From Escherichia coli (GTDB taxonomy: Bacteria; Pseudomonadota; Gammaproteobacteria; Enterobacterales; Enterobacteriaceae): a DNA stretch of 64,000 nt. The stretch is from the NCBI RefSeq assembly GCF_013315695.1, contig NZ_CP054353.1; one strand, 5' to 3'. The translations under genes were made by a program, and so were the position numbers. This document shows, piece by piece, positions 1 through 64,000 of this stretch. The notes beneath the pieces were generated by a model. It made no database searches and had not been told where the DNA came from. It saw only the letters and a program-made list of their open reading frames with translations. Within the stretch, counting starts at the first letter, position 1. The number at the start of each line of letters is the position of its first letter.

Positions 1-1
1 G

Positions 2-1270
2 AGTAATGCCGTTGGTGGCTTGATCCTCGCGCAGCTGAAAGCGTTGGGCTGGACAGATAATTCCACCACTGCCACATTCTCAGCAATCACGACCGCCGGA
101 ATGTTTCTCGGTGCGCTGGTTGGCGGCATCATCGGTGACAAAACCGGTCGCAGAAATGCGTTCATCCTCTATGAGGCCATTCATATTGCCTCGATGGTGG
201 TCGGTGCTTTTTCACCGAATATGGATTTCCTTATTGCCTGCCGTTTTGTGATGGGCGTTGGGCTGGGAGCTTTACTGGTGACGCTGTTTGCTGGTTTCAC
301 CGAATATATGCCCGGTAGAAATCGCGGAACGTGGTCCAGTCGGGTTTCTTTTATTGGCAACTGGTCATATCCGCTCTGTTCATTGATTGCGATGGGACTC
401 ACGCCGCTGATTAGTGCAGAGTGGAACTGGCGAGTACAACTGCTTATCCCTGCAATATTGTCGCTTTTCGCTACGGCGCTGGCCTGGCGCTACTTTCCTG
501 AATCCCCGCGCTGGCTGGAATCGCGCGGACGGTATCAGGAAGCCGAGAAAGTCATGCGGAGTATAGAAGAAGGCGTCATACGCCAGACGGGTAAACCTTT
601 GCCGCCCGTGGTTATTGCTGATGACGGTAAAGCGCCACAAGCGGTGCCGTATTCAGCCTTACTGACAGGAGTATTACTGAAACGCGTGATATTAGGTTCT
701 TGTGTGCTGATTGCCATGAACGTTGTGCAGTACACACTAATTAACTGGTTGCCAACGATATTCATGACCCAGGGGATTAATTTAAAAGACTCGATTGTTT
801 TAAATACCATGAGTATGTTTGGCGCGCCATTTGGTATTTTTATTGCCATGCTGGTGATGGATAAAATTCCGCGTAAAACAATGGGTGTGGGGCTATTAAT
901 CCTGATTGCGGTGCTCGGATATATCTATTCACTGCAAACCAGTATGTTGCTCATAACGCTGATTGGTTTCTTCCTGATTACTTTCGTCTATATGTACGTT
1001 TGCTATGCCTCGGCAGTGTATGTCCCTGAGATCTGGCCGACAGAGGCCAAATTACGTGGCTCCGGTCTGGCGAATGCAGTAGGGCGAATCAGTGGTATTG
1101 CCGCACCTTATGCCGTTGCAGTGCTGCTCAGTAGTTATGGCGTAACGGGAGTCTTTATTCTTCTGGGGGCGGTTTCAATTATTGTCGCAATTGCTATCGC
1201 CACCATTGGAATTGAAACCAAAGGTGTCTCCGTTGAAAGTTTAAGTATTGATGCAGTAGTCAATAAATAA
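2..1270 (+). CDS. ydjK: MFS-family sugar transporter, 5' end truncated by window edge
   Basis: Open frame runs to the window start; hydrophobic multi-helix protein with a GRR/GR MFS loop motif; position upstream of ydjJ matches the E. coli ydj cluster. Confidence 0.85.
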   Translation, partial: SNAVGGLILAQLKALGWTDNSTTATFSAITTAGMFLGALVGGIIGDKTGRRNAFILYEAIHIASMVVGAFSPNMDFLIACRFVMGVGLGALLVTLFAGFTEYMPGRNRGTWSSRVSFIGNWSYPLCSLIAMGLTPLISAEWNWRVQLLIPAILSLFATALAWRYFPESPRWLESRGRYQEAEKVMRSIEEGVIRQTGKPLPPVVIADDGKAPQAVPYSALLTGVLLKRVILGSCVLIAMNVVQYTLINWLPTIFMTQGINLKDSIVLNTMSMFGAPFGIFIAMLVMDKIPRKTMGVGLLILIAVLGYIYSLQTSMLLITLIGFFLITFVYMYVCYASAVYVPEIWPTEAKLRGSGLANAVGRISGIAAPYAVAVLLSSYGVTGVFILLGAVSIIVAIAIATIGIETKGVSVESLSIDAVVNK

Positions 1271-1286
1271 TACTGGTGGATTCAAA

Positions 1287-2330
1287 ATGAAAAATTCAAA
1301 AGCAATATTGCAGGTGCCGGGCACAATGAAAATTATTTCAGCAGAAATACCTGTGCCTAAAGAAGATGAAGTTTTGATTAAAGTAGAATATGTCGGTATT
1401 TGTGGTTCAGATGTACATGGTTTTGAATCAGGCCCGTTTATTCCGCCTAAAGACCCAAATCAAGAAATTGGCCTGGGACATGAATGCGCCGGGACGGTTG
1501 TGGCTGTGGGAAGCCGTGTGCGCAAATTTAAAGCGGGGGATCGGGTAAATATCGAACCTGGCGTTCCTTGCGGTCACTGTCGTTACTGTCTGGAAGGCAA
1601 ATATAACATCTGCCCGGACGTTGATTTTATGGCGACACAACCTAACTACCGCGGCGCATTAACGCACTATCTGTGTCATCCGGAGAGCTTTACTTACAAA
1701 CTGCCCGACAATATGGACACGATGGAAGGGGCGCTGGTGGAGCCTGCCGCAGTCGGGATGCATGCCGCGATGCTGGCAGATGTTAAACCGGGTAAGAAGA
1801 TAATTATTCTGGGAGCGGGTTGTATTGGTTTGATGACGTTGCAAGCATGCAAATGCCTGGGAGCTACGGATATTGCCGTCGTTGATGTACTGGAAAAACG
1901 TCTGACAATGGCGGAACAGCTCGGCGCGACAGTGGTTATTAACGGCGCAAAAGAAGACACTATTGCACGCTGTCAGCAATTTACCGAAGAAATGGGCGCA
2001 GATATTGTTTTCGAAACAGCGGGTTCTGCGGTCACCGTTAAACAGGCACCTTATCTGGTAATGCGCGGCGGTAAAATTATGATTGTTGGTACTGTACCGG
2101 GCGATTCGGCAATCAATTTCCTCAAAATCAATCGCGAAGTCACTATCCAGACAGTATTCCGCTATGCCAATCGTTATCCGGTCACGATTGAAGCTATTTC
2201 CTCAGGGCGATTCGATGTGAAATCGATGGTGACACATATTTACGATTATCAGGATGTACAACAGGCATTTGAAGAGTCGGTTAACAACAAACGCAACATT
2301 ATTAAAGGCGTTATTAAAATTAGCGATTAA
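1287..2330 (+). CDS. ydjJ: Zn-dependent alcohol/polyol dehydrogenase (MDR family)
   Basis: 347-aa ORF with GHE..G and CGxC..C zinc-ligand motifs and a GxGxxG Rossmann motif. Confidence 0.9.
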   Translation: MKNSKAILQVPGTMKIISAEIPVPKEDEVLIKVEYVGICGSDVHGFESGPFIPPKDPNQEIGLGHECAGTVVAVGSRVRKFKAGDRVNIEPGVPCGHCRYCLEGKYNICPDVDFMATQPNYRGALTHYLCHPESFTYKLPDNMDTMEGALVEPAAVGMHAAMLADVKPGKKIIILGAGCIGLMTLQACKCLGATDIAVVDVLEKRLTMAEQLGATVVINGAKEDTIARCQQFTEEMGADIVFETAGSAVTVKQAPYLVMRGGKIMIVGTVPGDSAINFLKINREVTIQTVFRYANRYPVTIEAISSGRFDVKSMVTHIYDYQDVQQAFEESVNNKRNIIKGVIKISD

Positions 2331-2350
2331 TTAATACGGGAGAACAGAAT

Positions 2351-3187
2351 ATGCTCGCAGATATCAGATATTGGGAAAACGATGCCACAAATAAACATTA
2401 TGCAATTGCCCATTTTAACGTATGGAATGCAGAAATGTTGATGGGCGTTATCGACGCAGCCGAAGAAGCGAAATCACCGGTTATTATTTCTTTTGGTACA
2501 GGTTTTGTCGGGAACACCTCATTTGAAGATTTCTCTCACATGATGGTATCAATGGCACAAAAAGCAACGGTGCCGGTAATAACTCATTGGGATCATGGTC
2601 GGAGTATGGAAATTATTCATAACGCCTGGACTCATGGTATGAATTCATTAATGCGTGATGCTTCCGCATTTGATTTCGAAGAAAATATTCGTTTAACCAA
2701 AGAGGCTGTTGATTTCTTCCATCCGCTGGGTATTCCGGTAGAGGCGGAATTAGGGCATGTCGGTAATGAAACCGTTTATGAGGAAGCGCTGGCGGGCTAT
2801 CACTATACCGATCCTGACCAGGCGGCTGAATTTGTTGAACGTACGGGCTGTGACTCATTGGCTGTCGCCATCGGCAACCAGCATGGAGTTTATACGTCAG
2901 AGCCACAATTGAACTTTGAGGTCGTCAAACGCGTACGCGATGCTGTTTCTGTTCCGCTGGTTTTGCATGGCGCATCAGGGATCAGTGATGCCGACATTAA
3001 AACTGCAATTTCGTTGGGTATTGCGAAAATCAACATTCATACGGAGCTCTGTCAGGCCGCAATGGTAGCAGTGAAAGAAAACCAGGATCAGCCTTTCCTG
3101 CATTTAGAACGTGAAGTGCGTAAAGCTGTAAAAGAACGGGCATTGGATAAAATTAAACTGTTCGGTTCTGATGGCAAAGCGGAATAA
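2351..3187 (+). CDS. ydjI: class II (metal-dependent) aldolase, FBP/tagatose-bisphosphate aldolase family
   Basis: 278-aa ORF; length, sequence and position match E. coli YdjI. Confidence 0.9.
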   Translation: MLADIRYWENDATNKHYAIAHFNVWNAEMLMGVIDAAEEAKSPVIISFGTGFVGNTSFEDFSHMMVSMAQKATVPVITHWDHGRSMEIIHNAWTHGMNSLMRDASAFDFEENIRLTKEAVDFFHPLGIPVEAELGHVGNETVYEEALAGYHYTDPDQAAEFVERTGCDSLAVAIGNQHGVYTSEPQLNFEVVKRVRDAVSVPLVLHGASGISDADIKTAISLGIAKINIHTELCQAAMVAVKENQDQPFLHLEREVRKAVKERALDKIKLFGSDGKAE

Positions 3188-3191
3188 TGAT

Positions 3192-4139
3192 ATGGATAAT
3201 CTCGACGTTATTTGTATAGGTGCCGCTATTGTTGATATTCCATTGCAACCGGTCAGTAAAAATATCTTTGATGTGGATTCTTATCCTCTTGAAAGAATCG
3301 CAATGACCACCGGGGGTGATGCAATAAATGAAGCAACAATTATTTCTCGTCTGGGCCATCGCACAGCATTAATGAGTCGTATTGGTAAAGATGCCGCAGG
3401 GCAATTTATTCTCGACCATTGCCGCAAAGAGAATATTGATATTCAAAGCCTGAAGCAGGACGTCAGCATAGATACCTCAATTAACGTTGGACTGGTGACG
3501 GAGGATGGCGAGCGGACGTTTGTCACAAACCGTAACGGCAGTCTGTGGAAATTGAATATTGACGATGTTGATTTTTCGCGGTTTTCTCAGGCGAAATTAT
3601 TATCTCTGGCCAGTATTTTCAACAGTCCTCTATTGGATGGTAAAGCGCTAACAGAAATTTTTACGCAAGCTAAAGCCCAGCAGATGATTATCTGTGCCGA
3701 TATGATCAAACCGCGGTTGAATGAAACGCTGGATGATATTTGCGAAGCATTGAGTTATGTCGATTATCTGTTTCCTAATTTTGCCGAGGCAAAATTACTC
3801 ACCGGGAAAGAGACACTGGATGAAATTGCTGACTGCTTTCTTGCGTGCGGCGTAAAAACGGTGGTGATTAAAACGGGTAAAGACGGCTGCTTTATCAAGC
3901 GTGGTGACATGACGATGAAGGTGCCGGCGGTCGCAGGAATAACCGCCATCGACACCATTGGCGCGGGCGATAACTTTGCTTCAGGTTTTATTGCGGCACT
4001 GTTAGAAGGCAAAAATCTGCGTGAATGCGCACGCTTTGCCAATGCAACGGCGGCTATCTCGGTTCTAAGCGTCGGTGCCACCACCGGCGTAAAAAACAGA
4101 AAGCTGGTCGAACAATTGCTGGAAGAATACGAAGGATAA
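3192..4139 (+). CDS. ydjH: PfkB/ribokinase-family sugar kinase
   Basis: ORF 3171..4139 trimmed to the ATG giving 315 aa (MDNLDVICIGAAIVD); C-terminal GAGD anion-hole motif of ribokinase-like kinases. Confidence 0.88.
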   Translation: MDNLDVICIGAAIVDIPLQPVSKNIFDVDSYPLERIAMTTGGDAINEATIISRLGHRTALMSRIGKDAAGQFILDHCRKENIDIQSLKQDVSIDTSINVGLVTEDGERTFVTNRNGSLWKLNIDDVDFSRFSQAKLLSLASIFNSPLLDGKALTEIFTQAKAQQMIICADMIKPRLNETLDDICEALSYVDYLFPNFAEAKLLTGKETLDEIADCFLACGVKTVVIKTGKDGCFIKRGDMTMKVPAVAGITAIDTIGAGDNFASGFIAALLEGKNLRECARFANATAAISVLSVGATTGVKNRKLVEQLLEEYEG

Positions 4140-4148
4140 TGAAGGCAA

Positions 4149-5129
4149 ATGAAAAAGATACCTTTAGGCACAACGGATATTACGCTTTCGCGAATGGGGT
4201 TGGGGACATGGGCCATTGGCGGCGGTCCTGCATGGAATGGCGATCTCGATCGGCAAATATGTATTGATACGATTCTTGAAGCCCATCGTTGTGGCATTAA
4301 TCTGATTGATACTGCGCCAGGATATAACTTTGGCAATAGTGAAGTTATCGTCGGTCAGGCGTTAAAAAAACTGCCCCGTGAACAGGTTGTAGTAGAAACC
4401 AAATGCGGCATTGTCTGGGAACGAAAAGGGAGTTTATTCAACAAAGTTGGCGATCGGCAGTTGTATAAAAACCTTTCCCCGGAATCTATCCGCGAAGAGG
4501 TAGAAGCCAGCTTGCAACGTCTGGGTATTGATTACATCGATATCTACATGACGCACTGGCAGTCGGTGCCGCCATTTTTTACGCCGATAGCTGAAACCGT
4601 CGCAGTGCTCAATGAGTTAAAGGCCGAAGGAAAAATTCGCGCTATAGGCGCTGCTAACGTCGATGCTGACCATATCCGCGAGTATCTGCAATATGGTGAA
4701 CTGGATATTATTCAGGCGAAATACAGTATCCTCGACCGGGCATTGGAAAGCGAACTGCTGCCGCTATGTCGTGATAATGGCATTGTGGTACAGGTTTATT
4801 CCCCGCTAGAGCAGGGATTGTTGACCGGTACCATCACTCGTGATTACGTTCCGGGCGGCGCTCGGGCAAATAAAGTCTGGTTCCAGCGTGAAAACATGCT
4901 GAAAGTGATTGATATGCTTGAACAGTGGCAGCCACTCTGTGCTCGTTATCAGTGCACAATTCCCACTCTGGCACTGGCGTGGATATTAAAACAGAGTGAT
5001 TTAATCTCCATTCTTAGTGGGGCTACTGCACCGGAACAGGTACGCGAAAATGTCGCGGCATTGAATATCAACTTATCGGATGCAGACGCAACATTGATGA
5101 GGGAAATGGCAGAGGCCCTGGAGCGTTAA
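4149..5129 (+). CDS. ydjG: aldo-keto reductase (NADH/NADPH-dependent)
   Basis: 326-aa ORF with AKR-family features (IDTAPGY); follows ydjH as in E. coli. Confidence 0.9.
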   Translation: MKKIPLGTTDITLSRMGLGTWAIGGGPAWNGDLDRQICIDTILEAHRCGINLIDTAPGYNFGNSEVIVGQALKKLPREQVVVETKCGIVWERKGSLFNKVGDRQLYKNLSPESIREEVEASLQRLGIDYIDIYMTHWQSVPPFFTPIAETVAVLNELKAEGKIRAIGAANVDADHIREYLQYGELDIIQAKYSILDRALESELLPLCRDNGIVVQVYSPLEQGLLTGTITRDYVPGGARANKVWFQRENMLKVIDMLEQWQPLCARYQCTIPTLALAWILKQSDLISILSGATAPEQVRENVAALNINLSDADATLMREMAEALER

Positions 5130-5265
5130 ATACTCAACACGATTCACCTCTGTTTCTGTGAAAACTGTGATGAAAATCTGTGATTCAAACAGGTTATTTT
5201 GAAAGTAAACATCAATTATGCGATAATCGCGCTAATGTGATGTAAAAAGATACAGGGGTGTAATC

Positions 5266-6024
5266 GTGGCGGCAAAAGACAGGATTCAGGCAATTAAGCA
5301 AATGGTTGCCAACGATAAAAAGGTGACAGTCTCAAATTTGAGTGGGATTTTTCAGGTAACCGAAGAAACCATTCGCCGCGATCTTGAGAAGCTGGAAGAT
5401 GAAGGCTTTTTGACCAGAACCTATGGTGGTGCTGTTTTAAATACAGCGATGTTGACGGAGAATATCCATTTTTATAAGCGCGCTTCATCGTTTTATGAAG
5501 AGAAGCAGCTTATTGCACGCAAGGCATTACCCTTTATCGACAATAAAACCACCATGGCAGTCGATTCCAGTAGTACCGTAATGGAATTGCTCAAATTGTT
5601 ACAGGACCGTAGTGACCTGACGTTGCTAACCAACTCGGCGGAAGCGATTCATGTTCTGGCTCAGTCAGAAATTAAAGTCGTTTCAACGGGTGGGGAACTA
5701 AACAAAAATACACTTTCCCTGCAAGGAAGAATTACTAAAGAGATCATCAGCCGCTACCATGTCGATATTATGGTAATGAGTTGTAAAGGTCTTGATATTA
5801 ACAGCGGCGCGCTGGACTCTAACGAAGCGGAAGCTGAAATCAAAAAGACAATGATCCGTCAGGCGACAGAAGTTGCGTTATTGGTTGATCACTCTAAGTT
5901 TGATCGCAAAGCTTTTGTCCAGTTAGCTGACTTTAGTCATATTAATTACATAATAACTGATAAATCACCGGGTGCAGAGTGGATAGCATTTTGCAAAGAC
6001 AATAATATCCAGCTGGTGTGGTAA
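5266..6024 (+). CDS. ydjF: DeoR-family transcriptional regulator
   Basis: 252-aa ORF with an N-terminal HTH (TVSNLSGIFQVTEETIRRDLEKLE) and a C-terminal DeoR sugar-binding domain. Confidence 0.9.
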   Translation: MAAKDRIQAIKQMVANDKKVTVSNLSGIFQVTEETIRRDLEKLEDEGFLTRTYGGAVLNTAMLTENIHFYKRASSFYEEKQLIARKALPFIDNKTTMAVDSSSTVMELLKLLQDRSDLTLLTNSAEAIHVLAQSEIKVVSTGGELNKNTLSLQGRITKEIISRYHVDIMVMSCKGLDINSGALDSNEAEAEIKKTMIRQATEVALLVDHSKFDRKAFVQLADFSHINYIITDKSPGAEWIAFCKDNNIQLVW

Positions 6025-6140
6025 TTTAAGCACACGTTGTCAATATTATTTGTTCCTGCGCCTGGAAATAAAATGATGATAAAGATGCGGCAAGTGAATT
6101 TGCCGCAATTGCTACCTTTTTAGCAAATCCGAGGCACCTA

Positions 6141-7499
6141 ATGGAACAATATGACCAAATTGGCGCAAGACTGGACCGCTTGCCTTTGGCCCGGTTTCAT
6201 TATCGTATATTTGGTATTATAAGCTTTAGTCTGTTATTAACGGGTTTTTTGAGTTATTCAGGCAATGTTGTTTTAGCAAAGCTGGTAAGCAATGGATGGT
6301 CAAATAATTTTCTCAATGCCGCCTTTACCTCGGCATTAATGTTTGGTTATTTCATCGGCTCTCTTACCGGTGGGTTTATTGGTGACTACTTTGGGCGGCG
6401 CAGGGCTTTTCGCATAAATCTTCTCATCGTCGGTATTGCGGCAACAGGGGCCGCTTTTGTCCCTGATATGTACTGGCTCATCTTCTTTCGCTTCCTGATG
6501 GGAACAGGAATGGGGGCGCTGATTATGGTTGGCTATGCCTCATTTACGGAGTTTATCCCCGCGACGGTGCGTGGAAAATGGTCCGCGCGGCTCTCATTTG
6601 TCGGTAACTGGTCGCCCATGTTGTCTGCGGCGATAGGCGTGGTGGTTATCGCTTTTTTTAGTTGGCGGATAATGTTTCTGCTGGGTGGTATTGGCATACT
6701 GTTAGCCTGGTTTCTCTCAGGTAAATACTTTATTGAGTCGCCTCGATGGTTGGCGGGGAAAGGACAAATCGCAGGTGCAGAAAGCCAACTTCGTGAAGTA
6801 GAGCAGCAAATTGAAAGAGAGAAGAGTGTTCGTTTACCCCCGCTTACTTTGAATCAGAGCAACAGCAAGGCTAACATAATCAATGGTACTTTCTGGCTGC
6901 TGTTTAAAGGGGAAATGTTACGACGTACATTAGTCGCGATTACTGTTTTAATTGCAATGAACATTTCACTTTATACCATCACCGTATGGATACCGACCAT
7001 ATTTGTTAACTCCGGCATTGATGTTGATAAATCAATATTAATGACCGCTGTTATTATGATTGGCGCTCCGGTAGGGATATTTATTGCGGCATTAATTATT
7101 GATCATTTTCCTCGTCGATTATTTGGCTCTGCCTTACTTATTATTATTGCTGTGTTAGGCTATATCTATTCAATTCAAACTACAGAGTGGGCGGTTTTAA
7201 TCTATGGCCTGGTGATGATCTTCTTTTTATACATGTATGTGTGCTTCGCGTCGGCGGTTTATATCCCGGAACTTTGGCCAACGCATTTACGCCTGCGTGG
7301 TTCGGGTTTCGTTAATGCCGTCGGACGGATCGTCGCAGTCTTCACGCCCTATGGCGTTGCGGCACTATTAACGCATTATGGGTCAATCACGGTGTTTATG
7401 GTGCTTGGCGTGATGTTAGTGCTCTGTGCGCTGGTTCTCTCCATTTTTGGCATCGAAACGCGGAAGGTGTCGCTGGAAGAGATTTCTGAGGTGAATTAA
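6141..7499 (+). CDS. ydjE: MFS-family transporter
   Basis: 452-aa multi-helix ORF, paralogous in sequence to ydjK (GDYFGRRRAF / PESPRWL motifs). Confidence 0.9.
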   Translation: MEQYDQIGARLDRLPLARFHYRIFGIISFSLLLTGFLSYSGNVVLAKLVSNGWSNNFLNAAFTSALMFGYFIGSLTGGFIGDYFGRRRAFRINLLIVGIAATGAAFVPDMYWLIFFRFLMGTGMGALIMVGYASFTEFIPATVRGKWSARLSFVGNWSPMLSAAIGVVVIAFFSWRIMFLLGGIGILLAWFLSGKYFIESPRWLAGKGQIAGAESQLREVEQQIEREKSVRLPPLTLNQSNSKANIINGTFWLLFKGEMLRRTLVAITVLIAMNISLYTITVWIPTIFVNSGIDVDKSILMTAVIMIGAPVGIFIAALIIDHFPRRLFGSALLIIIAVLGYIYSIQTTEWAVLIYGLVMIFFLYMYVCFASAVYIPELWPTHLRLRGSGFVNAVGRIVAVFTPYGVAALLTHYGSITVFMVLGVMLVLCALVLSIFGIETRKVSLEEISEVN

Positions 7500-7551
7500 A
7501 TCTTTCGTTGATGGCATCAATTGCCAGATGTACCACTGACGTGTTTTATTT

Positions 7552-7582
7552 GGCCTACAATGGCAGTACAGAATTGTAGGCC
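7552..7582. terminator. inverted repeat (GGCCTACAAT..ATTGTAGGCC) between convergent ydjE and pncA; candidate bidirectional terminator
   Basis: 10-bp perfect inverted repeat read directly in the intergenic gap; no strong U-tract, so efficiency is uncertain. Confidence 0.45.
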
Positions 7583-7591
7583 AGCGTAAAA

Positions 7592-8233
7592 TTACTCCTG
7601 CGTTTCTTCCCAGTCTGCCAGCGTATATAGCGTTGCCCCAGCTGCTGACATCTCCATAAACGCGTGCGCACTGTCCTGTGGCTGGATATTTACGCCACGA
7701 CAACCATCGGTAATCACGTTCACCTTATAGCCTAACTGTAACGCGTCCAGCACGGTAAACTTCACGCAATAGTCAGTAGCCAGGCCCATAATGATCAATT
7801 CATCGATTTCATGATCGCGTAACCAGTCATCGAGCGCAGTTTTCTGCCGACGGCCGTTATCAAAAAAGGCACTGTAACTGTCAACTAAAGGATTTTCGCC
7901 TTTATGGAACACCGCTGCGATCGCTTTTTGCTTCAGTAACGGATGTAATTGTGCGCCTTCACTGTTCTGCACACAGTGATCGGGCCAGAAGGTTTGTGGC
8001 AAACCGTCGAGTTGGCCCGGCGTATAAGGCTCTACACCGTGCTGACTGGCAAAACTGCCGTGATTCGCCGGATGCCAGTCCTGACTGGCGATAACCGCTT
8101 CACCGCGCGACTGGCACCAGTCAATCAGGCGGTTAGCGACATCCACCGTACTGTCACCTTCCGGCACGGCGAGCGCGCCACCAGCACAGAAATCATTTTG
8201 TAAATCGACCAGTAACAGGGCGCGAGGGGGCAT
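7592..8233 (-). CDS. pncA: nicotinamidase / pyrazinamidase
   Basis: ORF 7592..8251 trimmed to MPPRALLLVDLQNDF (213 aa); isochorismatase-fold motifs. Confidence 0.93.
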   Translation of the reverse strand: MPPRALLLVDLQNDFCAGGALAVPEGDSTVDVANRLIDWCQSRGEAVIASQDWHPANHGSFASQHGVEPYTPGQLDGLPQTFWPDHCVQNSEGAQLHPLLKQKAIAAVFHKGENPLVDSYSAFFDNGRRQKTALDDWLRDHEIDELIIMGLATDYCVKFTVLDALQLGYKVNVITDGCRGVNIQPQDSAHAFMEMSAAGATLYTLADWEETQE

Positions 8234-8243
8234 TGCAGTCTCC

Positions 8244-9260
8244 TTAATCATCCGGCGTCAGTTCGCCACGCAGGTTTTGGCTCATGGCCTTGCGAATGGT
8301 TTCAGTATCTAGTTCCTGGCTAAGCAGGTAATGCAGTTTGGTTAGTGTGGCTTCTACAGTCATATCTGCACCGCCAATAACGCCGGCATGGGCGAGGGCG
8401 TTACCGGTGGCATAACCACCCATATTCACTTTACCGGACATACATTGTGTCAGGTTGACTACCACAATACCGCGATCGCTGGCTTCTTGTAATTCTTGCA
8501 GGAAGGCTTTGTTTTGTGGCGCATTACCCACGCCATATGAGCGCAGAATCAATGCTTTCACCGGTTGGCGCAGAAAATTGCGCACGACGTCAGCAGAAAT
8601 CCCTGGATAAATCGTCACTACGCCAATCGGTTGTGGGGTGATTGGATGAACGATCAATTCCCCTTCACCGTGCGGGGCGGGTGGTGTATTCAAACGACGA
8701 ATATGGATACCTGCTTCCAGTAACGGAGGAAGGTTTGGAGAGGCAAACGCATCAAAACCATCGGCATGGGCTTTGGTGGTACGGTTGCCACGATAAAGTC
8801 GATTATTAAAAAAGAGAGTTACTTCGTTGATAGGATAATTCGCCGCAACGTACAACGCATTCAGCAGATTAATTTGTCCGTCAGAGCGTAACTCAGCTAG
8901 CGGGATTTGTGACCCTGTCACAATAACCGGTTTACCGAGATTCTCGAGCATGAACGACAGCGCAGAGGCGGTATACGCCATCGTGTCGGTGCCGTGCAGA
9001 ATGACAAAACCATCATAGTCGTCATAATGCGCTTTAATATCTTCAGCAATATGCTGCCAGTCTTCTGGCGTCATATCAGAAGAATCCATCAATGGCGTAT
9101 ATTCATGAATGGTGAAATCTGGCATCTCCGGGCGATGGAATTCCGGCATCAGCGCCAGTTGGCGCTGTAGATGACCTGACACCGGAATATAACCCTGCTC
9201 GGAACGCTGCATCCCGATGGTCCCGCCCGTGTAGGCGACGTAAATTGATTTCTTTTGCAT
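8244..9260 (-). CDS. ansA: cytoplasmic L-asparaginase I
   Basis: 338-aa ORF with the asparaginase N-terminal TGGTIG threonine motif. Confidence 0.95.
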   Translation of the reverse strand: MQKKSIYVAYTGGTIGMQRSEQGYIPVSGHLQRQLALMPEFHRPEMPDFTIHEYTPLMDSSDMTPEDWQHIAEDIKAHYDDYDGFVILHGTDTMAYTASALSFMLENLGKPVIVTGSQIPLAELRSDGQINLLNALYVAANYPINEVTLFFNNRLYRGNRTTKAHADGFDAFASPNLPPLLEAGIHIRRLNTPPAPHGEGELIVHPITPQPIGVVTIYPGISADVVRNFLRQPVKALILRSYGVGNAPQNKAFLQELQEASDRGIVVVNLTQCMSGKVNMGGYATGNALAHAGVIGGADMTVEATLTKLHYLLSQELDTETIRKAMSQNLRGELTPDD

Positions 9261-9379
9261 GATATTGATATGAATGATATCGAAAGAGCAAAAGTATATA
9301 CGTGAGGCAGGGGGAGCGCACCTGATACTATGCGGATAAGGAAATATGGGGCGAGACAGCGGGAAGAGGATTCGTCGAC

Positions 9380-9414
9380 GTAAAAAGTAATGTGGCCGAC
9401 GATCTGTCGGCCAC
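9380..9414 (-). terminator. rho-independent terminator candidate downstream of sppA
   Basis: Perfect 9-bp stem GTGGCCGAC/GTCGGCCAC followed on the minus strand by a T-rich run. Confidence 0.55.
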
Positions 9415-9426
9415 TTAGTACATGAC

Positions 9427-11283
9427 TTAACGCACGTTGGCGCAGGTCAGGCAAAACGCATAACGGTTTTGTGGGTCGTTAAACGCGGCCAGCTTGTCGC
9501 TTTCACTTTTAACGGTAGAGGCTACCGAGGCCAGCGGTGCAGGTAACATGGCCTGGAACGCATCTGGCAACATTGCCCGGACAGAACCAGACATGTTGTC
9601 CATCACTTTGTCGAAGAAGGTCGGTTCATCAACGTAGTATTCCAGATGCCACTGTTTCACTTTTGCCAGCTCTGCTGCTTTGGCGACCGCATCATCGAAA
9701 TCCCCGAGACTATCGACCAGCCCGTTAGCTTTTGCATCCTGACCGGTCCAGACGTGGCCCTGGGCGATTTTATCAATCTGCTCCGGCGTTGAATGACGCG
9801 CATCAGCAACCAGCGTGATAAAGCGTTTATAGCCATTCTCAATGCTTAACTGCATCATCTGCTGCGCTTCCGGCGGCAGTGCCCTGGTGATAGAAACATC
9901 CGCCAGCGGTGAAGTTGAGACACCATCAGTATGAACACCAATCGAATCCAGACTATTTTCTACGGTGGTGATCACGCCGAAGATACCGATAGAACCGGTC
10001 AGGGTGCTGGGGTTAGCCACAATGTAATTAGCTGGCGTGGAAATCCAGTAACCACCAGATGCCGCCATGCCGCCCATCGATACAACCACAGGCTTACCCG
10101 CTGCCCGGGCTGCTGCCAGTTCAGCGCGAATCACTTCAGACGCGGTAACGCTGCCGCCTGGGCTATTAACACGCAGGACAATCGCTTTCACTTTCGGGTC
10201 AAGGCGAGCGTCGCGGATTTGTGCCGCAGTGGTATCACCGCCAACATTCCCCTGAGTTTCCTCGCCATCCATAATTGCGCCATTAGCGAAGACGACTCCG
10301 ATGCTGTCACCGGTATCTGCCGGCGTTTTCAATGCGTAATCGTAATAACTGATGGCGCGATAATTTTTATCAGTCTTGCTCCAGCCGAACTCTTTGGTCA
10401 GAGTTTTTTCGATTTCGGCACTCGATGCCAGTGCATCGACCAGCTTGTTTTCCAGCGCATATTTCGCGGTATCGCCACCGGTTTTGGTTAAACCCTCAAG
10501 CAACCCTTGCGCGCCAGGGAATACCTGCTGAGCAGGGATCTGCCGGTTAGCGGCAACAGTATTCAGATAGTTTTGCCACAGCTCACCAATCCAGCGGCTG
10601 TCAGCTTCGCGGGCTGCCGGCGACATATCATCACGAATAAACGGTTCAACGGCAGATTTATACGTACCCACGCGGAACACATGGGTGGAAACTTTCAGCT
10701 TATCCAGCAACGATTTGTAGTACAGACCGTTGGTGGCAAAGCCGTGCAGATCCACCACGCCTTGCGGTGACAGCCAAATTTTATTGGCGAAACTGGCGAG
10801 ATAATATTGCCCCTGGCTGTAGTTCTCGCCAACGGCATAAACCGGTTTCCCGCTGTCACGAAACTCTTTCAGAGCTTTGCCGATGTACTGCATAGACGGC
10901 TGGTCGCCGCCTGCGAAGTTTTTCAGATCCATCACAATACCGGTGATATTGCGGTCGTCCTTCGCCTGGCGAATGGTGTTGACGATATCAAACAGTGAGT
11001 TTTCCTGCAGACGATCGGAACTGGCACCAAGCAGCTGGCGGCTTAATTTACTAAACCGCTGAGAACTGTCGGGTTTATCGACGATCACACCAGAAATGTC
11101 CAGCAGCAGTGCGCCACGACTGGCCGTTTCTTTCGAATCACCACCACTGACCTGCATCCAGATCCCCACACCAACCAGCACGAGAAAAATAAAGAACAGG
11201 TTAAGTACCATTTCACGGACGAAATTCAGCAGACGCCACGTCCATTTAAAAAATCCGGCAATAAATCGCCAAAGGGTTCGCAT
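9427..11283 (-). CDS. sppA: signal peptide peptidase A (protease IV)
   Basis: ORF trimmed to MRTLWRF (618 aa); N-terminal membrane anchor and tandem S49 peptidase domains. Confidence 0.93.
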
Positions 11284-11443
11284 GTATTCTCCCAACTTAA
11301 GGTCACACCTGTCTCAGGCGCAATAGATGTGGTTATCGTAATGACCCAACCGGCACTTGTCAGCAGGAATTGCGGACTGGGCTGTAACAAAATCCACTCT
11401 CGTGTTAATTTTGTGAATAAATATCATGACAGGAGTTAATCAA

Positions 11444-11995
11444 ATGGATGCACTCGAACTATTGATCAATCGCCGTAGCGCCTCCCGCCTGGCTGAACCC
11501 GCGCCAACGGGTGAACAACTGCAAAACATCCTGCGTGCGGCTATGCGTGCGCCGGACCATAAGTCCATGCAACCGTGGCATTTCTTTGTGATTGAAGGGG
11601 AAGGGCGCGAGCGTTTCAGCGCTGTACTGGAGCAGGGGGCGATTGCTGCCGGTAGTGATAACAAAGCCATCGACAAAGCGCGTAATGCGCCGTTCCGCGC
11701 ACCGCTCATCATAACGGTGGTGGCGAAATGCGAAGAAAATCATAAAGTCCCTCGCTGGGAACAGGAAATGTCTGCGGGATGCGCGGTCATGGCGATGCAA
11801 ATGGCAGCAGTTGCCCAGGGGTTTGGCGGCATCTGGCGCAGTGGTGCATTAACTGAAAGTCCGGTAGTGCGTGAAGCATTCGGTTGCCGTGAACAGGATA
11901 AAATTGTCGGTTTTCTCTACCTCGGTACGCCGCAGTTGAAAGCATCTACGTCGATAAACGTCCCGGACCCGACGCCGTTTGTGACTTATTTCTGA
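11444..11995 (+). CDS. ydjA: nitroreductase-family NAD(P)H-flavin oxidoreductase
   Basis: ORF trimmed to [12 protein letters not shown] (183 aa); nitroreductase fold signature. Confidence 0.9.
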
Positions 11996-12111
11996 TAATT
12001 GTCGCGAAACTGTCTGGATTGTGAGCAAAGGCGCAGGAATTCAGACACTCTCACTTATCACTTCATGGAATGAGGGTTACCATACCCGGATTGCATTGAC
12101 AGGAGATGTCC

Positions 12112-13155
12112 ATGAGCGAGAACTCGATTCGTTTGACCCAATACAGCCACGGCGCTGGTTGCGGCTGTAAAATTTCCCCAAAAGTGTTGGAAACCATCCT
12201 GCACAGTGAGCAGGCGAAGTTTGTTGATCCGAATTTGCTTGTGGGTAATGAAACCCGCGACGATGCGGCGGTATACGATCTGGGCAATGGCACCAGCGTT
12301 ATCAGTACCACCGACTTCTTTATGCCGATCGTTGATAATCCTTTCGATTTTGGCCGCATTGCGGCGACTAACGCCATCAGCGATATCTTCGCAATGGGCG
12401 GCAAACCGATTATGGCGATTGCGATCCTCGGCTGGCCGATTAACAAACTTTCCCCGGAAATTGCCCGCGAAGTGACCGAAGGTGGACGCTATGCATGCCG
12501 TCAGGCGGGTATTGCGCTGGCTGGCGGTCACTCCATCGATGCGCCGGAGCCGATTTTTGGTCTGGCGGTAACGGGGATCGTACCGACCGAGCGGGTGAAG
12601 AAAAACAGTACCGCACAAGCCGGATGCAAACTGTTCCTGACGAAACCGCTGGGGATTGGCGTTCTTACCACGGCTGAGAAAAAATCACTGCTTAAACCAG
12701 AACATCAGGGACTGGCGACGGAAGTGATGTGCCGGATGAACATCGCAGGCGCGTCCTTTGCCAACATCGAAGGCGTAAAAGCGATGACCGACGTTACGGG
12801 TTTTGGTTTGCTGGGGCATTTAAGCGAAATGTGTCAGGGCGCAGGTGTGCAGGCGCGCGTCGACTATGACGCGATCCCGAAATTGCCTGGGGTTGAAGAG
12901 TACATTAAGTTGGGCGCAGTGCCTGGCGGCACCGAACGTAACTTTGCCAGCTACGGTCATCTGATGGGTGAAATGCCGCGTGAAGTGCGCGATCTGCTGT
13001 GCGATCCGCAAACTTCTGGCGGTTTGCTGCTGGCGGTCATGCCGGAAGCAGAAAATGAGGTCAAAGCTACAGCCGCCGAGTTTGGCATTGAACTGACGGC
13101 GATTGGCGAACTGGTGCCAGCGCGCGGCGGTCGTGCCATGGTTGAGATCCGTTAA
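12112..13155 (+). CDS. selD: selenide, water dikinase (selenophosphate synthetase)
   Basis: 347-aa ORF beginning [23 protein letters not shown] with the catalytic Cys17 motif. Confidence 0.95.
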
Positions 13156-13159
13156 TTCA

Positions 13160-15115
13160 ATGCGGTTGTTTATTGCCGAAAAACCGAGTCTGGCGCGCGC
13201 CATTGCTGATGTCCTGCCTAAACCGCACCGGAAAGGCGATGGCTTTATCGAGTGCGGTAATGGTCAGGTGGTGACCTGGTGTATCGGTCACCTGCTTGAG
13301 CAGGCGCAGCCAGACGCTTACGACAGCCGCTATGCGCGCTGGAATCTTGCGGATTTGCCAATTGTCCCGGAAAAGTGGCAATTACAGCCCCGACCCTCCG
13401 TGACTAAACAACTTAATGTCATCAAACGCTTCCTGCATGAAGCCAGCGAAATCGTTCACGCCGGAGACCCGGATCGCGAAGGGCAACTGCTGGTGGATGA
13501 AGTGCTGGACTACCTGCAACTGGCACCGGAAAAGCGCCAGCAGGTACAGCGTTGTTTGATAAACGACCTGAACCCGCAGGCGGTTGAGCGGGCGATCGAT
13601 CGTCTTCGCTCCAATAGCGAGTTTGTACCGCTGTGCGTTTCTGCACTGGCGCGAGCCCGAGCTGACTGGCTGTACGGCATCAATATGACCCGCGCTTACA
13701 CCATTCTCGGTCGCAATGCCGGTTATCAGGGCGTACTTTCCGTGGGACGCGTGCAGACGCCCGTACTCGGACTGGTGGTGCGCCGCGACGAAGAGATTGA
13801 AAACTTCGTGGCGAAAGACTTCTTTGAAGTCAAAGCACATATCGTGACACCTGCCGATGAGCGGTTTACCGCTATCTGGCAACCAAGCGAAGCGTGTGAA
13901 CCATACCAGGACGAAGAAGGGCGCTTGCTGCATCGTCCACTGGCGGAGCATGTGGTTAACCGCATCAGTGGTCAACCGGCTATTGTCACCAGCTATAACG
14001 ATAAACGGGAATCAGAATCCGCGCCGCTGCCTTTTTCGCTTTCGGCGTTGCAGATTGAAGCGGCAAAACGCTTTGGTCTGAGCGCGCAGAACGTGCTTGA
14101 TATCTGCCAGAAGCTGTACGAAACGCACAAGCTAATCACTTATCCGCGTTCCGATTGTCGCTATCTGCCAGAAGAGCATTTTGCCGGACGCCACGCAGTG
14201 ATGAATGCCATCAGCGTTCATGCACCGGGCTTGTTACCGCAGCCAGTGGTCGATCCAGATATACGCAACCGCTGTTGGGATGACAAAAAGGTCGATGCGC
14301 ACCACGCCATCATTCCGACCGCACGGAGTTCTGCGATTAACCTGACGGAGAACGAAGCGAAGGTCTATAACCTGATTGCCCGTCAGTACTTGATGCAGTT
14401 CTGCCCGGATGCGGTGTTCCGCAAGTGTGTTATCGAACTGGACATTGCCAAAGGCAAATTTGTCGCTAAAGCCCGTTTTCTTGCTGAAGCAGGCTGGCGC
14501 ACGCTGTTAGGCAGCAAAGAGCGCGATGAAGAAAACGACGGCATGCCGCTGCCTGTGGTGGCGAAAGGCGATGAATTGTTGTGCGAAAAAGGTGAAGTGG
14601 TAGAGCGGCAAACCCAGCCGCCGCGCCATTTTACCGATGCAACACTGCTTTCGGCGATGACCGGGATCGCACGCTTTGTGCAGGACAAAGATCTGAAAAA
14701 GATCCTTCGTGCGACCGATGGTCTGGGGACAGAAGCAACCCGTGCCGGGATTATTGAACTGTTGTTCAAGCGTGGTTTCCTGACCAAAAAAGGGCGCTAT
14801 ATCCACTCCACCGACGCCGGAAAAGCGCTATTCCATTCGCTGCCAGAAATGGCGACGCGACCGGACATGACCGCGCACTGGGAATCGGTGCTGACGCAAA
14901 TCAGTGAAAAGCAGTGTCGCTATCAGGACTTTATGCAGCCGCTGGTGGGGACATTGTACCAGTTGATTGATCAGGCAAAGCGCACGTCGGTAAGGCAGTT
15001 TCGGGGAATAATGGCTCCCGGCGGTGGAGAAGGGAAGAAAAAGGATTCGCCACGCAAGAGAGCGCCGAAAAAAAGCCCGCCATCAGAAGAGGCGGGCAAT
15101 GGAGTGATAATATAA
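13160..15115 (+). CDS. topB: DNA topoisomerase III
   Basis: ORF trimmed to [16 protein letters not shown] (TOPRIM start); type IA topoisomerase domains; lysine-rich C-terminus. Confidence 0.92.
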
Positions 15116-15152
15116 AGGTTCTTTCAACCATCTGATACTGAAGATTTTTATG

Positions 15153-15182
15153 GCCGGATAAGGCGTTTGCGCTGTATCCGGC
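15153..15182. repeat. REP (repetitive extragenic palindrome) element
   Basis: GCCGGATAAGGCG...TATCCGGC palindrome in the 76-bp spacer between convergent topB and gdhA. Confidence 0.6.
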
Positions 15183-15191
15183 ACAATTGTC

Positions 15192-16535
15192 TTAAATCAC
15201 GCCCTGGCTTAACATCGCATCCGCAACCTTCACAAAACCGGCAATGTTCGCGCCCTGCACGTAGTTGGTTTGATCACCTTCACCACCATGCTCAACACAG
15301 GCATGGTGGATATCCAGCATGATGTGATGCAAACGTGCGTCAACTTTCTCGGCTTTCCAGCCCAGGCGCGCAGCGTTTTGCGCCATTTCCAGGCCCGATG
15401 TTGCTACACCGCCAGCATTAGCCGCTTTACCCGGTGCAAACAGTACGCCTGCCTGCTGGAACAGTTCAGTCGCTTCGATGGTGGTCGGCATATTTGCCCC
15501 TTCGGCGACGGCTTTAACGCCATTGGCGATAAGCTGATGCGCGGCGTCAACATCCAGTTCGTTCTGGGTGGCGCAAGGCAGGGCGATATCAACCGGTACA
15601 GACCACGGCTGTTGGCCTTCGAGATAGACCAGACCAAATTCTTTGGCGTAATCTGCCACTCGACCATCGCGGCTGGCTTTGATTTCGATAAGACGTGCCA
15701 GTTTCTCTTTCGTGAATCCGCTTTCATCAACTACAGTGCCACTGGAGTCTGACGCAGTGATCACTCGAGCACCAAATTCCATCGCTTTTTCGATAGCGTA
15801 CTGGGCGACGTTGCCGGAGCCAGAAACGGAAACGCGCATTCCTTCAAAACCCATACCGTGGCGTTTTAGCATTGCTTCTGTGAAATAAACCAGACCGTAT
15901 CCGGTAGCTTCCGGGCGAATAAGACTGCCGCCAAATGAAAGGCCCTTACCGGTGAAGACGCAGGCGGTATTGTTGGAGAGCTTTTTCATCATCCCCGCCA
16001 TAAAGCCGACTTCACGACCACCAACCCCGATATCACCTGCCGGAACGTCAGTATCCGCGCCCAGGTGGCGATACAGTTCAGTCATCAGCGCCTGGCAAAA
16101 ACGCATCACTTCACCTTCGCTTTTTCCTTTCGGATCGAAATCGCTGCCGCCTTTACCACCGCCCATCGGCAGAGTAGTCAGGGCATTTTTGAAGGTTTGT
16201 TCGAAGCCGAGGAATTTGAGAATGGAAAGGTTAACTGACGGATGGAAGCGCATACCGCCTTTGTACGGGCCGATGGCAGAGCTGAACTGCACACGCCATG
16301 CACGGTTGACCTGTACCTGGTTGCGATCATCAACCCATACCACGCGAAACTGGATCACGCGCTCCGGTTCAACCAGACGCTCCAGTAATGACATCTGGCG
16401 ATATTTTGGATTTTGTTCAAGAAAAGGCCAGAGTGTGGTCATTACTTCACGAACGGCTTGCGCGAACTCGGTTTGATTCGGGTCGCGCTTTTGGACATGG
16501 TTGAGGAATGACTCCAGAGAATATGTCTGATCCAT
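15192..16535 (-). CDS. gdhA: NADP-specific glutamate dehydrogenase
   Basis: 447-aa ORF with Glu/Leu/Phe/Val dehydrogenase motif (GGGKGG) and Rossmann fold. Confidence 0.95.
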   Translation of the reverse strand: MDQTYSLESFLNHVQKRDPNQTEFAQAVREVMTTLWPFLEQNPKYRQMSLLERLVEPERVIQFRVVWVDDRNQVQVNRAWRVQFSSAIGPYKGGMRFHPSVNLSILKFLGFEQTFKNALTTLPMGGGKGGSDFDPKGKSEGEVMRFCQALMTELYRHLGADTDVPAGDIGVGGREVGFMAGMMKKLSNNTACVFTGKGLSFGGSLIRPEATGYGLVYFTEAMLKRHGMGFEGMRVSVSGSGNVAQYAIEKAMEFGARVITASDSSGTVVDESGFTKEKLARLIEIKASRDGRVADYAKEFGLVYLEGQQPWSVPVDIALPCATQNELDVDAAHQLIANGVKAVAEGANMPTTIEATELFQQAGVLFAPGKAANAGGVATSGLEMAQNAARLGWKAEKVDARLHHIMLDIHHACVEHGGEGDQTNYVQGANIAGFVKVADAMLSQGVI

Positions 16536-16770
16536 AGATATAAAACCCTTATATATTAATACGATTGTGCTTATGTTGTTTATGTCATGTGCTTTTGCAG
16601 TTTTCGACTATACCATCAAGAATGTGACGGTAAGCAAGAAAAAAATGACCCAGGAAAGCAAATTAATAACGAGAGTAATCTCATAACCAAATGCGATAAC
16701 TCAGACGCTAAAGTTATGCCGCCCGGCTACCGTTATTAGTAGCAGAGACAATAACGTTAAGGAGTTCCCT

Positions 16771-17043
16771 GTGAGTCGAGCATTGTTCGCCGTAGTATTA
16801 GCATTTCCATTAATTGCACTGGCTAACCCGCATTATCATCCGGACGTGGAGGTAAACGTACCGCCAGAAGTGTTCAGTTCAGGCGGGCAGTCAGCGCAGC
16901 CTTGTACTCAGTGCTGCGTTTATCAGGATAAAAATTATTCTGAAGGAGCGGTAATTAAAGCCGAGGGAATACTGCTGCAATGCCAGCGTGATGACAAAAC
17001 CCTTAGCACTAATCCGCTGGTCTGGCGGCGCGTAAAGCCATAA
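16771..17043 (+). CDS. ynjH: small secreted protein of unknown function (DUF1496 family)
   Basis: 90-aa ORF, apparent GTG start, N-terminal signal peptide; position next to gdhA matches E. coli ynjH. Confidence 0.75.
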   Translation: MSRALFAVVLAFPLIALANPHYHPDVEVNVPPEVFSSGGQSAQPCTQCCVYQDKNYSEGAVIKAEGILLQCQRDDKTLSTNPLVWRRVKP

Positions 17044-17416
17044 ACGCCTCTAATAGTGGAATGTCAGCAGGGGCCAGCGGATATTGCAGCGCCTCTTCAG
17101 GTGAGCACCAGACCAGCGCCTGATGTTCATGTGCCTGTAACGTCCCGTGGAAGTCGGGTACGTGCCAGGCATGAAGATGGATAATCCGCCCCGAAACTTC
17201 TCGCTGATGGCTGGCAACATATTCACCCACAGCTGCTTCGATGCCCAGTTCTTCGCGTAACTCACGCACCAGCGCCTGCCGCTGGCTTTCATCCGGCTCG
17301 ACTTTACCACCGGCAAACTCCCATAATCCCGCCTGATCGCTATGGGTGGGGCGTTGCGCGAGTAAAATTTTGCCATCACGTTCGATGATGGCGGCAACAA
17401 CTTCAATCATTTTCAT
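17009..17416 (-). CDS. nudG: Nudix hydrolase (CTP/dCTP pyrophosphohydrolase)
   Basis: 135-aa ORF with Nudix box (GGKVEPDESQRQALVRELREELGI). Confidence 0.9.
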   Translation of the reverse strand: MKMIEVVAAIIERDGKILLAQRPTHSDQAGLWEFAGGKVEPDESQRQALVRELREELGIEAAVGEYVASHQREVSGRIIHLHAWHVPDFHGTLQAHEHQALVWCSPEEALQYPLAPADIPLLEAFMALRAARPAD

Positions 17417-17502
17417 AAATTACACACGGGCAGATAAGCGAAAAATGCCATAATATCCGCACTGTTGCTCAATCAGAAAGGCTTTATATTTAAGGAGTGC
17501 CT

Positions 17503-18123
17503 GTGCTAGACCGCCATCTTCATCCCCGGATTAAACCGTTGTTGCATCAGTGCGTGCGGGTTCTTGATAAACCGGGCATTACGCCAGATGGTTTAACATT
17601 AGTGGGATTTGCCATCGGCGTGCTGGCACTGCCTTTTCTGGCGCTGGGCTGGTATCTGGCGGCGCTAGTCGCCATTTTGTTGAACAGGCTGCTTGATGGT
17701 CTGGATGGCGCACTGGCGCGGCGCAGAGGGCTTACCGACGCGGGCGGCTTTCTCGATATTTCTCTCGATTTTCTCTTTTACGCGCTGGTGCCGTTTGGTT
17801 TTATTCTTGCTGCACCGGAGCAAAATGCGCTGGCAGGCGGCTGGCTGCTGTTTGCGTTTATCGGCACGGGCAGCAGTTTTCTCGCTTTTGCTGCGCTGGC
17901 GGCGAAACATCAGATTGATAATCCTGGTTATGCGCATAAATCGTTTTATTATCTGGGCGGGTTAACCGAAGGCAGCGAGACGATTTTGCTGTTTGTTCTG
18001 AGTTGCCTCTTTCCGGCCTGTTTTCCGTGGTTTGCGTGGGTATTTGGTGCGTTGTGCTGGATGACGACCTTTACGCGGGTGTGGAGTGGGTATCTGACGC
18101 TGAAGTCGCTCCAGCGTCAGTAA
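17503..18123 (+). CDS. ynjF: CDP-alcohol phosphatidyltransferase-family membrane protein
   Basis: ORF 17497..18123 trimmed to a GTG start with a TAAGGAG Shine-Dalgarno 6 nt upstream; D-G-x-x-A-R...G motif region (DGLDGALARRRG). Confidence 0.8.
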   Translation: MLDRHLHPRIKPLLHQCVRVLDKPGITPDGLTLVGFAIGVLALPFLALGWYLAALVAILLNRLLDGLDGALARRRGLTDAGGFLDISLDFLFYALVPFGFILAAPEQNALAGGWLLFAFIGTGSSFLAFAALAAKHQIDNPGYAHKSFYYLGGLTEGSETILLFVLSCLFPACFPWFAWVFGALCWMTTFTRVWSGYLTLKSLQRQ

Positions 18124-18131
18124 TTGCAATG

Positions 18132-19439
18132 TTATTTGCTGCTGTCCGGGCCGCGTTCACCGGTTGCTACCGGATTTTTTGGATCGCTGCTCCATTCGTA
18201 CCAGCCGCCGTCGTAAACGGAGACGTTATTCCAGCCCATTGCGCGTGCGTACATAAAGGTTTCGGACGCGCGCCAGCCGGTGCCGCAGTAGAATGAAACT
18301 TGCTGATCTGGTCTGATATTCCATGCTTTCCACATAGCCGTAATATCATCGGCGCTGCGCATGGTGCCATCCGGGTTATGGAAATCTTCCATATGCGTCG
18401 AGTCGCTACCAGCGTGTCCCCAACGTGCTCCGGCTATTTCACCTTTTGGTTTAATATAGCTGTAACCACTGGTCGTACCGATAAACTCCGGCCACGAACG
18501 AATACTCACCAGCGAGGCGTCCTGGCGATGCAGCAGTCCACGCGCCTGTTCCATATTCAGCATCAGTTGCGGTTGCGCCGGGATCTTCACGCCGAAATCC
18601 GGTTCCGCTTTCACTTTCGGTGGCGTTCCGCGCTCAACAGGCAGTCCCGCGTCGGACCAGGTTTGCCAGCCGCCATCCATCAGGCGCACATCTTTCACGC
18701 CAGCGTAGAGCATAATCTGCGCCACACGCGCTGCAGCGTATACGTCACGCCCGTACAGAATGACCGTGGTGTCATGGCGAATGCCGTGTTTTGCCAGCAT
18801 CGCTTTTAGTTGTTCATCAGAAACTTTGTTCCACAGCGGTTCGCTTTCAACTTCGTTGGTGTCGATGTAGTCAGCGCCGGGAATATGGCTGATAAGGTAA
18901 AGCTTAGGAGCGCCCCAGGCCGCTTCAATGACTTTCCAGTCACCGGCAGGTTTCGCCGTAACCTCTTTACCTTGTTGCAGGTCATGCAGCCATTGCGGAT
19001 AAACCAGCTGCTCAAAGTGCGGCAGTTTTTGCAGACGGGAAGGTTCGCTTAGCGCGTCACTCAGGATGGAGATATGCGTAAAACCTGCTTTTTGCAGACG
19101 CGTTTTGACGGCATCGACATCTTTGTCATTTCCGTACAGCGCCACCGGAGCATCGGTTTTCAGGTTATGTTGCTTGATCCACGCGTTGAGCTGTTCGGTG
19201 CTCATTTTGTCGAGCCAGCTGGCAGAGAGGTTTAAGGCGGCAGGTTCATGACCAGAAGGGCCATTTAAGGTTTGTGGCCAGCCGTTATAAAACGCGCTGG
19301 GGCGAGTATCTATCGCTTTGCCATTTTGTTGCTGAAGCTGGTCAAGTGTAAGAGGCTTCGCCAGTTCAGCGGCCCACGAAGAAGCGCAAGCCAGCCCTAA
19401 AGCCATTGCCAGCGCGGTCATTTGAGAAACACGTTTCAT
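18132..19439 (-). CDS. ynjE: periplasmic three-domain rhodanese (thiosulfate sulfurtransferase)
   Basis: ORF trimmed to MKRVSQMTALA (435 aa) with signal peptide; rhodanese active-site CGTGWR loop. Confidence 0.88.
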   Translation of the reverse strand: MKRVSQMTALAMALGLACASSWAAELAKPLTLDQLQQQNGKAIDTRPSAFYNGWPQTLNGPSGHEPAALNLSASWLDKMSTEQLNAWIKQHNLKTDAPVALYGNDKDVDAVKTRLQKAGFTHISILSDALSEPSRLQKLPHFEQLVYPQWLHDLQQGKEVTAKPAGDWKVIEAAWGAPKLYLISHIPGADYIDTNEVESEPLWNKVSDEQLKAMLAKHGIRHDTTVILYGRDVYAAARVAQIMLYAGVKDVRLMDGGWQTWSDAGLPVERGTPPKVKAEPDFGVKIPAQPQLMLNMEQARGLLHRQDASLVSIRSWPEFIGTTSGYSYIKPKGEIAGARWGHAGSDSTHMEDFHNPDGTMRSADDITAMWKAWNIRPDQQVSFYCGTGWRASETFMYARAMGWNNVSVYDGGWYEWSSDPKNPVATGERGPDSSK

Positions 19440-19505
19440 CGAAAATCCCGACATTGTAGTTTTGAGTGCGCCATTCTGAACTGACGCATTGAGAAAAACT
19501 TTGCG

Positions 19506-20159
19506 TTATCGCAGTTTGTTGTAATTTTCTGACCACTGCGCCATATCCAGAACAGAACTATCAGCAGGAACATCCTGGAGATCGTGCGTTACCTGAACGA
19601 CGGGGATCGCCAGGGCGCGAACTTCGCTGAACACCCACTGGCGAAAATTATCGCGCAGAGCCACATCAAGACGGCTGAATGGCTCATCCAGTAGCAACGC
19701 TTTTGGCTGAGCGAGAAGGGCGCGTAGCAGAGCAACGCGCGCTCGCTGACCGCCAGACAAAGTGGCAGGATCCTGATGGAAAGCTCCGTCAAGGCCTGAA
19801 CGCTCAAGTGCATCATTCACGGCATTACGTCGGGCATTCCCCTTAAGTGTCGCCGGTAGCGCCAGCAGTAAATTTTGCCCGACGCTGAACTGATCAAATA
19901 ACAGTGCATCCTGGAAAAGAATGCCAATCTGACGCTGTGCGGTGGGTAGCATGTCAATCCGTTGCTCATTAAGCCATAGCTCCCCTGTACAAGAAAACTG
20001 TCCGGCCAGCGCACCAATCATCCATGAAAACAGAGTGGATTTTCCACAGCCAGACGGCCCCATTAACGTGACAATGTCACCTTTATCCACCGTAAAGTTA
20101 ACGTTTGTCAGCAAGCGGCTTTCTGGTAAACGTAGCGAAACATCTTTCACGCAGAGCAT
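19506..20159 (-). CDS. ynjD: ABC transporter ATP-binding protein
   Basis: ORF trimmed to MLCVKDVSLRL (217 aa); Walker A GPSGCGKST, ABC signature LSGGQRARV, Walker B LLLDEP; start overlaps the ynjC stop (TAATG). Confidence 0.85.
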   Translation of the reverse strand: MLCVKDVSLRLPESRLLTNVNFTVDKGDIVTLMGPSGCGKSTLFSWMIGALAGQFSCTGELWLNEQRIDMLPTAQRQIGILFQDALLFDQFSVGQNLLLALPATLKGNARRNAVNDALERSGLDGAFHQDPATLSGGQRARVALLRALLAQPKALLLDEPFSRLDVALRDNFRQWVFSEVRALAIPVVQVTHDLQDVPADSSVLDMAQWSENYNKLR

Positions 20160-21691
20160 TAGCGGAGTCCTTGTCTGACATAACCTACCCATTTTGCGAC
20201 TAACGCGGTCAGGGCAAAAATAATAAGCGGTAATAGCAGTTGCCATAAAGCCTGGGCGGCAAGAATACCGTTGCTGCCGCCGCTGCTTAATGCCACCGCC
20301 TCAGTGGTGAGCGTCGGAAAACGCCCCGCGCCCAGCCACAGCGTCGGCATATACTGCGCAATACTGACTGAAAATCCCACCGCGAAGGCAATCAGCGTAG
20401 GGTGTAGCATAAGCGGACATTTCACGTAAAAGAAGATTTTGGACCGCGACCAGCCCAGTGTTTGCGCAATCAAAATTAACCGTGAATCAATGCGCTGCCA
20501 GGCGGGTTGCAGGATAAACAGCATCCACGGCATTACCCACAGCAGATGCCCCCAGACCACCGCTGTCCAGCTTCCATCCAGGTTTAGCCATAGCGCCAGC
20601 GTGTACTGGCCCGCCACCAGTGGCAGAGCAGGTAATAAAATGGGCAACCATAGCCACAACTGGCGACGCTGTGGCCCCCATTCCAGCCACAGCAGTAACA
20701 GGAGCAAAGCGATGAATGTCGCCACCAGCCCCATTGTCAGGCTGTTGATGAGCGCTTCACTATTGATCGTCGACTGATCCGCGAGGATCGCCAGCAGAAC
20801 CACACACAGCACACCGGTTAAGGGTAAAAAACTCGCCAGCGTAATGCCTGGCAATAAAGGCGTGGCAGGCTTACGAACGCCATCTACGCGGGGAATAGTA
20901 CGCCGCCAGTTACGCCATAGCAGATAGCCCAGCAAAACGTAGGCGGCGAGTAACAGCAGCAGCAGGCTGGCGAGTGCGCCTTTCATCTGTTGTTCGGCGT
21001 CGCCCTGGGTTAACCACTGCCAGCTAATTACCGCCAGCGTCGGGGGATTACCTGGCCCAAGAATAATCGCCACATCCACGACCGACAGCGACCAGGCAAC
21101 AATCGCCAGCATCGCCATTGCCAGCGCAGGCGCGATAGAGGGCAACAGCAGCCAGTTCAGGCATTGCCAGCGGCTGTAGCCCAGCGAATCCAGCACAATG
21201 ACCTGCTGCAATAGCCGTTTTTCGCTCAATACTGCCGCTAAGATCCACAGCAGAAATGCGCTTTCTTTCACCGCCAGGGTGAGGCCCAGCCCAATACCAA
21301 ATTTGTCCATTGGCGGAGTGAAATACGGGAAATAGTCATAAAGCAGCCCTCCGTCAGCAAACAGCAACAGGGCGCTGGTGGCAAAAGCAACATGGGGAAT
21401 GGCGAGCAGCCACGGCAGACGGGCGCACATATGCTGCCATTTCGGTCCAGGCCACAGCGCCACAATCACCAGCAGGGCAATCAACAACGCCCCGACCGCC
21501 GCAATGGTTGTCGACACCAGCGTCGCCAGTAATGCCTGCGGTAACTGTGGATCGGCAAATAACGCCTGCCAGTGCGTCAACGACAAAGCAGGCGATATCA
21601 GCGTGAGAGCTGCCGGGATCAGCGGTGCATAAATCACCGCTATCATCGCCCACAGCAAAAAGATTAATGCGTACCGTAACGGTGTAGCCAT
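20159..21691 (-). CDS. ynjC: ABC transporter permease (two fused permease domains)
   Basis: Long hydrophobic ORF 20159..21715; start codon uncertain (ATG at 21691 chosen). Confidence 0.8.
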   Translation of the reverse strand: MATPLRYALIFLLWAMIAVIYAPLIPAALTLISPALSLTHWQALFADPQLPQALLATLVSTTIAAVGALLIALLVIVALWPGPKWQHMCARLPWLLAIPHVAFATSALLLFADGGLLYDYFPYFTPPMDKFGIGLGLTLAVKESAFLLWILAAVLSEKRLLQQVIVLDSLGYSRWQCLNWLLLPSIAPALAMAMLAIVAWSLSVVDVAIILGPGNPPTLAVISWQWLTQGDAEQQMKGALASLLLLLLAAYVLLGYLLWRNWRRTIPRVDGVRKPATPLLPGITLASFLPLTGVLCVVLLAILADQSTINSEALINSLTMGLVATFIALLLLLLWLEWGPQRRQLWLWLPILLPALPLVAGQYTLALWLNLDGSWTAVVWGHLLWVMPWMLFILQPAWQRIDSRLILIAQTLGWSRSKIFFYVKCPLMLHPTLIAFAVGFSVSIAQYMPTLWLGAGRFPTLTTEAVALSSGGSNGILAAQALWQLLLPLIIFALTALVAKWVGYVRQGLR

Positions 21692-22830
21692 TCTTGTTCC
21701 AGCGCATTTACCCAACCTGCGTGCGGTTCAGCCAGTACCGGCGGCAGATCCTGCGGCATTCTTGATTGCAAGGATTCGCGCTGCCCGTCAGGCAGTTTTT
21801 GCGGATCGAGAACAGAAGGATCGCCCCAGACAGCGGGATCTGCTTTACGCAGTTGCGCATTGGGTGAGAGCAGGAAATTGGCAACTACCTTCGCCGCAGC
21901 ACTGGTATTCGCGTTGGCAGGAATGGTGACGAAATGGACGTTGCCAATCATCCCCTCGCGAAAGCCAAAACTGTAACTGCTTGCAGGCAAATCGCCGCTG
22001 GCGATTTTTTGCTGCGCATGCGCGGGGTTAAAGGTCAGCGACAGGCGCAATGTGCCGGCTTTCAGCAGAGCATCCATCCGCGCGGGCGAAGGCGGGAAAT
22101 CCTTTCCTTCGCGCCACAAATACGGATGCAGTGCATCAAGATATTGCCACAAGGGCGCAGTGACACGGGCGAAAGTTGCATCGTCCGGCGCTTCTTTTAA
22201 TTCGGCGGGATCGGGCGTCAGCATAATCAGCAACTGTTCAAGAAACGCCGTGCCGGTAAAGTCCGGTGGGCGCGGATAGGTAACCGTGCCGGGATTGGCT
22301 TTAGCAAACTCCAGTAAAGCTTGCGGCGTTTGTGGTGGCTGCGGCGTAACATCGCGGCGGGCGATAAACGTCAGTTGCGCGCCCCCCCAGGGCGATTCAG
22401 CCCCTTCTGTAGGCACTGAAAAATCTTCCCGCACCGGCAGCTGTGTGTCGACATAGCGCCAGTTGGGCAGAGTCTCCGCCCAGCCAGTTTGTAATAAATT
22501 GGCCTCTTTTAAGGTGCGGAAGTTTTCGCCGTTCACCCAGAGCAGATCCACCGAGCCGCCCGTTTTACGTCCGGCAGCAGCTTCGGTCTGAATGCGCTTT
22601 ACCGCGTCTGCGGCATCCGCCAGACGAACAATCTTCAGGTTTATAGTGTAATAGGTTTTCATCTCGCCGCTAACCCAGTCGAGATAGCGGTTAATTGCGG
22701 TATCGCCGCCCCAGGCGTTAAACCAGACGGTTTGTCCTTTGGCCTCATTTTTTATTTCCTGCCAGTCACTGGCATGTGTTGCCAAAGAAAACAGCGATAA
22801 CAATCCCAGCAACCACCCACAATGGCGCAT
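21664..22830 (-). CDS. ynjB: ABC transporter periplasmic substrate-binding protein
   Basis: 388-aa ORF with N-terminal signal peptide; upstream of the permease and ATPase genes. Confidence 0.85.
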   Translation of the reverse strand: MRHCGWLLGLLSLFSLATHASDWQEIKNEAKGQTVWFNAWGGDTAINRYLDWVSGEMKTYYTINLKIVRLADAADAVKRIQTEAAAGRKTGGSVDLLWVNGENFRTLKEANLLQTGWAETLPNWRYVDTQLPVREDFSVPTEGAESPWGGAQLTFIARRDVTPQPPQTPQALLEFAKANPGTVTYPRPPDFTGTAFLEQLLIMLTPDPAELKEAPDDATFARVTAPLWQYLDALHPYLWREGKDFPPSPARMDALLKAGTLRLSLTFNPAHAQQKIASGDLPASSYSFGFREGMIGNVHFVTIPANANTSAAAKVVANFLLSPNAQLRKADPAVWGDPSVLDPQKLPDGQRESLQSRMPQDLPPVLAEPHAGWVNALEQEWLHRYGTH

Positions 22831-22839
22831 CATCTCTCC

Positions 22840-23388
22840 TTAAGAACGTTTTTCAGGAATACGGCACAGCCCCTGAGCGGGAATGTCCATGGCAGAATTA
22901 AAACGGGCTGACAGATTTTGCAGGCCGATCAATGCCGTCAGTTCGGTGAGTGCCTGAGCGTCAAAGTGAGTAGCCAGTCGGGTACGCAGGGCATCATCGA
23001 CCGTTGGCGGTGTGACGCTTGCGGCTTCGGCGTACTCCAGCGCCAGCCGTTCTTCATCGCTAAAGAGCGGGCTTTGCCGCCAGTCAGCCACTGCCAGCAG
23101 TTTATCGGTGCTGCCGGTACGCTCGGCGACTTTCATACTGGTGATATCCACGCAAAACTCACACAGGCACATTTGCGCAATGCGCGCGCTGACAAGCGAT
23201 CGCACTACCGGATCGAGCGGTGAGCGTTTGCGCTCCAGCCAGCCGACAAACATCGACACCAGATAAAAGATAAACGGGATCCGCCCCCACCAGCGAATGG
23301 GGCTTAGCACCTCGCCGTAATGGCGACGATGCAGCCACGCCTGCGGACGTAAAATGAAAGGAATTTTGCTAAGCGGCGGTAAACCCAT
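22840..23388 (-). CDS. ynjA: AhpD/carboxymuconolactone-decarboxylase-like protein
   Basis: 182-aa ORF; sequence and position match E. coli YnjA. Confidence 0.85.
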   Translation of the reverse strand: MGLPPLSKIPFILRPQAWLHRRHYGEVLSPIRWWGRIPFIFYLVSMFVGWLERKRSPLDPVVRSLVSARIAQMCLCEFCVDITSMKVAERTGSTDKLLAVADWRQSPLFSDEERLALEYAEAASVTPPTVDDALRTRLATHFDAQALTELTALIGLQNLSARFNSAMDIPAQGLCRIPEKRS

Positions 23389-24095
23389 CAGGCATTCCTC
23401 TTCTGGCGCTCAAGCCATATTTTCTTCGCCATAAAAATCACCACGGTCAGGGCAAACAGAATAAACAGTCCGGTGACAAACCAGAAAGTACCGCCTGTTA
23501 ACATGCTGCCCGCCCAGGAATAAACAATAGTCGCCGGTAACTGACCAAGCCCGGTGGCGATAAAAAACGAGCGAAAACGTATTGAAGTCAAACCGGCAGC
23601 ATAGCTGATTGGATCGAAAGGGACAAAAGGCAATAACCGACATACCAGGATGGTGTGTTTGCCGTAGCGAGTGAAAAAGCCGTCCATACTGTCAAGTACG
23701 GTTTTGCCGGTTAATTTTTCCACCACTTCGCGGCCCATCACTCTGGCGATAAAAAAGCATAGTGCCGCGCCGGCCATCGAACTGGTCCACGACAGTAAGC
23801 CGCCCCAGAACGCACCAAACAGCGACGCATTGGCAAAGGTGATCAAAAACGCAGGTAGCGGTGCAGCAATGGCCTGTAAAATCATCAACAAGAACGAGAC
23901 AACTGCCGCTAGTGCGCCGTAAGACTGAATAAAGCGTTCTATACCCTGTTGGTCCACGGCGGCAAACGCCGCAACGCTGCGATTGATAAACTCATGGACG
24001 CCGGGAAGCAGCGCCCATGCCAGCAGCACAGCGAACAACAGGATGATGAGGGTTATACGGTAGTACCAGATTTTACGCGATTGCATCTTCATCAT
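23388..24095 (-). CDS. ydjZ: DedA-family inner-membrane protein
   Basis: 235-aa hydrophobic ORF with DedA/TVP38 features. Confidence 0.85.
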   Translation of the reverse strand: MMKMQSRKIWYYRITLIILLFAVLLAWALLPGVHEFINRSVAAFAAVDQQGIERFIQSYGALAAVVSFLLMILQAIAAPLPAFLITFANASLFGAFWGGLLSWTSSMAGAALCFFIARVMGREVVEKLTGKTVLDSMDGFFTRYGKHTILVCRLLPFVPFDPISYAAGLTSIRFRSFFIATGLGQLPATIVYSWAGSMLTGGTFWFVTGLFILFALTVVIFMAKKIWLERQKRNA

Positions 24096-24108
24096 CCGTT
24101 ATCCTGCT

Positions 24109-24786
24109 TTATTCGGTGATTTTAAAGGTAACCGTTGCCAGCGTGTTATCCGCCGGGAGAACTGAGGCATTGCCTTTGAATTTCACTTCGCCGCGTTTTT
24201 CCACCGCACCATAAGTGTATGTTGCATTGCTGACGATGCCGACCGGGCAGCTATCCAGACACACCAGGCAACCCGTTTTCTTCTCTTCTGCTGCCGTTAA
24301 ATTACCGCCAAAGCGCATGTCCAGTTTCTTGCCATTACTGTCAACAATCACTTCATCGAAGGAATACGCTTTTGCCGCCCCTTGCCAGTTGACCGAAATA
24401 TCCAGTTTGCTGCCTGTGACATGAGTCGTTTCTTTATTATCCATCGTCATGTTCTCGCCCGGCGTACCACCTGCCTCTTTCAGGGCTTCATAAAATGCTT
24501 TCGGGGTCGCATAACCCATAAACAGCGATTTATGTCCGTTGGAGCCATCTTTAAACACAATACCGTGACGAGTGTCGTCGGTGAGGAAACGACCATTAAT
24601 TTGCACCAGCATGGTTACCGTATGGTTATTGGCATCGACACGCAGCGGTTGGCTGTTCGAAAGTCCGTCGTATTCCACTTTTGCCGCCGCATTCTCTTTT
24701 TGATCGCAGCCGCTAAGCCCAGCAACAGCCAGTAAGCAGAGTGCAGTCAGTCCTTTTTTCCATGACGCTGAATAATGTTGCAACAT
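24109..24786 (-). CDS. ydjY: lipoprotein of unknown function
   Basis: ORF 24109..24948 trimmed to MLQHYSASWKKGLTALCLLAVAGLSGC (lipobox LSGC); 225 aa. Confidence 0.7.
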   Translation of the reverse strand: MLQHYSASWKKGLTALCLLAVAGLSGCDQKENAAAKVEYDGLSNSQPLRVDANNHTVTMLVQINGRFLTDDTRHGIVFKDGSNGHKSLFMGYATPKAFYEALKEAGGTPGENMTMDNKETTHVTGSKLDISVNWQGAAKAYSFDEVIVDSNGKKLDMRFGGNLTAAEEKKTGCLVCLDSCPVGIVSNATYTYGAVEKRGEVKFKGNASVLPADNTLATVTFKITE

Positions 24787-24790
24787 CGTT

Positions 24791-25501
24791 CTATCCTTCA
24801 TTTTTTGGGTGAGTAAGTGGGCTGCGGCGAGAAGCAGACAGATCCACATGTTTGTGTCGAGCGTAGAGTTTTGCGAGCTGGACGAGAATAAACAGCGCCA
24901 GGCCCGCCAGACAGAGTTGTAAAATGAAGCGCAGCGTAATGCCTTCATTGGCGAGATCGCTTGCCATCACGGTATAAATAACAATACCGGGCAGAGTCGT
25001 GAGTGCTGAAATAAGGGTATAAGGCCAGAAGGCGATTGTGGTTAATCCGTAAGCGTAATTTTGAATATTGTAAGGAAACAACGGGATTAAGCGGGTCAGA
25101 ATAAGAAAATCAATACCGTTACGCGCAATGCCTTTTTCAATGGCCTTAAAAGTATGGCTATGGCCCACATATTTCAGCAGTAAATCACGCCCCAGCCAGC
25201 GCGCCAGCAGGAATGAGCACGAGGAGGCCAGCGTGGCGGCAATTAATGAGAGTAGTGTCCCTAAGAACGGGCCAAAAACTATTCCTCCAGCGATCACCAG
25301 TATGCTTCCTGGTAACAGAAAGAGGGTGGCAATGATGAATAACAGAATATAGAGGCTATAGCCGAACAATCCGCTCTGGCGAATGAGTGTCTGTAAGTGG
25401 GGTAAATCGGTGAGCAGATCGAATAAACCGAAAGCGTGGATAGCGTAAATGAGCAGCGCAAAAATAAGACAGGCAAAAAGAAATTTACGCTCAGCGTTCA
25501 T
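24791..25501 (-). CDS. ydjX: DedA/TVP38-family inner-membrane protein
   Basis: ORF trimmed to MNAERKFLFACLIF (236 aa); multi-helix membrane protein. Confidence 0.85.
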   Translation of the reverse strand: MNAERKFLFACLIFALLIYAIHAFGLFDLLTDLPHLQTLIRQSGLFGYSLYILLFIIATLFLLPGSILVIAGGIVFGPFLGTLLSLIAATLASSCSFLLARWLGRDLLLKYVGHSHTFKAIEKGIARNGIDFLILTRLIPLFPYNIQNYAYGLTTIAFWPYTLISALTTLPGIVIYTVMASDLANEGITLRFILQLCLAGLALFILVQLAKLYARHKHVDLSASRRSPLTHPKNEG

Positions 25502-25667
25502 CGTGGAGTTTCCTATATCAAACTTGATAATAGAGAAGTGGTCAGACAACTAAAAACGCAGTGACGGTATAACAAAGGGCGGCAGGCAACAAATCATTAC
25601 TGACAGTTTGTTGATTTTTCTCAAGGTTAATTCTCCTGACCCAGTTTGAGCCAGGAGAACAGCTAAA

Positions 25668-26474
25668 TTAGCGGCGGAAGGTCGCCCAGACGGGGGCGTG
25701 ATCGGACGGTTTTTCCATGCTGCGGATTTCATAGTCGATGCCAGTTTCTACGCAACATTCTGCCAGCGGTTGGCTGGCGAGAAGCAGGTCGATACGCAGA
25801 CCGCGGTTATCGTCAAAACCTTTTGAGCGGTAATCAAACCATGAGAAACGATCGGCTGTTTGCGGATTCGCATGGCGGAAGGTATCGACCAACCCCCAGC
25901 TCATCAGTCTCTCCATCCATTCGCGTTCTTCCGGAAGGAAAGAGCATTTACCAGTCCGCAGCCAGCGTTTGCGGTTCTCTTCGCCAATGCCGATATCCAG
26001 GTCGGTGGGGCTGATATTCATATCGCCCATAATCAGCACCGGATTTTCGCGCTTAAGTTCGGTTTCGAGATAGTTTTGCAGATTCTGATAAAACTGCGCC
26101 TTCGCAGGGAATTTTATCGGATGGTCGCGGCTTTCACCCTGCGGGAAGTAACCGTTGATCACGGTGACATTGCCCAGCGGTGAGGGGATTTCCGCCATAA
26201 TAATCCGCCGTTGCGCCTCTTCGTCATCACCCGGAAAACCGCGACGCACGGCAATCGGTGTCTCTTTGGTCAGCAGCGCCACGCCATAATGGCCTTTCTG
26301 CCCGTGATAAAACACGTTGTAGCCGAGCTTCGCCACCTCTTCGAGTGGAAACATATCGTCATGAACTTTTGTCTCCTGCAGGCCAATCACATCCGGCTGG
26401 TGCTTTTCGACGATGGCTTCAAGCTGGTGAGGTCTGGCGCGCAGGCCGTTGATATTAAAAGAGACAAATTTCAT
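25668..26474 (-). CDS. xthA: exodeoxyribonuclease III (AP endonuclease)
   Basis: ORF trimmed to [21 protein letters not shown] (268 aa); ExoIII/APE1 family. Confidence 0.95.
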
Positions 26475-26831
26475 AGTCGCTGCCATTTATTCAGATAAAG
26501 AGTGCGTGGATGGTAGCAGAATTTCGCTTTGCTTACCGCCTGTTGTTAAGTGATTTGATCGATGGTTGTTAATGATGTCAACGATGGCGCAAAAAATGCC
26601 CGCTTTTGGTGCGCGCTGCGTCAGAATGGCGCAGTAATTTCCAGTAAATTTCGTCAATGATCACAATTCCAGAATTATATTTTACTTCTGCATAACATTG
26701 CGTTTTTTATTCTTTTTATTCACCCACATCGCAAACGTATTCACTTTATATGCACTTTAAATGCATATGGTTTGGTTATAACTCCTTGATTTCCAGTTAG
26801 CCTCCGCCGTTTATGCACTTTTATCACTGGC

Positions 26832-26847
26832 TGGCACGAACCCTGCA
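26832..26847 (+). promoter_or_regulatory. sigma54-type promoter element (TGGCAC-N5-CTGCA) upstream of astC
   Basis: GG and GC dinucleotides spaced exactly as in the -24/-12 consensus, about 70 nt upstream of the astC ATG; the ast operon is known to be nitrogen-regulated. Confidence 0.6.
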
Positions 26848-26883
26848 ATCTACATTTACAGCGAAAACATTACTTATTATTAA

Positions 26884-32947
<6,064 letters not shown>

Positions 32948-32952
32948 TACTT

Positions 32953-32985
32953 ACCCGCAGAAATCATTCTGCGGGTATTAAGTTA
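32953..32985 (+). terminator. rho-independent terminator candidate ending the ast operon
   Basis: Perfect 9-bp stem ACCCGCAGA/TCTGCGGGT directly after the astE stop, then a T-rich tract. Confidence 0.55.
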
Positions 32986-33276
32986 CTTTCTTATAAATTA
33001 ATACAGATTAATCCTGGTTATTTGCTTTATTTATCACCAGTCATCCGGTATAGTTCTTCATAATCTCTTCAAAATCATCGTGTTGTAATATTCTCTCATT
33101 ACTCTCCATCAAATTTTCTTTTTTTCTCCATAATTGGCGAAAAAGTGTTTTTTACACTTTCATTGTTTTACCGTTGCTCTGATTAATTGACGCTAAAGTC
33201 AGTAAAGTTAATCTCGTCAACACGGCACGCTACTTAAGAAAGCCGTAATAAATAACTGAAAGGAAGGATATAGAAT

Positions 33277-33762
33277 ATGCGTAAATTAACTGCACTGTTT
33301 GTTGCCTCTACCCTGGCTCTTGGCGCGGCTAACCTGGCCCATGCCGCAGACACCACTACCTCAGCACCGGCTGACGCGAAGCCGATGATGCACCACAAAG
33401 GCAAGTTCGGTCCGCATCAGGACATGATGTTCAAAGACCTGAACCTGACCGACGCGCAGAAACAGCAGATCCGCGAAATCATGAAAGGCCAGCGTGACCA
33501 GATGAAACGTCCGCCGCTGGAAGAACGCCGCGCAATGCATGACATCATTGCCAGCGATACCTTCGATAAAGCAAAAGCTGAAGCGCAGATCGCAAAAATG
33601 GAAGAACAGCGCAAAGCTAACATGCTGGCGCACATGGAAACCCAGAACAAGATTTACAACATCCTGACGCCGGAACAGAAAAAGCAATTTAATGCTAATT
33701 TTGAGAAGCGTCTGACAGAACGTCCAGCGGCAAAAGGTAAAATGCCTGCAACTGCTGAATAA
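33277..33762 (+). CDS. spy: periplasmic ATP-independent chaperone Spy
   Basis: 161-aa ORF with signal peptide and a helical, charged CpxP/Spy-type sequence. Confidence 0.95.
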   Translation: MRKLTALFVASTLALGAANLAHAADTTTSAPADAKPMMHHKGKFGPHQDMMFKDLNLTDAQKQQIREIMKGQRDQMKRPPLEERRAMHDIIASDTFDKAKAEAQIAKMEEQRKANMLAHMETQNKIYNILTPEQKKQFNANFEKRLTERPAAKGKMPATAE

Positions 33763-33782
33763 TCTTTCAGCCAAAAAACGTA

Positions 33783-33850
33783 AGACCGCCGGTCTTGTCC
33801 ACTACCTTGCAGTAATGCGGTGGACAGGATCGGCGGTTTTCTTTTCTCTT
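33783..33850 (+). terminator. rho-independent terminator of spy
   Basis: Long near-perfect hairpin (GACCGCCGGTCTTGTCCAC ... GTGGACAGGATCGGCGGT) followed by TTTTCTTTTCTC. Confidence 0.6.
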
Positions 33851-33886
33851 CTCAAACAGATGCAAAAAAAGCCTGATCGCCACTAA

Positions 33887-35387
<1,501 letters not shown>

Positions 35388-35481
35388 TGTTGACTCCGAG
35401 TGCTGGTTATCTATCCAGTGTAACAGGCGGGGAGCGATTAAAAAAGAGGCGGGTTGATGACAAAGGTTACACCGTCAGACG

Positions 35482-35578
35482 TGCTACGCCTGTCAGGCCT
35501 ATTCGACTCATGCAATATATTGAATTTGCATAGTTTTGTGGGGCGAATAAGGCGTTCACGCCGCATCCGGCGTGAACA
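35482..35578. repeat. BIME-like pair of REP elements
   Basis: Two REP-type palindromes (TACGCCTGTCAGGCCTA and GGCGTTCACGCCGCATCCGGCGTGAAC) in the spacer between cho and nadE. Confidence 0.55.
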
Positions 35579-35616
35579 AAGTACTCTTTTTCGCACAAAC
35601 CAATATGTGCAAATTA

Positions 35617-36444
35617 TTACTTCTTCCAGAAATCATCGAAAACGGTAATTGGCGGACGGCGTTTATGTTCAGTTTTCAGATACCAGTTCTCTATTGTTCT
35701 GGCGACCTGTTCAGGTACGTTTTTCCCTTCCAGATAGTCGTCGATATTGTCATAGGTCACGCCGAGTGCCACTTCATCTGGTAGAGAAGGGCGATCATCT
35801 TCCAGATCGGCCGTTGGCGCTTTCTTATAAAGGTGTTCCGGGCAACCTAATGCCGCCAGTAACTGTTTACCCTGACGTTTGTTAAGACGATACAGTGGAT
35901 TAATGTCCGTACCGCCGTCACCATATTTAGTGAAGAATCCGGTAATGGCTTCTGCTGCATGATCGGTGCCCACCACGACACCGCTGGTCATACCCGCAAT
36001 GCTATATTGTGCTTTCATCCGCTCACGCGCTTTTTCATTGCCACGGACAAAATCGCTCAGTTCAATGCCTGCTTCCCGCAATGCCTGCTCGCTGGCCAAT
36101 ACCGCGCCCTTGATATTAACGGTTAATACGCGATCCGGTTGAATAAAGGCAATGGCATCCTGGCAATCTTGTTCGTCAGCCTGAACACCATAGGGCAGGC
36201 GTACGGCAATAAATTGCAGTGATTCGTTGCCAGTTTCCTGGCGCAGCTCATTAATCGCCATCTGGCACAGCTTTCCGGCAAGCGTGGAGTCCTGACCGCC
36301 GCTGATCCCGAGCACCAGTGATTTAATGAACGGATAAGTTTGCAGGTAGCTTTTCAGAAAATCGACACTACGACGAATTTCCTCTTCAGCATTAATCTGC
36401 GGTTTTGCGCCCAGCGCCTTTATTATTTGTTGTTGCAATGTCAT
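35617..36444 (-). CDS. nadE: NH3-dependent NAD+ synthetase
   Basis: 275-aa ORF with the PP-loop SGGQDS motif. Confidence 0.95.
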
Positions 36445-36645
36445 TGAACCCCTCCAGACAGAAAAGACAAAACTTCCTTAAAGCTAACCCGTTGCTACTG
36501 AAACGACAAGCGACAGCGGGCTGAATGGTGGTTAAAACGTCATACAGGAATCCTCTGAAAGCGGAGCCGTTTCGTTCACGGGCTTGAAAAAGCGCCCAAT
36601 GTATTCCAGGCTTATCTAACACGCTGATAAACAAGAGGACGGAAT

Positions 36646-36984
36646 ATGAACAAGAATATGGCAGGAATTCTGAGTGCAGCGGCGGTATTAACCATGCTGG
36701 CGGGTTGTACGGCTTATGATCGTACCAAAGACCAGTTTGTACAGCCTGTGGTGAAAGACGTCAAAAAAGGCATGAGCCGGGCGCAGGTTGCACAAATTGC
36801 GGGTAAACCTTCGTCTGAAGTGAGCATGATTCATGCTCGTGGTACTTGCCAGACCTACATCCTGGGTCAACGTGATGGTAAAGCAGAAACCTACTTTGTC
36901 GCGTTAGATGATACCGGACATGTCATCAACTCCGGTTATCAGACCTGTGCTGAATACGACACTGATCCACAGGCTGCGAAGTAA
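36646..36984 (+). CDS. osmE: osmotically inducible lipoprotein E
   Basis: 112-aa ORF with lipoprotein signal (LAGC). Confidence 0.9.
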
Positions 36985-37282
36985 TCACTTCGCCTGAAAG
37001 CTTGAGTTACAACGGAAACCGGCCATTGCGCCGGTTTTTTTTGGCCTGAGTTCTTAATTATCTTCGCGAATTATTTGCCCGAAATGTGAAGAGGGTCATA
37101 ACCGCAGGTCAAGGAGAGACAATTTATAAGGTCAAAGAAATACTATTGCTCAGGTCTATACCGTATACTCCTTTCAGCCACAAAAAAAGTCATGTTGGTT
37201 TCGCAAGTTACCCAGAGCATGGAAGCAGGTTAAGGCTTGCGGAGTGTCTGGCTTACAGATAATCGTCGATGAGGGCAGTTTT

Positions 37283-37603
37283 ATGGAAAAGAAACACATT
37301 TATCTGTTTTGTTCTGCGGGCATGTCTACCTCTTTACTGGTATCAAAAATGCGCGCACAGGCAGAAAAATATGAAGTTCCGGTCATTATTGAAGCATTTC
37401 CGGAAACACTGGCTGGTGAAAAAGGTCAGAATGCCGATGTCGTGTTATTAGGGCCGCAGATTGCTTATATGTTGCCCGAAATCCAGCGTTTGTTACCCAA
37501 CAAACCGGTCGAAGTAATTGACTCGCTGCTTTATGGCAAAGTCGATGGTTTAGGCGTGCTTAAGGCTGCGGTTGCAGCGATTAAAAAAGCCGCAGCAAAT
37601 TAA
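37283..37603 (+). CDS. chbB: PTS chitobiose-specific IIB component
   Basis: ORF trimmed to [17 protein letters not shown] (106 aa) with the phosphorylated-Cys loop. Confidence 0.9.
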
Positions 37604-37687
37604 TTTATTTTAAATTTTCCCGTCAAAGAGTTATTTCATAAATCAATACCGCAATATTTAAATTGCGGTTTTTAAGGGTATTTTTCT

Positions 37688-39046
37688 ATGAGTAATGTTA
37701 TTGCATCGCTTGAAAAGGTACTCCTCCCTTTTGCAGTTAAAATAGGAAAGCAGCCACACGTTAATGCAATCAAAAATGGCTTTATTCGCTTAATGCCGTT
37801 AACCCTTGCGGGGGCCATGTTTGTATTAATTAACAACGTTTTTCTAAGCTTTGGGGAGGGGTCGTTTTTTTATTCCTTAGGTATTCGCCTGGATGCCTCA
37901 ACCATTGAAACACTTAATGGTCTGAAAGGTATTGGCGGTAACGTATATAACGGAACATTAGGGATAATGTCTTTAATGGCACCGTTCTTTATTGGCATGG
38001 CGCTGGCAGAAGAGCGTAAAGTCGATGCGCTGGCGGCCGGGTTGTTATCCGTTGCAGCATTTATGACCGTCACCCCATATAGTGTCGGTGAGGCCTATGC
38101 GGTTGGCGCAAACTGGTTAGGTGGGGCGAATATCATCTCCGGGATTATTATTGGCCTGGTGGTGGCAGAAATGTTTACCTTTATTGTCCGCCGCAATTGG
38201 GTCATTAAATTGCCCGATAGCGTACCTGCTTCAGTATCGCGTTCCTTCTCGGCTTTAATTCCCGGCTTTATTATTCTTTCCGTGATGGGGATTATTGCCT
38301 GGGCGTTGAATACCTGGGGCACCAACTTCCATCAGATCATCATGGATACCATCTCAACCCCACTGGCATCGTTGGGTAGCGTGGTGGGCTGGGCCTATGT
38401 GATCTTTGTTCCACTGCTCTGGTTCTTCGGTATTCATGGCGCGCTGGCGCTGACCGCACTGGACAACGGCATTATGACGCCGTGGGCGCTGGAAAATATC
38501 GCGACCTATCAGCAATATGGTTCCGTCGAAGCGGCGCTGGCAGCCGGTAAGACCTTCCATATCTGGGCCAAGCCGATGCTGGACTCCTTTATTTTCCTCG
38601 GTGGCAGTGGTGCGACTTTGGGTCTGATCCTGGCTATCTTTATCGCCTCTCGCCGTGCTGATTATCGTCAGGTGGCAAAACTGGCGCTGCCGTCCGGCAT
38701 CTTCCAGATTAACGAACCGATTCTGTTTGGTCTGCCAATTATCATGAACCCGGTGATGTTTATCCCGTTTGTACTGGTACAACCGATTCTGGCGGCAATC
38801 ACCCTGGCAGCGTACTACATGGGCATTATTCCTCCGGTGACCAATATTGCACCGTGGACCATGCCAACCGGTCTGGGAGCCTTCTTTAACACCAACGGTA
38901 GCGTCGCCGCATTGCTGGTCGCACTCTTCAACCTTGGTATCGCAACGTTAATTTATCTGCCCTTTGTTGTGGTCGCTAACAAAGCACAAAACGCGATTGA
39001 TAAAGAAGAGAGCGAAGAAGATATCGCTAACGCCCTGAAATTTTAA
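37688..39046 (+). CDS. chbC: PTS chitobiose-specific IIC permease
   Basis: 452-aa polytopic lactose/cellobiose-family EIIC ORF. Confidence 0.93.
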
Positions 39047-39096
39047 TCGATGCCGGTACGGGTAATCGTGCCGGTAAGAAAAGAGAGGAACGATGT

Positions 39097-39447
39097 ATGA
39101 TGGATCTCGATAACATTCCCGATACGCAAACAGAAGCTGAAGAGCTGGAAGAAGTGGTGATGGGGCTTATCATCAACTCCGGGCAAGCGCGCAGCCTGGC
39201 GTATGCGGCACTGAAACAGGCGAAGCAGGGCGATTTTGCCGCAGCAAAAGCCATGATGGATCAGTCACGGATGGCATTGAATGAAGCGCATCTGGTACAG
39301 ACGAAACTGATTGAAGGCGATGCGGGCGAAGGTAAGATGAAAGTGAGTCTGGTGCTGGTCCACGCTCAGGATCATTTAATGACGTCCATGCTTGCGCGTG
39401 AACTGATTACTGAATTAATTGAGCTTCATGAAAAACTGAAGGCATAA
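39097..39447 (+). CDS. chbA: PTS chitobiose-specific IIA component
   Basis: 116-aa helical EIIA(Lac/Cel) ORF. Confidence 0.92.
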
Positions 39448-39454
39448 GGAGTCG

Positions 39455-40297
39455 ATGATGCAGCCAGTGATTAACGCGCCGGAAATTGCCACTGCCCGAG
39501 AACAGCAGTTGTTTAATGGCAAAAACTTCCATGTGTTTATCTACAACAAAACTGAGAGTATCAGCGGACTGCATCAGCACGACTATTATGAATTTACTCT
39601 GGTATTGACCGGGCGTTATTTCCAGGAGATTAACGGTAAGCGCGTGTTACTGGAACGGGGCGATTTTGTTTTTATTCCGTTAGGTTCGCACCATCAAAGT
39701 TTTTATGAGTTTGGTGCCACGCGCATATTGAACGTTGGGATCAGTAAACGCTTTTTTGAGCAGCATTACCTGCCGTTGTTGCCTTATTGCTTTGTAGCTT
39801 CGCAGGTATACCGGACCAATAACGCTTTTCTCACCTATGTGGAAACAGTGATTTCTTCATTGAATTTCCGCGAAACAGGGCTGGAAGAGTTTGTTGAGAT
39901 GGTTACTTTTTATGTCATTAACCGTTTACGTCATTACCGCGAAGAACAGGTGATTGATGATGTACCGCAGTGGCTGAAAAGTACGGTAGAAAAGATGCAT
40001 GATAAAGAGCAGTTTAGTGAATCGGCACTGGAGAATATGGTGACGTTGTCAGCCAAATCACAGGAATATTTGACGCGAGCGACTCAACGATATTATGGCA
40101 AAACGCCAATGCAGATTATTAATGAAATCCGTATTAATTTTGCCAAAAAACAACTGGAAATGACCAACTATTCAGTGACGGATATTGCGTTTGAGGCCGG
40201 TTATAGTAGCCCGAGTTTGTTTATTAAAACGTTTAAGAAATTAACGTCCTTTACGCCTAAGAGCTATCGTAAGAAATTGACTGAATTTAATCAGTAA
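39455..40297 (+). CDS. chbR: AraC-family dual regulator of the chb operon
   Basis: 280-aa ORF with a C-terminal AraC-type HTH. Confidence 0.9.
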
Positions 40298-40401
40298 GTC
40301 GTTATACCTGACAATTCACATATCTGTCCTGTTGCTGGATTATTTATGTCCGGGGGGGCAGATATGCCAGATATCAGTATTCTGTACTGAAGGGAGAAAT
40401 T

Positions 40402-41754
40402 ATGAGCCAGAAATTAAAAGTCGTCACTATTGGTGGCGGGAGCAGCTATACCCCGGAGTTACTGGAAGGATTTATTAAGCGTTATCACGAATTGCCGGTC
40501 AGCGAATTATGGCTGGTGGATGTCGAAGATGGTAAAGAGAAACTGGATATTATTTTTGATCTCTGCCAACGGATGATTGATAACGCTGGCGTCCCGATGA
40601 AGCTTTATAAAACGCTGGATCGCCGCGAAGCATTGAAAGATGCTGATTTCGTTACTACCCAACTGCGCGTAGGCCAATTACCGGCGCGCGAACTGGATGA
40701 ACGTATTCCATTAAGTCATGGTTATCTTGGTCAGGAAACTAACGGCGCGGGCGGTCTGTTTAAAGGTCTGCGTACCATTCCGGTGATTTTTGACATCGTA
40801 AAAGATGTCGAAGAACTTTGTCCGAATGCATGGGTGATTAACTTCACTAACCCGGCGGGAATGGTCACTGAAGCCGTTTATCGTCATACCGGATTTAAAC
40901 GCTTTATCGGCGTGTGTAATATTCCGATCGGCATGAAGATGTTTATTCGCGATGTTCTGATGCTGAAAGACAGCGATGATTTATCTATCGATCTGTTCGG
41001 CCTCAACCATATGGTGTTCATTAAAGATGTGCTGGTAAATGGCAAATCACGCTTTGCCGAATTGCTTGATGGTGTGGCATCCGGGCAGTTAAAAGCATCT
41101 GGCGTTAAAAATATTTTCGATCTGCCATTTAGCGAAGGCTTAATTCGTTCTCTGAATCTGTTGCCGTGTTCTTATTTGCTTTATTACTTCAAGCAAAAAG
41201 AGATGCTGGCTATTGAAATGGGCGAATACTACAAAGGCGGCGCACGAGCGCAGGTAGTACAGAAAGTCGAGAAACAACTTTTTGAGCTGTATAAAAACCC
41301 GGAGTTGAAAGTTAAGCCGAAAGAACTGGAACAGCGCGGTGGGGCTTATTACTCTGATGCTGCGTGCGAAGTGATCAACGCTATCTACAACGACAAGCAA
41401 GCTGAACATTACGTTAATATCCCGCATCATGGGCATATTGATAATATTCCGGCAGACTGGGCGGTAGAAATGACCTGTACGCTGGGGCGCGATGGCGCGA
41501 CGCCACATCCGCGCATTACGCATTTCGATGATAAAGTGATGGGGCTGATTCACACCATTAAAGGCTTCGAGATTGCTGCCAGCAACGCCGCACTTAGCGG
41601 AGAGTTTAACGATGTGTTACTGGCCCTAAACCTTAGTCCGTTGGTGCATTCCGATCGCGATGCTGAGCTGCTGGCACGCGAGATGATTCTGGCGCACGAG
41701 AAATGGTTGCCAAATTTTGCCGACTGCATCGCAGAGCTTAAAAAAGCACATTAA
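40402..41754 (+). CDS. chbF: family-4 glycosidase, NAD/Mn-dependent 6-phospho-beta-glucosidase
   Basis: 450-aa ORF with N-terminal Rossmann motif (VVTIGGGSSYTPEL). Confidence 0.93.
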   Translation: MSQKLKVVTIGGGSSYTPELLEGFIKRYHELPVSELWLVDVEDGKEKLDIIFDLCQRMIDNAGVPMKLYKTLDRREALKDADFVTTQLRVGQLPARELDERIPLSHGYLGQETNGAGGLFKGLRTIPVIFDIVKDVEELCPNAWVINFTNPAGMVTEAVYRHTGFKRFIGVCNIPIGMKMFIRDVLMLKDSDDLSIDLFGLNHMVFIKDVLVNGKSRFAELLDGVASGQLKASGVKNIFDLPFSEGLIRSLNLLPCSYLLYYFKQKEMLAIEMGEYYKGGARAQVVQKVEKQLFELYKNPELKVKPKELEQRGGAYYSDAACEVINAIYNDKQAEHYVNIPHHGHIDNIPADWAVEMTCTLGRDGATPHPRITHFDDKVMGLIHTIKGFEIAASNAALSGEFNDVLLALNLSPLVHSDRDAELLAREMILAHEKWLPNFADCIAELKKAH

Positions 41755-42516
<762 letters not shown>

Positions 42517-42526
42517 GTAAGGTGGT

Positions 42527-42554
42527 AAGGTCACTCCCCAGGGGGCGTGACCTT
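42527..42554. terminator. shared hairpin between convergent chbG and katE
   Basis: AAGGTCAC...GTGACCTT perfect 8-bp stem with an inner CCCC/GGGG pairing in the 46-bp spacer. Confidence 0.55.
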
Positions 42555-42562
42555 ATCCATAT

Positions 42563-44824
42563 TTACGCCGGAATTTTGTCAATCTTAGGAATGCGTGACC
42601 ACACGCGGTGTGCTGCCATCAGCGTTAACAGTTCATCCATAAAACTACCATCGGCGCTGTCAGCTTCCACAATCCCTTCTTCACCCTGATCAGCGACCTT
42701 GATTCTTACTTTAAACTTGCGCGCGTCTCCTGCCAGCGCAATCGGTTTAAGGTGTTTGTAGGCTTCCATCAGGTAGTAGTTGGCATCGCCGTTGTCAGCG
42801 ATATCCGCGATATTGCCGCAAGGGACAATAACCGCATCGACCGTCAGCGAAGGCGCTCCGGCAAATGTAGCGGCTATAGGCAGCACCGTACCGTCATCCG
42901 CAGTCACTTCACCCATTCGGGAGTAGAGCAGTTTGGCATGAACGCCTTTGGCCTTCAGCGCCTTGAGAATGGCCAGAAGGTCTGCCGATCTCACTTCATC
43001 ATTAAGTAAAATCGCTACCACGCGACCTTTCACATCACCGTCAGGAATGGCGTACAAACTTAAGGATGGATCCTTTTTCAGACCGTTGACGTCCGGAGGC
43101 GGGGTGATATTCAGCTGGTCGTCCGTCAGCTCGATACCGAGATTTTTCGCCACCGCCTGGGCCAGAGTGAGATCAATATGTGCCAGCTGGTCAACAACGC
43201 GCTCACGAATATACGGACGAACTACTTTGCTTAACTCAAAACTGAAACCATCGACAATATGGCGCTGCTCGAATGGCGTCTGACTTAGCCAGAACAGACG
43301 CGGATGGGAATAATATTCGCCAAACGATGGGCTGCGCTCGCGAACTTTATTGCCTTCCACGCGCTCCTGGTATGATTCAAAACCGCCGCGTTTCGGCCCC
43401 GGCGGTGTTTCGCGCGGCCAGTTATCGTTGATCGAGTTCGGTTCATAATTCGCCGGGTTAGTGTCGATCCCCATACGATGCATGCCGTCACGCTGGAAAT
43501 TATGGTAAGGGCAGGTCGGGCGGTTAATCGGAATCTCATGGAAATTTGGTCCGCCAAGACGACTGATTTGTGTATCGGTATAAGAGAACAAACGCCCCTG
43601 CAACAGCGGATCGTTGGTGAAGTCCAGACCAGGAACAATATGACCTGGATGGAATGCTGCTTGTTCGTTTTCGGCAAAGAAGTTATCCGGATTGCGATTG
43701 AGCACCATTTTGCCGACACGCTGAACGGGCACCAGTTCTTCCGGGATAAGTTTAGTTGGATCAAGAAGGTCGAAGTCGAACTTAAATTCATCTTCCTCAG
43801 GAATCAACTGGAAGCCCAGTTCGTATTCCGGAAAATCGCCGGCTTCAATCGCTTCCCACAACTCGCGGCGGTGGAAGTCCGGGTCACGTCCGGTTAGTTT
43901 TTGTGCTTCATCCCAAACGAGTGAGGCTTTACCTGCCAGTGGTTTCCAGTGGAAACGTACGAACGTTGCCTTCCCTTCGGCATTAATCAGGCGGAAGGTG
44001 TGAATACCGAAGCCTTCCATGGTGCGGTAACTGCGCGGGATACCGCGATCCGACATCGCCCACATCACGTTGTGCAGAGTTTCAGGTTGCAGAGAAACAT
44101 AATCCCAGAAAGTATCGTGGGCGCTTTGCCCTTGTGGAATTGCCCAGTGTGGTTCTGGTTTTACCGCATGCACAAAATCAGGGAATTTATGCGCATCCTG
44201 GATAAAGAAGATTGGCGTGTTATTGCCAACAAGGTCAAAAATACCCTCTTCGGTATAGAACTTGGTGGCAAAGCCACGGATATCACGCACGGTATCGGCA
44301 GAGCCAGCACCACCCTGAACGGTAGAGAAACGTACAAATACTGGGGTGATTTTGTTCGGATCTGAGAGGAAATCCGCTTTGGTAATATCGCTTAAGCTTT
44401 TATATGGCTGGAAATAACCGTGAGCGGCTGATCCGCGTGCATGAACAATACGTTCCGGGATGCGCTCATGGTCAAAGTGGGTGATTTTCTCGCGCAGAAT
44501 AAAATCTTCCAGCAGCGTTGGACCACGGTTACCGGCACGCAGTGAGTTTTGATCGTCGGCGATGCGCACGCCCTGATTAGTGGTCAGCGCATAATTTTCA
44601 CTGCCTTTGCGTACGTCTTCCAGAGAATTAAGTTTTTCGTTACGCGTATCAGGGGCTTTCAGGCTCCCAGGGGCGGTAGGTTGTGCACCTGGCGGTGTTG
44701 GTTCAGCCGCTGGACGATGAGATCCGTCTTCAGGTGCCAGTGAGTCCATCCCCGGTTTCGCTTCGCTGGAATCGTGTAGTGGTGACTGGTGCTGATGTGG
44801 GTTCTTTTCGTTATGTTGCGACAT
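42563..44824 (-). CDS. katE: catalase HPII (large-subunit monofunctional catalase)
   Basis: 753-aa ORF with catalase core and C-terminal flavodoxin-like domain. Confidence 0.95.
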
Positions 44825-45027
44825 TGAACTCGTCTCCTTAAATTATTACTGAAAGGGCCGCTGTTTTGGTCAAAAAACCCTCTAACTATAGACCACCAGT
44901 CAGATCCCGCTTCGGAGACTATTCTGGAAACGGTGTTATGAAATACACGCAAAGCAGGACGTACAGGGGCTAAATCGGCTAAACTACAGTTTTTCTGATT
45001 TTTAATATGCGTTTAGTGAAGCCAGTA

Positions 45028-45270
45028 ATGAAGAAACCGCTCCGTCAGCAAAACCGCCAGATTATTAGCTATGTCCCACGCACGGAACCCGCGCCGCCAG
45101 AACATGCGATAAAGATGGATTCGTTTCGTGATGTCTGGATGCTGCGTGGCAAATATGTTGCGTTTGTACTGATGGGGGAGTCATTTATGCGCTCACCGGC
45201 GTTTACTGTGCCTGAATCCGCCCAGCGTTGGGCAAATCAGATCCGCCAGGAAGGGGAAGTGACTGAGTAA
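45028..45270 (+). CDS. cedA: cell-division modulator CedA
   Basis: ORF 45007..45270 trimmed to MKKPLRQQNRQ (80 aa). Confidence 0.85.
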   Translation: MKKPLRQQNRQIISYVPRTEPAPPEHAIKMDSFRDVWMLRGKYVAFVLMGESFMRSPAFTVPESAQRWANQIRQEGEVTE

Positions 45271-45558
45271 AGATTACGTACCTCCCGGTTTTGCCGGGAG
45301 TTACATGGCCTGAAATTTTGTATTTCATTGCTACATTCATTCAAACCACCTGTAACAAAAAGCTGCCTTTGACGATCTATTGCTATAAATAAGTGAACTT
45401 TTTTCTTTAATTGTTTATTTATTTTAAAATGGTTAAGTTTTGCTAATCATGATGAGCTATTTTTGATAGTTCATCCTGTGGCGTCGCTCTTAAACTTATA
45501 TTGTAAATGACTTAGATTTAAATGAGATAATAATTTTGTTAACAATATGAGGCGGGAG

Positions 45559-46362
45559 ATGCTTTCTACAAACTTAATACAGAGTAATTATGGTGATTTA
45601 AATATTAAAAGCCTGGCTTTCGACTCTTTTAAAGAAAGGCTGCAGTCTACTATGACAGCACTCACTTTCTTTATATCAACGGGTCAATGTGACTGCGATG
45701 AAATAGCAGAATCAAACTTTAATTATATGATTGCCTATATGTCTAACATTAACTATGATGCCTCAAAGCCAGGAGCGCCAGCACTTAGTTTTGATACATA
45801 TCTGCAGGACAATGTTAAATATAGAGTAATAATTAATAATCTTTATGGTAGTGAAATTCGGATAAGGGGTATAAATAAGGATTTTATTGGAATGGATGTC
45901 ACTTCTGTATTTCGCCCAGAAAAAATGACCAATTTGATCAATATAAAAAACAGGTTGGTTATTCACTATTTAAGGACTATATACTATGAACAAAATTATA
46001 TACATCCTGTCGGGAGCATTTTTGCTGCGATTCAAAAAAATGAGAGTCTCCTAAAGTTTCCTTCGATAATATCAATGCTTAATATCAGTCTTCTTTTTAA
46101 TCCACTAAATCTTCCGCGAATGGGAAATGGTGTGCTTGAAGATATTATGAGTATTCCAGATAGTTCACTTAGAAAACGTCTCGGGTATGAGGTTTTAAGC
46201 TTCTCGCTACAGGCACATTCATTGAGCCAGGAATGTATTGATAAGTTGGCCATTTTTTTCGCTGACGATCTGTTTCAATATGAGTCAGTATGCATCGCCG
46301 CGATGGAACATTTAAAAAGTAAGGCAACGGCTCCTATACAAAACGGACCGTTGCCAGCATAA
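45559..46362 (+). CDS. ydjO: protein of unknown function
   Basis: ORF 45547..46362 trimmed to MLSTNLIQ; AT-rich coding sequence with an AT-rich upstream region. Confidence 0.75.
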   Translation: MLSTNLIQSNYGDLNIKSLAFDSFKERLQSTMTALTFFISTGQCDCDEIAESNFNYMIAYMSNINYDASKPGAPALSFDTYLQDNVKYRVIINNLYGSEIRIRGINKDFIGMDVTSVFRPEKMTNLINIKNRLVIHYLRTIYYEQNYIHPVGSIFAAIQKNESLLKFPSIISMLNISLLFNPLNLPRMGNGVLEDIMSIPDSSLRKRLGYEVLSFSLQAHSLSQECIDKLAIFFADDLFQYESVCIAAMEHLKSKATAPIQNGPLPA

Positions 46363-46365
46363 GAA

Positions 46366-47757
46366 TTAACGGTGTGCCAGTTCGGCGTCGTCTTCGCTAT
46401 CCAGAATGGCTTTATCGGTTTGCTTCAGCCACTGGCTGGTCAGCGTGCCAGCGGTCATCGAGCCACTAACGTTTAGCGCCGTACGCCCCATGTCGATAAG
46501 CGGTTCAACGGAGATTAACAATGCCACCAGCGTTACAGGCAGGCCCATCGCAGGCAGCACAATCAGTGCGGCGAAAGTTGCACCACCACCGACACCGGCA
46601 ACGCCTGCGGAACTAACGGTAACAATACCGACCAGCGTCGCAATCCACATCGGGTCCATCGGGTTAATGCCAACCGTAGGCGCAACCATCACCGCCAGCA
46701 TCGCCGGATACAAACCGGCACAGCCGTTCTGACCAATGGTTGCACCGAAAGAGGCGGCGAAACTGGCGATGGATTCAGGAACGCCCAGACGACGCGTTTG
46801 TGCTTCCACATTCAGTGGGATAGACGCAGCACTGGAACGGCTGGTAAAAGCAAACGTCAGAACTGGCCATACCTTACGGAAGTATTTCAGCGGGCTCACG
46901 CCATTAATGCCCAGCAGAAGGCCATGCACTGCAAACATAATCAGCAGACCGAGGTAGGACGCGACAACGAAACTTCCCAGTTTGATGATGTCTTGCAGGT
47001 TAGAACCTGCAACCACTTTGGTCATCAGCGCCAGAACGCCGTAAGGGGTCAGCTGCATGACCAGGCGAACCAGTTTCATCACCCAGCTTTGCAGGGTATC
47101 GATAGCGGTTAAGACGCGTTCACCTTTCGGCGCATCATCCTTCAGCAGCTTGAGCGCAGCTACGCCGAGGAATGCGGCAAAAATTACCACGCTGATAATT
47201 GACGTCGGATTGGCTCCGGTCAAATCGGCAAACGGGTTTTTCGGGATAAAGGACAAGACCAGCTGCGGAACGCTCAGGTCAGAGACTTTACCAACATAGT
47301 TACTTTCAATGGCGTTCAGACGTGCAGTTTCTGCACCACCCTGAACCAGACCTTCAGCCGTCAAACCAAACAGGTTGGTGACCAGCACACCGACCAGCGC
47401 CGCAATCAGCGTGGTAAACAAAAGCGTACCGATGGTCAGAAAACTAATTTTGCCTAACTGAGATGCGTTATGCAGACGGGCAACCGCGCTCAGAATAGAG
47501 GCGAAGACTAACGGCATAACGATCATTTGCAGCAGTTGAACATAGCCGTTACCAACAATGTTAAACCACTGTACAGAATCTTTAAGTACCTGGCTGTCAG
47601 AACCATAAATGGTATGCAGGGCGAGGCCAAAAACCACACCCATCACCAGACCCACCAGCACTTTTTTCGCCAGACTCCACTGTTTATGGCGGGTCTGAGC
47701 CAGCGCAAACAGCAGTACAACGAACACCACGATGTTCGCAATTAATGGAAAGTTCAT
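46366..47757 (-). CDS. tcyP: L-cystine/dicarboxylate:cation symporter (DAACS family)
   Basis: 463-aa polytopic ORF; sequence and position match E. coli ydjN/tcyP. Confidence 0.92.
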
Positions 47758-47889
47758 CCCCGTTCTCCTGATCTTATTATTTCTATCACTGCGTAGCAGT
47801 CATAGTGTTGGCGCAAGATTAACAGAACTGTGAGCTGGCTCTTATATTCAAATGGAATTGCTTATTCCAGAAAGGTGATTTTTGCCTTT

Positions 47890-48480
47890 TTAGTATTCAA
47901 CCTGATGCTTAATAAGCCGATGAAACTGGATCTGCAAAGTATTGATCATTTGCGATGACCAACGAACAGCGCTGTTTTCGGGTAATGAATGAGGCATCCA
48001 TACCGACCAGACAAATAATGCCATGCAGATAAAACGTTCCAGTTGGTTGCCCTTTTGGGGAACCAGGATAGGCAAGCGGAAACGCCAGCGGCATGGCCAG
48101 AGCAGGGGAACACCGGCGGGTGTCAGCATATCGGCAAGTATGTGGCTCAAATAACCCAGCACCATGCCCTGCAATGCATCAGCCGGAATGAACCAGCTTT
48201 CAGGAATCTTAAGGTAAAAGGTTGCCAGCAGCGCAAATACCGCCAGCAGACTGTGGGTAAAACCACGATGCCCAAAAGCGCGGGCGATCGGTTTTGATAT
48301 CCACTTTAATCGCTGCCCAAGAAACGACTTTGGGTGATCGATGTCCGGTAACAAACACGTCAGGATTGCGGAAGGGACAATATGCCACCAGTCACCCTGT
48401 GCCAGCACGGGCGTCAGCTCGGCATTTTTGGCAAATACCGCACAAGCAATAGAAAAGAGAAGGTGACCTTCCGCCGTCAT
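47890..48480 (-). CDS. ydjM: LexA-regulated inner-membrane metal-dependent hydrolase-like protein
   Basis: ORF trimmed to MTAEGHLLFSIA (196 aa); a LexA box lies just upstream. Confidence 0.85.
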   Translation of the reverse strand: MTAEGHLLFSIACAVFAKNAELTPVLAQGDWWHIVPSAILTCLLPDIDHPKSFLGQRLKWISKPIARAFGHRGFTHSLLAVFALLATFYLKIPESWFIPADALQGMVLGYLSHILADMLTPAGVPLLWPCRWRFRLPILVPQKGNQLERFICMALFVWSVWMPHSLPENSAVRWSSQMINTLQIQFHRLIKHQVEY

Positions 48481-48496
48481 GATAAAACTCACTAAA

Positions 48497-48512
48497 CTGT
48501 CGATACGTACAG
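48497..48512 (-). promoter_or_regulatory. LexA (SOS) box CTGTACGTATCGACAG
   Basis: Perfect CTGT-N8-ACAG palindrome 17 nt upstream of the ydjM start; a second, imperfect box (CTGTATAAAAATCCTA) adjoins at 48513..48530. Confidence 0.65.
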
Positions 48513-48642
48513 TATAGGATTTTTATACAGTGCGCGGAAGTGGTGACGGTGTAACTCTTTCTCTTAAATTGACGATTAATCCGTCAGTTGAATGCAAATT
48601 CAGATAAAGAACCAGGAGCAGTGTGATCACTGCCCCTGGTCA

Positions 48643-49311
48643 TTAACCGAGAAGGTCTTTTGCGGTGAGTTCTGTCAGCGATGAGAGTTTGACGTTTGCT
48701 AATACAAAACGTGGATCATTTTGCGCTTCTGGCGCAGGAACGACGATGGAACGCATGCGGGCTGCTTTAGAAGCGATCATGCCATTTACCGAGTCTTCCA
48801 GCGCCACGCAGGTCAGTGGGTCAACGCCCAGTTTTGCTGCACAGTCGAGATATACTTGCGGATGCGGCTTGCTGTAAGGCAATTTTTCAGCCGAGGCGAG
48901 GGCATCGAAACTGTCGCGTAAGTCAAACATGGTCAACACTTTTTCCAGCATATGTAGTGGTGACGCGGAGGCCAGTCCCACCAATAAACCTTGTTCTTTG
49001 CATAACGCAACGGCTTCACGCACGCCTGGCAATAATGGGCGTGTCTCTTCAACCAGTGAAATGGCACGAGCAATAACCCGTTCTACTACTTCCTGACGGC
49101 TTGGCCCATTCCAGGGTTGCCGGGCGTACCAAAGATCGACCACCATATCGATGCGTAAACCTAAAGTGTCCGGCAGCTCGTTACGACGGGAGATATCCAC
49201 CCCCAGGCTTGCCATCACATCCAGTTCAGCTCGATCCCATAAAGGTTCTGAGTCGATAAGTAATCCATCCATATCAAAAATTGCAGCAAGAATCTGACGC
49301 GGGGTTGACAT
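48643..49311 (-). CDS. yniC: HAD-superfamily sugar phosphatase (2-deoxyglucose-6-phosphatase)
   Basis: 222-aa ORF with HAD motif I (FDMDGLLIDSEP). Confidence 0.9.
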   Translation of the reverse strand: MSTPRQILAAIFDMDGLLIDSEPLWDRAELDVMASLGVDISRRNELPDTLGLRIDMVVDLWYARQPWNGPSRQEVVERVIARAISLVEETRPLLPGVREAVALCKEQGLLVGLASASPLHMLEKVLTMFDLRDSFDALASAEKLPYSKPHPQVYLDCAAKLGVDPLTCVALEDSVNGMIASKAARMRSIVVPAPEAQNDPRFVLANVKLSSLTELTAKDLLG

Positions 49312-49457
49312 TACAACCTCTCCTTTAGAGCATTATGTGTAAGGTATTAAGCCGTGCTTATGATTAAGCGCCTATCATATCGCCTTTAAAGAATGGGCGA
49401 AAACAGATATCTACAGGTAAACTAAGTGAAACGACGCGTCTTAATCAAGGAGAACTC

Positions 49458-49994
49458 ATGACGTATCAACAAGCTGGACGCATTGCTGTTTTGAAAAGGA
49501 TTTTGGGTTGGGTGATTTTTATACCTGCATTGATCTCTACATTGATTTCTTTGCTTAAATTTATGAATACCCGGCAGGAAAACCAGGAAGGCATTAATGC
49601 GGTCATGCTCGATTTTACTCATGTCATGATCGATATGATGCAGGCGAATACGCCTTTTTTGAATCTGTTCTGGTATAACTCCCCGACGCCCAATTTTAAT
49701 GGTGGCGTGAACGTTATGTTCTGGGTGATTTTCATCCTGATTTTTGTCGGACTGGCGTTGCAGGATTCCGGTGCCCGGATGAGTCGCCAGGCGCGCTTCT
49801 TGCGGGAAGGTGTTGAAGATCAACTCATTCTGGAAAAAGCCAAAGGGGAAGAGGGGCTAACGCGTGAACAAATTGAGTCACGTATTGTTGTGCCGCACCA
49901 TACTATTTTCCTGCAGTTTTTCTCGCTGTATATCCTGCCGGTTATTTGTATTGCTGCAGGTTATGTGTTCTTTTCTCTGCTGGGGTTTATTTAA
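49458..49994 (+). CDS. yniB: inner-membrane protein of unknown function
   Basis: 178-aa ORF with several hydrophobic helices. Confidence 0.85.
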   Translation: MTYQQAGRIAVLKRILGWVIFIPALISTLISLLKFMNTRQENQEGINAVMLDFTHVMIDMMQANTPFLNLFWYNSPTPNFNGGVNVMFWVIFILIFVGLALQDSGARMSRQARFLREGVEDQLILEKAKGEEGLTREQIESRIVVPHHTIFLQFFSLYILPVICIAAGYVFFSLLGFI

Positions 49995-50034
49995 TCAAAA
50001 GGCCGCACGGAGCGGCCATTATCCTCACCCCATA

Positions 50035-64000: not shown

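Follow-up and report, generated by a model that had tools for sequence, protein, structure and literature searches.

The ydj locus of Escherichia coli: a conserved catabolic gene cluster with a possible acidic-sugar substrate

The window analysed here, a stretch of 64,000 nucleotides of an E. coli chromosome, carries at positions 1-7499 the distal seven-eighths of the ydj locus (ydjLKJIHG, ydjF, ydjE). With rather better than even confidence, we take ydj to encode an inducible pathway, usually silent, for the breakdown of a carboxylate-bearing sugar that is available in animal guts and is probably of C7-C9 length. E. coli K-12 keeps a few catabolic operons that look complete but have no assigned substrate, and ydj is among the best documented of them. 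A preliminary description of this DNA had presented ydjK to ydjE as a sugar-catabolic cassette with no established growth substrate, and our search of the full-text literature likewise returned no paper assigning one to the cluster. Our analysis thus supports that interpretation as correct but already known, since it restates a known open question; what we add to the published ydj finding are comparative data.

Results

The window carries the distal part of the ydj locus

The open reading frames of the window and an annotated E. coli chromosome that is 100% identical to it place ydjK, ydjJ, ydjI, ydjH, ydjG, ydjF and ydjE in this order and, as had been proposed, all on the + strand; identity of the window DNA to K-12-like strains is ~98%. 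All seven genes were found, but the cassette is incomplete within the window: ydjL, known from the annotated chromosome to lie beyond the window edge as the preliminary description had stated, and the operon promoter are both located upstream, and ydjK (1..1270) is 5'-truncated by the same edge, with its first 110 nt (36 codons) outside. Intergenic spacers measure 16 bp between ydjK and ydjJ, 20 bp between ydjJ and ydjI, 4 bp between ydjI and ydjH and 9 bp between ydjH and ydjG, while gaps of 136 bp and 116 bp separate ydjG from ydjF and ydjF from ydjE, respectively, so that the short spacing ascribed to the whole row is true for ydjK to ydjG only. The same stretch, ydjK to ydjG, belongs to the operon named ydjLKJIHG in the literature (PMC8085971 among other sources), a name that includes neither ydjF nor ydjE. 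Given a conserved promoter in front of ydjF, a hairpin in the ydjF-ydjE spacer and the absence of ydjE from most non-enterobacterial loci, the seven genes did not qualify as a single ydjKJIHGFE transcription unit.

Downstream of ydjE follow the convergent genes pncA, ansA and sppA. Between the convergent ydjE and pncA, we read directly from the sequence a palindrome, GGCCTACAAT...ATTGTAGGCC (7552..7582), that resembles a bidirectional terminator and whose stem is kept in part by E. coli strains without the cluster. The G+C content is 42-48% in the cluster and 50-56% in its flanks.

Enzymes encoded by the cluster

Profiles and structures verified every family call made for the seven proteins (two MFS transporters, a Zn-dependent dehydrogenase, a class II aldolase, a PfkB kinase, an aldo-keto reductase and a DeoR regulator). 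YdjI (2351..3187), a class II (metal-dependent) ketose-phosphate aldolase, passes the NCBIfam ketose-bisphosphate aldolase subfamily model TIGR00167 with 324.8 bits (cut-off 215.6) and matches the 'YdjI aldolase' structure PDB 6OFU with E=1.5e-187. As a fructose- or tagatose-bisphosphate aldolase it was rejected, with scores of 246 against 343 for TIGR01859, 239.5 against 383 for GatY (NF009374) and 186 against 542 for KbaY (NF009375). YdjH (3192..4139) belongs to the PfkB/ribokinase family of sugar kinases, as seen from its match to PDB 3H49/3IN1 (E=2.6e-205) and from AIDTIGAGDNF in its translation, which represents the PfkB motif DTxGAGD. Its top NCBIfam match is IolC (5-dehydro-2-deoxygluconokinase, TIGR04382; 141 against a cut-off of 300), and all models tried for PfkB kinases of known specificity (IolC, RbsK, KdgK, FruK, LacC and FrlD) stayed below their equivalog cut-offs.

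The in vitro work on long-chain sugar acids that the preliminary description had mentioned for YdjH and YdjI is borne out by PMC9602453, which in summarising Huddleston & Raushel (2019) states that both enzymes favour long-chain monosaccharides with carboxylate termini, and which calls the functions of the operon 'only partially determined'. The best YdjI substrate in vitro is given there as L-glycero-L-galacto-octuluronate, a compound that 'has no natural abundance'; that it is not known in nature, according to this summary, speaks against an acidic sugar.

YdjJ (1287..2330) is a Zn-dependent medium-chain dehydrogenase of the sorbitol-dehydrogenase/ketose-reductase type. It matches PDB 5VM2 with E=5e-231, followed by ketose reductase 1E3J (2e-75) and sorbitol dehydrogenase 1PL6 (2e-66), and its translation contains GLGHECAG, with the GHE of the catalytic zinc site, as well as the structural-zinc Cys cluster CxxCxxCx7C in CGHCRYCLEGKYNIC, placing it in the polyol branch of this family. 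Every NCBIfam equivalog considered for YdjJ (Tdh, IolM, IdnD, GatD) fell under its cut-off, and so did YdjL as an L-threonine, L-idonate, galactitol-1-P or scyllo-inosose dehydrogenase; the Tdh scores were 204.6 (YdjJ) and 217.3 (YdjL) against 380.

YdjG (4149..5129), an NADH-dependent aldo-keto reductase, is a member of the equivalog NF049922 (MethglyxlRedYdjG; 627.6 bits, cut-off 550), and its nearest solved structures are B. subtilis YhdN (1PZ1) and IolS (1PYF). The only published activity of YdjG, going by the references in PMC6561318, is that of an NADH-dependent methylglyoxal reductase, an observation that counts against an acidic sugar. It would suit a different explanation, namely that ydj is a stress or detoxification module in which YdjG and the dehydrogenases reduce reactive aldehydes such as methylglyoxal and the MFS proteins export the products. 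Reported links of the genes to acid, osmotic and antibiotic tolerance would then be explained: ydj genes are over-represented in lactic-acid-resistant E. coli, overexpression of ydjK improves growth in high salt, and YdjE has tentatively been linked to aromatic metabolite export (PMC10971958). Yet aldehyde detoxification has no use for a sugar kinase, a DHAP-forming aldolase or a DeoR regulator whose sensor domain is of the sugar-phosphate type, and it is these three genes that are inherited together most consistently within the unit. Moreover, the cluster is reported in 96.6% of group A isolates compared to 29.9% of group B1, and the association with acid resistance is confounded because cluster frequency differs by phylogroup. 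We consider a detoxification module very improbable.

YdjK and YdjE match aromatic-acid symporters best

The two MFS proteins had been called paralogous, and YdjK and YdjE (6141..7499; identified from the ORF list, the annotation and its alignment to YdjK) are 44% identical over 455 residues. The aromatic acid/H+ symporter family is the best NCBIfam subfamily match of both; for YdjK, all MFS subfamily matches are sub-threshold, with TIGR00895 at the top. TCDB, on the other hand, lists YdjE as a sugar porter, which counts against an acidic substrate. Since nearly all non-enterobacterial versions of the cluster lack ydjE, and since a metabolomics screen tentatively tied YdjE to export of 3-phenyllactate and acetophenone (PMC10971958), its membership is uncertain and ydjE may lie outside the ydj pathway.

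Conserved regulatory elements flank ydjF

YdjF (5266..6024, GTG start) is a DeoR/GlpR-family regulator with the Pfam domains HTH_DeoR (PF08220, residues 6-60, E=5e-17) and DeoRC (PF00455, residues 77-233, E=8.5e-50), and the behaviour of this family suggests that it acts as a repressor. NCBIfam equivalogs for GlpR, AgaR, SrlR, FucR, DeoR and UlaR were all below cut-off. The ydjF regulatory region (5146..5227, + strand) comprises a conserved block, ACCTCTGTTTCTGTG (5146-5160), an operator-like element, ATCTGTGATTCA (5176-5187), and a sigma-70-type promoter-like site (5199-5227) that reads TTGAAA-17-GATAAT with an extended -10 TG. With 10 of 12 positions matched, the latter is the top promoter-like site in window positions 1-7700, and the blocks of this region are conserved in 14 enterobacterial genera or species. 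A related sequence, ATCTGTGTTTTA(C/A)AGAT, is found directly upstream of the ydjL -35 hexamer (positions 4696-4712 of locus L001), and no ATCTGTG-type motif was seen upstream of ydjE. Taken alone, the operator-like motif occurs at chance frequency in the window (1 match against 0.98 expected), and in this respect weighs against the acidic-sugar reading. In the ydjF-ydjE spacer, a conserved hairpin at 6086..6107 (+ strand) was detected by a terminator-like scan, which reported it on the - strand, and by RNAalifold, which on nine enterobacterial sequences gave 7 pairs, 2 of them with compensatory changes; it is probably a ydjF terminator or a ydjE leader structure. For the ydjL promoter, activation during mouse gut transit has been reported, as has Rho-dependent termination in the ydjL 5' region, and Crp activation of ydjLKJIHG, typical for catabolic operons, has been predicted (PMC8085971).

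The cluster is under purifying selection and shared across phyla

All eight genes are under strong purifying selection, with dN/dS of 0.009-0.07 between E. coli and E. whittamii, Citrobacter or Klebsiella (dS 0.5-3). Because of this constraint and because the cluster is intact in 4228 of the 5426 complete E. coli genomes (about 78%), comparative data argue that the ydj genes are functional and not decaying. The order L-K-J-I-H-G-F is kept in ~60 non-enterobacterial genomes of at least four phyla and was found in gut Firmicutes, Negativicutes, Actinobacteria, Synergistaceae and Gilliamella; identity of YdjL and YdjI to their E. coli counterparts is 77-87% in most of these lineages. This kept gene order suggests that the cluster acts as one unit. 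It is also present in Veillonella, Synergistaceae and Anaerococcus, which ferment few or no sugars.

These data bear on the view that E. coli ydj is what is left, trimmed and cryptic, of a Firmicutes-type pathway, without the epimerase and the second transporter type and no longer supporting growth. Such a remnant would be in keeping with the total absence of the cluster from about 21-22% of complete E. coli genomes and IS insertions inside it in several others, with its low G+C relative to the flanks, with the reported Rho-dependent termination, and with the absence of AlsE-like and DAACS genes from enterobacterial versions. However, genes that had lost their function could not show the dN/dS of 0.01-0.07 measured for every ydj gene at dS of 0.5-3, the promoter and operator-like blocks persist from genus to genus, the promoter reportedly fires in the gut, and synteny at the yeaC/pncA site is kept in Klebsiella and Citrobacter. 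A cryptic remnant is accordingly a highly doubtful explanation.

Variant clusters add an epimerase and transporters

Tallying recurrent gene families across 80 ydj-type loci, we recovered only L, K/E, J, I, H, G and F, an epimerase and transporters. The epimerase gene, located between ydjL and ydjK in 28 non-enterobacterial loci, encodes an AlsE-like protein that scores 254.5 bits on the D-allulose-6-phosphate 3-epimerase equivalog (cut-off 271); 28 loci contain an added DctA/GltP/SstT-like transporter of the dicarboxylate/amino-acid type (DAACS), and neither gene was present in the enterobacterial loci sampled. Where ydjK is missing, the locus encodes a Liv/HAAT-type ABC system that includes a Peripla_BP_6 binding protein, and another variant has a CUT1-type sugar ABC transporter. 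CUT1-type transporters normally carry neutral sugars, and members of the AlsE family act on ketoses that bear their phosphate at the far end. In five loci, the operon extends into an FGGY kinase, a FucA-like aldolase and a xylose-isomerase-like TIM-barrel protein, which could process a C4-C6 cleavage product and would thereby favour a long substrate.

Part of this inventory would also suit the breakdown of a rare neutral sugar, either a polyol such as a hexitol or heptitol or a ketose resembling allulose, sorbose or tagatose. YdjJ/YdjL would oxidise the polyol, YdjH would phosphorylate the ketose, an AlsE-type epimerase, whose gene belongs to the cluster in Firmicutes but has another location in E. 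coli, would fix C3, and YdjI would cleave the ketose phosphate or bisphosphate; the carboxylate preference in vitro would then mimic a distal phosphate. The nearest relatives of YdjJ (ketose reductase and sorbitol, L-arabinitol and xylitol dehydrogenases), the AlsE-like gene, the place of YdjI in the ketose-bisphosphate aldolase subfamily and the CUT1 variant all agree with such a scheme. Nevertheless, we regard a neutral sugar as unlikely: no E. coli carbon-source screen that we know of has singled out ydj for a polyol, some carriers of the cluster can ferment few sugars, if any, the accessory transporters belong to dicarboxylate/amino-acid and Liv types, and the conserved core has one kinase only, so a bisphosphate would need outside help. 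In addition, specificity favours carboxylate termini in the published summary.

Discussion

A candidate pathway for a carboxylate-bearing sugar

Beside the family membership, purifying selection, synteny and conserved promoters observed here stand reports, as summarised in the cited sources, of in vitro kinase and aldolase activity on long keto-uronates and of aldehyde reductase activity of YdjG. From these we infer the roles of YdjJ, YdjL, YdjG and YdjK, of YdjF as repressor and of its effector, and the nature of the natural substrate. In the proposed pathway, YdjK would import the compound, and YdjG together with the polyol-type Zn dehydrogenases YdjJ/YdjL would interconvert its aldose-acid, aldonate and 2-keto forms in an oxidoreductive 'isomerisation' like that of fungal xylose reductase and xylitol dehydrogenase. 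YdjH would phosphorylate the primary hydroxyl adjoining the keto group, and YdjI would cut the resulting keto-acid phosphate into DHAP and a shorter aldehyde-acid, which YdjG might instead, or also, reduce. By analogy with IolR, FucR and GlpR, YdjF would repress ydjL and its own promoter until the phosphorylated YdjH product binds.

That the substrate bears a carboxylate is supported by the best matches of YdjK and YdjE to aromatic-acid/H+ symporters, by the DctA/GltP/SstT-like transporter added in 28 loci, by the Liv/HAAT-type system of the ydjK-less loci and by the occurrence of the cluster in few-sugar fermenters such as Veillonella, Synergistaceae and Anaerococcus. The five extended loci support a long substrate. 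Against an acidic sugar, the AlsE-like epimerase is as compatible with a neutral ketose or bisphosphate as with a uronate, and a CUT1 sugar ABC variant exists alongside the TCDB entry for YdjE.

Since the cluster is switched on in the mouse gut, strongly selected and nearly unchanged in dominant gut anaerobes, its substrate is probably a genuine nutrient of the gut, missing from present metabolic models. More tentatively, ydj could be an ancient, largely gut-associated unit exchanged between phyla, with an unrecognised C7-C9 acidic sugar as substrate and an E. coli version trimmed from a richer Firmicutes operon; this sugar might come from the diet, the host or microbes, for instance as a piece of a complex plant pectin or bacterial envelope glycan. 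If this were true, the compound would define a new nutrient niche for E. coli, Lachnospiraceae and the largely non-sugar-fermenting Veillonella. Three handles on its identity are at hand: orthologous operons encode ABC solute-binding proteins amenable to ligand screening, the cluster is found in organisms using very few carbon sources, and the accessory enzymes constrain the substrate chemistry.

Comparison with known systems

To our knowledge, the known kinase-plus-class-II-aldolase pathway for a keto-acid is represented by the late steps of myo-inositol catabolism in B. subtilis, with the kinase IolC, the class II aldolase IolJ, the reductase IolS, the DeoR-type repressor IolR and the MFS proteins IolT/IolF. 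There, a PfkB kinase acts on a keto-acid whose free primary hydroxyl lies beside the keto group, an FBA-type class II aldolase cuts the phosphorylated compound into DHAP and an aldehyde-acid, and the DeoR-family repressor senses the kinase product. The likeness extends to IolC as best match of YdjH, to IolS among the nearest YdjG structures and to matches of YdjJ and YdjL to IolM. However, all ydj scores on Iol equivalogs are far under cut-off (141 against 300 for IolC), and counterparts of the IolE dehydratase, the IolD ring-opening hydrolase and the IolB isomerase are not among the conserved families of the 80 loci; ydj is therefore not an inositol pathway.

In the E. coli L-idonate (IdnD/IdnO/IdnK) and L-galactonate (LgoD) routes, a Zn-dependent medium-chain dehydrogenase converts an aldonate, by oxidation at its penultimate carbon, into a 5-keto-aldonate (hexuluronate), the type of reaction proposed for YdjJ or YdjL, although YdjJ (175.6) and YdjL (117.4) score well under the IdnD cut-off of 469. 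Unlike the proposed ydj route, these pathways reduce or dehydrate the product and do not involve phosphorylation and aldolase cleavage. The gat/aga tagatose-bisphosphate pathways have a class II aldolase of the same family (GatY/KbaY) and a DeoR-type regulator (GatR/AgaR) in common with ydj, and AgaY (PDB 1GVF) is homologous to YdjI (E=4e-49). Here, the differences are that ydj has neither a PTS nor a GatZ/KbaZ partner, that YdjI stays under the GatY, KbaY and tagatose-bisphosphate aldolase cut-offs, and that its substrates, in the published summary, are longer and carboxylate-ended. AlsE of the E. coli als system resembles the extra gene of the 28 non-enterobacterial loci, whereas the window has no such gene. 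The closest system is the K-12 ydj cluster itself (Huddleston & Raushel, Biochemistry 2019), which is the same locus: the window proteins match the K-12 structures with E=1e-187 to 1e-231, and the annotated chromosome shows the same order of genes and the same neighbours, without substantive difference.

Organization of the ydj cluster and its gene products

Genes were placed using the ORF list together with the annotation of the E. coli strain MSB1_4I chromosome record, which is 100% identical to window 1-9000; almost all other complete E. coli genomes share 95-99% identity with this region. As the preliminary description had stated, seven ydj genes lie in one orientation at window 1-7499, all on the + strand: ydjK (1-1270, with its first 110 nt outside the window), ydjJ (1287-2330), ydjI (2351-3187), ydjH (3192-4139), ydjG (4149-5129), ydjF (5266-6024) and ydjE (6141-7499). 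On the 3' side of ydjE they are followed by pncA, ansA and sppA in convergent orientation, and ydjL was correctly placed beyond the window edge, since it is found upstream of position 1 together with a 370-bp promoter region. The cassette had also been called complete, but the unit inside the window is not, since ydjL, the promoter region and the 5' end of ydjK are missing from it. Similarly, the spacers are short from ydjK to ydjG (16, 20, 4 and 9 bp) but not between ydjG and ydjF (136 bp) or between ydjF and ydjE (116 bp), and the seven genes from ydjK to ydjE are probably not a single transcript.

Profile, structure and domain matches bore out the proposed families, namely a pair of MFS transporters, a Zn-dependent dehydrogenase, a class II aldolase, a PfkB kinase, an aldo-keto reductase and a DeoR regulator. 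YdjI, which matches PDB 6OFU ('YdjI aldolase'), scored above the cut-off of the ketose-bisphosphate aldolase subfamily but below every FBA, GatY and KbaY equivalog cut-off. YdjH carries the PfkB DTxGAGD motif and matches PDB 3H49/3IN1, and its top family match is IolC, below threshold. YdjJ matches PDB 5VM2, followed by a ketose reductase and then by sorbitol, arabinitol and xylitol dehydrogenases, while YdjL, 28% identical to YdjJ, is closest to threonine dehydrogenases and reached no equivalog cut-off. YdjG exceeded the YdjG equivalog cut-off, with B. subtilis YhdN and IolS as its nearest solved structures, and YdjF consists of HTH_DeoR and DeoRC domains. The transporters YdjK and YdjE are indeed paralogous (44% identity), and their top subfamily match, again below threshold, is the aromatic-acid/H+ symporter group.

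A passage of PMC9602453 that summarizes the primary enzymology bears out the in vitro preference of YdjH and YdjI for long-chain monosaccharides with carboxylate ends; it names L-glycero-L-galacto-octuluronate, a compound not known in nature, as the best substrate of YdjI and describes the functions of the operon as only partially determined. Our literature search likewise gave no assignment of a growth substrate, and the earlier interpretation therefore correctly restates a problem already recognized in the literature: the feature is real, its location and interpretation are right, but it was already known and no new observation was contributed. The ydjL promoter has been reported among the two most consistent triggers turned on in the healthy mouse gut. 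YdjE has been tentatively tied to the export of 3-phenyllactate and acetophenone in an untargeted metabolomics screen (PMC10971958).

Conserved regulatory elements

Regulatory regions were aligned from 14 enterobacterial loci. Upstream of ydjL, within 4660-4747 of L001 (an E. coli comparison locus that includes the ydjL region outside the window), the alignment contains the conserved block TTTGTGATCTGAGTTGTGAAAT with a perfect CRP left half-site, the conserved element ATCTGTGTTTTA(C/A)AGAT and a near-consensus promoter, TTGACC-17-AAGTAT. Activation of ydjLKJIHG by Crp has been predicted (PMC8085971), and Rho-dependent termination has been described in the ydjL 5' region (bioRxiv 2020.07.18.207399). 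Upstream of ydjF, window 5146-5227 holds the conserved blocks ACCTCTGTTTCTGTG and AAATCTGTGATTCAGACA as well as a promoter, TTGAAA-17-GATAAT with an upstream TG, which is the top promoter-like site in window 1-7700. An ATCTGTG element common to both upstream regions is a candidate YdjF operator; the operator motif ATCTGTGWTTYA is not enriched in the window (1 match versus 0.98 expected), and phylogenetic conservation is its sole support. The ydjF-ydjE spacer contains a hairpin (6086-6107) that is conserved across genera with two compensatory pairs, and no Rfam family reached the gathering threshold in window 1-9500. In Citrobacter and Klebsiella the stem of this hairpin is longer (ATGGCG...CGCCAT).

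Maintenance of the cluster within Enterobacterales

The ydjI-ydjH pair was present at a coverage of at least 80% in 4228 of 5426 complete E. coli genomes, and the whole 11.8-kb segment in 4262 of 5425. Most of the remaining genomes retain only the msrB-yeaC and pncA-ansA flanks, with approximately 120 bp of unrelated DNA between yeaC and pncA in place of the cluster. Presence differs between phylogroups, with ydjI reported in 96.6% of phylogroup A versus 29.9% of B1 isolates (PMC9602453). Comparison of one ydj-less site (L082 1320-1480, from E. coli DETEC-S565) with L001 4419-13591 revealed that it is not a simple deletion scar, the sole sequence common to both sites being the GGCCTACAAT...TGTAGGCC palindrome near pncA.

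Patchy presence, a G+C content of 42-48% compared with 50-56% in the flanks, and IS insertions inside the cluster in some E. coli strains, including O157:H7 isolates, could be read as signs of a decaying remnant. However, dN/dS values of all eight genes, calculated against E. whittamii, Citrobacter braakii and Klebsiella oxytoca (dS approximately 0.5-3), range from 0.009 to 0.07. The ydj genes are thus clearly maintained despite their patchy presence, and we give the remnant reading very little credence. The inserted elements, read from five records of the E. coli segment matches (H29, H32, H39, H40 and H42), occur in several lineages and comprise ISVsa5 (IS4-like), ISKpn26 (IS5-like) and, in O157:H7, an IS3-family element.

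K. pneumoniae shares the yeaC/pncA position of the cluster with most of the other enterobacterial loci, and in Klebsiella yeaC is separated from ydjL by yajD and a gene for a GH18 glycoside hydrolase. Transfer among enterobacteria, our first reading of a neighbour-joining tree, was rejected because the msrB-yeaC and pncA-ansA-sppA flanks are kept in most enteric loci, for which vertical descent with losses is the better fit. Plasmid carriage was likewise discarded as evidence of mobility, since every plasmid match above 90% identity is either of chromosomal size or contains chromosomal housekeeping genes. In the linear 221-kb record of K. pneumoniae 'plasmid p2' (NZ_CP076548.1), the ydj cluster is flanked by gapA, msrB, ansA and sppA, and for this reason the record looks like a misassigned chromosome piece.

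Distribution and accessory genes beyond Enterobacterales

A scan for YdjI in one genome per species yielded 148 relatives, and the best 80 of these were analysed. About 60 of these 80 are from outside Enterobacterales and include Firmicutes (Lachnospiraceae, Mediterraneibacter, Blautia, Clostridium, Oscillospiraceae and Erysipelotrichaceae), Negativicutes (Veillonella and Megamonas), Anaerococcus, Actinobacteria (Atopobiaceae and Parafannyhessea), one Synergistaceae genome and the bee-gut genus Gilliamella; the majority are metagenomic, with mouse, human, chicken, rabbit or rumen as the source. Veillonella, Schaedlerella arabinosiphila DSM 106076 and Clostridium puniceum DSM 2619 are carriers that can be cultivated and have narrow diets. 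When the E. coli proteins were mapped onto these loci (L023-L081, compared with window 1-6024), most loci proved to share the order ydjL-K-J-I-H-G-F. YdjL retains 69-87% and YdjI 73-87% identity to the E. coli proteins, compared with approximately 50-75% for YdjK and 40-62% for YdjF. Recent horizontal transfer does not account for identities of 85%, because synonymous sites are saturated and the identity of YdjK and YdjF is no higher than 50-55%; this saturation implies that transfers are old and that YdjL and YdjI are exceptionally constrained. Their high identity reflects a constraint that is unusually strong for a comparison across phyla. Five concatenated proteins gave a tree in which Enterobacterales form one clade and Actinobacteria, Synergistaceae and Gilliamella are nested in a much deeper Firmicutes diversity. 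Just upstream of the ydj-like operon, the Lachnospiraceae locus L023 carries a second, divergent gene set (107-4790) that looks like a paralogous pathway. Its products are a kinase (41% identity with YdjH), an aldo-keto reductase (32%) and a pair of Zn dehydrogenases (50% and 28%).

Among the best 80 of 148 relatives, an AlsE-like 3-epimerase gene is present at 28 loci, in most cases located between ydjL and ydjK, and a DctA/GltP/SstT-like (DAACS) transporter gene at 28 loci, usually after ydjF. Examples of these two kinds of gene lie at L044 2030-2722, L023 6304-6999 and L040 10731-12095; neither kind occurs in E. coli or at any of the other enterobacterial loci sampled. The epimerase scored 254.5 bits on the AlsE equivalog, compared with a cut-off of 271. 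In the main alternative reading, which we regard as rather unlikely, the substrate would be a neutral polyol or a rare ketose and the epimerase would act as AlsE does. Loci without ydjK carry either a Liv/HAAT-type ABC system with a Peripla_BP_6 binding protein directly downstream of ydjF or a CUT1-type system that includes SBP_bac_1 proteins. Peripla_BP_6 genes adjoin ydjF in Herbinix (L044 9074-10399) and Lachnotalea glycerini DSM 28816 (L049 13883-15232), and the SBP_bac_1 genes of the CUT1 variant lie at L050 5503-7176 and 12230-13930. At five of the loci without ydjK, ydjF is followed in one operon by Liv-type ABC permeases and ATPases (L054 13864-20834, L057 13867-20831). This extension also encodes an FGGY (rhamnulokinase-like) kinase, a FucA-like aldolase/epimerase and a xylose-isomerase-like TIM-barrel protein, as well as a Peripla_BP_6 binding protein, and could be a second catabolic round for the YdjI cleavage product. 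A D-2-hydroxyacid dehydrogenase is encoded near four loci, and outside Enterobacterales ydjE-like genes were confined to Veillonella, C. puniceum and (weakly) Gilliamella, both statements referring to the best 80 of 148 relatives. Genes for 5-oxoprolinase, an aminotransferase and RraA-like proteins near some loci were dismissed as pathway members, being neither consistently adjacent nor co-oriented.

A predicted acidic-sugar pathway

The conserved core comprises a single importer, an aldo-keto reductase, a pair of polyol-type dehydrogenases, a kinase, a DHAP-type aldolase and a DeoR regulator, and no isomerase or dehydratase was found in it. The simplest scheme that uses every core enzyme has five steps: an acidic sugar would be imported and then reduced and re-oxidized to its 2-keto form, YdjH would phosphorylate the primary hydroxyl adjoining the keto group, cleavage by YdjI would then yield DHAP together with an aldehyde-acid of shorter chain, and the latter may be disposed of by YdjG or other pathways. 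On balance we favour this acidic-sugar pathway and consider it reasonably probable; that the same enzymes serve detoxification strikes us as highly improbable. Independent support for a carboxylate on the substrate comes from the transporter families and from the presence of the cluster in Veillonella, Synergistaceae and Anaerococcus; the published specificity and the second kinase/aldolase/isomerase set of five loci speak for a long chain.

Our literature search found none of these comparative results, which suggest a route to the substrate, with solute-binding proteins of the orthologous operons as targets for ligand screening. The proposed reduction and re-oxidation resembles both the fungal pair of xylose reductase and xylitol dehydrogenase and the oxidation of aldonates by IdnD/LgoD. 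The scheme as a whole would mirror the logic of IolC, IolJ, IolS and IolR in the B. subtilis myo-inositol pathway, in which the DeoR-type repressor senses the kinase product.

Follow-up and report, generated by a model that had tools for sequence, protein, structure and literature searches.

The topB–gdhA junction

The window analysed here is a stretch of 64,000 nucleotides of DNA from an ExPEC-type E. coli. It contains the convergent genes topB and gdhA, which are separated by exactly 76 bp, and its junction between the two genes is identical to that of ST131 genomes. The genes were identified from the listing of open reading frames, from the RefSeq annotation of a genome that is 100% identical to the window (NZ_OZ547117.1, isolate AF3, from a blood culture) and by tblastn. 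The features of the region are listed below (a dot marks a feature without strand), with the evidence for the smaller ones in brackets.

12112-13155: selD
13160-15115, + strand: topB, DNA topoisomerase III (651 aa), with its TAA stop codon at 15113-15115
14892-14951, + strand: near-invariant 60-nt block inside topB, encoding 20 aa (multi-haplotype alignment, sliding-window identity)
14952-15115, + strand: cassette-specific 3' end of topB, here in its Escherichia-native version (drop of identity to the other alleles)
15116-15191,.: unoccupied form of the topB–gdhA swap site (76-bp spacer)
15153-15182,.: single REP, or palindromic unit (inverted repeat, match to the consensus, fold)
15167-15170,.: TTGC, the 4-bp target duplicated by IS1397 in strain ETEC4071 (BLAST junctions, direct reading)
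15192-16535, - strand: gdhA, NADP-specific glutamate dehydrogenase (447 aa)
15201-15222, - strand: cluster of substitutions within the final ~10 codons of gdhA, where the segment unlike K-12 has its right-hand edge

The initial annotation had described convergent topB and gdhA genes 76 bp apart, with no ynjI between them and a REP at 15153-15182, and the open reading frames, the annotation and tblastn all confirm this description. It had also stated that K-12 carries a ynjI gene of about 1 kb between gdhA and topB. The statement is accurate: in MG1655, ynjI (b1762, 1,041 bp, 1843831-1844871) lies between gdhA (b1761, 1842371-1843714) and topB (b1763, 1844999-1846960), and it is not the case that gdhA and topB are less than 100 bp apart in K-12. 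The gene order of the K-12 derivative EC600 matches that of MG1655. The gdhA gene of EC600 (L001, 3002-4345) is annotated as two coding sequences of 1,203 and 123 nt, which points either to a mutation (nonsense or frameshift) or to an error in the sequencing.

The window and K-12 thus agree in the flanking genes and in their convergent orientation, but the window has neither the 127-bp spacer with a terminator and a promoter, nor the 1,041-bp ynjI, nor the 116-bp BIME of K-12, and it differs from K-12 in the tail of TopB and in a patch at the 3' end of gdhA.

The REP element of the spacer

The REP is extragenic and lies inside the 76-bp spacer, between the stop codons of topB and gdhA. Its arms of 13 nt each, GCCGGATAAGGCG (15153-15165) and CGCTGTATCCGGC (15170-15182), flank a TTTG loop (15166-15169) and are 85% complementary, two stem positions being mismatched or wobble pairs. 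It agrees with the canonical E. coli core GCCGGATAAGGCGTTTACGCCGCATCCGGC at 27 of 30 positions. The 64-kb window contains two matches to the REP core, compared to none in 100 dinucleotide-preserving shuffles. The other REP-like site, GGCGAATAAGGCGTTCACGCCGCATCCGGC at 35542-35571, deviates from the consensus at three positions; the window as a whole is poor in REPs. The predicted folding energy of the RNA is -20.6 kcal/mol on the + strand (z -3.85) and -18.7 kcal/mol on the - strand (z -4.81), and none of 200 shuffles reaches this stability.

The element resembles the enterobacterial REP/PU sequences in that it is a GC-rich imperfect palindrome of about 30 nt, extragenic and located between convergent genes, which forms a hairpin on both strands and is a target of IS1397. 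It differs from REP/PU and BIMEs in that it is a single unit and in that GTAGGCC has become TATGGCC. The orthologous REPs of E. albertii and of the Escherichia genome L004 have GTAGGCC as 5' tail. In the sequence, the TATGGCC tail fits a mutated copy of a REP, and not a different element. The mutation in GTAG and the weakening of two pairs in the stem make the REP look like a decaying copy. A BIME has at least two alternating REPs; the spacer of the window has one, whereas K-12, E. albertii and others have BIME-like pairs of REPs at this site. A search of Rfam gave a score of 32.8 bits for naRNA4, the family of nucleoid-associated RNAs derived from REP325, which is below the gathering score of 59.5 and reflects the generic similarity between REPs; a match to ncS54 is due to chance.

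The REP can be ruled out as an intrinsic terminator, because no U-tract follows the stem on either strand, and no terminator-like site was found on either strand between positions 14900 and 15400. The roles that have been published for REPs are the stabilisation of mRNA, the termination or attenuation of transcription, and protein binding (PMC3333891). The hairpin would be a 3' structure shared by the two convergent transcripts and stable in each of them. From the established biology of REPs, its most likely role would be that of a barrier to 3' exonucleases, which would stabilise the topB and gdhA mRNAs, and of a weak transcriptional block. The stem ends 9 nt from the stop codon of gdhA, and the distance is the same for the proximal REP of K-12. 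Liang, Rudd and Deutscher (2015) reportedly found that a REP reduces translation, by ribosome stalling, when at most about 15 nt separate it from the stop codon.

In the porcine strain ETEC4071, a copy of IS1397 (1,432 bp) is inserted in the loop of the REP (L003, 3556-4987). The target duplication, TTGC, and the ends of the element, TGAACTG...CAGTTCA, were read directly, and the insert is annotated as an IS1397-family transposase. Strain ETEC4069 is interrupted at the same position. Two secondary sources describe the insertion of IS1397 as specific to REPs (PMC1525189, PMC3333891), and the insertion in ETEC4071 is a natural example of this REP-specific transposition. Another kind of rearrangement is seen in Enterobacter sp. 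ENT03, whose topB–gdhA spacer (L055, 7936-8250) contains one REP followed by five tandem REP-containing units of ~50 nt, an array produced by local amplification of the REP.

Alternative alleles between topB and gdhA in E. coli

The alignment of positions 14900-15400 with K-12 shows the difference in ynjI, but the flanks are not collinear and near-identical up to the breakpoints: both the topB tail and the end of gdhA diverge. Identity to EC600 is ~96% in the body of topB and 98% in gdhA. Over the last ~165 nt of topB, identity to K-12 drops to 58-83% in windows of 60 nt, against 90-100% upstream, and BLAST gives 79% over the last ~190 nt of the gene. The comparison with an allele that carries an Hsp70 gene (described below) gives the same picture, with 46-82% in the tail and 90-100% upstream. 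In the sliding-window comparison, which was computed over 1.5 kb of topB, the identity of every pair of haplotypes falls sharply from the same point, at about position 14950 of the window. The 60-nt block which ends there (14892-14951) is almost invariant across the genera that were aligned and all the E. coli haplotypes, and the divergence starts directly after it. Judged from these alignments, the block is the probable anchor of the left crossover. Each cassette has its own C-terminal tail of TopB, because the shared left breakpoint lies inside topB, near position 14952; in the window, the segment 14952-15115 encodes a Lys/Arg-rich tail.

On the other side, gdhA is 96% identical to that of K-12 from the stop codon inward, with six substitutions clustered at 15201-15222. 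The C-terminus of GdhA is MLSQGVI* in the window and MLAQGVI* in K-12; the Hsp70-type allele has the version of the window. In the alignment of 14900-15400, neither the REP nor the 37 nt on its left have a counterpart in K-12. The divergence of the topB tail together with the patch of substitutions at the end of gdhA implies that a whole segment was exchanged, and that the difference is not a clean indel. In K-12 this segment consists of four parts: the TopB tail; an AT-rich spacer of 127 bp, which contains a canonical terminator (a hairpin and T8) downstream of topB and then the promoter region of ynjI; ynjI itself; and, between ynjI and gdhA, a BIME of 116 bp made of two REPs whose sequence types are not that of the REP in the window.

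These alignments bear on a simple deletion as the explanation of the empty site: the K-12 arrangement would once have been present and ynjI lost, perhaps by a REP-mediated event of which the REP at the junction would be the remnant. A ynjI gene does occur in about 65% of E. coli genomes, REPs are known substrates of recombination (PMC1525189) and K-12 has REPs adjoining gdhA. However, a deletion would leave K-12-like flanks, and neither flank is K-12-like, as seen from the 58-83% identity of the topB tail in 60-nt windows and the cluster of substitutions in gdhA; the 37 nt left of the REP are also without a K-12 counterpart, and the REP is of another type than both K-12 REPs and is orthologous to those of E. 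albertii and L004. The junction alignments largely refute the deletion, which is now highly improbable. The initial annotation had suggested that the REP could mark the junction. It does not: it lies inside the exchanged segment, E. albertii and a cryptic-clade Escherichia have orthologous REPs at this position, and K-12 has a BIME of its own. It is a bona fide REP and a normal resident of the spacer, and not the scar of a loss of ynjI.

The states of the junction were counted in 5,426 complete RefSeq genomes of E. coli, with the following result.

Empty site with REP (junction 14950-15215): 1,531 genomes (28%), 1,425 of them at 99% identity or at least that; O25b:H4-ST131, ZH193, APEC O18
ynjI cassette (K-12 type): about 3,506 genomes (65%); K-12, 55989, O157:H7, O55:H7, O111, O121, O145
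Hsp70 and J/Sel1 cassette: about 355 genomes (6.5%); CFT073, Nissle, ABU 83972

About 33 of the 5,426 genomes are left unclassified. The presence/absence polymorphism proposed by the initial annotation is therefore genuine and common, with 1,531 genomes of the window type, but it is not limited to two states, considering the Hsp70 and J/Sel1 allele and a rare allele of ynjI, and it is not a clean indel. The distribution over phylogroups was surveyed from the strains named in the match tables, a sample which phylogroups D and F are outside of; in IAI39, the topB–gdhA region lies elsewhere than near 1.96-2.01 Mb. The haplotypes move between genetic backgrounds: a porcine ETEC has a junction of the window type, and two different alleles occur in the sampled B2 strains.

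The rare allele of ynjI (L084-L087, 4001-5032) is 68% identical to that of K-12 at the amino acid level and 71% at the nucleotide level, lies in K-12-like flanks and is found in 13 genomes at a query coverage of at least 80%. It is a mosaic: codons 1-45 are identical to K-12, and the rest of the gene, up to the stop codon, is 40-78% identical. The spacers on both sides are 97-99% identical, so that a sharp boundary of the mosaic lies inside the gene. Strain HH97 was considered as a partial deletion of ynjI and rejected, since its 544-bp spacer (L092, 2499-3042) is ridden with G/T homopolymers and only loosely ynjI-like; it is probably an assembly artefact.

The Hsp70 cassette (L093, 9335-13396; L094; and CFT073, L099, 37614-42124) encodes an Hsp70-family protein of 566 aa, which is 43% identical to HscC, and a protein of ~645 aa with a J domain and Sel1 repeats. 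Some variants have two J proteins, and the cassettes of the CFT073 type also encode a hypothetical protein of 266 aa. The latter was rejected as a DUF1266 relative of YnjI: it belongs to no Pfam family and gives only a local match of 49 aa at 33% identity. No REP adjoins gdhA in the Hsp70 cassette. An IS1A insertion interrupts ydjA, the second gene upstream of topB, in strain GF54 (L094, 9043-10371). In Klebsiella spallanzanii (L022, 11839-13934), a gene for an Hsp70 that is 77% identical to that of the cassette, followed by a J protein gene, is located ~4 kb downstream of topB; this locus may be a relative of the donor of the cassette.

The cargos found between topB and gdhA (DUF1266, or Hsp70 with J/Sel1) belong to the same families as the proteins of the K-12 hscC-djlC-ybeU-ybeT-djlB-ybeR-ybeQ cluster (MG1655 675570-683393), which encodes the DUF1266 proteins YbeR and YbeU, the J proteins DjlB and DjlC, the Sel1 proteins YbeQ and YbeT, and the Hsp70 HscC. 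Whereas the cluster has them side by side, DUF1266 and Hsp70/J genes exclude each other as alleles at the topB–gdhA site. YnjI also differs by a membrane segment at its N-terminus, and BLASTP shows no similarity between it and YbeR or YbeU. The window carries neither kind of cargo. One reading of the resemblance is that the junction is a dedicated cassette-exchange site with a single functional theme (YnjI, or an HscC-like Hsp70 with J/Sel1), where the extreme divergence of the alleles would result from diversifying or conflict-driven selection, for example on an uncharacterised Hsp70-based defence or stress system, and where the tail of TopB, exchanged along with the cargo, is perhaps functionally coupled to it and more than a passive consequence of the place of recombination. 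If this were true, the empty allele of the window would be the null state of that system. A search with PADLOC gave no match for YnjI and only marginal matches for the cassette Hsp70 and the J/Sel1 protein (E about 1e-4), which give no support to a known defence system. We consider the reading of a dedicated exchange site very doubtful.

Origin of the empty site and of ynjI

Polarity was addressed with an outgroup scan in which TopB was searched in one genome per GTDB species and the best 80 loci were taken, a sample that E. fergusonii, E. marmotae and E. ruysiae lie outside of. The two genes are directly convergent, with spacers of 3-454 bp, in 54 of the 61 listed outgroup genomes where both are complete. 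This direct arrangement is found in E. albertii, a cryptic-clade Escherichia, Salmonella, many Citrobacter, Enterobacter, Kosakonia, Lelliottia and Raoultella, and many of the short spacers contain one to five REPs. None of the 80 matches listed has ynjI, and two Pseudocitrobacter genomes are among the outgroups that do not carry it.

The tails of TopB have different affinities. Among the complete TopB reading frames that were compared, the tail of the window is closest, at 81.9%, to that of L004, a genome labelled E. coli which is 92-94% identical to the window, the distance of a cryptic clade. It also aligns closely with that of E. albertii (...GGTAATGGAGCGATAATATAA in the window and ...GGCAATGGAGTGATAATATAA in E. 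albertii), and the two share the end ...AATGGAG(C/T)GATAATATAA. In E. albertii, it is the REP nearest to gdhA that aligns with the REP of the window and its left flank; the REP of L004 aligns with them as well. In E. albertii NBRC 107761 (L005, ~6150), an in-frame TAG shortens TopB to 624 aa, and homology to the tail of the window type continues beyond it. The tail of K-12 is closest to that of a Pseudocitrobacter MAG (L019), with 82.2% identity overall, 34 of the last 36 nt and all of the last 20 aa being identical. The Hsp70-type tail resembles those of Enterobacter and Kluyvera. A near-identical donor was not found for any of the cassettes, the best match of a tail being about 82% at the nucleotide level, and the phylogenetic signal of the tails is weak because they are short (~165 nt) and of low complexity.

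The ynjI gene of K-12, which encodes a DUF1266 protein, has a GC content of 41%, compared to 53-55% in the flanking genes. BglJ-RcsB activates its expression, and mutation of hns and stpA raises it (PMC3950696). With its AT-rich composition and partial repression by H-NS/StpA, ynjI looks acquired. Homologues of YnjI are few, with 8 clusters among 5.8 billion proteins. For three homologues outside E. coli the context was readable, and each of them is located between topB and gdhA, with 58-80% amino acid identity. One (L088, 4001-5032) is on a Pseudocitrobacter-like contig from the Hadza gut, whose flanks are ~80% identical to E. coli and whose ynjI is 80% identical at the nucleotide level; the two others (L097, 355-1389, and L098, 174-1205) are on short contigs with a gdhA ~82% identical to that of E. 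coli. A terminator with a hairpin and a T-run recurs upstream of ynjI in K-12, L097 and L098, and in L097 the inner stem differs from that of K-12 with its pairing apparently kept, as judged by eye.

The presence of ynjI homologues at the same site in at least three non-Escherichia contigs means that ynjI could be older than the E. coli alleles suggest, already at the site in the common ancestor of Escherichia and Pseudocitrobacter-like genera, the window having inherited an old loss. The terminator hairpin shared by K-12, L097 and L098 agrees with such a history. It would, however, require many independent clean losses, because the outgroups, including two Pseudocitrobacter, are without ynjI: as seen above, no match listed carries the gene and most outgroups join topB and gdhA directly. 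The small number of homologue clusters and the low GC content, which argues against a long residence, make an ancient ynjI decidedly unlikely. Repeated transfer of ynjI between genera by means of the same homology arms is possible.

A second history places ynjI in the ancestor of E. coli, and supposes that B2 lineages such as ST131 and ST95 received the empty haplotype by recombination from another Escherichia species, which overwrote ynjI. The resemblance of the window tail to those of L004 and E. albertii would be expected from such an import, and haplotypes do cross backgrounds, as in the porcine ETEC and the two alleles of the sampled B2 strains. But an identity of ~82% to L004 is roughly proportionate, for a fast-evolving tail, to flanks at 92-94%, and vertical descent fits this value better than a recent import. 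Moreover, it is the K-12 tail that has an affinity outside the genus, and the profile of ynjI, AT-rich and xenogeneically silenced, is that of acquired DNA. An import of the empty haplotype is therefore unlikely.

The empty site is probably ancestral and ynjI imported, because the outgroups join the two genes directly, because of the affinities of the tail and of the REP, and because of the low GC content and the regulation of ynjI. The outgroups, the tails and the GC content thus most likely reverse the direction of the initial annotation, where the state of the window could be taken as a loss: ynjI was gained. In the ancestor of Escherichia, as in most of the Enterobacteriaceae sampled, topB and gdhA would have abutted across a short spacer containing REPs, and the window would have kept this arrangement, with the native tail of TopB and one slightly decayed REP. 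In other lineages of E. coli, the final ~165 nt of topB and everything from there up to the end of gdhA would have been replaced by foreign DNA through homologous recombination, the left crossover falling, as we infer, in the invariant block of topB. In the K-12 type, the imported DNA would have comprised a TopB tail like that of Pseudocitrobacter, followed by an intrinsic terminator, a promoter, the AT-rich ynjI and a BIME; in the CFT073/Nissle type, it would have comprised a tail like those of Enterobacter and Kluyvera together with genes for an HscC-like Hsp70 and a J/Sel1 protein.

The mutS-rpoS intergenic region and other integration hot spots of E. coli are polymorphic replacement regions bounded by conserved genes. 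The topB–gdhA junction is similar to these regions: unrelated alternative cassettes occupy one position, the breakpoints lie in conserved flanks, the cassettes are divergent and their distribution over lineages is patchy. It differs from them in the very small size of its cassettes (0 to 6 kb), which have no integrase, tRNA or mobile-element signature, and in its left breakpoint, which lies inside the gene of an essential-type enzyme, so that each allele alters the C-terminus of TopB. The polymorphism makes the site an ordinary replacement region for accessory genes, and public genomes already carry annotations of every state.

The consequences for biology at large are small, given that ynjI belongs to the accessory genes, that REPs are textbook elements and that the states of the junction are annotated in thousands of genomes. 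For E. coli itself, K-12 is not the reference state at this site, and the empty site is most likely the ancestral one. Comparisons of topB between strains should be expected to show a C-terminal tail that is linked to the cassette and looks non-homologous. The three-state junction is also a convenient marker of ExPEC lineages, since the sampled ST131 and APEC O18 genomes have the empty site and CFT073, Nissle and ABU 83972 have Hsp70/J. Finally, topB is without a canonical terminator in the haplotype of the window, and 9 nt separate the end of gdhA from the REP hairpin, which could affect the formation of the 3' ends and the expression of both genes.

What the first reader, a model, noticed from the sequence alone, without database searches (positions are those of the whole stretch)
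17009..17043. Convergent genes ynjH and nudG overlap by 35 bp at their 3' ends
The plus-strand ynjH ORF ends at 17043 and the minus-strand nudG ORF ends at 17009, so both coding regions share 35 bp with no room for a terminator between them. Such overlaps can produce transcriptional interference or antisense regulation. Alternatively the ynjH stop may be mis-assigned.
Basis: seen in the sequence. Interest (0 to 1): 0.25.

Follow-up and report, generated by a model that had tools for sequence, protein, structure and literature searches.

The report
Conserved ynjH–nudG tail-to-tail gene overlap
Two real E. coli genes on opposite strands share their last 35 bases; the arrangement is old, conserved across enteric bacteria and already published, so it is genuine but ordinary.

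Summary
ynjH (16771-17043, +) and nudG (17009-17416, -) share 35 bp, exactly as RefSeq annotates them.

It is not a stop-codon error. YnjH's last residues (TNPLVWRRV) are the most conserved part of the protein and are predicted to form a confident beta-strand.

The overlap is ancient. 48 of 58 Enterobacteriaceae loci, plus Salmonella, have it in the same phase, at 35, 41 or 44 bp.

Inside the overlap the DNA evolves under the ynjH frame (pN/pS 0.06, against 4.2 in the nudG frame). NudG's last residues are the antisense read-out of YnjH's C-terminus. The nudG stop moves between two positions through synonymous changes in one ynjH Thr codon.

No terminator, stable fold or Rfam family lies here.

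Published RNA-seq shows five times more antisense than sense RNA over nudG. This fits the sigma-28-driven ynjH transcript running across nudG, although an internal antisense promoter is not excluded. nudG sense RNA does not rise in RNase III mutants, so regulation is unproven.

The overlap is already in print: GWIPS-viz 2018 Figure 1 and the ExcludonFinder 2025 E. coli list. Interest is low. The main practical point is that knock-outs of either gene are likely to damage the other.

The parts
16771..17043 (+). ynjH CDS (90 aa, DUF1496/YnjH family; GTG start, TAA stop). The first 18 codons look like a Sec signal peptide ending ALA|N; this is inferred by eye and was not run through a predictor.
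   Evidence: ORF list; Pfam PF07383 E 1.7e-24; RefSeq annotation; orthologue alignment A2; AF2 model with the last strand at E83-88 and a mean pLDDT of 92 for residues 81-90.
17009..17416 (-). nudG CDS (135 aa Nudix CTP pyrophosphohydrolase; ATG start, TAG stop).
   Evidence: ORF list; Pfam NUDIX; PDB 2RRK 'CTP pyrophosphohydrolase' covers residues 1-135; AF2 mean pLDDT 94 with C-terminal helix 118-130.
17009..17043 (.). The 35-bp dual-coding overlap. On the + strand it holds 2 nt of the ynjH Thr80 codon, codons N81-P90 and the TAA stop. On the - strand it holds 2 nt of the nudG Phe125 codon, codons M126-D135 and the TAG stop. Phase: ynjH codon position 1 faces nudG position 1, position 2 faces 3, and position 3 faces 2.
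17011..17037 (+). Sub-segment ruled by the ynjH frame (N81-K89). Variation among 49 sequences is almost only at ynjH third positions, which are nudG second positions.
   Evidence: Per-column counts; ynjH frame pS 0.52, pN 0.031, ratio 0.058; nudG frame pS 0.054, pN 0.229, ratio 4.2.
17038..17044 (-). Sub-segment where the NudG constraint takes over. The antisense of the Phe125-Met/Ile126 codons (CAT AAA on the + strand) contains the ynjH TAA stop. YnjH's last residue varies freely (P/T/E/Q/A/S).
   Evidence: 17040-17044 nearly invariant; 17038 and 17039 variable; F125 invariant.
17003..17011 (-). The two alternative nudG stop positions: TAG at 17009-17011 (used here, 35 bp) and TAA/TGA at 17003-17005 (used by relatives, 41 bp). 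Which one is used depends on the third base of ynjH Thr80 (17010: T gives the TAG stop).
   Evidence: 21 loci at 35 bp, 26 at 41 bp, 1 at 44 bp; 17010: T 22, G 20, C 4, A 3; at least 15 parsimony changes at 17010.
17032..17034 (+). ynjH Val88 codon. Only GTA (35) and GTG (14) are seen. GTT or GTC would create a stop at nudG codon 128.
   Evidence: GTT plus GTC make up 47.5% of Val codons elsewhere in the block; at least 6 changes at the site, all A<->G. Suggestive only.
16709..16736 (+). Probable sigma-28 (FliA) promoter of ynjH: TAAAGTTA-N12-ACCGTTAT.
   Evidence: Conserved in the alignment of upstream regions from 14 taxa; Trabulsiella has the canonical GCCGATAA. FliA dependence of ynjH: RNA-seq 29 against 2, qRT-PCR 1 against 0.02 in a fliA deletion; conserved in Salmonella. 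The assignment of these exact bases is an inference.
16759..16764 (+). Shine-Dalgarno AAGGAG of ynjH.
   Evidence: Read from the sequence; an A/G-rich AAGGA-like block is kept in most of the 14 upstream sequences aligned.
17185..17340 (+). C-rich, G-poor stretch of the ynjH read-through RNA inside nudG (C 0.33-0.43, G 0.17-0.22). It is a candidate Rho loading region.
   Evidence: Composition script. This is an inference from composition only.
17503..18123 (+). ynjF, the next gene on the ynjH strand. It could receive ynjH read-through transcription.
   Evidence: RefSeq annotation. Co-transcription was not tested.

Best explanation
This is a genuine, anciently fixed tail-to-tail coding overlap between two expressed genes. 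ynjH encodes a small DUF1496 protein with an apparent Sec signal peptide (secretion is inferred) and is transcribed by the flagellar sigma factor FliA. nudG encodes a Nudix nucleotide pyrophosphohydrolase. Shown: the shared DNA is shaped almost entirely by YnjH, whose last beta-strand (NPLVWRRV) it encodes. NudG's residues 127-135 are whatever the antisense of that strand spells. NudG's structurally important part ends at Phe125-Met126, whose antisense codons supply the ynjH stop. The nudG stop moves between two sites as a ynjH Thr codon drifts synonymously. Weaker evidence suggests nudG must stay open past codon 128, so that its C-terminal helix can finish. Shown from published RNA-seq: because no intergenic DNA or terminator exists, each mRNA ends inside the partner gene, and antisense RNA over nudG is about five times more abundant than nudG sense RNA. 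Inferred: that antisense RNA is ynjH read-through and is ended by Rho inside nudG. Inferred: the overlap is a frozen by-product of lost spacer DNA, held in place because any indel would damage one of the two proteins. On this view it is not a dedicated regulatory device, and any damping of nudG when the flagellar regulon is on is a side effect.
For: Both genes are real and annotated this way. 48 of 58 species-level loci found with YnjH have the overlap, at 35, 41 or 44 bp and always in the same phase. In the 48 loci analysed as one block (47 of these plus K-12), the ynjH stop lies a constant 373 bp from the nudG start. Salmonella and E. fergusonii have 41 bp. Frame dominance is shown by pN/pS of 0.058 for ynjH against 4.2 for nudG in the overlap. 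The pattern switches to nudG third-position variation immediately after 17044. YnjH's C-terminus is invariant and is a confident strand. NudG's invariant columns stop at F125, its helix runs 118-130, and residues 131-135 are coil with pLDDT 74. Where nudG is not next to ynjH (Pluralibacter, L021) it ends AFITAKR*. Where nudG is absent, YnjH's tail is unchanged. The stop toggles at least 15 times. There is no terminator, no significant fold (z from -0.74 to +0.83) and no Rfam match. RNA-seq gives nudG antisense 45.4 against sense 9.0 RPM, and ynjH sense 80.0 against antisense 2.7 RPM. nudG sense does not rise in rnc mutants. Tight or overlapping convergent pairs are common locally: 2 of 9 pairs in this window overlap and 2 more have gaps under 10 bp.
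Against: Antisense RNA exceeding sense RNA over nudG is what a regulatory excludon would look like. p19-captured (RNase III-cut) dsRNA reads map to nudG at 6-35 RPM despite its low mRNA level. The arrangement and the sigma-28 promoter are both conserved, so selection on the transcriptional arrangement cannot be excluded. The RNA-seq numbers are single libraries per strain. The source of the antisense reads (read-through or an internal promoter) was not resolved. Third-position variability inside the overlap is somewhat lower than outside it, so the nudG frame or the RNA imposes some extra constraint.
Confidence: 0.62

Rival explanations
1. Functional excludon. The terminator-less, FliA-driven ynjH transcript is selected to act as an antisense RNA over nudG. 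It would work through RNA polymerase collision and/or RNase III cleavage of the duplex, so that NudG is lowered when the flagellar regulon is on.
For: nudG-ynjH is in the E. coli 'excludome'. nudG antisense exceeds sense five-fold. dsRNA fragments map to nudG. The FliA promoter and the overlap are both conserved across genera.
Against: nudG sense RNA is not raised in rnc-14 or rnc-38 (3.8 and 5.6 against 9.0 RPM). No nudG or ynjH duplex appears in the held list of abundant p19 dsRNAs, whereas cho and ves do. Both genes are weakly expressed, so collisions should be rare (inference). No reciprocal-expression data were found. In several genera ynjH sits next to xthA instead, with its C-terminus unchanged.
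Confidence: 0.25
2. Non-contiguous operon. ynjH transcription reads through the antisense of nudG into the co-oriented ynjF, coupling ynjH and ynjF expression while opposing nudG.
For: ynjH and ynjF lie on the same strand with nudG between them on the other strand. There is no terminator-like site on the + strand between 17043 and the ynjF start. Antisense read density over nudG (0.11 RPM per nt, my arithmetic) exceeds ynjF sense density (0.03 RPM per nt).
Against: It is not among the three non-contiguous operons reported for E. coli by ExcludonFinder. Salmonella and other genera lack ynjF at this position. ynjF was not named among the FliA targets in the passages read. A C-rich tract inside nudG could end the RNA first.
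Confidence: 0.1
3. Annotation artefact. ynjH is not translated, or its true stop lies upstream of 17009, so there is no real coding overlap.
For: None was found. The only basis is that ynjH is small and of unknown function.
Against: The full-length Pfam match reaches residue 89. The invariant C-terminal residues and pN/pS of 0.058 lie exactly in the overlap. The last strand is confidently predicted. There is no in-frame stop before 17041. ynjH is down at both mRNA and protein level at 42 C. Ribo-seq tracks for both genes are shown in GWIPS-viz Figure 1.
Confidence: 0.02

Closest known systems
cho-ves convergent overlap, in the same window (34500-34540)
   Same: It is a tail-to-tail coding overlap of 41 bp. 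One partner (ves) is a FliA-dependent 'non-flagellar' gene, like ynjH, and the other (cho) is a genome-integrity gene, like nudG. It is also listed as an E. coli excludon.
   Different: The proteins are unrelated. Abundant RNase III-cut dsRNA duplexes are reported in cho and ves but not in nudG or ynjH. Its conservation and frame dominance were not analysed here.
Excludons (overlapping transcripts of opposite-strand neighbours, e.g. the Listeria flagellar mogR locus; E. coli catalogue in ExcludonFinder 2025, PMC12288877)
   Same: The genes are opposite-strand neighbours whose transcripts overlap. A long antisense tail covers the neighbour. The pair is listed in the catalogue.
   Different: Here the coding sequences themselves overlap, not only the UTRs. 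The defining reciprocal repression has not been shown for this pair, and nudG sense RNA does not rise without RNase III. The Listeria comparison rests on my own knowledge and was not tested.
mscL-arfA convergent pair of E. coli (PMC10070815)
   Same: It is a convergent E. coli gene pair that the paper describes as linked by antisense RNA crosstalk (title and abstract). It also appears in the ExcludonFinder convergent list.
   Different: That case has experimental support for regulation. From my own knowledge, its overlap lies in the 3' untranslated parts. This pair has a true dual-coding segment and no functional test.
Bidirectional intrinsic terminators between convergent genes (Ju et al. 2019, cited from memory; the paper is not held)
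   Same: It concerns the same problem of how to end two converging transcripts.
   Different: No hairpin with a U-tract is present on either strand here.
Overprinted or extended C-termini in prokaryotic overlapping genes (the stop-codon-loss model; e.g. PMC3887535 for same-strand overlaps)
   Same: NudG's tail looks like a read-on into the neighbour until the next chance stop, and the stop position drifts.
   Different: This is an antiparallel overlap, and it is far older and more stable than the short overlaps usually discussed.

Membership tests
Convergent (tail-to-tail) overlapping protein-coding gene pair | Both ORFs are genuine protein-coding genes. | tested here: met
   Pfam DUF1496 and NUDIX matches; PDB 2RRK for NudG; purifying selection in both genes outside the overlap (pN/pS 0.16-0.26); protein-level and Ribo-seq reports.
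Convergent (tail-to-tail) overlapping protein-coding gene pair | The 3' ends of the two CDSs share nucleotides on opposite strands. | tested here: met
   17009-17043, 35 bp.
Convergent (tail-to-tail) overlapping protein-coding gene pair | The overlap is conserved in relatives, so it is not a strain-specific stop-codon mutation. | tested here: met
   48 of 58 loci across many Enterobacteriaceae genera, plus Salmonella and E. fergusonii, all in the same phase.
Excludon | Transcripts of the two opposite-strand neighbours overlap. | tested here: met
   This rests on published data read here. The pair is listed in at least 50% of 58 RNA-seq sets. Antisense reads are found over both genes.
Excludon | Expression of one gene lowers the other (mutually exclusive expression). 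| not tested
   No data on nudG in fliA-deletion or FliA-induced cells were found in the papers and supplements held.
Excludon | RNase III processing of the sense/antisense duplex affects mRNA level. | tested here: inconclusive
   p19-captured dsRNA maps to nudG at 6-35 RPM. nudG sense RNA is 9.0 (wild type), 3.8 (rnc-14) and 5.6 (rnc-38) RPM, so it does not increase. These are single libraries.
Bidirectional intrinsic terminator | A G+C-rich hairpin flanked by an A-tract and a U-tract between the convergent genes. | tested here: not met
   The pattern scan found none. Folds are no more stable than shuffles. The only perfect inverted repeat (9 bp, 53 nt apart) is not conserved.
Non-contiguous operon | One RNA spans two co-oriented genes across an opposite-strand gene. 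| not testable with these tools
   The gene order ynjH(+), nudG(-), ynjF(+) fits. No long-read evidence was available. The pair is not in the published list of three such operons.
FliA (sigma-28) regulon member (ynjH) | A sigma-28 type promoter and FliA-dependent expression. | tested here: met
   A conserved TAAAGTT(A/T)-N12-ACCGTTAT lies upstream. Published ChIP-seq, RNA-seq and qRT-PCR support FliA dependence.

The most novel reading that the evidence does not exclude
The flagellar sigma factor uses terminator-less class-3 transcripts as programmed antisense RNAs against genome-maintenance genes. ynjH would read over nudG, which cleans the nucleotide pool, and ves would read over cho, an excinuclease. 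Both pairs lie in this window, and both have conserved 35-41 bp coding overlaps that leave no room for a terminator. Motile cells would then lower these functions. Alternatively, ynjH-ynjF would form a non-contiguous operon wrapped around nudG.
Probability: 0.07. Interest if true: 0.55.

Novelty: already known. Interest (0 to 1): 0.15.

Why it matters
It matters mainly in practice.

- **Knock-outs.** Because the two genes share 35 bp, a clean deletion or insertion in one is likely to change the other.
  - The published ynjH::thyA allele keeps only 17014-17037 as its downstream arm. It therefore removes nudG's stop codon.
  - Standard Keio-type deletions keep only the last 21 nt of a gene (from my memory of Baba et al. 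2006; to be checked). A Keio ynjH deletion would then cut NudG's tail. A Keio nudG deletion would remove YnjH's invariant R87-V88.
  - Phenotypes assigned to either gene should be read with this in mind. One example is the 2026 screen in which ynjH mutants had low c-di-GMP.
- **Teaching example.** The locus shows cleanly how one reading frame dominates an antiparallel overlap.
- **Possible biology.** If the antisense RNA turned out to control nudG, it would link the flagellar regulon to nucleotide-pool sanitation. Nothing yet shows this.

Tried and rejected
1. **Hidden terminator or structured RNA in the overlap.** The consensus scan found nothing. Four folds had z-scores from -0.74 to +0.83. 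Rfam gave no hit at E<=1.
2. **The 9-bp perfect inverted repeat** ATCCGCTGG / CCAGCGGAT (17012-17020 and 17074-17082). It arises because both genes encode Pro-Leu with CCG-CTG. Pairing is lost in other genera with no compensatory changes, so it is rejected as a conserved structure.
3. **Published 3'-end maps.**
   - The Adams 2021 Term-seq supplements have no ynjH or nudG entry.
   - No supplements are held for Dar & Sorek 2018 or Conway 2014.
   - Ju 2019 and Peters 2012 are not held.
4. **A literature search for 'nudG'** without whole-word matching returned only papers on 'nudging'. That search was wasted.
5. **'Mis-assigned ynjH stop'** is rejected on conservation.
6. **Is NudG's tail entirely free?** Partly rejected. 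GTT and GTC are absent at Val88, which suggests nudG must stay open past codon 128. With only six or more inferred changes, all transitions, this is suggestive and not significant.

Full report
**Observation**

The window contains a + strand ORF at 16771-17043 (GTG start, TAA stop, 90 aa). It also contains a - strand ORF at 17009-17416 (ATG start, TAG stop, 135 aa). They share 17009-17043, which is 35 bp.

- The first ORF matches Pfam DUF1496 over the whole profile (residues 33-89, E 1.7e-24).
- The second matches NUDIX (residues 4-125).
- The second is also near-identical to the chain of PDB 2RRK, 'CTP pyrophosphohydrolase'.
- The DNA is E. coli. It occurs in 5423 of 5426 complete genomes.
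- RefSeq annotates ynjH and nudG with exactly this 35-bp overlap in K-12 and in strain MS 21-1, which is 100% identical over the query stretch.

**Is the ynjH stop right?**

Yes.

- In 41 orthologues, the invariant YnjH columns include T80, N81, P82, L83, W85, R87 and V88. This is the stretch encoded by the overlap.
- An AlphaFold model built on that alignment places residues 83-88 in a beta-strand. The mean pLDDT for residues 81-90 is 92.
- YnjH is reported as down-regulated at both mRNA and protein level at 42 C.
- Ribo-seq tracks for both genes are the example shown in Figure 1A/B of the GWIPS-viz 2018 paper. Its legend calls them 'overlapping genes nudG and ynjH'.

**How old is the overlap?**

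A scan of one genome per species with YnjH gave 58 loci.

- In 48 of them nudG converges on ynjH with an overlap of 35 bp (21 loci), 41 bp (26 loci) or 44 bp (1 locus). The phase is always the same.
- In the 48 loci analysed as one ungapped block (47 of these plus K-12), the ynjH stop lies a constant 373 bp from the nudG start.
- The genera include Escherichia, Citrobacter, Trabulsiella, Enterobacter, Leclercia, Kosakonia, Buttiauxella, Cedecea, Siccibacter, Franconibacter, Kluyvera and Phytobacter.
- Salmonella enterica and E. fergusonii, fetched separately, have 41 bp.

The exceptions are informative.

- In Pluralibacter, another gene separates the two, and NudG ends early (…AFITAKR*).
- In a C. 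koseri assembly, nudG is truncated.
- In eight loci nudG is absent. In five of these ynjH is followed by a convergent xthA instead. The YnjH C-terminus is kept (…STNPLVW(R/H)RV…) in all eight.

**Which frame rules the shared DNA?**

I compared 49 distinct sequences (the window, K-12 and 47 scan loci).

- From 17011 to 17037, variation sits almost only at ynjH third codon positions. These are nudG second positions.
- From 17044 onward, the pattern flips to nudG third positions.

| Segment and frame | pS | pN | pN/pS |
|---|---|---|---|
| Overlap core, ynjH frame | 0.52 | 0.031 | 0.058 |
| Overlap core, nudG frame | 0.054 | 0.229 | 4.2 |
| Rest of nudG | – | – | 0.25 |
| 11 nudG codons adjoining the overlap | – | – | 0.07 |

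- NudG's invariant columns end at F125.
- Its predicted C-terminal helix spans residues 118-130. Residues 131-135 are coil at pLDDT 74.
- At 17038-17044 the constraint switches to NudG. The antisense of the Phe125-Met/Ile126 codons reads CAT AAA on the + strand and contains the ynjH TAA. YnjH's last residue is free.
- The nudG stop is TAG when ynjH Thr80 is ACT. Any other Thr codon lets nudG run two codons further, to TAA or TGA. Position 17010 needs at least 15 changes on a neighbour-joining tree, so the stop has moved many times.

There is one hint of residual nudG constraint. ynjH Val88 is only ever GTA or GTG. GTT and GTC together make up 47.5% of Val codons elsewhere in the block, and here they would stop NudG at codon 128, inside its last helix. 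With at least six inferred changes, all of them transitions, this is suggestive only.

**Transcription**

No intrinsic-terminator-like site lies on either strand near the 3' ends.

- Folds of both strands are no more stable than shuffled sequences.
- Rfam has no match.
- The only perfect inverted repeat is not conserved.

ynjH is an established FliA (sigma-28) target in E. coli and Salmonella. A conserved TAAAGTT(A/T)-N12-ACCGTTAT lies at 16709-16736 on the ynjH strand.

Huang et al. 2020, Table S1c, gives these total RNA-seq values in RPM:

| Gene and read direction | Wild type | rnc-14 | rnc-38 |
|---|---|---|---|
| nudG sense | 9.0 | 3.8 | 5.6 |
| nudG antisense | 45.4 | 29.2 | 17.0 |
| ynjH sense | 80.0 | 79.0 | 27.4 |
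| ynjH antisense | 2.7 | 0.9 | 2.5 |

- Per nucleotide (my arithmetic on the wild-type values), the antisense signal over nudG is 0.11 RPM. That is about 38% of the ynjH sense density of 0.29 RPM and five times the nudG sense density of 0.022 RPM.
- The same paper notes that sense reads normally far exceed antisense reads.
- The simplest reading is that the ynjH transcript runs on across nudG. An internal antisense promoter is not excluded.
- A C-rich, G-poor tract at about 17185-17340 is a candidate Rho entry site. This is an inference from composition only.
- ExcludonFinder (2025) lists nudG-ynjH, and the neighbouring ynjE-ynjF, among 165 convergent excludons of MG1655.

A regulatory effect is not shown.

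- nudG sense RNA does not rise in either RNase III mutant (see table).
- No abundant p19-captured duplex is listed for nudG or ynjH.
- No data on nudG in fliA-deletion cells were found.

**Interpretation**

I judge the overlap itself to be a frozen by-product of lost spacer DNA. Any indel in it would damage YnjH's last strand or NudG's last helix, which explains its stability. The antisense RNA over nudG follows from there being no room for a terminator.

Whether cells exploit this as an excludon, or as a ynjH-ynjF non-contiguous operon, remains open. I consider both less likely than the passive explanation.

Tight convergent junctions are common locally. Of nine convergent pairs in this window, two overlap (nudG/ynjH at 35 bp and cho/ves at 41 bp) and two have gaps of 3 and 8 bp.

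**Novelty and value**

The overlap is annotated, has been pictured in a published figure and is catalogued as an excludon, so it is already known. The new material here is:

- the depth of conservation;
- the clean switch in frame dominance;
- the drifting nudG stop.

These are tidy but unsurprising.

The practical point is that mutations made in one gene are likely to alter the other. The published ynjH::thyA design removes the nudG stop codon. This matters for phenotypes now being assigned to ynjH, such as reduced c-di-GMP.

Noticed in passing
window 34500-34540: There is a second convergent coding overlap in the same window. The ves ORF ends at 34540 on the + strand, and cho (- strand, 34500-35387) ends at 34500, so they share 41 bp. 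Like ynjH, ves is one of the four 'non-flagellar' FliA-dependent genes named by Fitzgerald 2014. cho-ves is also in the ExcludonFinder list, and abundant RNase III-cut dsRNA duplexes are reported in both genes.
   Followed up: partly
window 16709-16760: The FliA motif printed for ynjH in Fitzgerald 2014, Table 2 (TAACGTTATTGTCTCTGCTACTGATAAC), is the reverse strand of 16733-16760. It therefore points away from ynjH, and it is not conserved outside Escherichia. A better-conserved sigma-28-like element, TAAAGTTA-N12-ACCGTTAT, lies on the ynjH strand at 16709-16736.
   Followed up: partly
window 17014-17037 (primer JW4931 in the supplement of PMC4183435): The published ynjH::thyA deletion keeps only 17014-17037 as its downstream homology arm. 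It therefore removes nudG's stop codon and part of its last codon. The 'ynjH' mutant probably also carries an altered NudG C-terminus.
   Followed up: no
window 18124-18131, and the tcyP/ydjO junction: Other convergent pairs in the window are almost as tight. ynjF and ynjE are separated by 8 bp and are also listed as an excludon. tcyP and ydjO are separated by 3 bp.
   Followed up: no
window 17012-17020 and 17074-17082: There is a perfect 9-bp inverted repeat, ATCCGCTGG / CCAGCGGAT. It arises because ynjH (N-P-L) and nudG (Y-P-L) both use CCG-CTG on opposite strands. It is not conserved in other genera.
   Followed up: yes
L009 (Citrobacter koseri NCTC10786), L010 (Trabulsiella guamensis), L055 (Enterobacter sp. 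EA-1): nudG looks damaged in these genomes. It has an early stop that leaves a 6-bp gap to ynjH in L009. It is an internally deleted remnant in L010. The tblastn hit is split, suggesting a frameshift, in L055. ynjH is intact in all three.
   Followed up: partly
L029 and L030 (Enterobacter spp.): Where the nudG-ynjF-ynjE block is missing, ynjH converges on xthA with only a 3-bp gap. ynjH therefore also lacks terminator space in that arrangement.
   Followed up: no
window about 53,700-55,600 (record NZ_CP146670.1 2920589-2922487): In the strain that is 100% identical over the query stretch, a type III secretion effector gene, espL1, is annotated between thrS and yniD.
   Followed up: no
PMC13031359 (literature): A 2026 transposon screen found ynjH mutants enriched among cells with low c-di-GMP, and it links YnjH to the RdcA/RdcB-DgcE system. 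This is the first functional hint for the DUF1496 protein.
   Followed up: no

Follow-up and report, generated by a model that had tools for sequence, protein, structure and literature searches.

The Escherichia coli locus running from ydjX to ynjE is a mosaic in related genomes, and this mosaic includes the neighbouring lipid-synthesis gene ynjF. We found ynjF to be a conserved partner of the importer encoded by ynjBCD, and disulfide reductases to be partners of the DedA proteins. Both had been missed by the original prediction, made from the sequence alone, and together they suggest a chemistry of membrane lipids and of thiols and disulfides, and not simple nutrient uptake. A possible explanation, which we advance tentatively, is that two modules under FNR activation make up this mosaic: an importer/phosphotransferase that would salvage head groups into a membrane lipid and a thiol relay at the inner membrane whose cargo would be a species of sulfur, selenium or arsenic.

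Organization and transcription of the locus

The window, that is, the whole 64-kb stretch of DNA that we analysed, is 100% identical to the E. coli chromosome sequence NZ_OZ547117.1. RefSeq coordinates transferred to it, with translations free of internal stops, place ydjX-ydjY-ydjZ-ynjA-ynjB-ynjC-ynjD-ynjE on the minus strand at 18132-25501. The tight packing described earlier is borne out by junctions of -28 to 66 nt: 4 nt between ydjX and ydjY, 13 nt between ydjY and ydjZ, -1 nt between ydjZ and ynjA, 9 nt between ynjA and ynjB, the two expected overlaps of ynjB with ynjC (28 nt) and of ynjC with ynjD (1 nt, TAATG), and a gap of 66 nt between ynjD and ynjE. A 7.6-kb query covering the block matched 5424 of 5426 complete E. 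coli genomes, 5312 of them with a coverage of at least 80%. Convergent with ynjE and only 8 nt from it in E. coli lies ynjF (17503-18123, plus strand), which the earlier delimitation of the block had left out although ynjBCD has no better conserved partner.

The eight genes are divided between two transcription units, ydjXYZ-ynjABCD and ynjE, both FNR-activated according to the literature: the former appears as directly activated in the Myers 2013 list, the latter as an FNR-activated unit of its own (PMC3688515). An FNR-type site, TTGAGAAAAATCAA (25611-25624), with one mismatch to TTGAT-N4-ATCAA, has its centre 116.5 nt upstream of the start codon (ATG) of ydjX and is identical in K-12; just five one-mismatch sites occur across the 64-kb window. 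In the 66-nt gap before ynjE we found no FNR consensus with up to three mismatches, and a consensus scan detected there a promoter-like site (TTCAGA-16 nt-TACAAT; 19453-19480, minus strand). Just upstream of it, a perfect inverted repeat, TGCGATAACGCA (19502-19513), which the scan had picked up as a weak plus-strand stem, spans the ynjD stop codon. The notion of one co-directional block thus holds for the orientation of the eight minus-strand genes, but they make up two units and are found all together in Escherichia only.

The YnjBCD importer and its phosphotransferase partner

Profile matches, motifs and hydrophobic segments agree with the importer label given to YnjBCD and indicate the binding-protein-dependent type. 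It comprises a periplasmic substrate-binding protein with a signal peptide (YnjB; 21664-22830, minus strand, as for all eight genes), a fused double permease with ~12 hydrophobic segments (YnjC; 20159-21691), whose Firmicute counterpart consists of two separate BPD_transp_1 genes, and an ABC ATPase of 217 aa (YnjD; 19506-20159) with Walker A (GPSGCGKS) at residue 34, LSGGQ at 134, LLLDEP at 155 and no C-terminal regulatory domain. The architecture (fused/double permease, cluster-D binding protein) and fold class are those of ThiBPQ, PhnSTUV and PotABCD; unlike in these systems, YnjB has an NCBIfam subfamily of its own (PRK11622, 558.8 bits). Like several other matches of these E. coli proteins to named models, the best NCBIfam matches of YnjD and YnjC (PhnT2, PhnU2 and ThiQ) all fall under curated cut-offs; YnjD does so for every named NCBIfam transporter model, and YnjC matches the PhnU2, CysT and ModB permease models weakly. 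Membership of YnjC and YnjD in the Cys family (CysT, CysA; scores far under the curated cut-offs) and in the Thi family (ThiQ; 131.5 bits against a cut-off of 245) is not supported by these models. A search of the PDB yielded no sequence relative of YnjB. Its structure model (pLDDT 95) has PhnS, PotD, FbpA/FutA, AfuA and TbpA as fold neighbours, at 12-18% identity, and no sulfate- or thiosulfate-binding protein among the top 50. With the Cys and Thi cut-offs missed, fold neighbours this distant and a rhodanese performing poorly on thiosulfate (see below), nothing points to thiosulfate, tetrathionate or selenite, once suggested as candidate substrates of the transporter.

Outside Enterobacteriaceae, ynjB-ynjC-ynjD-ynjF form a co-directional operon. 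ynjF follows ynjD in 34 of the 46 non-enteric loci with sequence downstream of ynjD (chance probability negligible). Much of the support for the reading given below is drawn from a small set of lineages (Comamonadaceae, Vibrio and two or three Firmicutes), and counts of this kind therefore overstate the number of independent events. Searches begun at YnjF recovered the same linkage in V. cholerae, where ynjBCDF stands alone, and in Rhodoferax. YnjF is a CDP-alcohol phosphotransferase of Pfam PF01066 (E 1.5e-10) that possesses the family-invariant motif D68-G-x2-A-R-x7-G81-x3-D85-x3-D89 and scores under the cut-offs of all named CDP-alcohol transferase models (at best 60.8 bits against 180, for archaetidylinositol-phosphate synthase). 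An APH-fold kinase, the CofC-like nucleotidyltransferase TIGR04282 and the GT2 protein TIGR04283 flank ynjBCD(F) in loci L030, L040, L062, L079, L082 and the Firmicute L088. In L062, L079 and L082 the importer is joined by a kinase of the APH/choline-kinase fold, a nucleotidyltransferase and a PF01066 phosphotransferase. These are the enzyme classes of the Kennedy/Lic-type head-group pathways, with their choline kinase, cytidylyltransferase and CDP-alcohol phosphotransferase, and of bacterial Pcs with the choline importer ChoXWV; E. coli retains the importer and the phosphotransferase of this set. Unlike in the Kennedy/Lic pathway, the nucleotidyltransferase of the related loci is CofC/DUF2064-like and not LicC/CCT-like, and the pathway is a putative one.

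DedA proteins and candidate thiol proteins

The DedA label of YdjX and YdjZ agrees with their RefSeq names and with 29-57% identity to Pfam VTT_dom proteins. YdjX (24791-25501), encoded by the first gene of the operon and named TVP38/TMEM64 family protein in RefSeq, is a COG0398/TMEM41-like DedA (VTT) inner-membrane protein with several hydrophobic segments and 29-31% identity to VTT_dom proteins of other phyla. YdjZ (23388-24095), the COG0398 exemplar in PMC10127716, is a DedA/VTT protein of the type accompanying YdjY: it is 52-57% identical to the protein encoded immediately after ydjY in Firmicutes and metagenome loci, and its Cys113 and Cys152 are subtype-specific (Cys113 being specific to YdjZ-type VTTs). 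YdjY (24109-24786), left undescribed by the first reading of the sequence, is a periplasmic lipoprotein with the lipobox LSGC, Asp at +2 and a predicted inner-membrane anchor. Its invariant residues are C173-x2-C176-x3-C180 and His74, and it is not a ferredoxin. YdjY and YdjZ are a tight pair across phyla, with a YdjZ-type VTT gene after ydjY in essentially every diverse locus. Fer4/CCG reductases, a YnjE-like rhodanese, the TIGR04282/TIGR04283/ArsS cassette and a YedF-SelD operon are among the genes next to them.

Of 62 non-enteric loci, 19 have a VTT gene no more than 10 kb from ynjB. The VTT/DedA partner outside Enterobacteriaceae is usually a fusion with a class-I FAD disulfide reductase, found in 13 ynjBCD(F) loci with the GDCLNYGCVPSK motif intact, and HdrD-like Fer4/CCG proteins are fused to or beside VTT in L003, L171, L160/161, L088, L075 and L176. 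A periplasmic Cys-motif protein (YdjY), a small membrane protein (YdjZ, with Cys113/Cys152) and a cytoplasmic class-I FAD pyridine-nucleotide disulfide oxidoreductase recall the MerP-MerT-MerA relay of mercury resistance. This likeness is an analogy of layout and not membership: the VTT-fused reductase of the 13 loci scores 367 bits, under the MerA cut-off of 454, YdjY and VTT proteins have no sequence or fold relation to MerP/MerT, and E. coli has an AhpD-like protein in place of the flavoprotein.

That protein, YnjA (22840-23388), is soluble, devoid of hydrophobic segments and of the AhpD/carboxymuconolactone-decarboxylase fold, with the cysteine motif C74-L-C76-E-F-C79. Its relatives in the PDB (2IJC, PA0269, Bmp8, AhpD) agree with the label it had received, and its match to the 'YciW-related (seleno)protein' model (101 bits) lies below the cut-off of 310. 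YnjE (18132-19439; PDB 3IPO and 2WLR) is, as predicted, a periplasmic three-domain rhodanese, with three Pfam rhodanese domains and a Sec signal peptide; the sole cysteine of the mature protein is Cys385, in the CGTGWR loop. Residues 33-427 align end to end (E 1e-88) with 6KVW/6H98, and YnjE shares an identical FYCGTGWR loop and a conserved SGY-x-YIK region with EanB, the anaerobic ergothioneine synthase (PDB 6H98, 6KTV, 6KVW). Unlike EanB, YnjE carries a signal peptide and is exported; the annotation of the 25.6 kb surrounding the block includes no EanA-type histidine methyltransferase, and E. coli is, to our knowledge, not known as an ergothioneine maker. Purified YnjE, taken as periplasmic in the literature, has poor activity with thiosulfate and 3-mercaptopyruvate (PMC10215317), and EanB-like enzymes, in connection with which the YnjE structure paper is cited, may attach sulfur to heterocycles (PMC9516567). 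The periplasmic rhodanese follows the importer genes throughout Enterobacteriaceae; among the non-enteric loci compared, ynjE never accompanies them and ynjF occurs there instead. One Firmicute operon combines a YnjE-like rhodanese lipoprotein (40% identity) with YdjX-, YdjY-, YdjZ- and YnjB-like genes, and a Vibrio mexicanus cluster also contains a rhodanese. Export signals are conserved, in the form of Sec on YnjE and lipoboxes on YdjY and the Firmicute rhodanese.

Selenium and arsenic genes in the neighbourhood

In E. coli, selD (selenophosphate synthetase; 12112-13155, plus strand, RefSeq annotation), a possibly related element of the context, ends 4977 nt from the ynjE stop, closer than the ~6 kb once given and separated by five unrelated genes (topB, gdhA, ynjH, nudG and ynjF). 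The earlier remark on its proximity was not idle, since other lineages have SelD, TIGR03169 and YedF nearby. Homologues of selD adjoin ynjBCDF in L056, L063 and L067, and selD or TIGR03169 lies beside ynjBCDF in several beta- and alpha-proteobacteria; among 62 non-enteric loci, selD was found within 10 kb of ynjB in 3 and the TIGR03169 'N-terminal-to-SelD' oxidoreductase in 9. In L176, a YedF-desulfurase-DUF3343-SelD operon lies beside Fer4/CCG-YdjY. The relation to the YedE/YedF-SelD genes (L176, SelD/TIGR03169 by ynjBCDF in Burkholderiales, selD 5 kb off in E. coli) is one of shared neighbourhood in a minority of loci, with no homology to YedE or YedF.

The ArsS/TIGR04282/TIGR04283 cassette, with scores above curated cut-offs, contains or adjoins YdjY/YdjZ homologues in L163 (an ArsS-YdjY-YdjZ operon), L174 (TIGR04282/TIGR04283 with YdjY, and a flippase-like TIGR00374 gene) and L088, and YnjBCD homologues in L088 and five Comamonadaceae loci. 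The E. coli locus lacks all three genes of this 'arsenosugar' cassette. The names 'arsenosugar biosynthesis glycosyltransferase', 'Nterm_to_SelD' and 'diclust_near_Sec' were given by genomic association and not by assay. Experimental support for ArsS was reportedly obtained by Xue and colleagues in 2019, and we know of such support for no other member. The predicted uptake or detoxification of a sulfur or selenium compound thus finds an echo in a chalcogen/metalloid theme that recurs in related loci, but not a pointer to the substrate.

A tentative two-module mechanism and its alternatives

Our tentative reading would make the locus a core-genome, anaerobically induced (FNR) envelope system of two conserved modules, with convergent ynjF. 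In the first, the YnjBCD importer would bring in a polar compound and YnjF, a small membrane protein with an intact catalytic motif, would link it, directly or as the phosphate, to a partner in the inner membrane that is CDP-activated or a lipid. Head groups would thereby be salvaged as in the Kennedy or Pcs pathways, a route that the APH-fold kinase and CofC-like nucleotidyltransferase added in the Comamonadaceae cluster would complete. The second module (YdjX, YdjY, YdjZ, YnjA and YnjE) may be a thiol-based relay at the inner membrane that would handle a thiophilic group: sulfane sulfur, selenium or arsenic. YnjE would act in it as an exported EanB-type rhodanese through its single Cys385, together with the inner-membrane-anchored periplasmic lipoprotein YdjY (CxxCxxxC); YdjX and YdjZ would present the substrate at the membrane or move it across, and the AhpD-like YnjA (CxCxxC) would act on it on the cytoplasmic side. 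Both modules may act on the same molecule; nevertheless, they need not be functionally coupled, since V. cholerae has ynjBCDF alone. The E. coli locus has no kinase, nucleotidyltransferase, ArsS or reductase fusions and may therefore be a simpler version. A point mutation in ynjC alters colistin fitness (PMC9184624), which fits an envelope role. Against the two-module reading, the modelled fold of YnjB does not identify a ligand, ynjE has its own promoter-like site and is a separate unit in the literature, and the K-12 annotation credits ynjE with a role in cytoplasmic molybdopterin synthesis. COG0398 DedA proteins have also been tied to aerobic metabolism (PMC10127716), whereas the operon here is anaerobic.

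Spelled out as a mechanism, the original prediction would have YnjBCD take up a small sulfur or selenium compound (thiosulfate, tetrathionate, selenite or an organosulfur compound), to be processed by periplasmic YnjE and cytoplasmic YnjA for assimilation or detoxification with the DedA proteins as accessories. We consider this unlikely, even though it agrees with the rhodanese behind the importer across Enterobacteriaceae and with the selD, TIGR03169 and YedF neighbours elsewhere. Selenoprotein formate dehydrogenases are in demand under anaerobic conditions, and FNR control would coincide with that demand. A DedA protein is also said to be linked to selenite resistance, going by the title of a 2005 paper by Ledgham as it appears in citing papers. 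According to a 2022 review, a high-affinity selenium transporter is not known (PMC9312934). However, none of YnjB, YnjC and YnjD satisfies the curated models of the Cys and Thi families, the top 50 fold neighbours of YnjB include no binding protein for sulfate or thiosulfate, YnjE works poorly with thiosulfate and 3-mercaptopyruvate, the importer travels outside enterics with ynjF and never with ynjE, and the CDP-alcohol phosphotransferase, kinase, nucleotidyltransferase and GT2 would have no role.

It is decidedly unlikely, in our view, that lipid synthesis is the whole story, with YnjBCD and YnjF using an imported head group to make a minor phospholipid, YdjX/YdjZ scrambling it, YnjE, YdjY and YnjA as unrelated passengers and no chalcogen or metalloid involved. 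The widespread ynjBCD-ynjF operon, at times alone, the colistin phenotype, the TIGR00374 gene in L174 and the position of COG0398 DedA proteins as closest bacterial relatives of eukaryotic scramblases such as TMEM41B and VMP1 would fit; by contrast, VTT proteins repeatedly fused or adjacent to disulfide-reductase modules, the invariant YdjY cysteines, a rhodanese in the same operon in one Firmicute and one Vibrio, and SelD, YedF and ArsS as neighbours are unexpected for plain phospholipid scrambling. Very improbable is the absence of any system, in which YnjE would be a molybdopterin-synthesis sulfurtransferase, YnjBCD would import a nutrient as an orphan system unrelated to it (KEGG-style 'putative thiamine transport') and the packing would be a matter of genome history. 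The K-12 product name and Myers 2013 do call ynjE a molybdopterin synthase sulfurtransferase (PMC3688515), its transcription is separate, the eight genes are together solely in Escherichia, and some YnjB homologues carry the JGI label 'putative thiamine transport system'. Yet the Sec signal of YnjE, its lipoprotein homologue in a Firmicute and its periplasmic location in the literature are hard to square with a cytoplasmic Moco role, the ThiQ cut-off is missed, the same gene families are re-assembled in a Gram-positive operon, and the stop/start overlaps and the FNR control shared by both units speak for genes that are used together.

The two-module reading, tentative as it is, draws on linkages that the genomes display directly. 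Through this linkage to ynjF, to disulfide reductases and to selenium and arsenic genes, concrete experiments are now possible for these genes.

Organization and conservation of the ydjX–ynjE block

The window belongs to the Escherichia coli chromosome, and the 7.6-kb stretch that contains the block is 100% identical to the record NZ_OZ547117.1. We transferred the RefSeq annotation of this record to window coordinates and checked it by translation, which revealed no internal stops. In order of transcription, the minus strand encodes ydjX (24791–25501), ydjY (24109–24786), ydjZ (23388–24095), ynjA (22840–23388), ynjB (21664–22830), ynjC (20159–21691), ynjD (19506–20159) and ynjE (18132–19439), with successive junctions of 4, 13, −1, 9, −28, −1 and 66 nt. 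The original prediction of eight tightly packed minus-strand genes was thus borne out, and the overlaps that it had read at ynjC/ynjD (TAATG) and ynjB/ynjC are both correct in the sequence. On the plus strand, ynjF (17503–18123) converges with ynjE, with 8 nt between the stop codons. The 7.6-kb stretch had matches in 5424 of 5426 complete E. coli genomes, nearly all at 95–99% identity. Compared with K-12, the block measures 7370 instead of 7374 nt, ynjC has 510 instead of 511 codons, and the ydjY–ydjZ spacer has 13 instead of 14 nt. The G+C content of ydjX, ydjY and ydjZ (47–51%) is lower than that of ynjA to ynjE (52–57%), which is compatible with separate histories for the two modules discussed below.

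Downstream, nudG (minus strand) and ynjH (plus strand) show a convergent 35-nt overlap (17009–17043) and have been reported among overlapping-transcript pairs (PMC12288877); ynjE–ynjF is also listed by ExcludonFinder among such pairs in E. coli. Antisense interference between ynjE and ynjF, both members of one putative system, would be odd. We rejected a role in anti-phage defence, since the PADLOC models detected just generic ABC-ATPase similarity in YnjD and had no match among the other eight proteins.

Transcription and regulation

The first seven genes, from ydjX to ynjD, are packed as a single unit. In the literature, ydjXYZ-ynjABCD (site at −60.5) and ynjE (site at −41.5) have been described as two separate units, both directly activated by FNR (Myers et al. 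2013, PMC3688515), and the 66-nt ynjD–ynjE gap contains the only minus-strand promoter-like site (TTCAGA-16 nt-TACAAT) that a consensus scan found in the region. No intrinsic terminator was detected on the minus strand of this gap. An in-frame ATG lies five codons 5' of the annotated ynjE start (MSGFS-MKRV..., 19440–19454) and overlaps the −10-like hexamer TACAAT; the mechanically delimited ynjE ORF has 440 aa, versus 435 aa annotated.

Upstream of ydjX, the consensus scan located an FNR site with one mismatch, TTGAGAAAAATCAA (25611–25624), only five such sites occurring in the 64-kb window. The ynjD–ynjE gap, identical to that of K-12, contains no FNR consensus site with three or fewer mismatches, and a plain comparison with the consensus did not recover the published −41.5 site. 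The ynjD stop codon, just 5' of the ynjE promoter-like site, falls within a perfect 12-nt inverted repeat, TGCGATAACGCA (19502–19513); this repeat does not correspond to the FNR consensus and may be an operator for some regulator. Mild induction of ynjABCD has been reported upon BaeR over-expression (Bury-Moné 2009). An Rfam scan of positions 17000–27000 at E values up to 1 retrieved no riboswitch or known RNA; a tmRNA-like match (20.5 bits, for a gathering score of 47) was due to chance, and we rejected control by a riboswitch or small RNA.

A complete ABC importer and its partner YnjF

YnjBCD is a complete binding-protein-dependent ABC importer of type I. YnjB scored 558.8 bits against NCBIfam PRK11622 (cut-off 203), has a signal-peptide-like N-terminus (MRHCGWLLGLLSLFSLATHA/SD), and its predicted model (pLDDT 95) exhibits a two-lobe substrate-binding protein (SBP) fold, with Foldseek probability of 1.00 to many SBPs. 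YnjC has ~12 hydrophobic segments and weak matches to the CysT, ModB and PhnU2 permease models, and its homologues carry the Pfam domain BPD_transp_1. YnjD possesses the Walker A motif GPSGCGKS at residue 34, LSGGQ at 134 and LLLDEP at 155.

The similarities of these proteins to known transporters proved little informative about the ligand. YnjBCD reached none of the curated cut-offs of the Thi, Cys, Phn, Pot and Mod families, and a PDB sequence search retrieved no YnjB relative. Its fold neighbours (PhnS, PotD, FbpA/FutA, AfuA and TbpA) bind very different ligands and share only 12–18% identity with it, so that we rejected any ligand assignment based on them. The thiamine transporter ThiBPQ was discarded because YnjD obtained 131.5 bits on the ThiQ model TIGR01277 (cut-off 245), YnjB matched no ThiB model, and TbpA ranked only 29th among the fold neighbours, with 15% identity. 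The same applies to the sulfate/thiosulfate system CysPUWA: YnjD scored 108 bits on CysA (cut-off 502) and YnjC 24 on CysT (cut-off 415), and YnjB matched CysP/Sbp neither by profile nor among the top 50 fold matches.

To place the importer in its genomic context, we collected 80 loci with 10-kb flanks using a YnjB profile built from 12 sequences, taking one genome per species, and compared them by tblastn and ORF clustering. The complete eight-gene block was confined to Escherichia. In Citrobacter, Kluyvera, Pseudocitrobacter and Pluralibacter the arrangement is ydjX-ydjZ-ynjBCD-ynjE, ydjY is lacking, and a ynjA-like gene is located on the opposite strand upstream of ynjF; Enterobacter, Lelliottia, Cedecea and Shimwellia have one gene with the VTT domain of DedA proteins. 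The 62 loci outside Enterobacteriaceae (Comamonadaceae, Vibrio, Rhizobiales, one Desulfobacterota genome and others) lack ynjE, ydjY and ynjA. Their operon order is ynjB-ynjC-ynjD-ynjF, with ynjF present in 34 of the 46 loci having sequence downstream of ynjD, and a search begun from YnjF led again to ynjBCDF operons in V. cholerae and Rhodoferax. The original prediction had left ynjF outside the block; it is a true partner of the importer and part of the set. In five Comamonadaceae loci, ynjBCD(F) is flanked by an APH-fold kinase and the pair TIGR04282/TIGR04283, members with ArsS of the ‘arsenosugar’ cassette.

YnjF is a CDP-alcohol phosphotransferase (PF01066, Pfam E value 1.5e-10), polytopic as judged by its hydrophobic segments. 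Its motif D-G-x2-A-R-x7,8-G-x3-D-x3-D, starting at residue 68, is invariant in 11 family members. Identity with the named CDP-alcohol transferases (PgsA, PssA, Pcs, PIP/AIP synthase and DIPPS) was rejected, YnjF falling below every cut-off; its best named model was archaetidylinositol-phosphate synthase (60.8 bits versus 180), and PIP synthase gave 40.4 versus 170. Solved relatives are only remote (E value about 1e-3), and no informative fusions were found, the top family members being all single-domain proteins of ~200–210 aa. The mutation P213S in ynjC affects colistin fitness (PMC9184624), an effect that fits, only circumstantially, a role in envelope lipids.

VTT proteins associated with disulfide reductases

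RefSeq assigns YdjX and YdjZ to the TVP38/TMEM64 family, and both are homologous to Pfam PF09335 proteins; the literature places them in the TMEM41 family and COG0398 (PMC10127716 for COG0398 DedA), an assignment that groups them with TMEM41, TMEM64 and Tvp38 and not with the YqjA/YghB type. They are not likely to be undecaprenyl-phosphate flippases of the UptA/COG0586 DedA type: YdjZ (36.5 bits) and YdjX (27.2 bits) stayed far under the UptA cut-off of 250, and the DedA model was likewise weak and sub-threshold. Published work also argues against undecaprenyl phosphate flipping by the COG0398/TMEM41-like branch, as its members have been argued to lack charged residues at the tips of the re-entrant loops (PMC10127716) and neither YdjX nor YdjZ complements strain BC202 (PMC3836016).

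Of the 62 non-enteric loci, 19 have a VTT gene no more than 10 kb away from ynjB. If a genome the size of that of E. coli has about eight DedA genes, this is far above chance, on an inferred estimate over phylogenetically non-independent loci. In 13 of these 19 loci, a single protein (~720 aa where complete) joins the VTT domain to a class-I FAD pyridine-nucleotide disulfide oxidoreductase whose redox motif, GDCLNYGCVPSK or a close variant, is intact; the best models for the reductase half are Lpd-, MerA- and glutathione-reductase-like. These fusions lie near ynjBCD(F) in L040 (15930–18098), L025, L027, L028, L031, L045, L051, L062, L063, L067, L069, L079 and L082. Desulfarculus-type loci have the VTT domain fused instead to an HdrD-like Fer4/CCG module, and Fer4/CCG or GltD-like/dicluster proteins are encoded beside VTT in Vibrio mexicanus, Firmicute and metagenome loci. 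Such fusions and neighbours provide Rosetta-stone evidence for a joint action of these VTT proteins and disulfide-reductase chemistry in the cytoplasm. In the E. coli locus, the sole candidate for this disulfide-reductase role is the AhpD-like YnjA, a soluble protein of AhpD fold with the sequence CLCEFC (CEFC at residues 76–79) and PDB matches to 2IJC and PA0269 (E value 1e-9) and to AhpD 6K40. By homology and its CxxC motif, YnjA belongs to the AhpD/carboxymuconolactone decarboxylase proteins.

Seven loci (L051, L025, L030, L045, L062, L063 and L067) have a secreted DUF3047 protein (cluster c42; 19765–20589 in L051) adjoining ynjBCDF and the VTT-reductase gene. The V. mexicanus locus L075 (3378–9778) groups a rhodanese, a GltD-like/dicluster protein, a VTT protein and ynjBCDF; a divergent TtrS-like sensor kinase (366 bits, cut-off 750) may point to control by a sulfur oxyanion or a similar signal.

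YdjY, its pairing with YdjZ, and YnjE

YdjY has the lipobox LSGC followed by Asp at position +2. Asp at this position of lipoproteins leads to retention in the inner membrane, and by this established rule we predict YdjY to be retained there. Four of its residues are invariant, namely Cys173, Cys176, Cys180 and His74. We rejected the product name used in K-12, ‘4Fe-4S ferredoxin-type domain-containing protein’, because YdjY did not conform to a ferredoxin fold with four-cysteine cluster motifs in a cytoplasmic or Tat-exported protein. Homologues with 50–57% identity occur in Firmicutes, Desulfobacterota and Campylobacterota; a metagenome scan for YdjY, in which most contigs retrieved were from E. 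coli, left only ~13 informative loci. In most of the diverse loci, a VTT gene directly follows ydjY (it precedes it in one), usually of the YdjZ type (52–57% identity); in L002, L175 and L176, by contrast, ydjY is followed by a gene for a small membrane protein and by no VTT gene. Cys113 is present in every YdjZ-type VTT protein examined and Cys152 in most, whereas the ynjBCDF-linked VTT proteins have neither.

Several of these loci provided clues about the company that YdjY and YdjZ keep. In the Firmicute locus L088, an operon encodes a YnjE-like rhodanese lipoprotein (40% identity), a small membrane protein, a YdjX-like VTT protein, a Fer4/CCG protein, a fused TIGR04282+TIGR04283 protein, an APH/choline-kinase-like protein, a PRK11622-subfamily SBP (451 bits), two permeases, an ATPase and a nucleoside hydrolase, and it is divergent to YdjY and a YdjZ-like gene, so that nearly the whole E. 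coli set has been re-assembled in a Gram-positive bacterium. The metagenome locus L163 (6488–10622) is the most direct link of YdjY/YdjZ to the ‘arsenosugar’ cassette, with TIGR04283, TIGR04282, an ArsS radical SAM protein (437 bits versus 300), YdjY and a YdjZ-like protein in a single operon. Another Firmicute locus, L174, has YdjY and a radical SAM gene on one side and, running divergently from them, a flippase-like gene, C_GCAxxG_C_C, TIGR04283, TIGR04282 and VTT. Using ArsS, TIGR04282 and TIGR04283 as tblastn queries, nothing was retrieved in the window; the cassette occurs only beside homologues elsewhere. In L089 (2433–11745), a Psr/Phs/Ttr-type molybdopterin oxidoreductase (catalytic subunit, NrfD and 4Fe-4S subunit) and a two-component system adjoin YdjY, a small membrane protein and VTT.

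Many non-enteric loci encode, 3' of ydjY or 5' of VTT, a small hydrophobic protein (~125–155 aa) without Pfam family that is not found in E. coli (L002 8649–9029; L003 8666–9130; L089 10656–11051; L088 1364–1798; L175 8694–9107; L176 8634–9065). The proteins of different loci showed no cross-match by tblastn at an E value of 1e-6. The Firmicute YdjZ-like proteins have an extra N-terminal region of ~150 aa.

YnjE corresponds to the solved structures 3IPO and 2WLR. It contains three rhodanese domains (Pfam) and a Sec-type signal peptide, and Cys385, in the CGTGWR loop of the C-terminal domain, is the sole cysteine of the mature protein. Its closest solved relatives, 6H98, 6KTV and 6KVW, align end to end over residues 33–427 with E values at the 1e-88 level (3.4e-88) and share the active-site loop FYCGTGWR. 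We take these three structures to be EanB, the polysulfide-dependent ergothioneine synthase. The likeness comprises full-length homology and the active-site loop; however, YnjE carries a signal peptide for export, whereas EanB is cytoplasmic and has the histidine methyltransferase EanA as partner, and the annotation of the 25.6 kb that surround the block includes no methyltransferase. EanB-like enzymes without assigned function, for which the YnjE structure paper was cited, may attach sulfur to heterocycles (PMC9516567). YnjE has been reported to be periplasmic, with no apparent thiosulfate:GSH activity and poor activity with thiosulfate and 3-mercaptopyruvate (PMC10215317).

A possible two-module system and its substrate

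The gene combination described here matches no described system. As a general model, which we hold only tentatively, the locus would be a mosaic of two modules, both switched on by FNR. Module A (YnjBCD and YnjF) would import a head group, with subsequent phosphotransfer in the membrane, and together with the kinase and the nucleotidyltransferase, where present, it forms a complete Kennedy-like set. Module B (YdjX, YdjY, YdjZ, YnjA and YnjE) has the layout of a thiol relay that spans the inner membrane, reminiscent of the mercury relay MerP-MerT-MerA: a sulfur-transferring enzyme of the EanB type would act on the outer side after its export, and reductases would act on the inner side. Sulfane sulfur, selenium and arsenic are candidate substrates, as are organic derivatives, for example a 5-substituted ribose.

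The original prediction was simpler: uptake or detoxification of a sulfur or selenium compound by the block, with selD nearby as a possible hint. Part of the genomic context is in its favour. TIGR03169 oxidoreductases (315 bits, cut-off 310) owe their family name to the fact that certain SelD proteins have such a sequence as their N-terminal portion; 9 of the 62 non-enteric loci (Neisseriales, Rhizobiales and Burkholderiales) encode one no more than 10 kb away from ynjB, selD itself is near ynjB in three Burkholderiales loci, and in L176 an operon of YedF, cysteine desulfurase, DUF3343 and SelD is located 2.3 kb from Fer4/CCG-YdjY. Together with the 5-kb distance in E. coli, these loci make the selD remark worth testing, although selD adjacency concerns a minority of loci and its nominal P of ~0.004 ignores shared ancestry. 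The ‘seleno’ labels among weak matches of the E. coli proteins reflect that some relatives are selenoproteins, nothing more. Simple uptake or detoxification of a sulfur or selenium compound is an unlikely account of the locus; YnjBCD stayed below the Cys cut-offs, and ynjF and the reductase fusions are left unexplained. We regard as a long shot a lipid-linked chalcogen or metalloid pathway, a widespread undescribed route of which E. coli would have the enteric version. An imported organo-chalcogen or organo-metalloid, for instance with a 5-deoxy-5-(seleno/arseno/thio)-ribose- or onium-type head group, would be built by YnjF into a membrane phospholipid, the DedA/VTT proteins would move the product between leaflets, and a dedicated relay, with YnjE and YdjY in the periplasm and a disulfide reductase or YnjA on the inner side, would thiolate or redox-cycle the S, Se or As centre. 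If true, bacteria would have a lipid-linked shuttle for thiols or chalcogens, or a pathway to arsenosugar or selenosugar phospholipids, and the missing specific delivery of selenium to SelD under anaerobiosis could also take this route. According to a 2022 review, no high-affinity selenium transporter is known (PMC9312934).

The block itself is not new: its genes were annotated and the structure of YnjE solved. The searchable literature contains no paper linking ynjBCD, ynjF or ydjXYZ to selenium, arsenic or lipids, and we found in it neither the membership of ynjF nor the YdjY–YdjZ pairing, the VTT-reductase fusions as ynjBCDF partners, or the links to the ArsS cassette, SelD and YedF. In the best-studied bacterium, none of the nine genes is fully explained, and virtually all E. 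coli genomes carry them. A route for selenium or organo-arsenic compounds would be relevant to the handling of dietary selenium and arsenic by gut microbes, and a new lipid would add a phospholipid class to E. coli and might help explain the effect of ynjC on colistin fitness. Even if neither applies, three annotations are corrected: YdjY is no ferredoxin, YnjBCD transports neither thiamine nor thiosulfate as a member of the known systems, and ynjF has to be counted in the set. The human scramblases TMEM41B and VMP1 have their closest relatives in the COG0398 branch of DedA proteins, and the reductase fusions and the obligate YdjY partner offer a specific, testable handle on the bacterial role of this branch. 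The function of COG0398 DedA proteins and the specific handling of selenium or metalloids thereby become accessible to direct experiments.

Follow-up and report, generated by a model that had tools for sequence, protein, structure and literature searches.

The spacer between nadE and cho of Escherichia coli contains palindromic DNA, which raises the question of what kind of element lies there, how it came to this site and what it could do for the genes on either side. The original prediction, made from the window (the whole 64-kb stretch of DNA analysed here), placed two REP-type palindromes of opposite orientation, forming a BIME-like pair, at 35482-35578 between the two genes. The location is borne out, since NCBIfam models recognised both neighbours at their called coordinates, i.e., nadE (NAD+ synthase NadE, 445.8 bits) at 35617-36444 and cho (excinuclease Cho, 577.8 bits) at 34500-35387, both on the minus strand, which puts the repeat in a 229-bp spacer (35388-35616) lying 3′ of nadE and 5′ of cho. 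The window is of E. coli origin, colinear over its 64 kb with strain MSB1_4I (514 substitutions, 0 indels, 99.2% identity), and positions 35300-35700 are 100% identical to that strain. No repeat feature is given at the nadE-cho spacer in the RefSeq records examined, including the record of K-12 (NC_000913.3, in a copy that contains no repeat features anywhere).

Judged by family homology, the nadE-cho feature is a single BIME-1 on the minus strand, occupying about 35451-35598. BIME-1 is also named RIB ('reiterative IHF BIME') or RIP ('repetitive IHF-binding palindromic' element), and its members have been described as y and z1 REPs, inverted relative to each other, with a long conserved L linker between them in which an IHF site is often present (PMC3333891, PMC2817692). 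A scan with the linker core across one genome per species found dozens of loci in Escherichia and Pseudocitrobacter that share one common layout, AGATTGCTGACAAAGTGCGCTTTGTTCAT - GCCGGATGCGGCGTGAACGCCTTATCCGGCCTAC - AAAATCATGCAAATTCAATATATTGCAGAAATCTT - GTAGGCCTGATAAGCGTAGCGCATCAGGC - AATTTTGCGTTTGTCATCAGTCTCA, and a distant BLAST search with the 148 bp of the element found from 17 to at least 40 related places in each of 5425 E. coli genomes. An HMM profile was trained on 89 independent copies from Escherichia and Pseudocitrobacter, excluding the orthologous nadE-cho locus. It aligned to 35598..35451 and covered model positions 9-155 out of 170, with 115.5 bits and an E value of 4.3e-35, a score of which the linker share is inflated and circular because the training copies were chosen for having the exact L core that is also present in the window. 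The alignment therefore gives an element of about 148 bp, wider than 35482-35578. The start originally predicted at 35482 trims 8 nt off the z1 REP and has to be replaced, and the BIME-like pair can be specified as BIME-1, with an L linker and A and B flanks that had gone unmentioned. On the nadE-sense strand, the order is A flank, y REP, L linker, inverted z1 REP and B flank; the element starts 18 nt past the nadE stop codon, ends upstream of the LexA box of cho and forms one unit in the spacer, with no tandem structure. The features, in order along the nadE-sense strand, are as follows.

35592-35611, minus strand: small hairpin, from a reading of the spacer on the nadE-sense strand.
35572..35598, minus strand: A flank, TTGTGCGAAAAAGAGTACTTTGTTCAC, from the full-element profile; diverged from the family consensus TTGCTGACAAAGTGCGCTTTGTTCAT.
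35554..35577, minus strand: perfect 10-bp hairpin, GTTCACGCCG-GATG-CGGCGTGAAC, made of the end of the A flank and the head of the y REP, from an inverted-repeat search.
35538..35571, minus strand: y-type REP, GCCGGATGCGGCGTGAACGCCTTATTCGCCCCAC, 3 mismatches to GCCGGATGCGGCGTGAACGCCTTATCCGGCCTAC.
35503..35537, minus strand: L linker of 35 nt, with the core TGCAAATTCAATATATTGCA at 35511-35530.
35474..35502, minus strand: eroded z1 REP, inverted, ATAGGCCTGACAGGCGTAGCACGTCTGAC, from its position in the BIME-1 layout and from canonical orthologues.
35451..35473, minus strand: B flank, GGTGTAACCTTTGTCATCAACCC, from the end of the full-element profile alignment.
35440-35450, minus strand: conserved block GCCTCTTTTTT, outside the BIME, between the element and the LexA box of cho (context).
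35403-35418, minus strand: LexA-box-like CTG-N10-CAG, CTGGATAGATAACCAG, upstream of cho, read directly from the sequence (context).

The last two features belong to the surroundings of the repeat. The GCCTCTTTTTT block was also found in Salmonella and Citrobacter, whose spacers contain no BIME, and is therefore part of the cho upstream region, not of the element. Cho is SOS-regulated, and among the Escherichia orthologues its LexA-like box has invariant flanking CTGGAT and ACCAG, with 3 inner changes in E. whittamii, while the box of Salmonella and Citrobacter is retained as CTGGATGAATAACCAG. On the other side of cho, the Salmonella locus and three Citrobacter loci are without ves (HutD family) and have spy directly after cho (compare window 33900-34540); the ves gene of E. 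coli overlaps the end of cho.

The y REP is a genuine member of its family. It differs from GCCGGATGCGGCGTGAACGCCTTATCCGGCCTAC at only 3 positions, a match that none of 100 shuffles gave (0 expected by chance), and a y-only profile recognised it at E 1.4e-9; together with the element profile (E 4e-35), this comparison with the REP/BIME consensus upholds the BIME type of the original prediction. The A flank is not significant alone (E 2.4), and joined to y it adds about 13 bits. Folding of the y REP gave -11.6 kcal/mol versus -21.3 kcal/mol for the consensus, with a weakened outer stem, and its tail reads CCAC rather than CTAC in the window, which turns GTAG into GTGG. The tail is mostly CTAC across the ten E. 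coli strains compared, CTAT in K-12 and CCAC in the window haplotype. The hairpin at 35554-35577 was present in all MFE and centroid folds, and its canonical copies contain one G-U pair, owing to a T where the window has C. In the Rfam comparison, naRNA4, an RNA derived from REP325, aligned weakly with the y REP through its first repeat. In addition, on the plus strand the window-type left flank (35554-35615) shows weak similarity (nhmmer E 0.008) to a y tail in inverted orientation together with the beginning of an L linker, and it may stem from an inverted partial duplication or from template switching.

The stretch at 35474-35502 is the z1 homologue, as recognised from its position in the layout and from the canonical orthologues of E. 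whittamii and Escherichia sp. E1V33. Its identity to the consensus is 22/29, within the lowest 9% of the 89 family copies, and neither a search with the z1 consensus at up to 3 mismatches nor a z1-only profile at E≤10 gave a match; combined with the B flank, a profile reached E 0.004. The predicted fold (-8.0 kcal/mol, z -1.0, versus -11.5 kcal/mol for the consensus) has a pairing unrelated to the REP stem, and the head of the repeat reads ATAG rather than GTAG. Both GTAG motifs are kept in 72 of the 89 family copies and both are lost in the window copy, and the eroded z1 is common to all ten E. coli strains. Of the two opposite palindromes originally proposed, the y REP and the BIME-type pairing thus stand, but z1 is no longer a REP palindrome.

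The core of the L linker is identical to the family majority. Rfam model RF02751 (ES036/CssrF) matched 35495-35537 on the nadE-sense strand with 38.9 bits against a gathering score of 37.6, and an IHF-like site, ATTCAATATATTG, was predicted at 35513-35525, agreeing with WATCAANNNNTTR at 8 of 9 specified positions. The inter-REP sequence has been reported to bind IHF (PMC2817692), and by analogy the intact linker core may be regarded as a predicted IHF site. The feature had been proposed to bind both DNA gyrase and IHF, of which the IHF part agrees with the literature on the BIME-1 linker; strong gyrase binding and cleavage are attributed to BIME-2 (PMC2817692, PMC6379681), and for this reason gyrase binding is not an expected property of the nadE-cho copy.

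Several readings other than a worn repeat have to be weighed against this picture. An origin of the palindromes by chance, in a spacer of mixed AT and GC content, would agree with the z1, A and B modules, none of which exceeds chance in module-wise profiles taken singly, and with the isolated REPs of the window, which fold no better than many shuffles; its probability is nevertheless practically nil, since it is refuted by the full-length profile match, the y match, the Rfam score above threshold and the canonical orthologues. RNA folding predicted strong structure both for the whole spacer (-60.1 kcal/mol, z -4.5) and for the element (-50.2 kcal/mol, z -4.35), and this structure, together with the above-threshold RF02751 match on the nadE-sense strand, could speak for an sRNA gene of the ES036/CssrF kind, or for a source of an sRNA derived from the nadE 3′ UTR, instead of a mere repeat. 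We consider this very unlikely: ES036 itself is a 43-nt RNA-seq fragment from another locus (K-12 740211-740253), its model corresponds to the repeated BIME-1 linker, with the same flanks at dozens of loci, a scan of the spacer found no promoter-like site, and the sRNA tables of PMC4676190 list no transcript at the K-12 nadE-cho spacer (1823286-1823514), so that an sRNA gene was rejected. The RF02751 match follows from membership in the repeat family and is no proof of an sRNA gene at nadE-cho.

It is likewise quite improbable that the region is primarily an intrinsic (Rho-independent) terminator of nadE, to which the resemblance to REPs would be secondary. A perfect GC-rich hairpin of 10 bp lies 39 nt past the nadE stop codon, and the A-run at 35584-35591 pairs in the MFE fold with the conserved T-run at 35440-35450, as such a reading would have it, but the T-run is about 100 nt from the strong hairpin and at least 10 nt from the last weak one, it is kept in Salmonella and Citrobacter without the element and is hence part of the sequence upstream of cho, and the hairpins share homology with a repeat found at dispersed loci. 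A scan for intrinsic terminators over 35300-35700 gave 0 sites, and this candidate was rejected. The part of the 3′-end mapping tables of PMC7815308 that was available has no entry for nadE or the nadE-cho spacer.

The history of the BIME-1 copy could be followed through its orthologues. At the same site, E. whittamii and Escherichia sp. E1V33 contain a BIME-1 with canonical y and z1 REPs, and K-12 contains the same copy as the window with 95% identity. The nadE-cho spacers of Salmonella enterica and three Citrobacter loci, 93-120 bp in length, have a single REP-like hairpin, and no BIME-1 was found in them. The canonical copies in the two Escherichia relatives and the absence in Salmonella and Citrobacter thus indicate a gain within the Escherichia lineage, and region 35300-35700 is intact (≥80% coverage) in 5425 of 5426 complete E. 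coli genomes; taken together, the sequence comparisons show a BIME-1 that the Escherichia lineage acquired in this spacer and that was fixed, and later eroded, in E. coli, with an insertion age that is only bracketed within the genus. Nine records of the same genome comparison fall in an 80-90% identity band.

The divergence along the spacer is uneven. From the nadE stop codon through the y REP (35538-35616), 5/79 sites differ from E. whittamii versus 52/126 four-fold sites of nadE (41%; Fisher p 1e-8), and in z1 8/29 sites differ. The low divergence of 35538-35616 could reflect either constraint or short-tract recombination. Within E. coli, the polymorphism of the element (8/148) is like that of four-fold sites (6/126), which argues against strong current constraint. 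Over 35572-35619, there are two deeply different left-flank haplotypes, one in the window, K-12 and E. whittamii and another in E. coli CP52E and E1V33, and these trans-specific haplotypes suggest recombination between Escherichia clades. As separate observations, the CP52E/E1V33 haplotype (TAAACAGTGCGGCCTCCCCGCCTGAGATTGTCGACACC...) is nearer to the canonical A flank than the window type, and CP52E carries this second left flank together with an E. coli-type eroded z1, suggesting that it is a recombinant. In the same haplotype, CCCGCCT stands directly before and after the element (about positions 70-90 and 215-235 of the E1V33 locus), like a target-site duplication, a reading that is held back because the 3′ CCC may be the element's own end.

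Whether the copy could still move, or attract other elements, was a further point of the original prediction, which presented such repeats as known insertion targets. BIMEs have been proposed as non-autonomous elements mobilised by RAYT (PMC2817692, PMC3333891), and the nadE-cho copy might accordingly be a still-mobile MITE- or REPIN-like element of this kind, or else a live hotspot for REP-targeting insertion sequences; most E. coli retain CTAC at the y tail, and BIME-1 content varies by strain nearby, where katE-chbG has one in K-12 and none in the window. Even so, we regard this as extremely unlikely, given that z1 is eroded in every E. coli sampled, that all 5425 matching genomes carry the copy uninterrupted at this one site, and that both GTAG motifs are mutated in the window (to GTGG and ATAG), where the REP-associated transposase (TnpA-REP/RAYT) requires GTAG 5′ of the REP foot for binding and cleavage and such mutation abolishes both (PMC3333891). 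The natural target of IS621 is the 11-nt ATCRGGCCTAC, ATCAGGCCTAC/ATCGGGCCTAC (PMC11208160), and neither form matched anywhere in the window at 0-1 mismatch; the nearest sequence, GTCAGGCCTAT in the z1 tail (35492-35502), has 2 mismatches and is at chance level. A check against other strains found no insertion sequence at the site in any of the 5425 complete E. coli genomes with a match, and since 35300-35700 occupies one uninterrupted place in all of them, none has an IS-sized insertion. The idea of an insertion target or IS hotspot is thus rejected for this site, whereas the companion statement that no transposase is present agrees with the annotation of the 99.2%-identical strain, which gives none across the 64 kb and no RAYT gene either. 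With the z1 palindrome broken and both GTAG motifs mutated in the window haplotype, the nadE-cho BIME-1 is therefore most likely an immobile relic.

Other repeats of these families were seen in the window and elsewhere. The katE-chbG spacer has only 44 unrelated bases in the window (42523-42566), and in K-12 it holds a canonical BIME-1 plus extra hairpins (about 21166-21310 of locus L003), so that BIME-1 content is polymorphic 7 kb away from the fixed nadE-cho copy. A solitary y-type REP, GCCGGATACAGCGCAAACGCCTTATCCGGCCAT, lies on the minus strand at 15144-15187 between gdhA and topB (27.5 bits, E 4.6e-8), where K-12 has ynjI, a gene that the window strain is without. Between the convergent pncA and ydjE, a 10-bp hairpin, GGCCTACAAT...ATTGTAGGCC (7546-7585), is possibly a stripped BIME remnant consisting of two facing REP tails without REP bodies. 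BIME-1 has been described as occurring in single copies (PMC3333891); Escherichia sp. MOD1-EC7003 contains eight tandem copies of a 107-bp y-L-z1 unit with 96% matches (2667-3524 of locus L117), and shorter y-L-z1 arrays occur at two other loci. Canonical E. coli-type BIME-1 copies on very short contigs of Desulfosporosinus sp. OT, Methylobacterium frigidaeris, Alkalicoccobacillus porphyridii and a Collinsella MAG are probably enterobacterial contamination in these four non-enterobacterial assemblies. Apart from repeats, an intact ORF of 632 aa on the minus strand (53693-55591), annotated as type III effector EspL1 in the near-identical strain, stands where K-12 has the pseudogene arpB.

Given its identity, layout, decay, fixation and lineage of origin, as read from the comparisons presented here, the feature is with high confidence a worn BIME-1 copy at the 3′ end of nadE, gained in Escherichia, fixed and decayed, to which IHF- and RNA-related roles may be ascribed. 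Acquired between nadE and cho in the Escherichia lineage, the copy reached fixation in E. coli and then lost its z1 palindrome and, in the window haplotype, both GTAG motifs, leaving intact the L-linker core with the family's IHF-binding site and the strong hairpin at the A/y junction. Published properties of the BIME-1 family suggest what this remainder could do. At the DNA level, it may be a site of IHF binding and bending, and at the RNA level, it could give nadE a strongly folded 3′ UTR hindering 3′-to-5′ decay, so that the stabilisation of upstream mRNA, which the original prediction had mentioned, is plausible for this copy. REPs have also been reported to facilitate Rho-dependent termination (PMC2817692, citing Espeli et al. 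2001), and a folded 3′ UTR together with Rho could attenuate transcription ahead of the LexA-controlled cho promoter, with less read-through into this SOS-regulated gene. Of these roles, the most likely are those of an IHF site and of a structured 3′ UTR for nadE.

A bolder and rather unlikely reading is that the fixed, immobile BIME-1 has been recruited to separate nadE, a housekeeping gene, from cho, an SOS gene, as a functional boundary. Selection would then have maintained the hairpins nearest to nadE (pre-A, A and y; 35538-35616) as a stabiliser of the 3′ UTR and as a Rho-assisted block to read-through, and the intact predicted IHF site, which lies about 90-120 bp 5′ of the LexA box, might shape the architecture of the cho promoter. 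The single observation in favour of such a boundary is the divergence contrast between 35538-35616 (5/79) and the four-fold sites of nadE (52/126), which is equally explained by short-tract recombination between Escherichia clades. Under the preferred explanation of a worn BIME-1 copy, the feature is real, correctly located and an ordinary, already known member of a repeat family of long standing. Knowledge of BIME-1 in E. coli goes back to the early 1990s, and one more copy has little import beyond correct annotation. The Rfam match to the 'ES036 sRNA' should be read here as a repeat, not a gene, and the copy offers an example of element ageing, in which one palindrome and the transposase motifs were lost and the core with the IHF site was kept.

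Compared with known systems, the nadE-cho element resembles REPIN/RAYT systems and REPtrons in being an inverted REP pair of the kind on which RAYT acts, but differs from them in having no RAYT gene annotated in the 64 kb, in the loss of GTAG on both REPs and in its fixed presence. The 43-nt RF02751 model (ES036, CssrF) aligns over its full length with the L linker and the head of z1, although the RNA-seq fragment that gave the model its name came from a different BIME-1 of K-12 (740211-740253). With BIME-2, the gyrase-binding y/z2 arrays with S linkers for which genome-wide enrichment of gyrase cleavage has been reported (PMC6379681), it shares a y REP and the general REP/inverted-REP layout, but it is without a z2 REP, a short S linker and a tandem array. 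Even as a BIME-1 it is an altered copy, with a z1 of 22/29 that has lost the REP hairpin, a y outer stem at -11.6 versus -21.3 kcal/mol, both GTAG motifs mutated and A and B flanks far from the consensus; yet it agrees with the definition of BIME-1 (PMC3333891, PMC2817692) in combining one y REP and one inverted, though eroded, z1 REP, with their tails turned towards the long conserved L linker and its IHF-like site, and in lying, with A and B flanks and as a single unit, at the 3′ end of a transcription unit.

Follow-up and report, generated by a model that had tools for sequence, protein, structure and literature searches.

The closest described systems to the locus analyzed here are the H-NS-bound promoter islands of Escherichia coli K-12, which are AT-rich, use atypical codons and have a narrow taxonomic range (PMC3661553), and the E. 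coli/Shigella "conserved signature proteins" YahL, YdjO and YjfZ (PMC11057252). The spacer between ydjO and cedA is itself listed as promoter island 1811053_320; it was bound by H-NS in the ChIP-chip data of Kahramanoglou and of Oshima and was predicted to be foreign by two methods (PMC3661553), and both an H-NS SELEX site and an RpoD promoter have been reported within it (PMC3946193). The ydjO segment is AT-rich, atypical in its codons and narrowly distributed in the same way as the promoter islands, but it differs from them in comprising a single gene, in having no mobility genes and in showing no excess of promoter sites in a simple scan, and neither IslandViewer nor GIST flags it in the table of PMC3661553. 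YdjO likewise departs from the description of a signature protein (PMC11057252): it is not universal, given that 1126-1127 of 5426 complete E. coli genomes lack ydjO; its family is not exclusive to E. coli and Shigella, given a relative with 32% identity in E. albertii; and it has no sequence similarity to its fellow signature proteins YahL and YjfZ. A third point of comparison is the ancestral cedA/tcyP terminator of the Enterobacteriaceae, a single hairpin of 46-70 bp that has a U tract on each strand (tcyP strand: z = -5.3) and occupies the same position between the convergent genes as the ydjO segment with its end hairpins.

The window analyzed here is a stretch of E. coli DNA of 64,000 nucleotides (assembly GCF_013315695.1, contig NZ_CP054353.1) that carries, in order, katE (42563-44824, - strand), cedA (45007-45270, +), ydjO (45559-46362, +), tcyP (46366-47757, -) and ydjM; these names and this order agree with the RefSeq annotation of an identical strain. 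A sequence-only reading had singled out positions 45271-46362 as an AT-rich islet, typical of horizontally acquired DNA silenced by H-NS. We assign a probability of about 0.8 to the interpretation that the islet, which is confined to Escherichia, goes back to an old insertion of one gene into the space between the convergent cedA and tcyP, and that it is bound by H-NS and furnished with replacement terminators. The AT-richness, H-NS binding and E. coli restriction of ydjO (b1730) are already published, and a literature search on b1730 returned unrelated papers only. As foreign-looking DNA, the islet is an ordinary, known case of small discovery value. New here are its absence from 21% of complete genomes, its exact boundaries, its apparent takeover of a terminator, the E. 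albertii orthologue of ydjO and the deep ydjO alleles under purifying selection.

Base composition and codon usage

The segment 45271-46362 is identical to that of strain MSB1_4I and 98.6% identical to K-12 derivatives, in which ydjO is b1730. Its GC content of 34.6% (30.8% in the spacer 45271-45546 and 35.9% in the ydjO coding sequence) compares with 49.7% for the window and with 51.9%, 52.9% and 51.6% for the flanking genes cedA, tcyP and katE. No 1092-bp stretch within the 64 kb is lower (mean over all such stretches 0.497, sd 0.046); it lies about 3.3 sd under the mean, and 0.1% of the stretches are equally low. GC3 is 0.33 in ydjO, whereas the flanking genes have 0.52-0.58. When the 27 longest ORFs of the window serve as the reference set, the codon adaptation index of ydjO is 0.557, below that of every reference ORF (mean 0.708, sd 0.049, minimum 0.589). 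The codons ATA (44.9 versus 5.8 per 1000 codons) and AGG (15.0 versus 0.9) are over-used 8- to 16-fold in ydjO, and the density of TpA in the islet is twice the window average. The low GC content and odd codon usage of this segment are far outside chance. The sequence-only reading had named GC content and codon usage as the properties on which its proposal could fail; both differ strongly from the flanks and the window, and together with GC3 they bear out its description of ydjO and the upstream spacer as more AT-rich than their surroundings. The long A/T runs that it reported upstream of ydjO held up in part: the homopolymers are modest, the longest being T6 at 45399, but the stretch 45399-45431 is nearly all A+T.

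The second-lowest GC stretch of the window, at about 53693-55591 on the - strand and about 37% GC, is espL1, which is annotated as type III secretion effector EspL1 and is named arpB in K-12. Sequence related to espL1 occurs in 5420 of 5426 complete genomes and is full length in 4328. Other dips in GC content, to about 41-42% over 1.1 kb, lie at about 4961-6400, 36881-38000 and 39331-40600 of the window.

Boundaries of the islet and the cedA/tcyP junction

Comparison with the empty allele by megablast showed that homology ends at nucleotide 246 of cedA, which corresponds to window position 45252, and restarts one base outside the tcyP stop codon. The interval proposed from the sequence alone therefore needs a small correction at its left edge, which is at 45253, within the last 18 nt of cedA, rather than at 45271.

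45253-46365, no strand assigned: whole islet, 1113 bp (megablast break points against the empty allele, alignments, GC profile)
45253-45270, + strand: islet-type cedA 3' end, GGG GAA GTG ACT GAG TAA, with CedA ending in QEGEVTE before the stop

Islet-free genomes have instead about 63 bp of ancestral sequence, made up of six cedA codons and a 46-bp terminator gap. The ancestral CedA C-terminus is QENEVEE, as opposed to the islet type QEGEVTE, and this allele is common to E. coli Nissle, E. whittamii and three further Escherichia lineages; the CedA proteins of Citrobacter and Salmonella also have QENE-type ends, and CedA of islet-bearing E. albertii ends in QEGEVAE. The cedA/tcyP gap of Nissle (EcN_Sk) measures 46 bp and aligns with the gaps of other Escherichia lineages, with which it has in common the strong bidirectional hairpin of the compact junction, AAAAACRCCTGTCGGGATGACAGGCGTTTT. 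The compact junction is identified as ancestral by the terminator and CedA end that Nissle and other Escherichia have in common and by the QENE-type ends in Citrobacter and Salmonella.

The wider distribution of the junction was surveyed in 45 cedA loci, drawn from the bacterial collection with a single genome for each species. Convergent cedA and tcyP without ydjO were found in Citrobacter, Salmonella, Enterobacter, Kluyvera, Leclercia, Phytobacter and others, and the compact junction without ydjO also in E. whittamii and three unnamed Escherichia lineages. The ydjO-free gaps span 50-110 bp in nearly all loci, with four longer ones of up to 357 bp; over islet-free genomes in general, the spacing of cedA and tcyP around the shared terminator is 46-110 bp. 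Since the compact junction is present in every non-Escherichia genus sampled, in several Escherichia lineages and in 21% of E. coli, the islet is the derived state, and the alignments show that it replaced both the shared bidirectional cedA/tcyP terminator and the last six codons of cedA. The Nissle-type allele served as the empty-site reference in place of strains HH97 (L001 4050-4170) and HH45 (L065 ~430-585). These two genomes, both from one study, were rejected as empty sites, their gap being a C-rich low-complexity filler at the place of ydjO that is probably a consensus artefact.

The direction of change away from the compact junction of the outgroups supports the earlier proposal of horizontal acquisition, so that a horizontal origin is suggested by composition and distribution taken together. 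A search for a donor found no homologue among phages or plasmids, nor any homologous protein outside Escherichia, and a search for a mobility signature at the islet found no integrase, tRNA, IS element or terminal repeat. The absence of such a signature would also be expected if ydjO had arisen within Escherichia, either de novo or as an extremely diverged native gene whose AT-richness reflects relaxed selection. That origin would further agree with the frequent pseudogenisation of ydjO and with a family that has no homologue beyond E. coli/Shigella and E. albertii (see also PMC11057252). We nevertheless regard it as improbable. The outgroups lack the entire 1.1 kb, so that there is no non-coding precursor at the locus, and a search for homologous non-coding sequence at the syntenic outgroup sites was negative; in addition, a frame of 267 codons is very unlikely to be open by chance in DNA of 35% GC, and both species have full-length versions under constraint. 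Given the mutational bias of E. coli, relaxed selection does not lower the GC content to 15 points under that of the genome on such a time scale, and the deficit of the islet is accordingly too large for this explanation.

In the insertion model preferred here, the islet landed between cedA and tcyP and carries ydjO with its own promoter, and its ends would have supplied replacement terminators, with one hairpin after cedA and another, serving tcyP, in the last 13 codons of ydjO.

45278-45304, + strand: GC-rich hairpin after cedA, with core CCUCCCGG-UUUUG-CCGGGAG (RNA fold)
46323-46355, - strand: hairpin in the last 13 ydjO codons, then UUACUUUUU at 46310-46322 (RNA fold)

The hairpin after cedA has a predicted energy of -20.1 kcal/mol for a 63-nt segment (z = -3.3) and no U tail, and is a candidate for the replacement terminator of cedA; in E. 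albertii a different hairpin is found at this position. The hairpin at the right end has an energy of -18.7 kcal/mol with a z-score of only -1.35, and in E. coli it failed a strict terminator scan, its predicted loop being 10 nt and the limit of the scanner 3-8. At the corresponding position of the E. albertii-like gene (L056 5496-5523) there is also a terminator-like hairpin, in which some of the bases differ. The 3' region is moreover the best-conserved part of ydjO, and the hairpin is kept in a deletion remnant of the gene (L004). We infer that the right end of the islet now terminates tcyP in place of the lost ancestral terminator, although it would do so from within coding sequence, unlike the ancestral element. 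If so, the locus neatly illustrates how an inserted gene can assume the role of the terminator it destroyed, and this takeover may explain why the 3' end of ydjO is conserved and survives.

The stop codons of ydjO and tcyP lie tail to tail, 3 bp apart (46360-46368), and expression data for ydjO that are not strand-specific are for this reason likely to be contaminated by read-through from tcyP. In RNA-seq of ExPEC in serum, the signals of ydjO and ydjN (tcyP) drop together with the CysB regulon (PMC4145685), an apparent co-regulation of ydjO that fits read-through from tcyP.

Hairpins at both ends of the islet, and a 3' end that is best conserved and persists in a deletion remnant, would equally be seen if the ydjO frame were incidental and the segment mattered as DNA, providing terminators and an H-NS-coated spacer. 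This we hold to be very improbable, since dN/dS is 0.15-0.28 over the whole frame, the variable 5' part included, since 257-267 codons are open in two species at 32% identity, and since the ancestral terminator fills the same role in a mere 46 bp.

Alleles, distribution and decay of ydjO

45559-46362, + strand: ydjO coding sequence, 267 aa plus stop (ORF list, RefSeq annotation of the identical strain, K-12 b1730)

The ydjO start codon is preceded by a Shine-Dalgarno sequence, GAGG, at 45549-45552; an alternative upstream ATG at 45547 is not kept in the divergent allele. At the base composition of the islet, one codon in 14 is expected to be a stop; a run of 271 open codons has a probability of 1.3e-9, and none of 2000 shuffles gave an open frame longer than 212 codons, as against 278 observed. 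Among six intact alleles, all 15 pairs have a dN/dS of 0.15-0.28. These ratios, the chance of about 1e-9 for the ORF and the intact relative at the same site in E. albertii together indicate that ydjO is a real gene, evidently under moderate purifying selection. A variant that is rare in E. coli, P0005, has 76% protein identity to the window allele. Between the two, dS is 0.65 and dN 0.165 over codons 1-190, and dS is only 0.11 over codons 191-267, with dS values in the flanks of 0.02 for cedA, 0.08 for tcyP and 0.16 for katE. This pattern of divergence is best read as a recombination mosaic, with no signature of positive selection.

The E. albertii relative of ydjO occupies the same site. The contig of the type strain stops inside the gene, and the full gene, of 257 aa and 33% GC, was recovered on a 205-kb contig that is 99% identical to the type strain, where it stands between a cedA whose product ends in QEGEVAE and tcyP. 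The encoded protein shows 32-33% identity to both E. coli alleles (E = 2e-36) and corresponds to a cluster whose 125 member sequences carry the name E. albertii. CedA is 91% and TcyP about 98-99% identical between the two species, compared with 32% for YdjO, and dN is 0.67 for YdjO and 0.012-0.035 for the flanks; the YdjO protein has evolved 20-50 times faster than its neighbours. Because E. albertii has the islet too, the event that created the islet must be old. Its occurrence in E. albertii as well as in E. coli, when lineages between the two have the ancestral empty allele, calls for recombination among Escherichia or for a polymorphism that has persisted for a long time. Genomes of the E. 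albertii type have no katE, and in them chbG lies directly upstream of cedA (L056 3326-4598; L006).

Within E. coli, islet sequence was detected in 4300 of the 5426 complete genomes, nearly full length in 4239 of them, and the compact allele was detected in one piece in 1127 (21%); together the two classes account for approximately all 5426 genomes. Among the strains with the compact allele are Nissle, O25:H4 and O2:K2:H1 strains, which we take to be members of phylogroup B2. Strain CE10 has ydjO.

Where it is present, ydjO is dispensable and often decays, by deletion as well as by frameshift.

45370-45387, + strand: direct repeat D1, left copy, beginning with TGACGATCT (repeat search; L004 junction sequence)
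46263-46280, + strand: direct repeat D1, right copy (repeat search; L004 junction)
45920-45925, + strand: A6 run in ydjO (repeat scan, I2)
46034-46040, + strand: A7 run in ydjO, at which the common truncated products end (repeat scan, I13)

In Escherichia sp. MOD1-EC7003 only the ends of the islet are left, joined across the imperfect direct repeat TGACGATCT, and tblastn recovers only residues 236-267 of YdjO, a remnant that is accounted for by recombination between the two copies of D1. In strain P276M the first two thirds of ydjO, from the 5' end, are missing, and what is left is an N-terminally deleted pseudogene. Eight E. coli alleles were checked for their frame, of which two are frameshifted and one stops seven codons early. 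In two sampled genomes, whose annotation records a frameshift and an internal stop in the gene, the frame stops at codon 119, and both have an extra A8 run. The truncated products that end at the A7 run terminate in IQKK or IQKMRVS, and the truncated clusters comprise 2273 member sequences (P0012) and 149 (P0011); part of the homopolymer frameshifts may be assembly errors.

Upstream spacer, YdjO protein and use as a marker

45507-45534, + strand: sigma-70 promoter-like site, ATGACT-16-AATAAT (consensus scan; RpoD-holoenzyme SELEX, PMC3946193)
45451-45471, + strand: 21-nt box GATGAGCTATTTTTGATAGTT, containing the palindrome CTAT-N5-ATAG (local alignment, k-mer comparison)

The promoter-like site was found independently by a consensus scan, and identical hexamers have been described as the "constitutive promoter" of ydjO in an in vitro genomic SELEX with RpoD holoenzyme (PMC3946193). 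The association of the islet with H-NS, which had been proposed from base composition, agrees with published ChIP-chip (PMC3661553) and SELEX data (PMC3946193). Silencing of ydjO by H-NS is putative, and the article texts covered document no derepression of ydjO in hns mutants. A scan for the 10-bp high-affinity H-NS motif TCGATAAATT found three sites with two mismatches in the islet, which is about the window average and thus no enrichment. The islet contains 4 promoter-like sites, compared with 4.7 expected from shuffles, according to a simple sigma-70 scan whose method differs from that of PMC3661553.

The 21-nt box is identical in the spacers of E. coli and of the E. albertii-like contig (L056 4661-4681), the remainder of which barely align, and 20 of its 21 nt are kept in the divergent E. 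coli allele. It is unique in the window, lies about 90-110 nt upstream of the ydjO start codon and, going by this conservation, is the best candidate for a regulator-binding site. In the proposed mechanism, H-NS filaments would hold the sigma-70 promoter at 45507-45534 mostly off in laboratory conditions, and the box at 45451-45471 would be the site of action of a counter-silencing regulator.

The YdjO protein had been described from its sequence as having no recognisable motif, and remote homology search and structure prediction had been suggested for it; the former statement holds and the latter gave no assignment. Searches of Pfam, NCBIfam, PADLOC, PHROGs and PDB sequences gave no match to YdjO; with two YdjO alleles as queries, the PADLOC and PHROG profiles returned zero families at E <= 1, and Pfam likewise returned none at that threshold. 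No relatives beyond E. coli/Shigella and E. albertii were found among 5.8 billion clustered proteins or 1.84 billion representatives, the library of representatives being incomplete for this family, as the exhaustive search missed the E. albertii relative. A tblastn search of phages with YdjO gave no match, and three apparent plasmid matches were discarded, the records being of 4.8-4.9 Mb and thus chromosome-sized.

Other candidate relationships were examined and rejected. P0033, which at 26% identity and E = 2e-37 resembled a distant homologue (Logan SRR33321306, L049), is a purine-interchanged copy of the cedA-ydjO-tcyP locus, in which 479 A>G and 347 G>A differences from the true locus yield a "protein" of 299 aa; it is an artefact of sequencing chemistry or assembly and a potential trap in homology searches. 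Paralogy with YahL and YjfZ (DUF2686), signature proteins of similar length, was dismissed on BLASTP values of E = 2.2 for YjfZ and E = 54 for YahL, and the sole Rfam match, snoRNA-like at E = 0.13, is attributable to chance.

Two structure predictions for YdjO agree in secondary structure, with helices at residues 15-41 and 48-59, five strands within 62-118, a helix at 124-139 and a helical C-terminal half, although the models are of low confidence (pLDDT 58 and 49.5). Fold searches produced no credible match. YdjO is accordingly predicted to be a soluble two-part protein, and our best guess for its role is that of a niche-specific accessory rather than a housekeeping protein. As a constrained orphan with only three sequence clusters, YdjO is a tractable case in which to ask what lineage-restricted genes do.

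One way to refine the function of the inserted gene is to consider ydjO a conflict gene, acting either as a single-gene anti-phage or abortive-infection system or as a type III secretion substrate or partner, with presence/absence and diverged alleles maintained by balancing or frequency-dependent selection. Such a role would suit a single-gene, AT-rich, H-NS-bound unit with presence/absence polymorphism. It would also suit the depth of the alleles within the species (dS 0.65 versus 0.02-0.16 in the flanks) and the 32% identity of YdjO to its E. albertii counterpart, where CedA retains 91% and TcyP about 98-99%. Ser, Thr, Asn, Ile and Gln are abundant in the N-termini of YdjO, which have no acidic residues in the first 12 positions and in these respects may resemble those of many type III substrates; the type III effector gene espL1 is 7 kb away. 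An N-terminus rich in Asn, Ile and Ser is, however, expected of any AT-rich gene, and an intact ydjO is found in K-12, a strain that lacks a functional type III system. There is no PADLOC or PHROG match and no match to an enzymatic or effector domain or fold, all dN/dS values are under 0.3, and the variable part of the gene is raised in dS as well, which points to a recombination mosaic. We therefore consider the conflict role unlikely. Its more specific form, in which YdjO is an Escherichia-only family with an unseen fold, its presence/absence and its old alleles are kept by balancing selection in a conflict such as phage defence or antagonism towards a host or other bacteria, and the 21-nt box is a switch that releases the gene from H-NS, is somewhat less likely again.

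The distribution of the islet bears on the use of ydjO as a marker. For water testing, ydjO has been put forward as a qPCR marker universal to E. coli (PMC11057252), with an amplicon that corresponds to positions 46201-46299 of the window. About one in five complete genomes, including those of Nissle 1917-type and O25:H4 strains, lack this target. The ydjO marker showed a lower detection rate (93%) and a weaker correlation with colony counts (PMC11057252), and both fit the existence of genomes without the target.

Follow-up and report, generated by a model that had tools for sequence, protein, structure and literature searches.

The region upstream of ydjM in Escherichia coli carries two adjoining sequences that resemble binding sites for LexA, and this arrangement raises the question of whether both are operators that place the gene under SOS control, and how two neighboring dimers would act on the ydjM promoter. 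We analyzed a stretch of the E. coli chromosome of 64,000 nucleotides (the window), in which the segment 47800..48700 is 100% identical to strain MS 21-1 and is found in 5423 of 5426 complete E. coli genomes. The RefSeq annotation of MS 21-1 lists ydjM and hxpB in the matching region and, together with the list of open reading frames, assigns ydjM to 47890..48480 on the minus strand, with its ATG at 48480..48478 and 196 amino acids followed by a stop codon. The gene is flanked upstream by hxpB (49311..48643, minus strand, stop codon 48643..48645) and downstream by tcyP (47757..46366). A weak Shine-Dalgarno-like GTGAG (48486..48492, minus strand), conserved as GTGGG or GTGAG, is located about 7 nt before the ATG. 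YdjM falls in the Pfam family PF04307, "YdjM inner membrane protein" (124.2 bits, cutoff 29; E=5.4e-36), and, over residues 1-195, in the NCBIfam equivalog NF008651 (374.7 bits, cutoff 216), which is named "metal-dependent hydrolase". A sequence search for YdjM relatives with a solved structure found none. The protein was still termed a poorly characterised inner membrane protein in 2024, in a study in which deletion of ydjM did not significantly affect TisB toxicity (PMC11575346). Both the PF04307 match and this description agree with an earlier note on this DNA, made from the sequence, in which the ydjM product was called a membrane protein of unclear role.

Read on the minus strand toward ydjM, the upstream region ends in the order GTTACACCGTCACCACTTCCGCG, CACTGTATAAAAATCCTA, TACTGTACGTATCGACAGTT, TAGTGAGTTTTATC and ATG. 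The earlier note had placed a "perfect SOS box", CTGTACGTATCGACAG, at 48497..48512, 17 nt before the ydjM start, with a second imperfect box adjoining it. We found both the coordinates and the sequence of the box to be right. The distance holds when counted from the last G of the box to the A of the ATG, which are 17 positions apart, with 16 nt lying between the 16-mer and the start codon. The core 16-mer is part of a 20-mer, TACTGTACGTATCGACAGTT (48495..48514, minus strand), which we refer to as box 1 and which represents the promoter-proximal and stronger site. Box 2, the 20-mer CACTGTATAAAAATCCTATA (48532..48513 as read on the minus strand), indeed adjoins box 1 upstream and is imperfect and half-degenerate. 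In the 20-mer frame, the gaps to the ydjM ATG are 14 nt for box 1 and 32 nt for box 2, the two boxes overlap by 2 nt (TA), and their centers are 18 bp apart. The word "perfect" applies to the intact CTGT/ACAG arms of box 1 but not to its center: the 20-mer departs from the consensus at 5 positions, since its center ACGTATCG contains G/C and is not (TA)n. In box 2 the left half, CTGTAT, is strong (11.5 bits) and the right half is poor (1.7 bits), its arm reading CTA where 19 of 19 training sites of our matrix carry CAG, so that two of the three positions are broken. At ydjM two LexA sites, one strong and one weak, thus overlap at their ends in a tandem layout.

We scored these sites against the background of the window. 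The bare pattern CTGT-N8-ACAG has one match in the window where 0.46 are expected, and it occurs at least once in 39 of 100 shuffled sequences. Since the pattern is not significant alone, we used a trained position weight matrix (PWM) instead. The LexA box consensus of gammaproteobacteria is TACTG(TA)5CAGTA, with the palindrome CTG-N10-CAG. We found no LexA site list or heterology index (HI) matrix in the supplement of the PSOSP paper and therefore rebuilt the site set from MG1655 promoters. It comprises 19 sites from 16 classical SOS promoters (lexA, uvrA/ssb, uvrB, dinG, sulA, dinI, umuD, yebG, ruvA, recA, recN, dinB, polB, uvrD, dinD and sbmC), chosen as the best matches to the consensus TACTGTATATATATACAGTA from the literature. 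They include the second lexA box and recN boxes 2 and 3; ydjM and cho were left out. As a positive control within the scan we used the cho (ydjQ) box of the same window, CACTGGATAGATAACCAGCA (35401..35420, minus-strand reading; HI ~8.2), which precedes the cho start (35387) by 13 nt. It ranks first among 63,981 positions with 18.4 bits, followed by ydjM box 1 (15.84 bits) and box 2 (13.18 bits), which is the outcome of the matrix scoring of both boxes that had been proposed as a check. While cho has a single box of the CTGG/CCAG type, the boxes of ydjM come in tandem. The fourth-ranking sequence, GACTGGTGATAAATAAAGCA (33023..33042, in the spy-astE intergenic region), carries AAG for CAG and is probably a chance match, because shuffled windows reach a mean top score of 12.1 bits, more than its 10.3 bits. 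A matrix trained on other genes hence recovers both known SOS promoters in 64 kb, cho and ydjM, and nothing else, a result whose value is that of a calibration.

The first three ranks are stable for pseudocounts from 0.05 to 2, and the scores of both ydjM boxes lie within the leave-one-out range of the 19 training sites (6.3-27 bits), box 1 being grouped with the weaker classical operators uvrD, ruvA and dinG. Dinucleotide-preserving shuffles contain a site of at least 15.84 bits in 16 of 300 cases and one of at least 13.18 bits in 81 of 300. Paired sites of at least 10 bits each, spaced 14-30 bp apart, appeared in 0 of 300. The heterology index (Berg-von Hippel, 19 sites), which also bears on how perfect the first box is, was 9.75 for box 1 and 10.4 for box 2. 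The published value for the ydjM operator is 9.0 (PMC11228462), and the customary cutoff for LexA boxes is 15. With an HI of ~9-10, box 1 is by its predicted affinity a medium-to-weak operator.

LexA control of ydjM is documented in the literature. Tandem LexA sites at E. coli ydjM have been experimentally reported, according to the passage of PMC4951493 that cites Fernandez de Henestrosa et al. 2000, and ydjM is counted among the classical SOS genes (PMC6590174). By RNA-seq, AZT treatment induced ydjM 2.5-fold, and its expression was 8.6-fold lower in a strain with non-cleavable lexA3. In the same study umuD, recN, sulA and dinI showed larger inductions than ydjM (PMC11228462). In ciprofloxacin-treated cells, ydjM was induced up to a log2 value of 2.6 (~6-fold at most), and 4.5-fold in another strain. 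The lexA3 experiment is essentially the comparison in a lexA(Ind-) background by which the earlier note wanted LexA dependence to be judged, and the 8.6-fold drop confirms that dependence. Likewise, the assignment of ydjM as an SOS gene controlled by tandem LexA boxes is upheld by an operator identical to that of K-12, by the cited tandem binding and by the listing among classical SOS genes. The statement that the gene is "tightly repressed" goes too far: reported inductions are modest, about 2-9-fold, and tight repression of ydjM is therefore not established. Taken together, the sites scored here and the binding and induction described in the literature make it very probable that the tandem boxes form a classical SOS operator of ydjM. 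The boxes exist as described, are conserved and do not differ from those of K-12; the feature is a correct but ordinary one that is already known. Since two boxes at ydjM and its place in the LexA regulon have been on record from 2000 onward, the operator carries little weight as a discovery.

We compared the operator with that of K-12 MG1655, where ydjM (b1728) resides in the same hxpB-ydjM-tcyP neighborhood. No base differs between the window and K-12 in the 38-bp operator, the leader or the start codon, and the operator is equally far from the ATG in both. The nearest difference lies at 48534, a position close to the upstream end of box 2, with C in the window and T in K-12; four further substitutions lie upstream, in or near the hxpB terminator hairpin, and YdjM itself differs by two amino-acid changes (V92I, G95S). 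A 111-nt operator query matched 5422 of 5426 complete E. coli genomes, 3967 of them with at least 99% identity. For a wider footprint we sampled one genome per species, which yielded 80 Enterobacteriaceae loci with 84-99% YdjM identity, or 81 with the window, from Escherichia, Citrobacter, Salmonella, Enterobacter, the Klebsiella group, Kosakonia, Leclercia, Atlantibacter and other genera. Box 1 is present in all 80 species loci and in the window (81/81, 12.1-21.6 bits). Its homologue, which usually starts 34 nt before the ATG, is in every locus the best or second-best PWM match within 170 nt upstream. Its CTG and CAG are invariant, and variation is found at positions 6 (T/G), 8-10, 13, 14 and 20, all of which carry little information in the LexA motif. 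A box 2 of at least 8 bits located exactly 18 bp upstream of box 1 was detected in about 76 of the 80 species loci (78/81 with the window). In locus L077 a 1-nt insertion shifts box 2 out of this spacing.

The CTGT half of box 2 is lost in two loci, L032 from Citrobacter amalonaticus S646 (AGATGGATAAAAAACCTATA) and L040 from Intestinirhabdus alba (AGCCTGGCAAAAATCCTATA), both of which retain box 1 and the sequence CCTATACT. This loss suggests, as far as alignments can tell, that box 2 may be dispensable in some lineages. The retention of CCTATACT in the same two loci suggests that TATACT, which is contained in the box junction, is constrained for another reason, probably as a -10 element. Conservation across loci extends over all positions from -78 to -1. 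When per-position conservation was compared with the information content of the LexA motif, the rank correlation was not significant (rho 0.33, p=0.15 for box 1; about 0 for box 2), with the mis-anchored loci L070 and L077 adding noise. Since the whole region is conserved, conservation supports a regional function and does not alone isolate the boxes. We also noted that box 1 differs in predicted strength between genera: Escherichia carries TACTGTACGTATCGACAGTT with 15.8 bits, whereas Salmonella and most other genera (loci L023-L097) have TACTGTATGAATTGACAGTT with 19.7 bits. The Escherichia ydjM operator thus seems, judging by matrix scores, to have drifted to a lower predicted affinity.

Other LexA operators provide a measure for the geometry seen at ydjM. 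In Salmonella enterica, ydjM (STM14_1605) is preceded by two boxes 14 and 32 bp from the ATG, as in the window, with HI values of 9.12 and 12.85. There, the gene responded to nalidixic acid with an induction of only 2.1-fold, and no fluorescence was detectable from a gfp fusion. The lexA operator contains 2 boxes with centers 21 bp apart, compared with 18 bp at ydjM. The recN operator has 3 boxes with centers 22 and 18 bp apart, the spacing of its boxes 2 and 3 being that of ydjM. In the ColE1 colicin operator, 2 overlapping boxes of 21.8 and 15.3 bits are separated by 15 bp between centers. The lexA, recN and colicin E1 operators all combine a strong site with a weaker one at short distance, as is the case at ydjM, and colicin operators share with ydjM the overlap of a strong and a weak box at their ends. 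Such an overlap of terminal positions, as found in colicin operators, has been described as the basis of cooperative repression (PMC4951493). LexA control of a PF04307-type gene extends beyond the Enterobacteriaceae: according to a review, the Staphylococcus aureus SAOUHSC_02424 operon is also LexA-controlled, the LexA motif there being of the Gram-positive type (CGAAAATATGTTCG) and the YdjM-family gene sharing its three-gene operon with genes for proteins that carry UDPGP and HlyIII motifs (PMC11442139).

We next consider where the ydjM promoter may be located relative to the two boxes. In a scan of 48300..48800 for consensus sigma-70 promoters no promoter passed, and the boxes, at 14 and 32 nt before the ATG, cover every -10-like hexamer (TATACT, TATAAA, CACTGT). 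Two candidates were picked by hand. In the first, a putative -10 element TATACT (48511..48516, minus strand), situated at the box junction and matching TATAAT in 5 of 6 positions, would be paired with a weak -35 candidate, TTCCGC (48534..48539, minus strand; TTCCGT in K-12), which is located 17 bp upstream, is conserved and has a 2/6 match to TTGACA. The alternative candidate, GTTACA-17-CACTGT (48527..48555, minus strand; TACTGT in most genera), would use the left half of box 2 as its -10 element. The sequence CCTATACTG at the box junction is invariant in the 80-species alignment, including the C. amalonaticus and I. alba loci, and GTTACA is invariant in 81/81 loci. Each candidate has 7/12 consensus matches, and conservation does not tell the two apart. 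With TTCCGC-17-TATACT, transcription would start near 48504, box 1 would extend from about -10 to +10 and box 2 from about -28 to -9; with GTTACA-17-CACTGT, the start would lie near 48520. In either model two LexA dimers would cover the -10 region and the start site, which represents the usual occlusion arrangement.

Our preferred model is that in undamaged cells one LexA dimer would occupy box 1 (48495..48514) and a second dimer the weaker box 2 (48513..48532), where occupancy probably depends in part on the neighboring dimer. Together, the dimers would span ~38 bp, within which all plausible -10 elements and the probable start of transcription would be located. By covering these elements, they would keep RNA polymerase off an intrinsically weak promoter. 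Upon DNA damage, RecA-ssDNA filaments would trigger self-cleavage of LexA, the sites would be vacated, and ydjM, whose PF04307-family product is a putative metal-dependent hydrolase of the inner membrane, would be transcribed. We infer occlusion and its geometry, the promoter position and cooperativity at ydjM. The outcome of the promoter scan and the non-fluorescent Salmonella ydjM::gfp fusion are both consistent with a weak promoter.

The alternative that survives best is that box 1 alone is functional, and that box 2 is a LexA-like half-site kept for the sake of promoter elements (TATACT, or TACTGT/TATAAA). Three of our observations fit this reading: the 1.7-bit right half of box 2 lacks the A and the G of the invariant CAG, CCTATACT is invariant even in the two loci in which the CTGT half is gone, and the surrounding 78 bp are uniformly conserved. 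Yet the tandem LexA binding at ydjM cited in that passage of PMC4951493 as experimentally reported speaks against a single operator, and the CTGTA of the left half is conserved in nearly all loci. The spacing of the boxes is fixed at 18 bp, the distance found between recN boxes 2 and 3, and box 2 keeps the third-best LexA score in 64 kb with every pseudocount. The Salmonella study scores box 2 as well, with its HI of 12.85 below the usual cutoff of 15. We therefore regard operator function of box 1 alone as improbable and favor a tandem operator.

A second alternative places the promoter farther upstream and lets LexA act as a roadblock. Transcription would start ~88 nt before the ATG, from CTGAA(A/T)-17-ATTAAT (48603..48575), or arrive by read-through from hxpB; elongation would then be halted by LexA occupying +36..+73. 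Shimada et al. predicted CTGAAA-17-ATTAAT as a constitutive promoter in the yniC>ydjM spacer and reported in vitro binding of this spacer by the RpoD holoenzyme alone (gSELEX). The corresponding hexamers in the window are found at 48598..48603 and 48575..48580, and no strong promoter is recognizable at the boxes, in line with this reading. On the other hand, the predicted promoter represents a sequence pick within a low-resolution gSELEX peak, its hexamers lie where the spacer shows little conservation among Enterobacteriaceae, and its -35 element differs between the window strain and K-12. Read-through would have to pass a terminator-like hairpin of 14 pairs after hxpB, and the conserved -10-like hexamers coincide with the boxes. 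A roadblock thus appears quite unlikely, more so than a single operator, and repression by occlusion remains our preferred reading. That the boxes are a chance palindrome without a regulatory role is effectively refuted, since the bare CTGT-N8-ACAG pattern may be common in shuffled sequence but the full-motif ranks, the paired arrangement that none of the 300 shuffles reproduced, the conservation of the boxes in 80 species and the published LexA dependence (PMC11228462) all speak against it.

The one element in the ydjM region that lies outside existing knowledge is a strongly conserved block upstream of the boxes (48541..48568, minus strand; TTTAAGAGAAAGAGTTACACCGTCACCA, family consensus TTTGTGACAAAGAGTTACAcCGTCACC). 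In the 80 Enterobacteriaceae species this block is conserved as strongly as the boxes themselves, and it contains GTTACAnCGTnAC in 81/81 loci. A palindrome of the form GTGAC-N13-GTCAC is found within the block in 58/81 loci. Its left arm is degenerate in Escherichia, the Citrobacter/Enterobacter-type arm being TTTGTGAC. The block could conceivably be the operator of a second, undescribed ydjM regulator, or part of an unusual promoter, a suggestion that we regard as speculative and rather doubtful. If it were true, a further signal would converge with the SOS response at ydjM, and this input would have been lost in part from Escherichia.

Several observations concern the neighboring genes. The terminator-like hairpin (48610..48641, minus strand) is located directly 3' of the hxpB stop codon and separates hxpB from the ydjM promoter region. 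Three of the five spacer differences from K-12 (48624, 48622 and 48617) map to this hairpin. We considered whether the boxes might regulate hxpB and rejected this possibility, as hxpB is encoded upstream on the same strand, its end at 48643 being followed by the hairpin. An Rfam search of 47700..48750 gave no match. In the ydjM-tcyP spacer (47758..47889) we found no terminator-like structure after ydjM, and SOS-induced read-through from ydjM into tcyP is conceivable. The same spacer region contains the promoter-like sequence ATGACT-16-AATAAT (47803..47776, minus strand), which corresponds to the promoter that Shimada et al. predicted as constitutive for tcyP (ydjN). Farther away in the window, between thrS and yniD, the gene for the type III secretion effector espL1 (53693..55591, minus strand) is annotated as intact in the matching strain.
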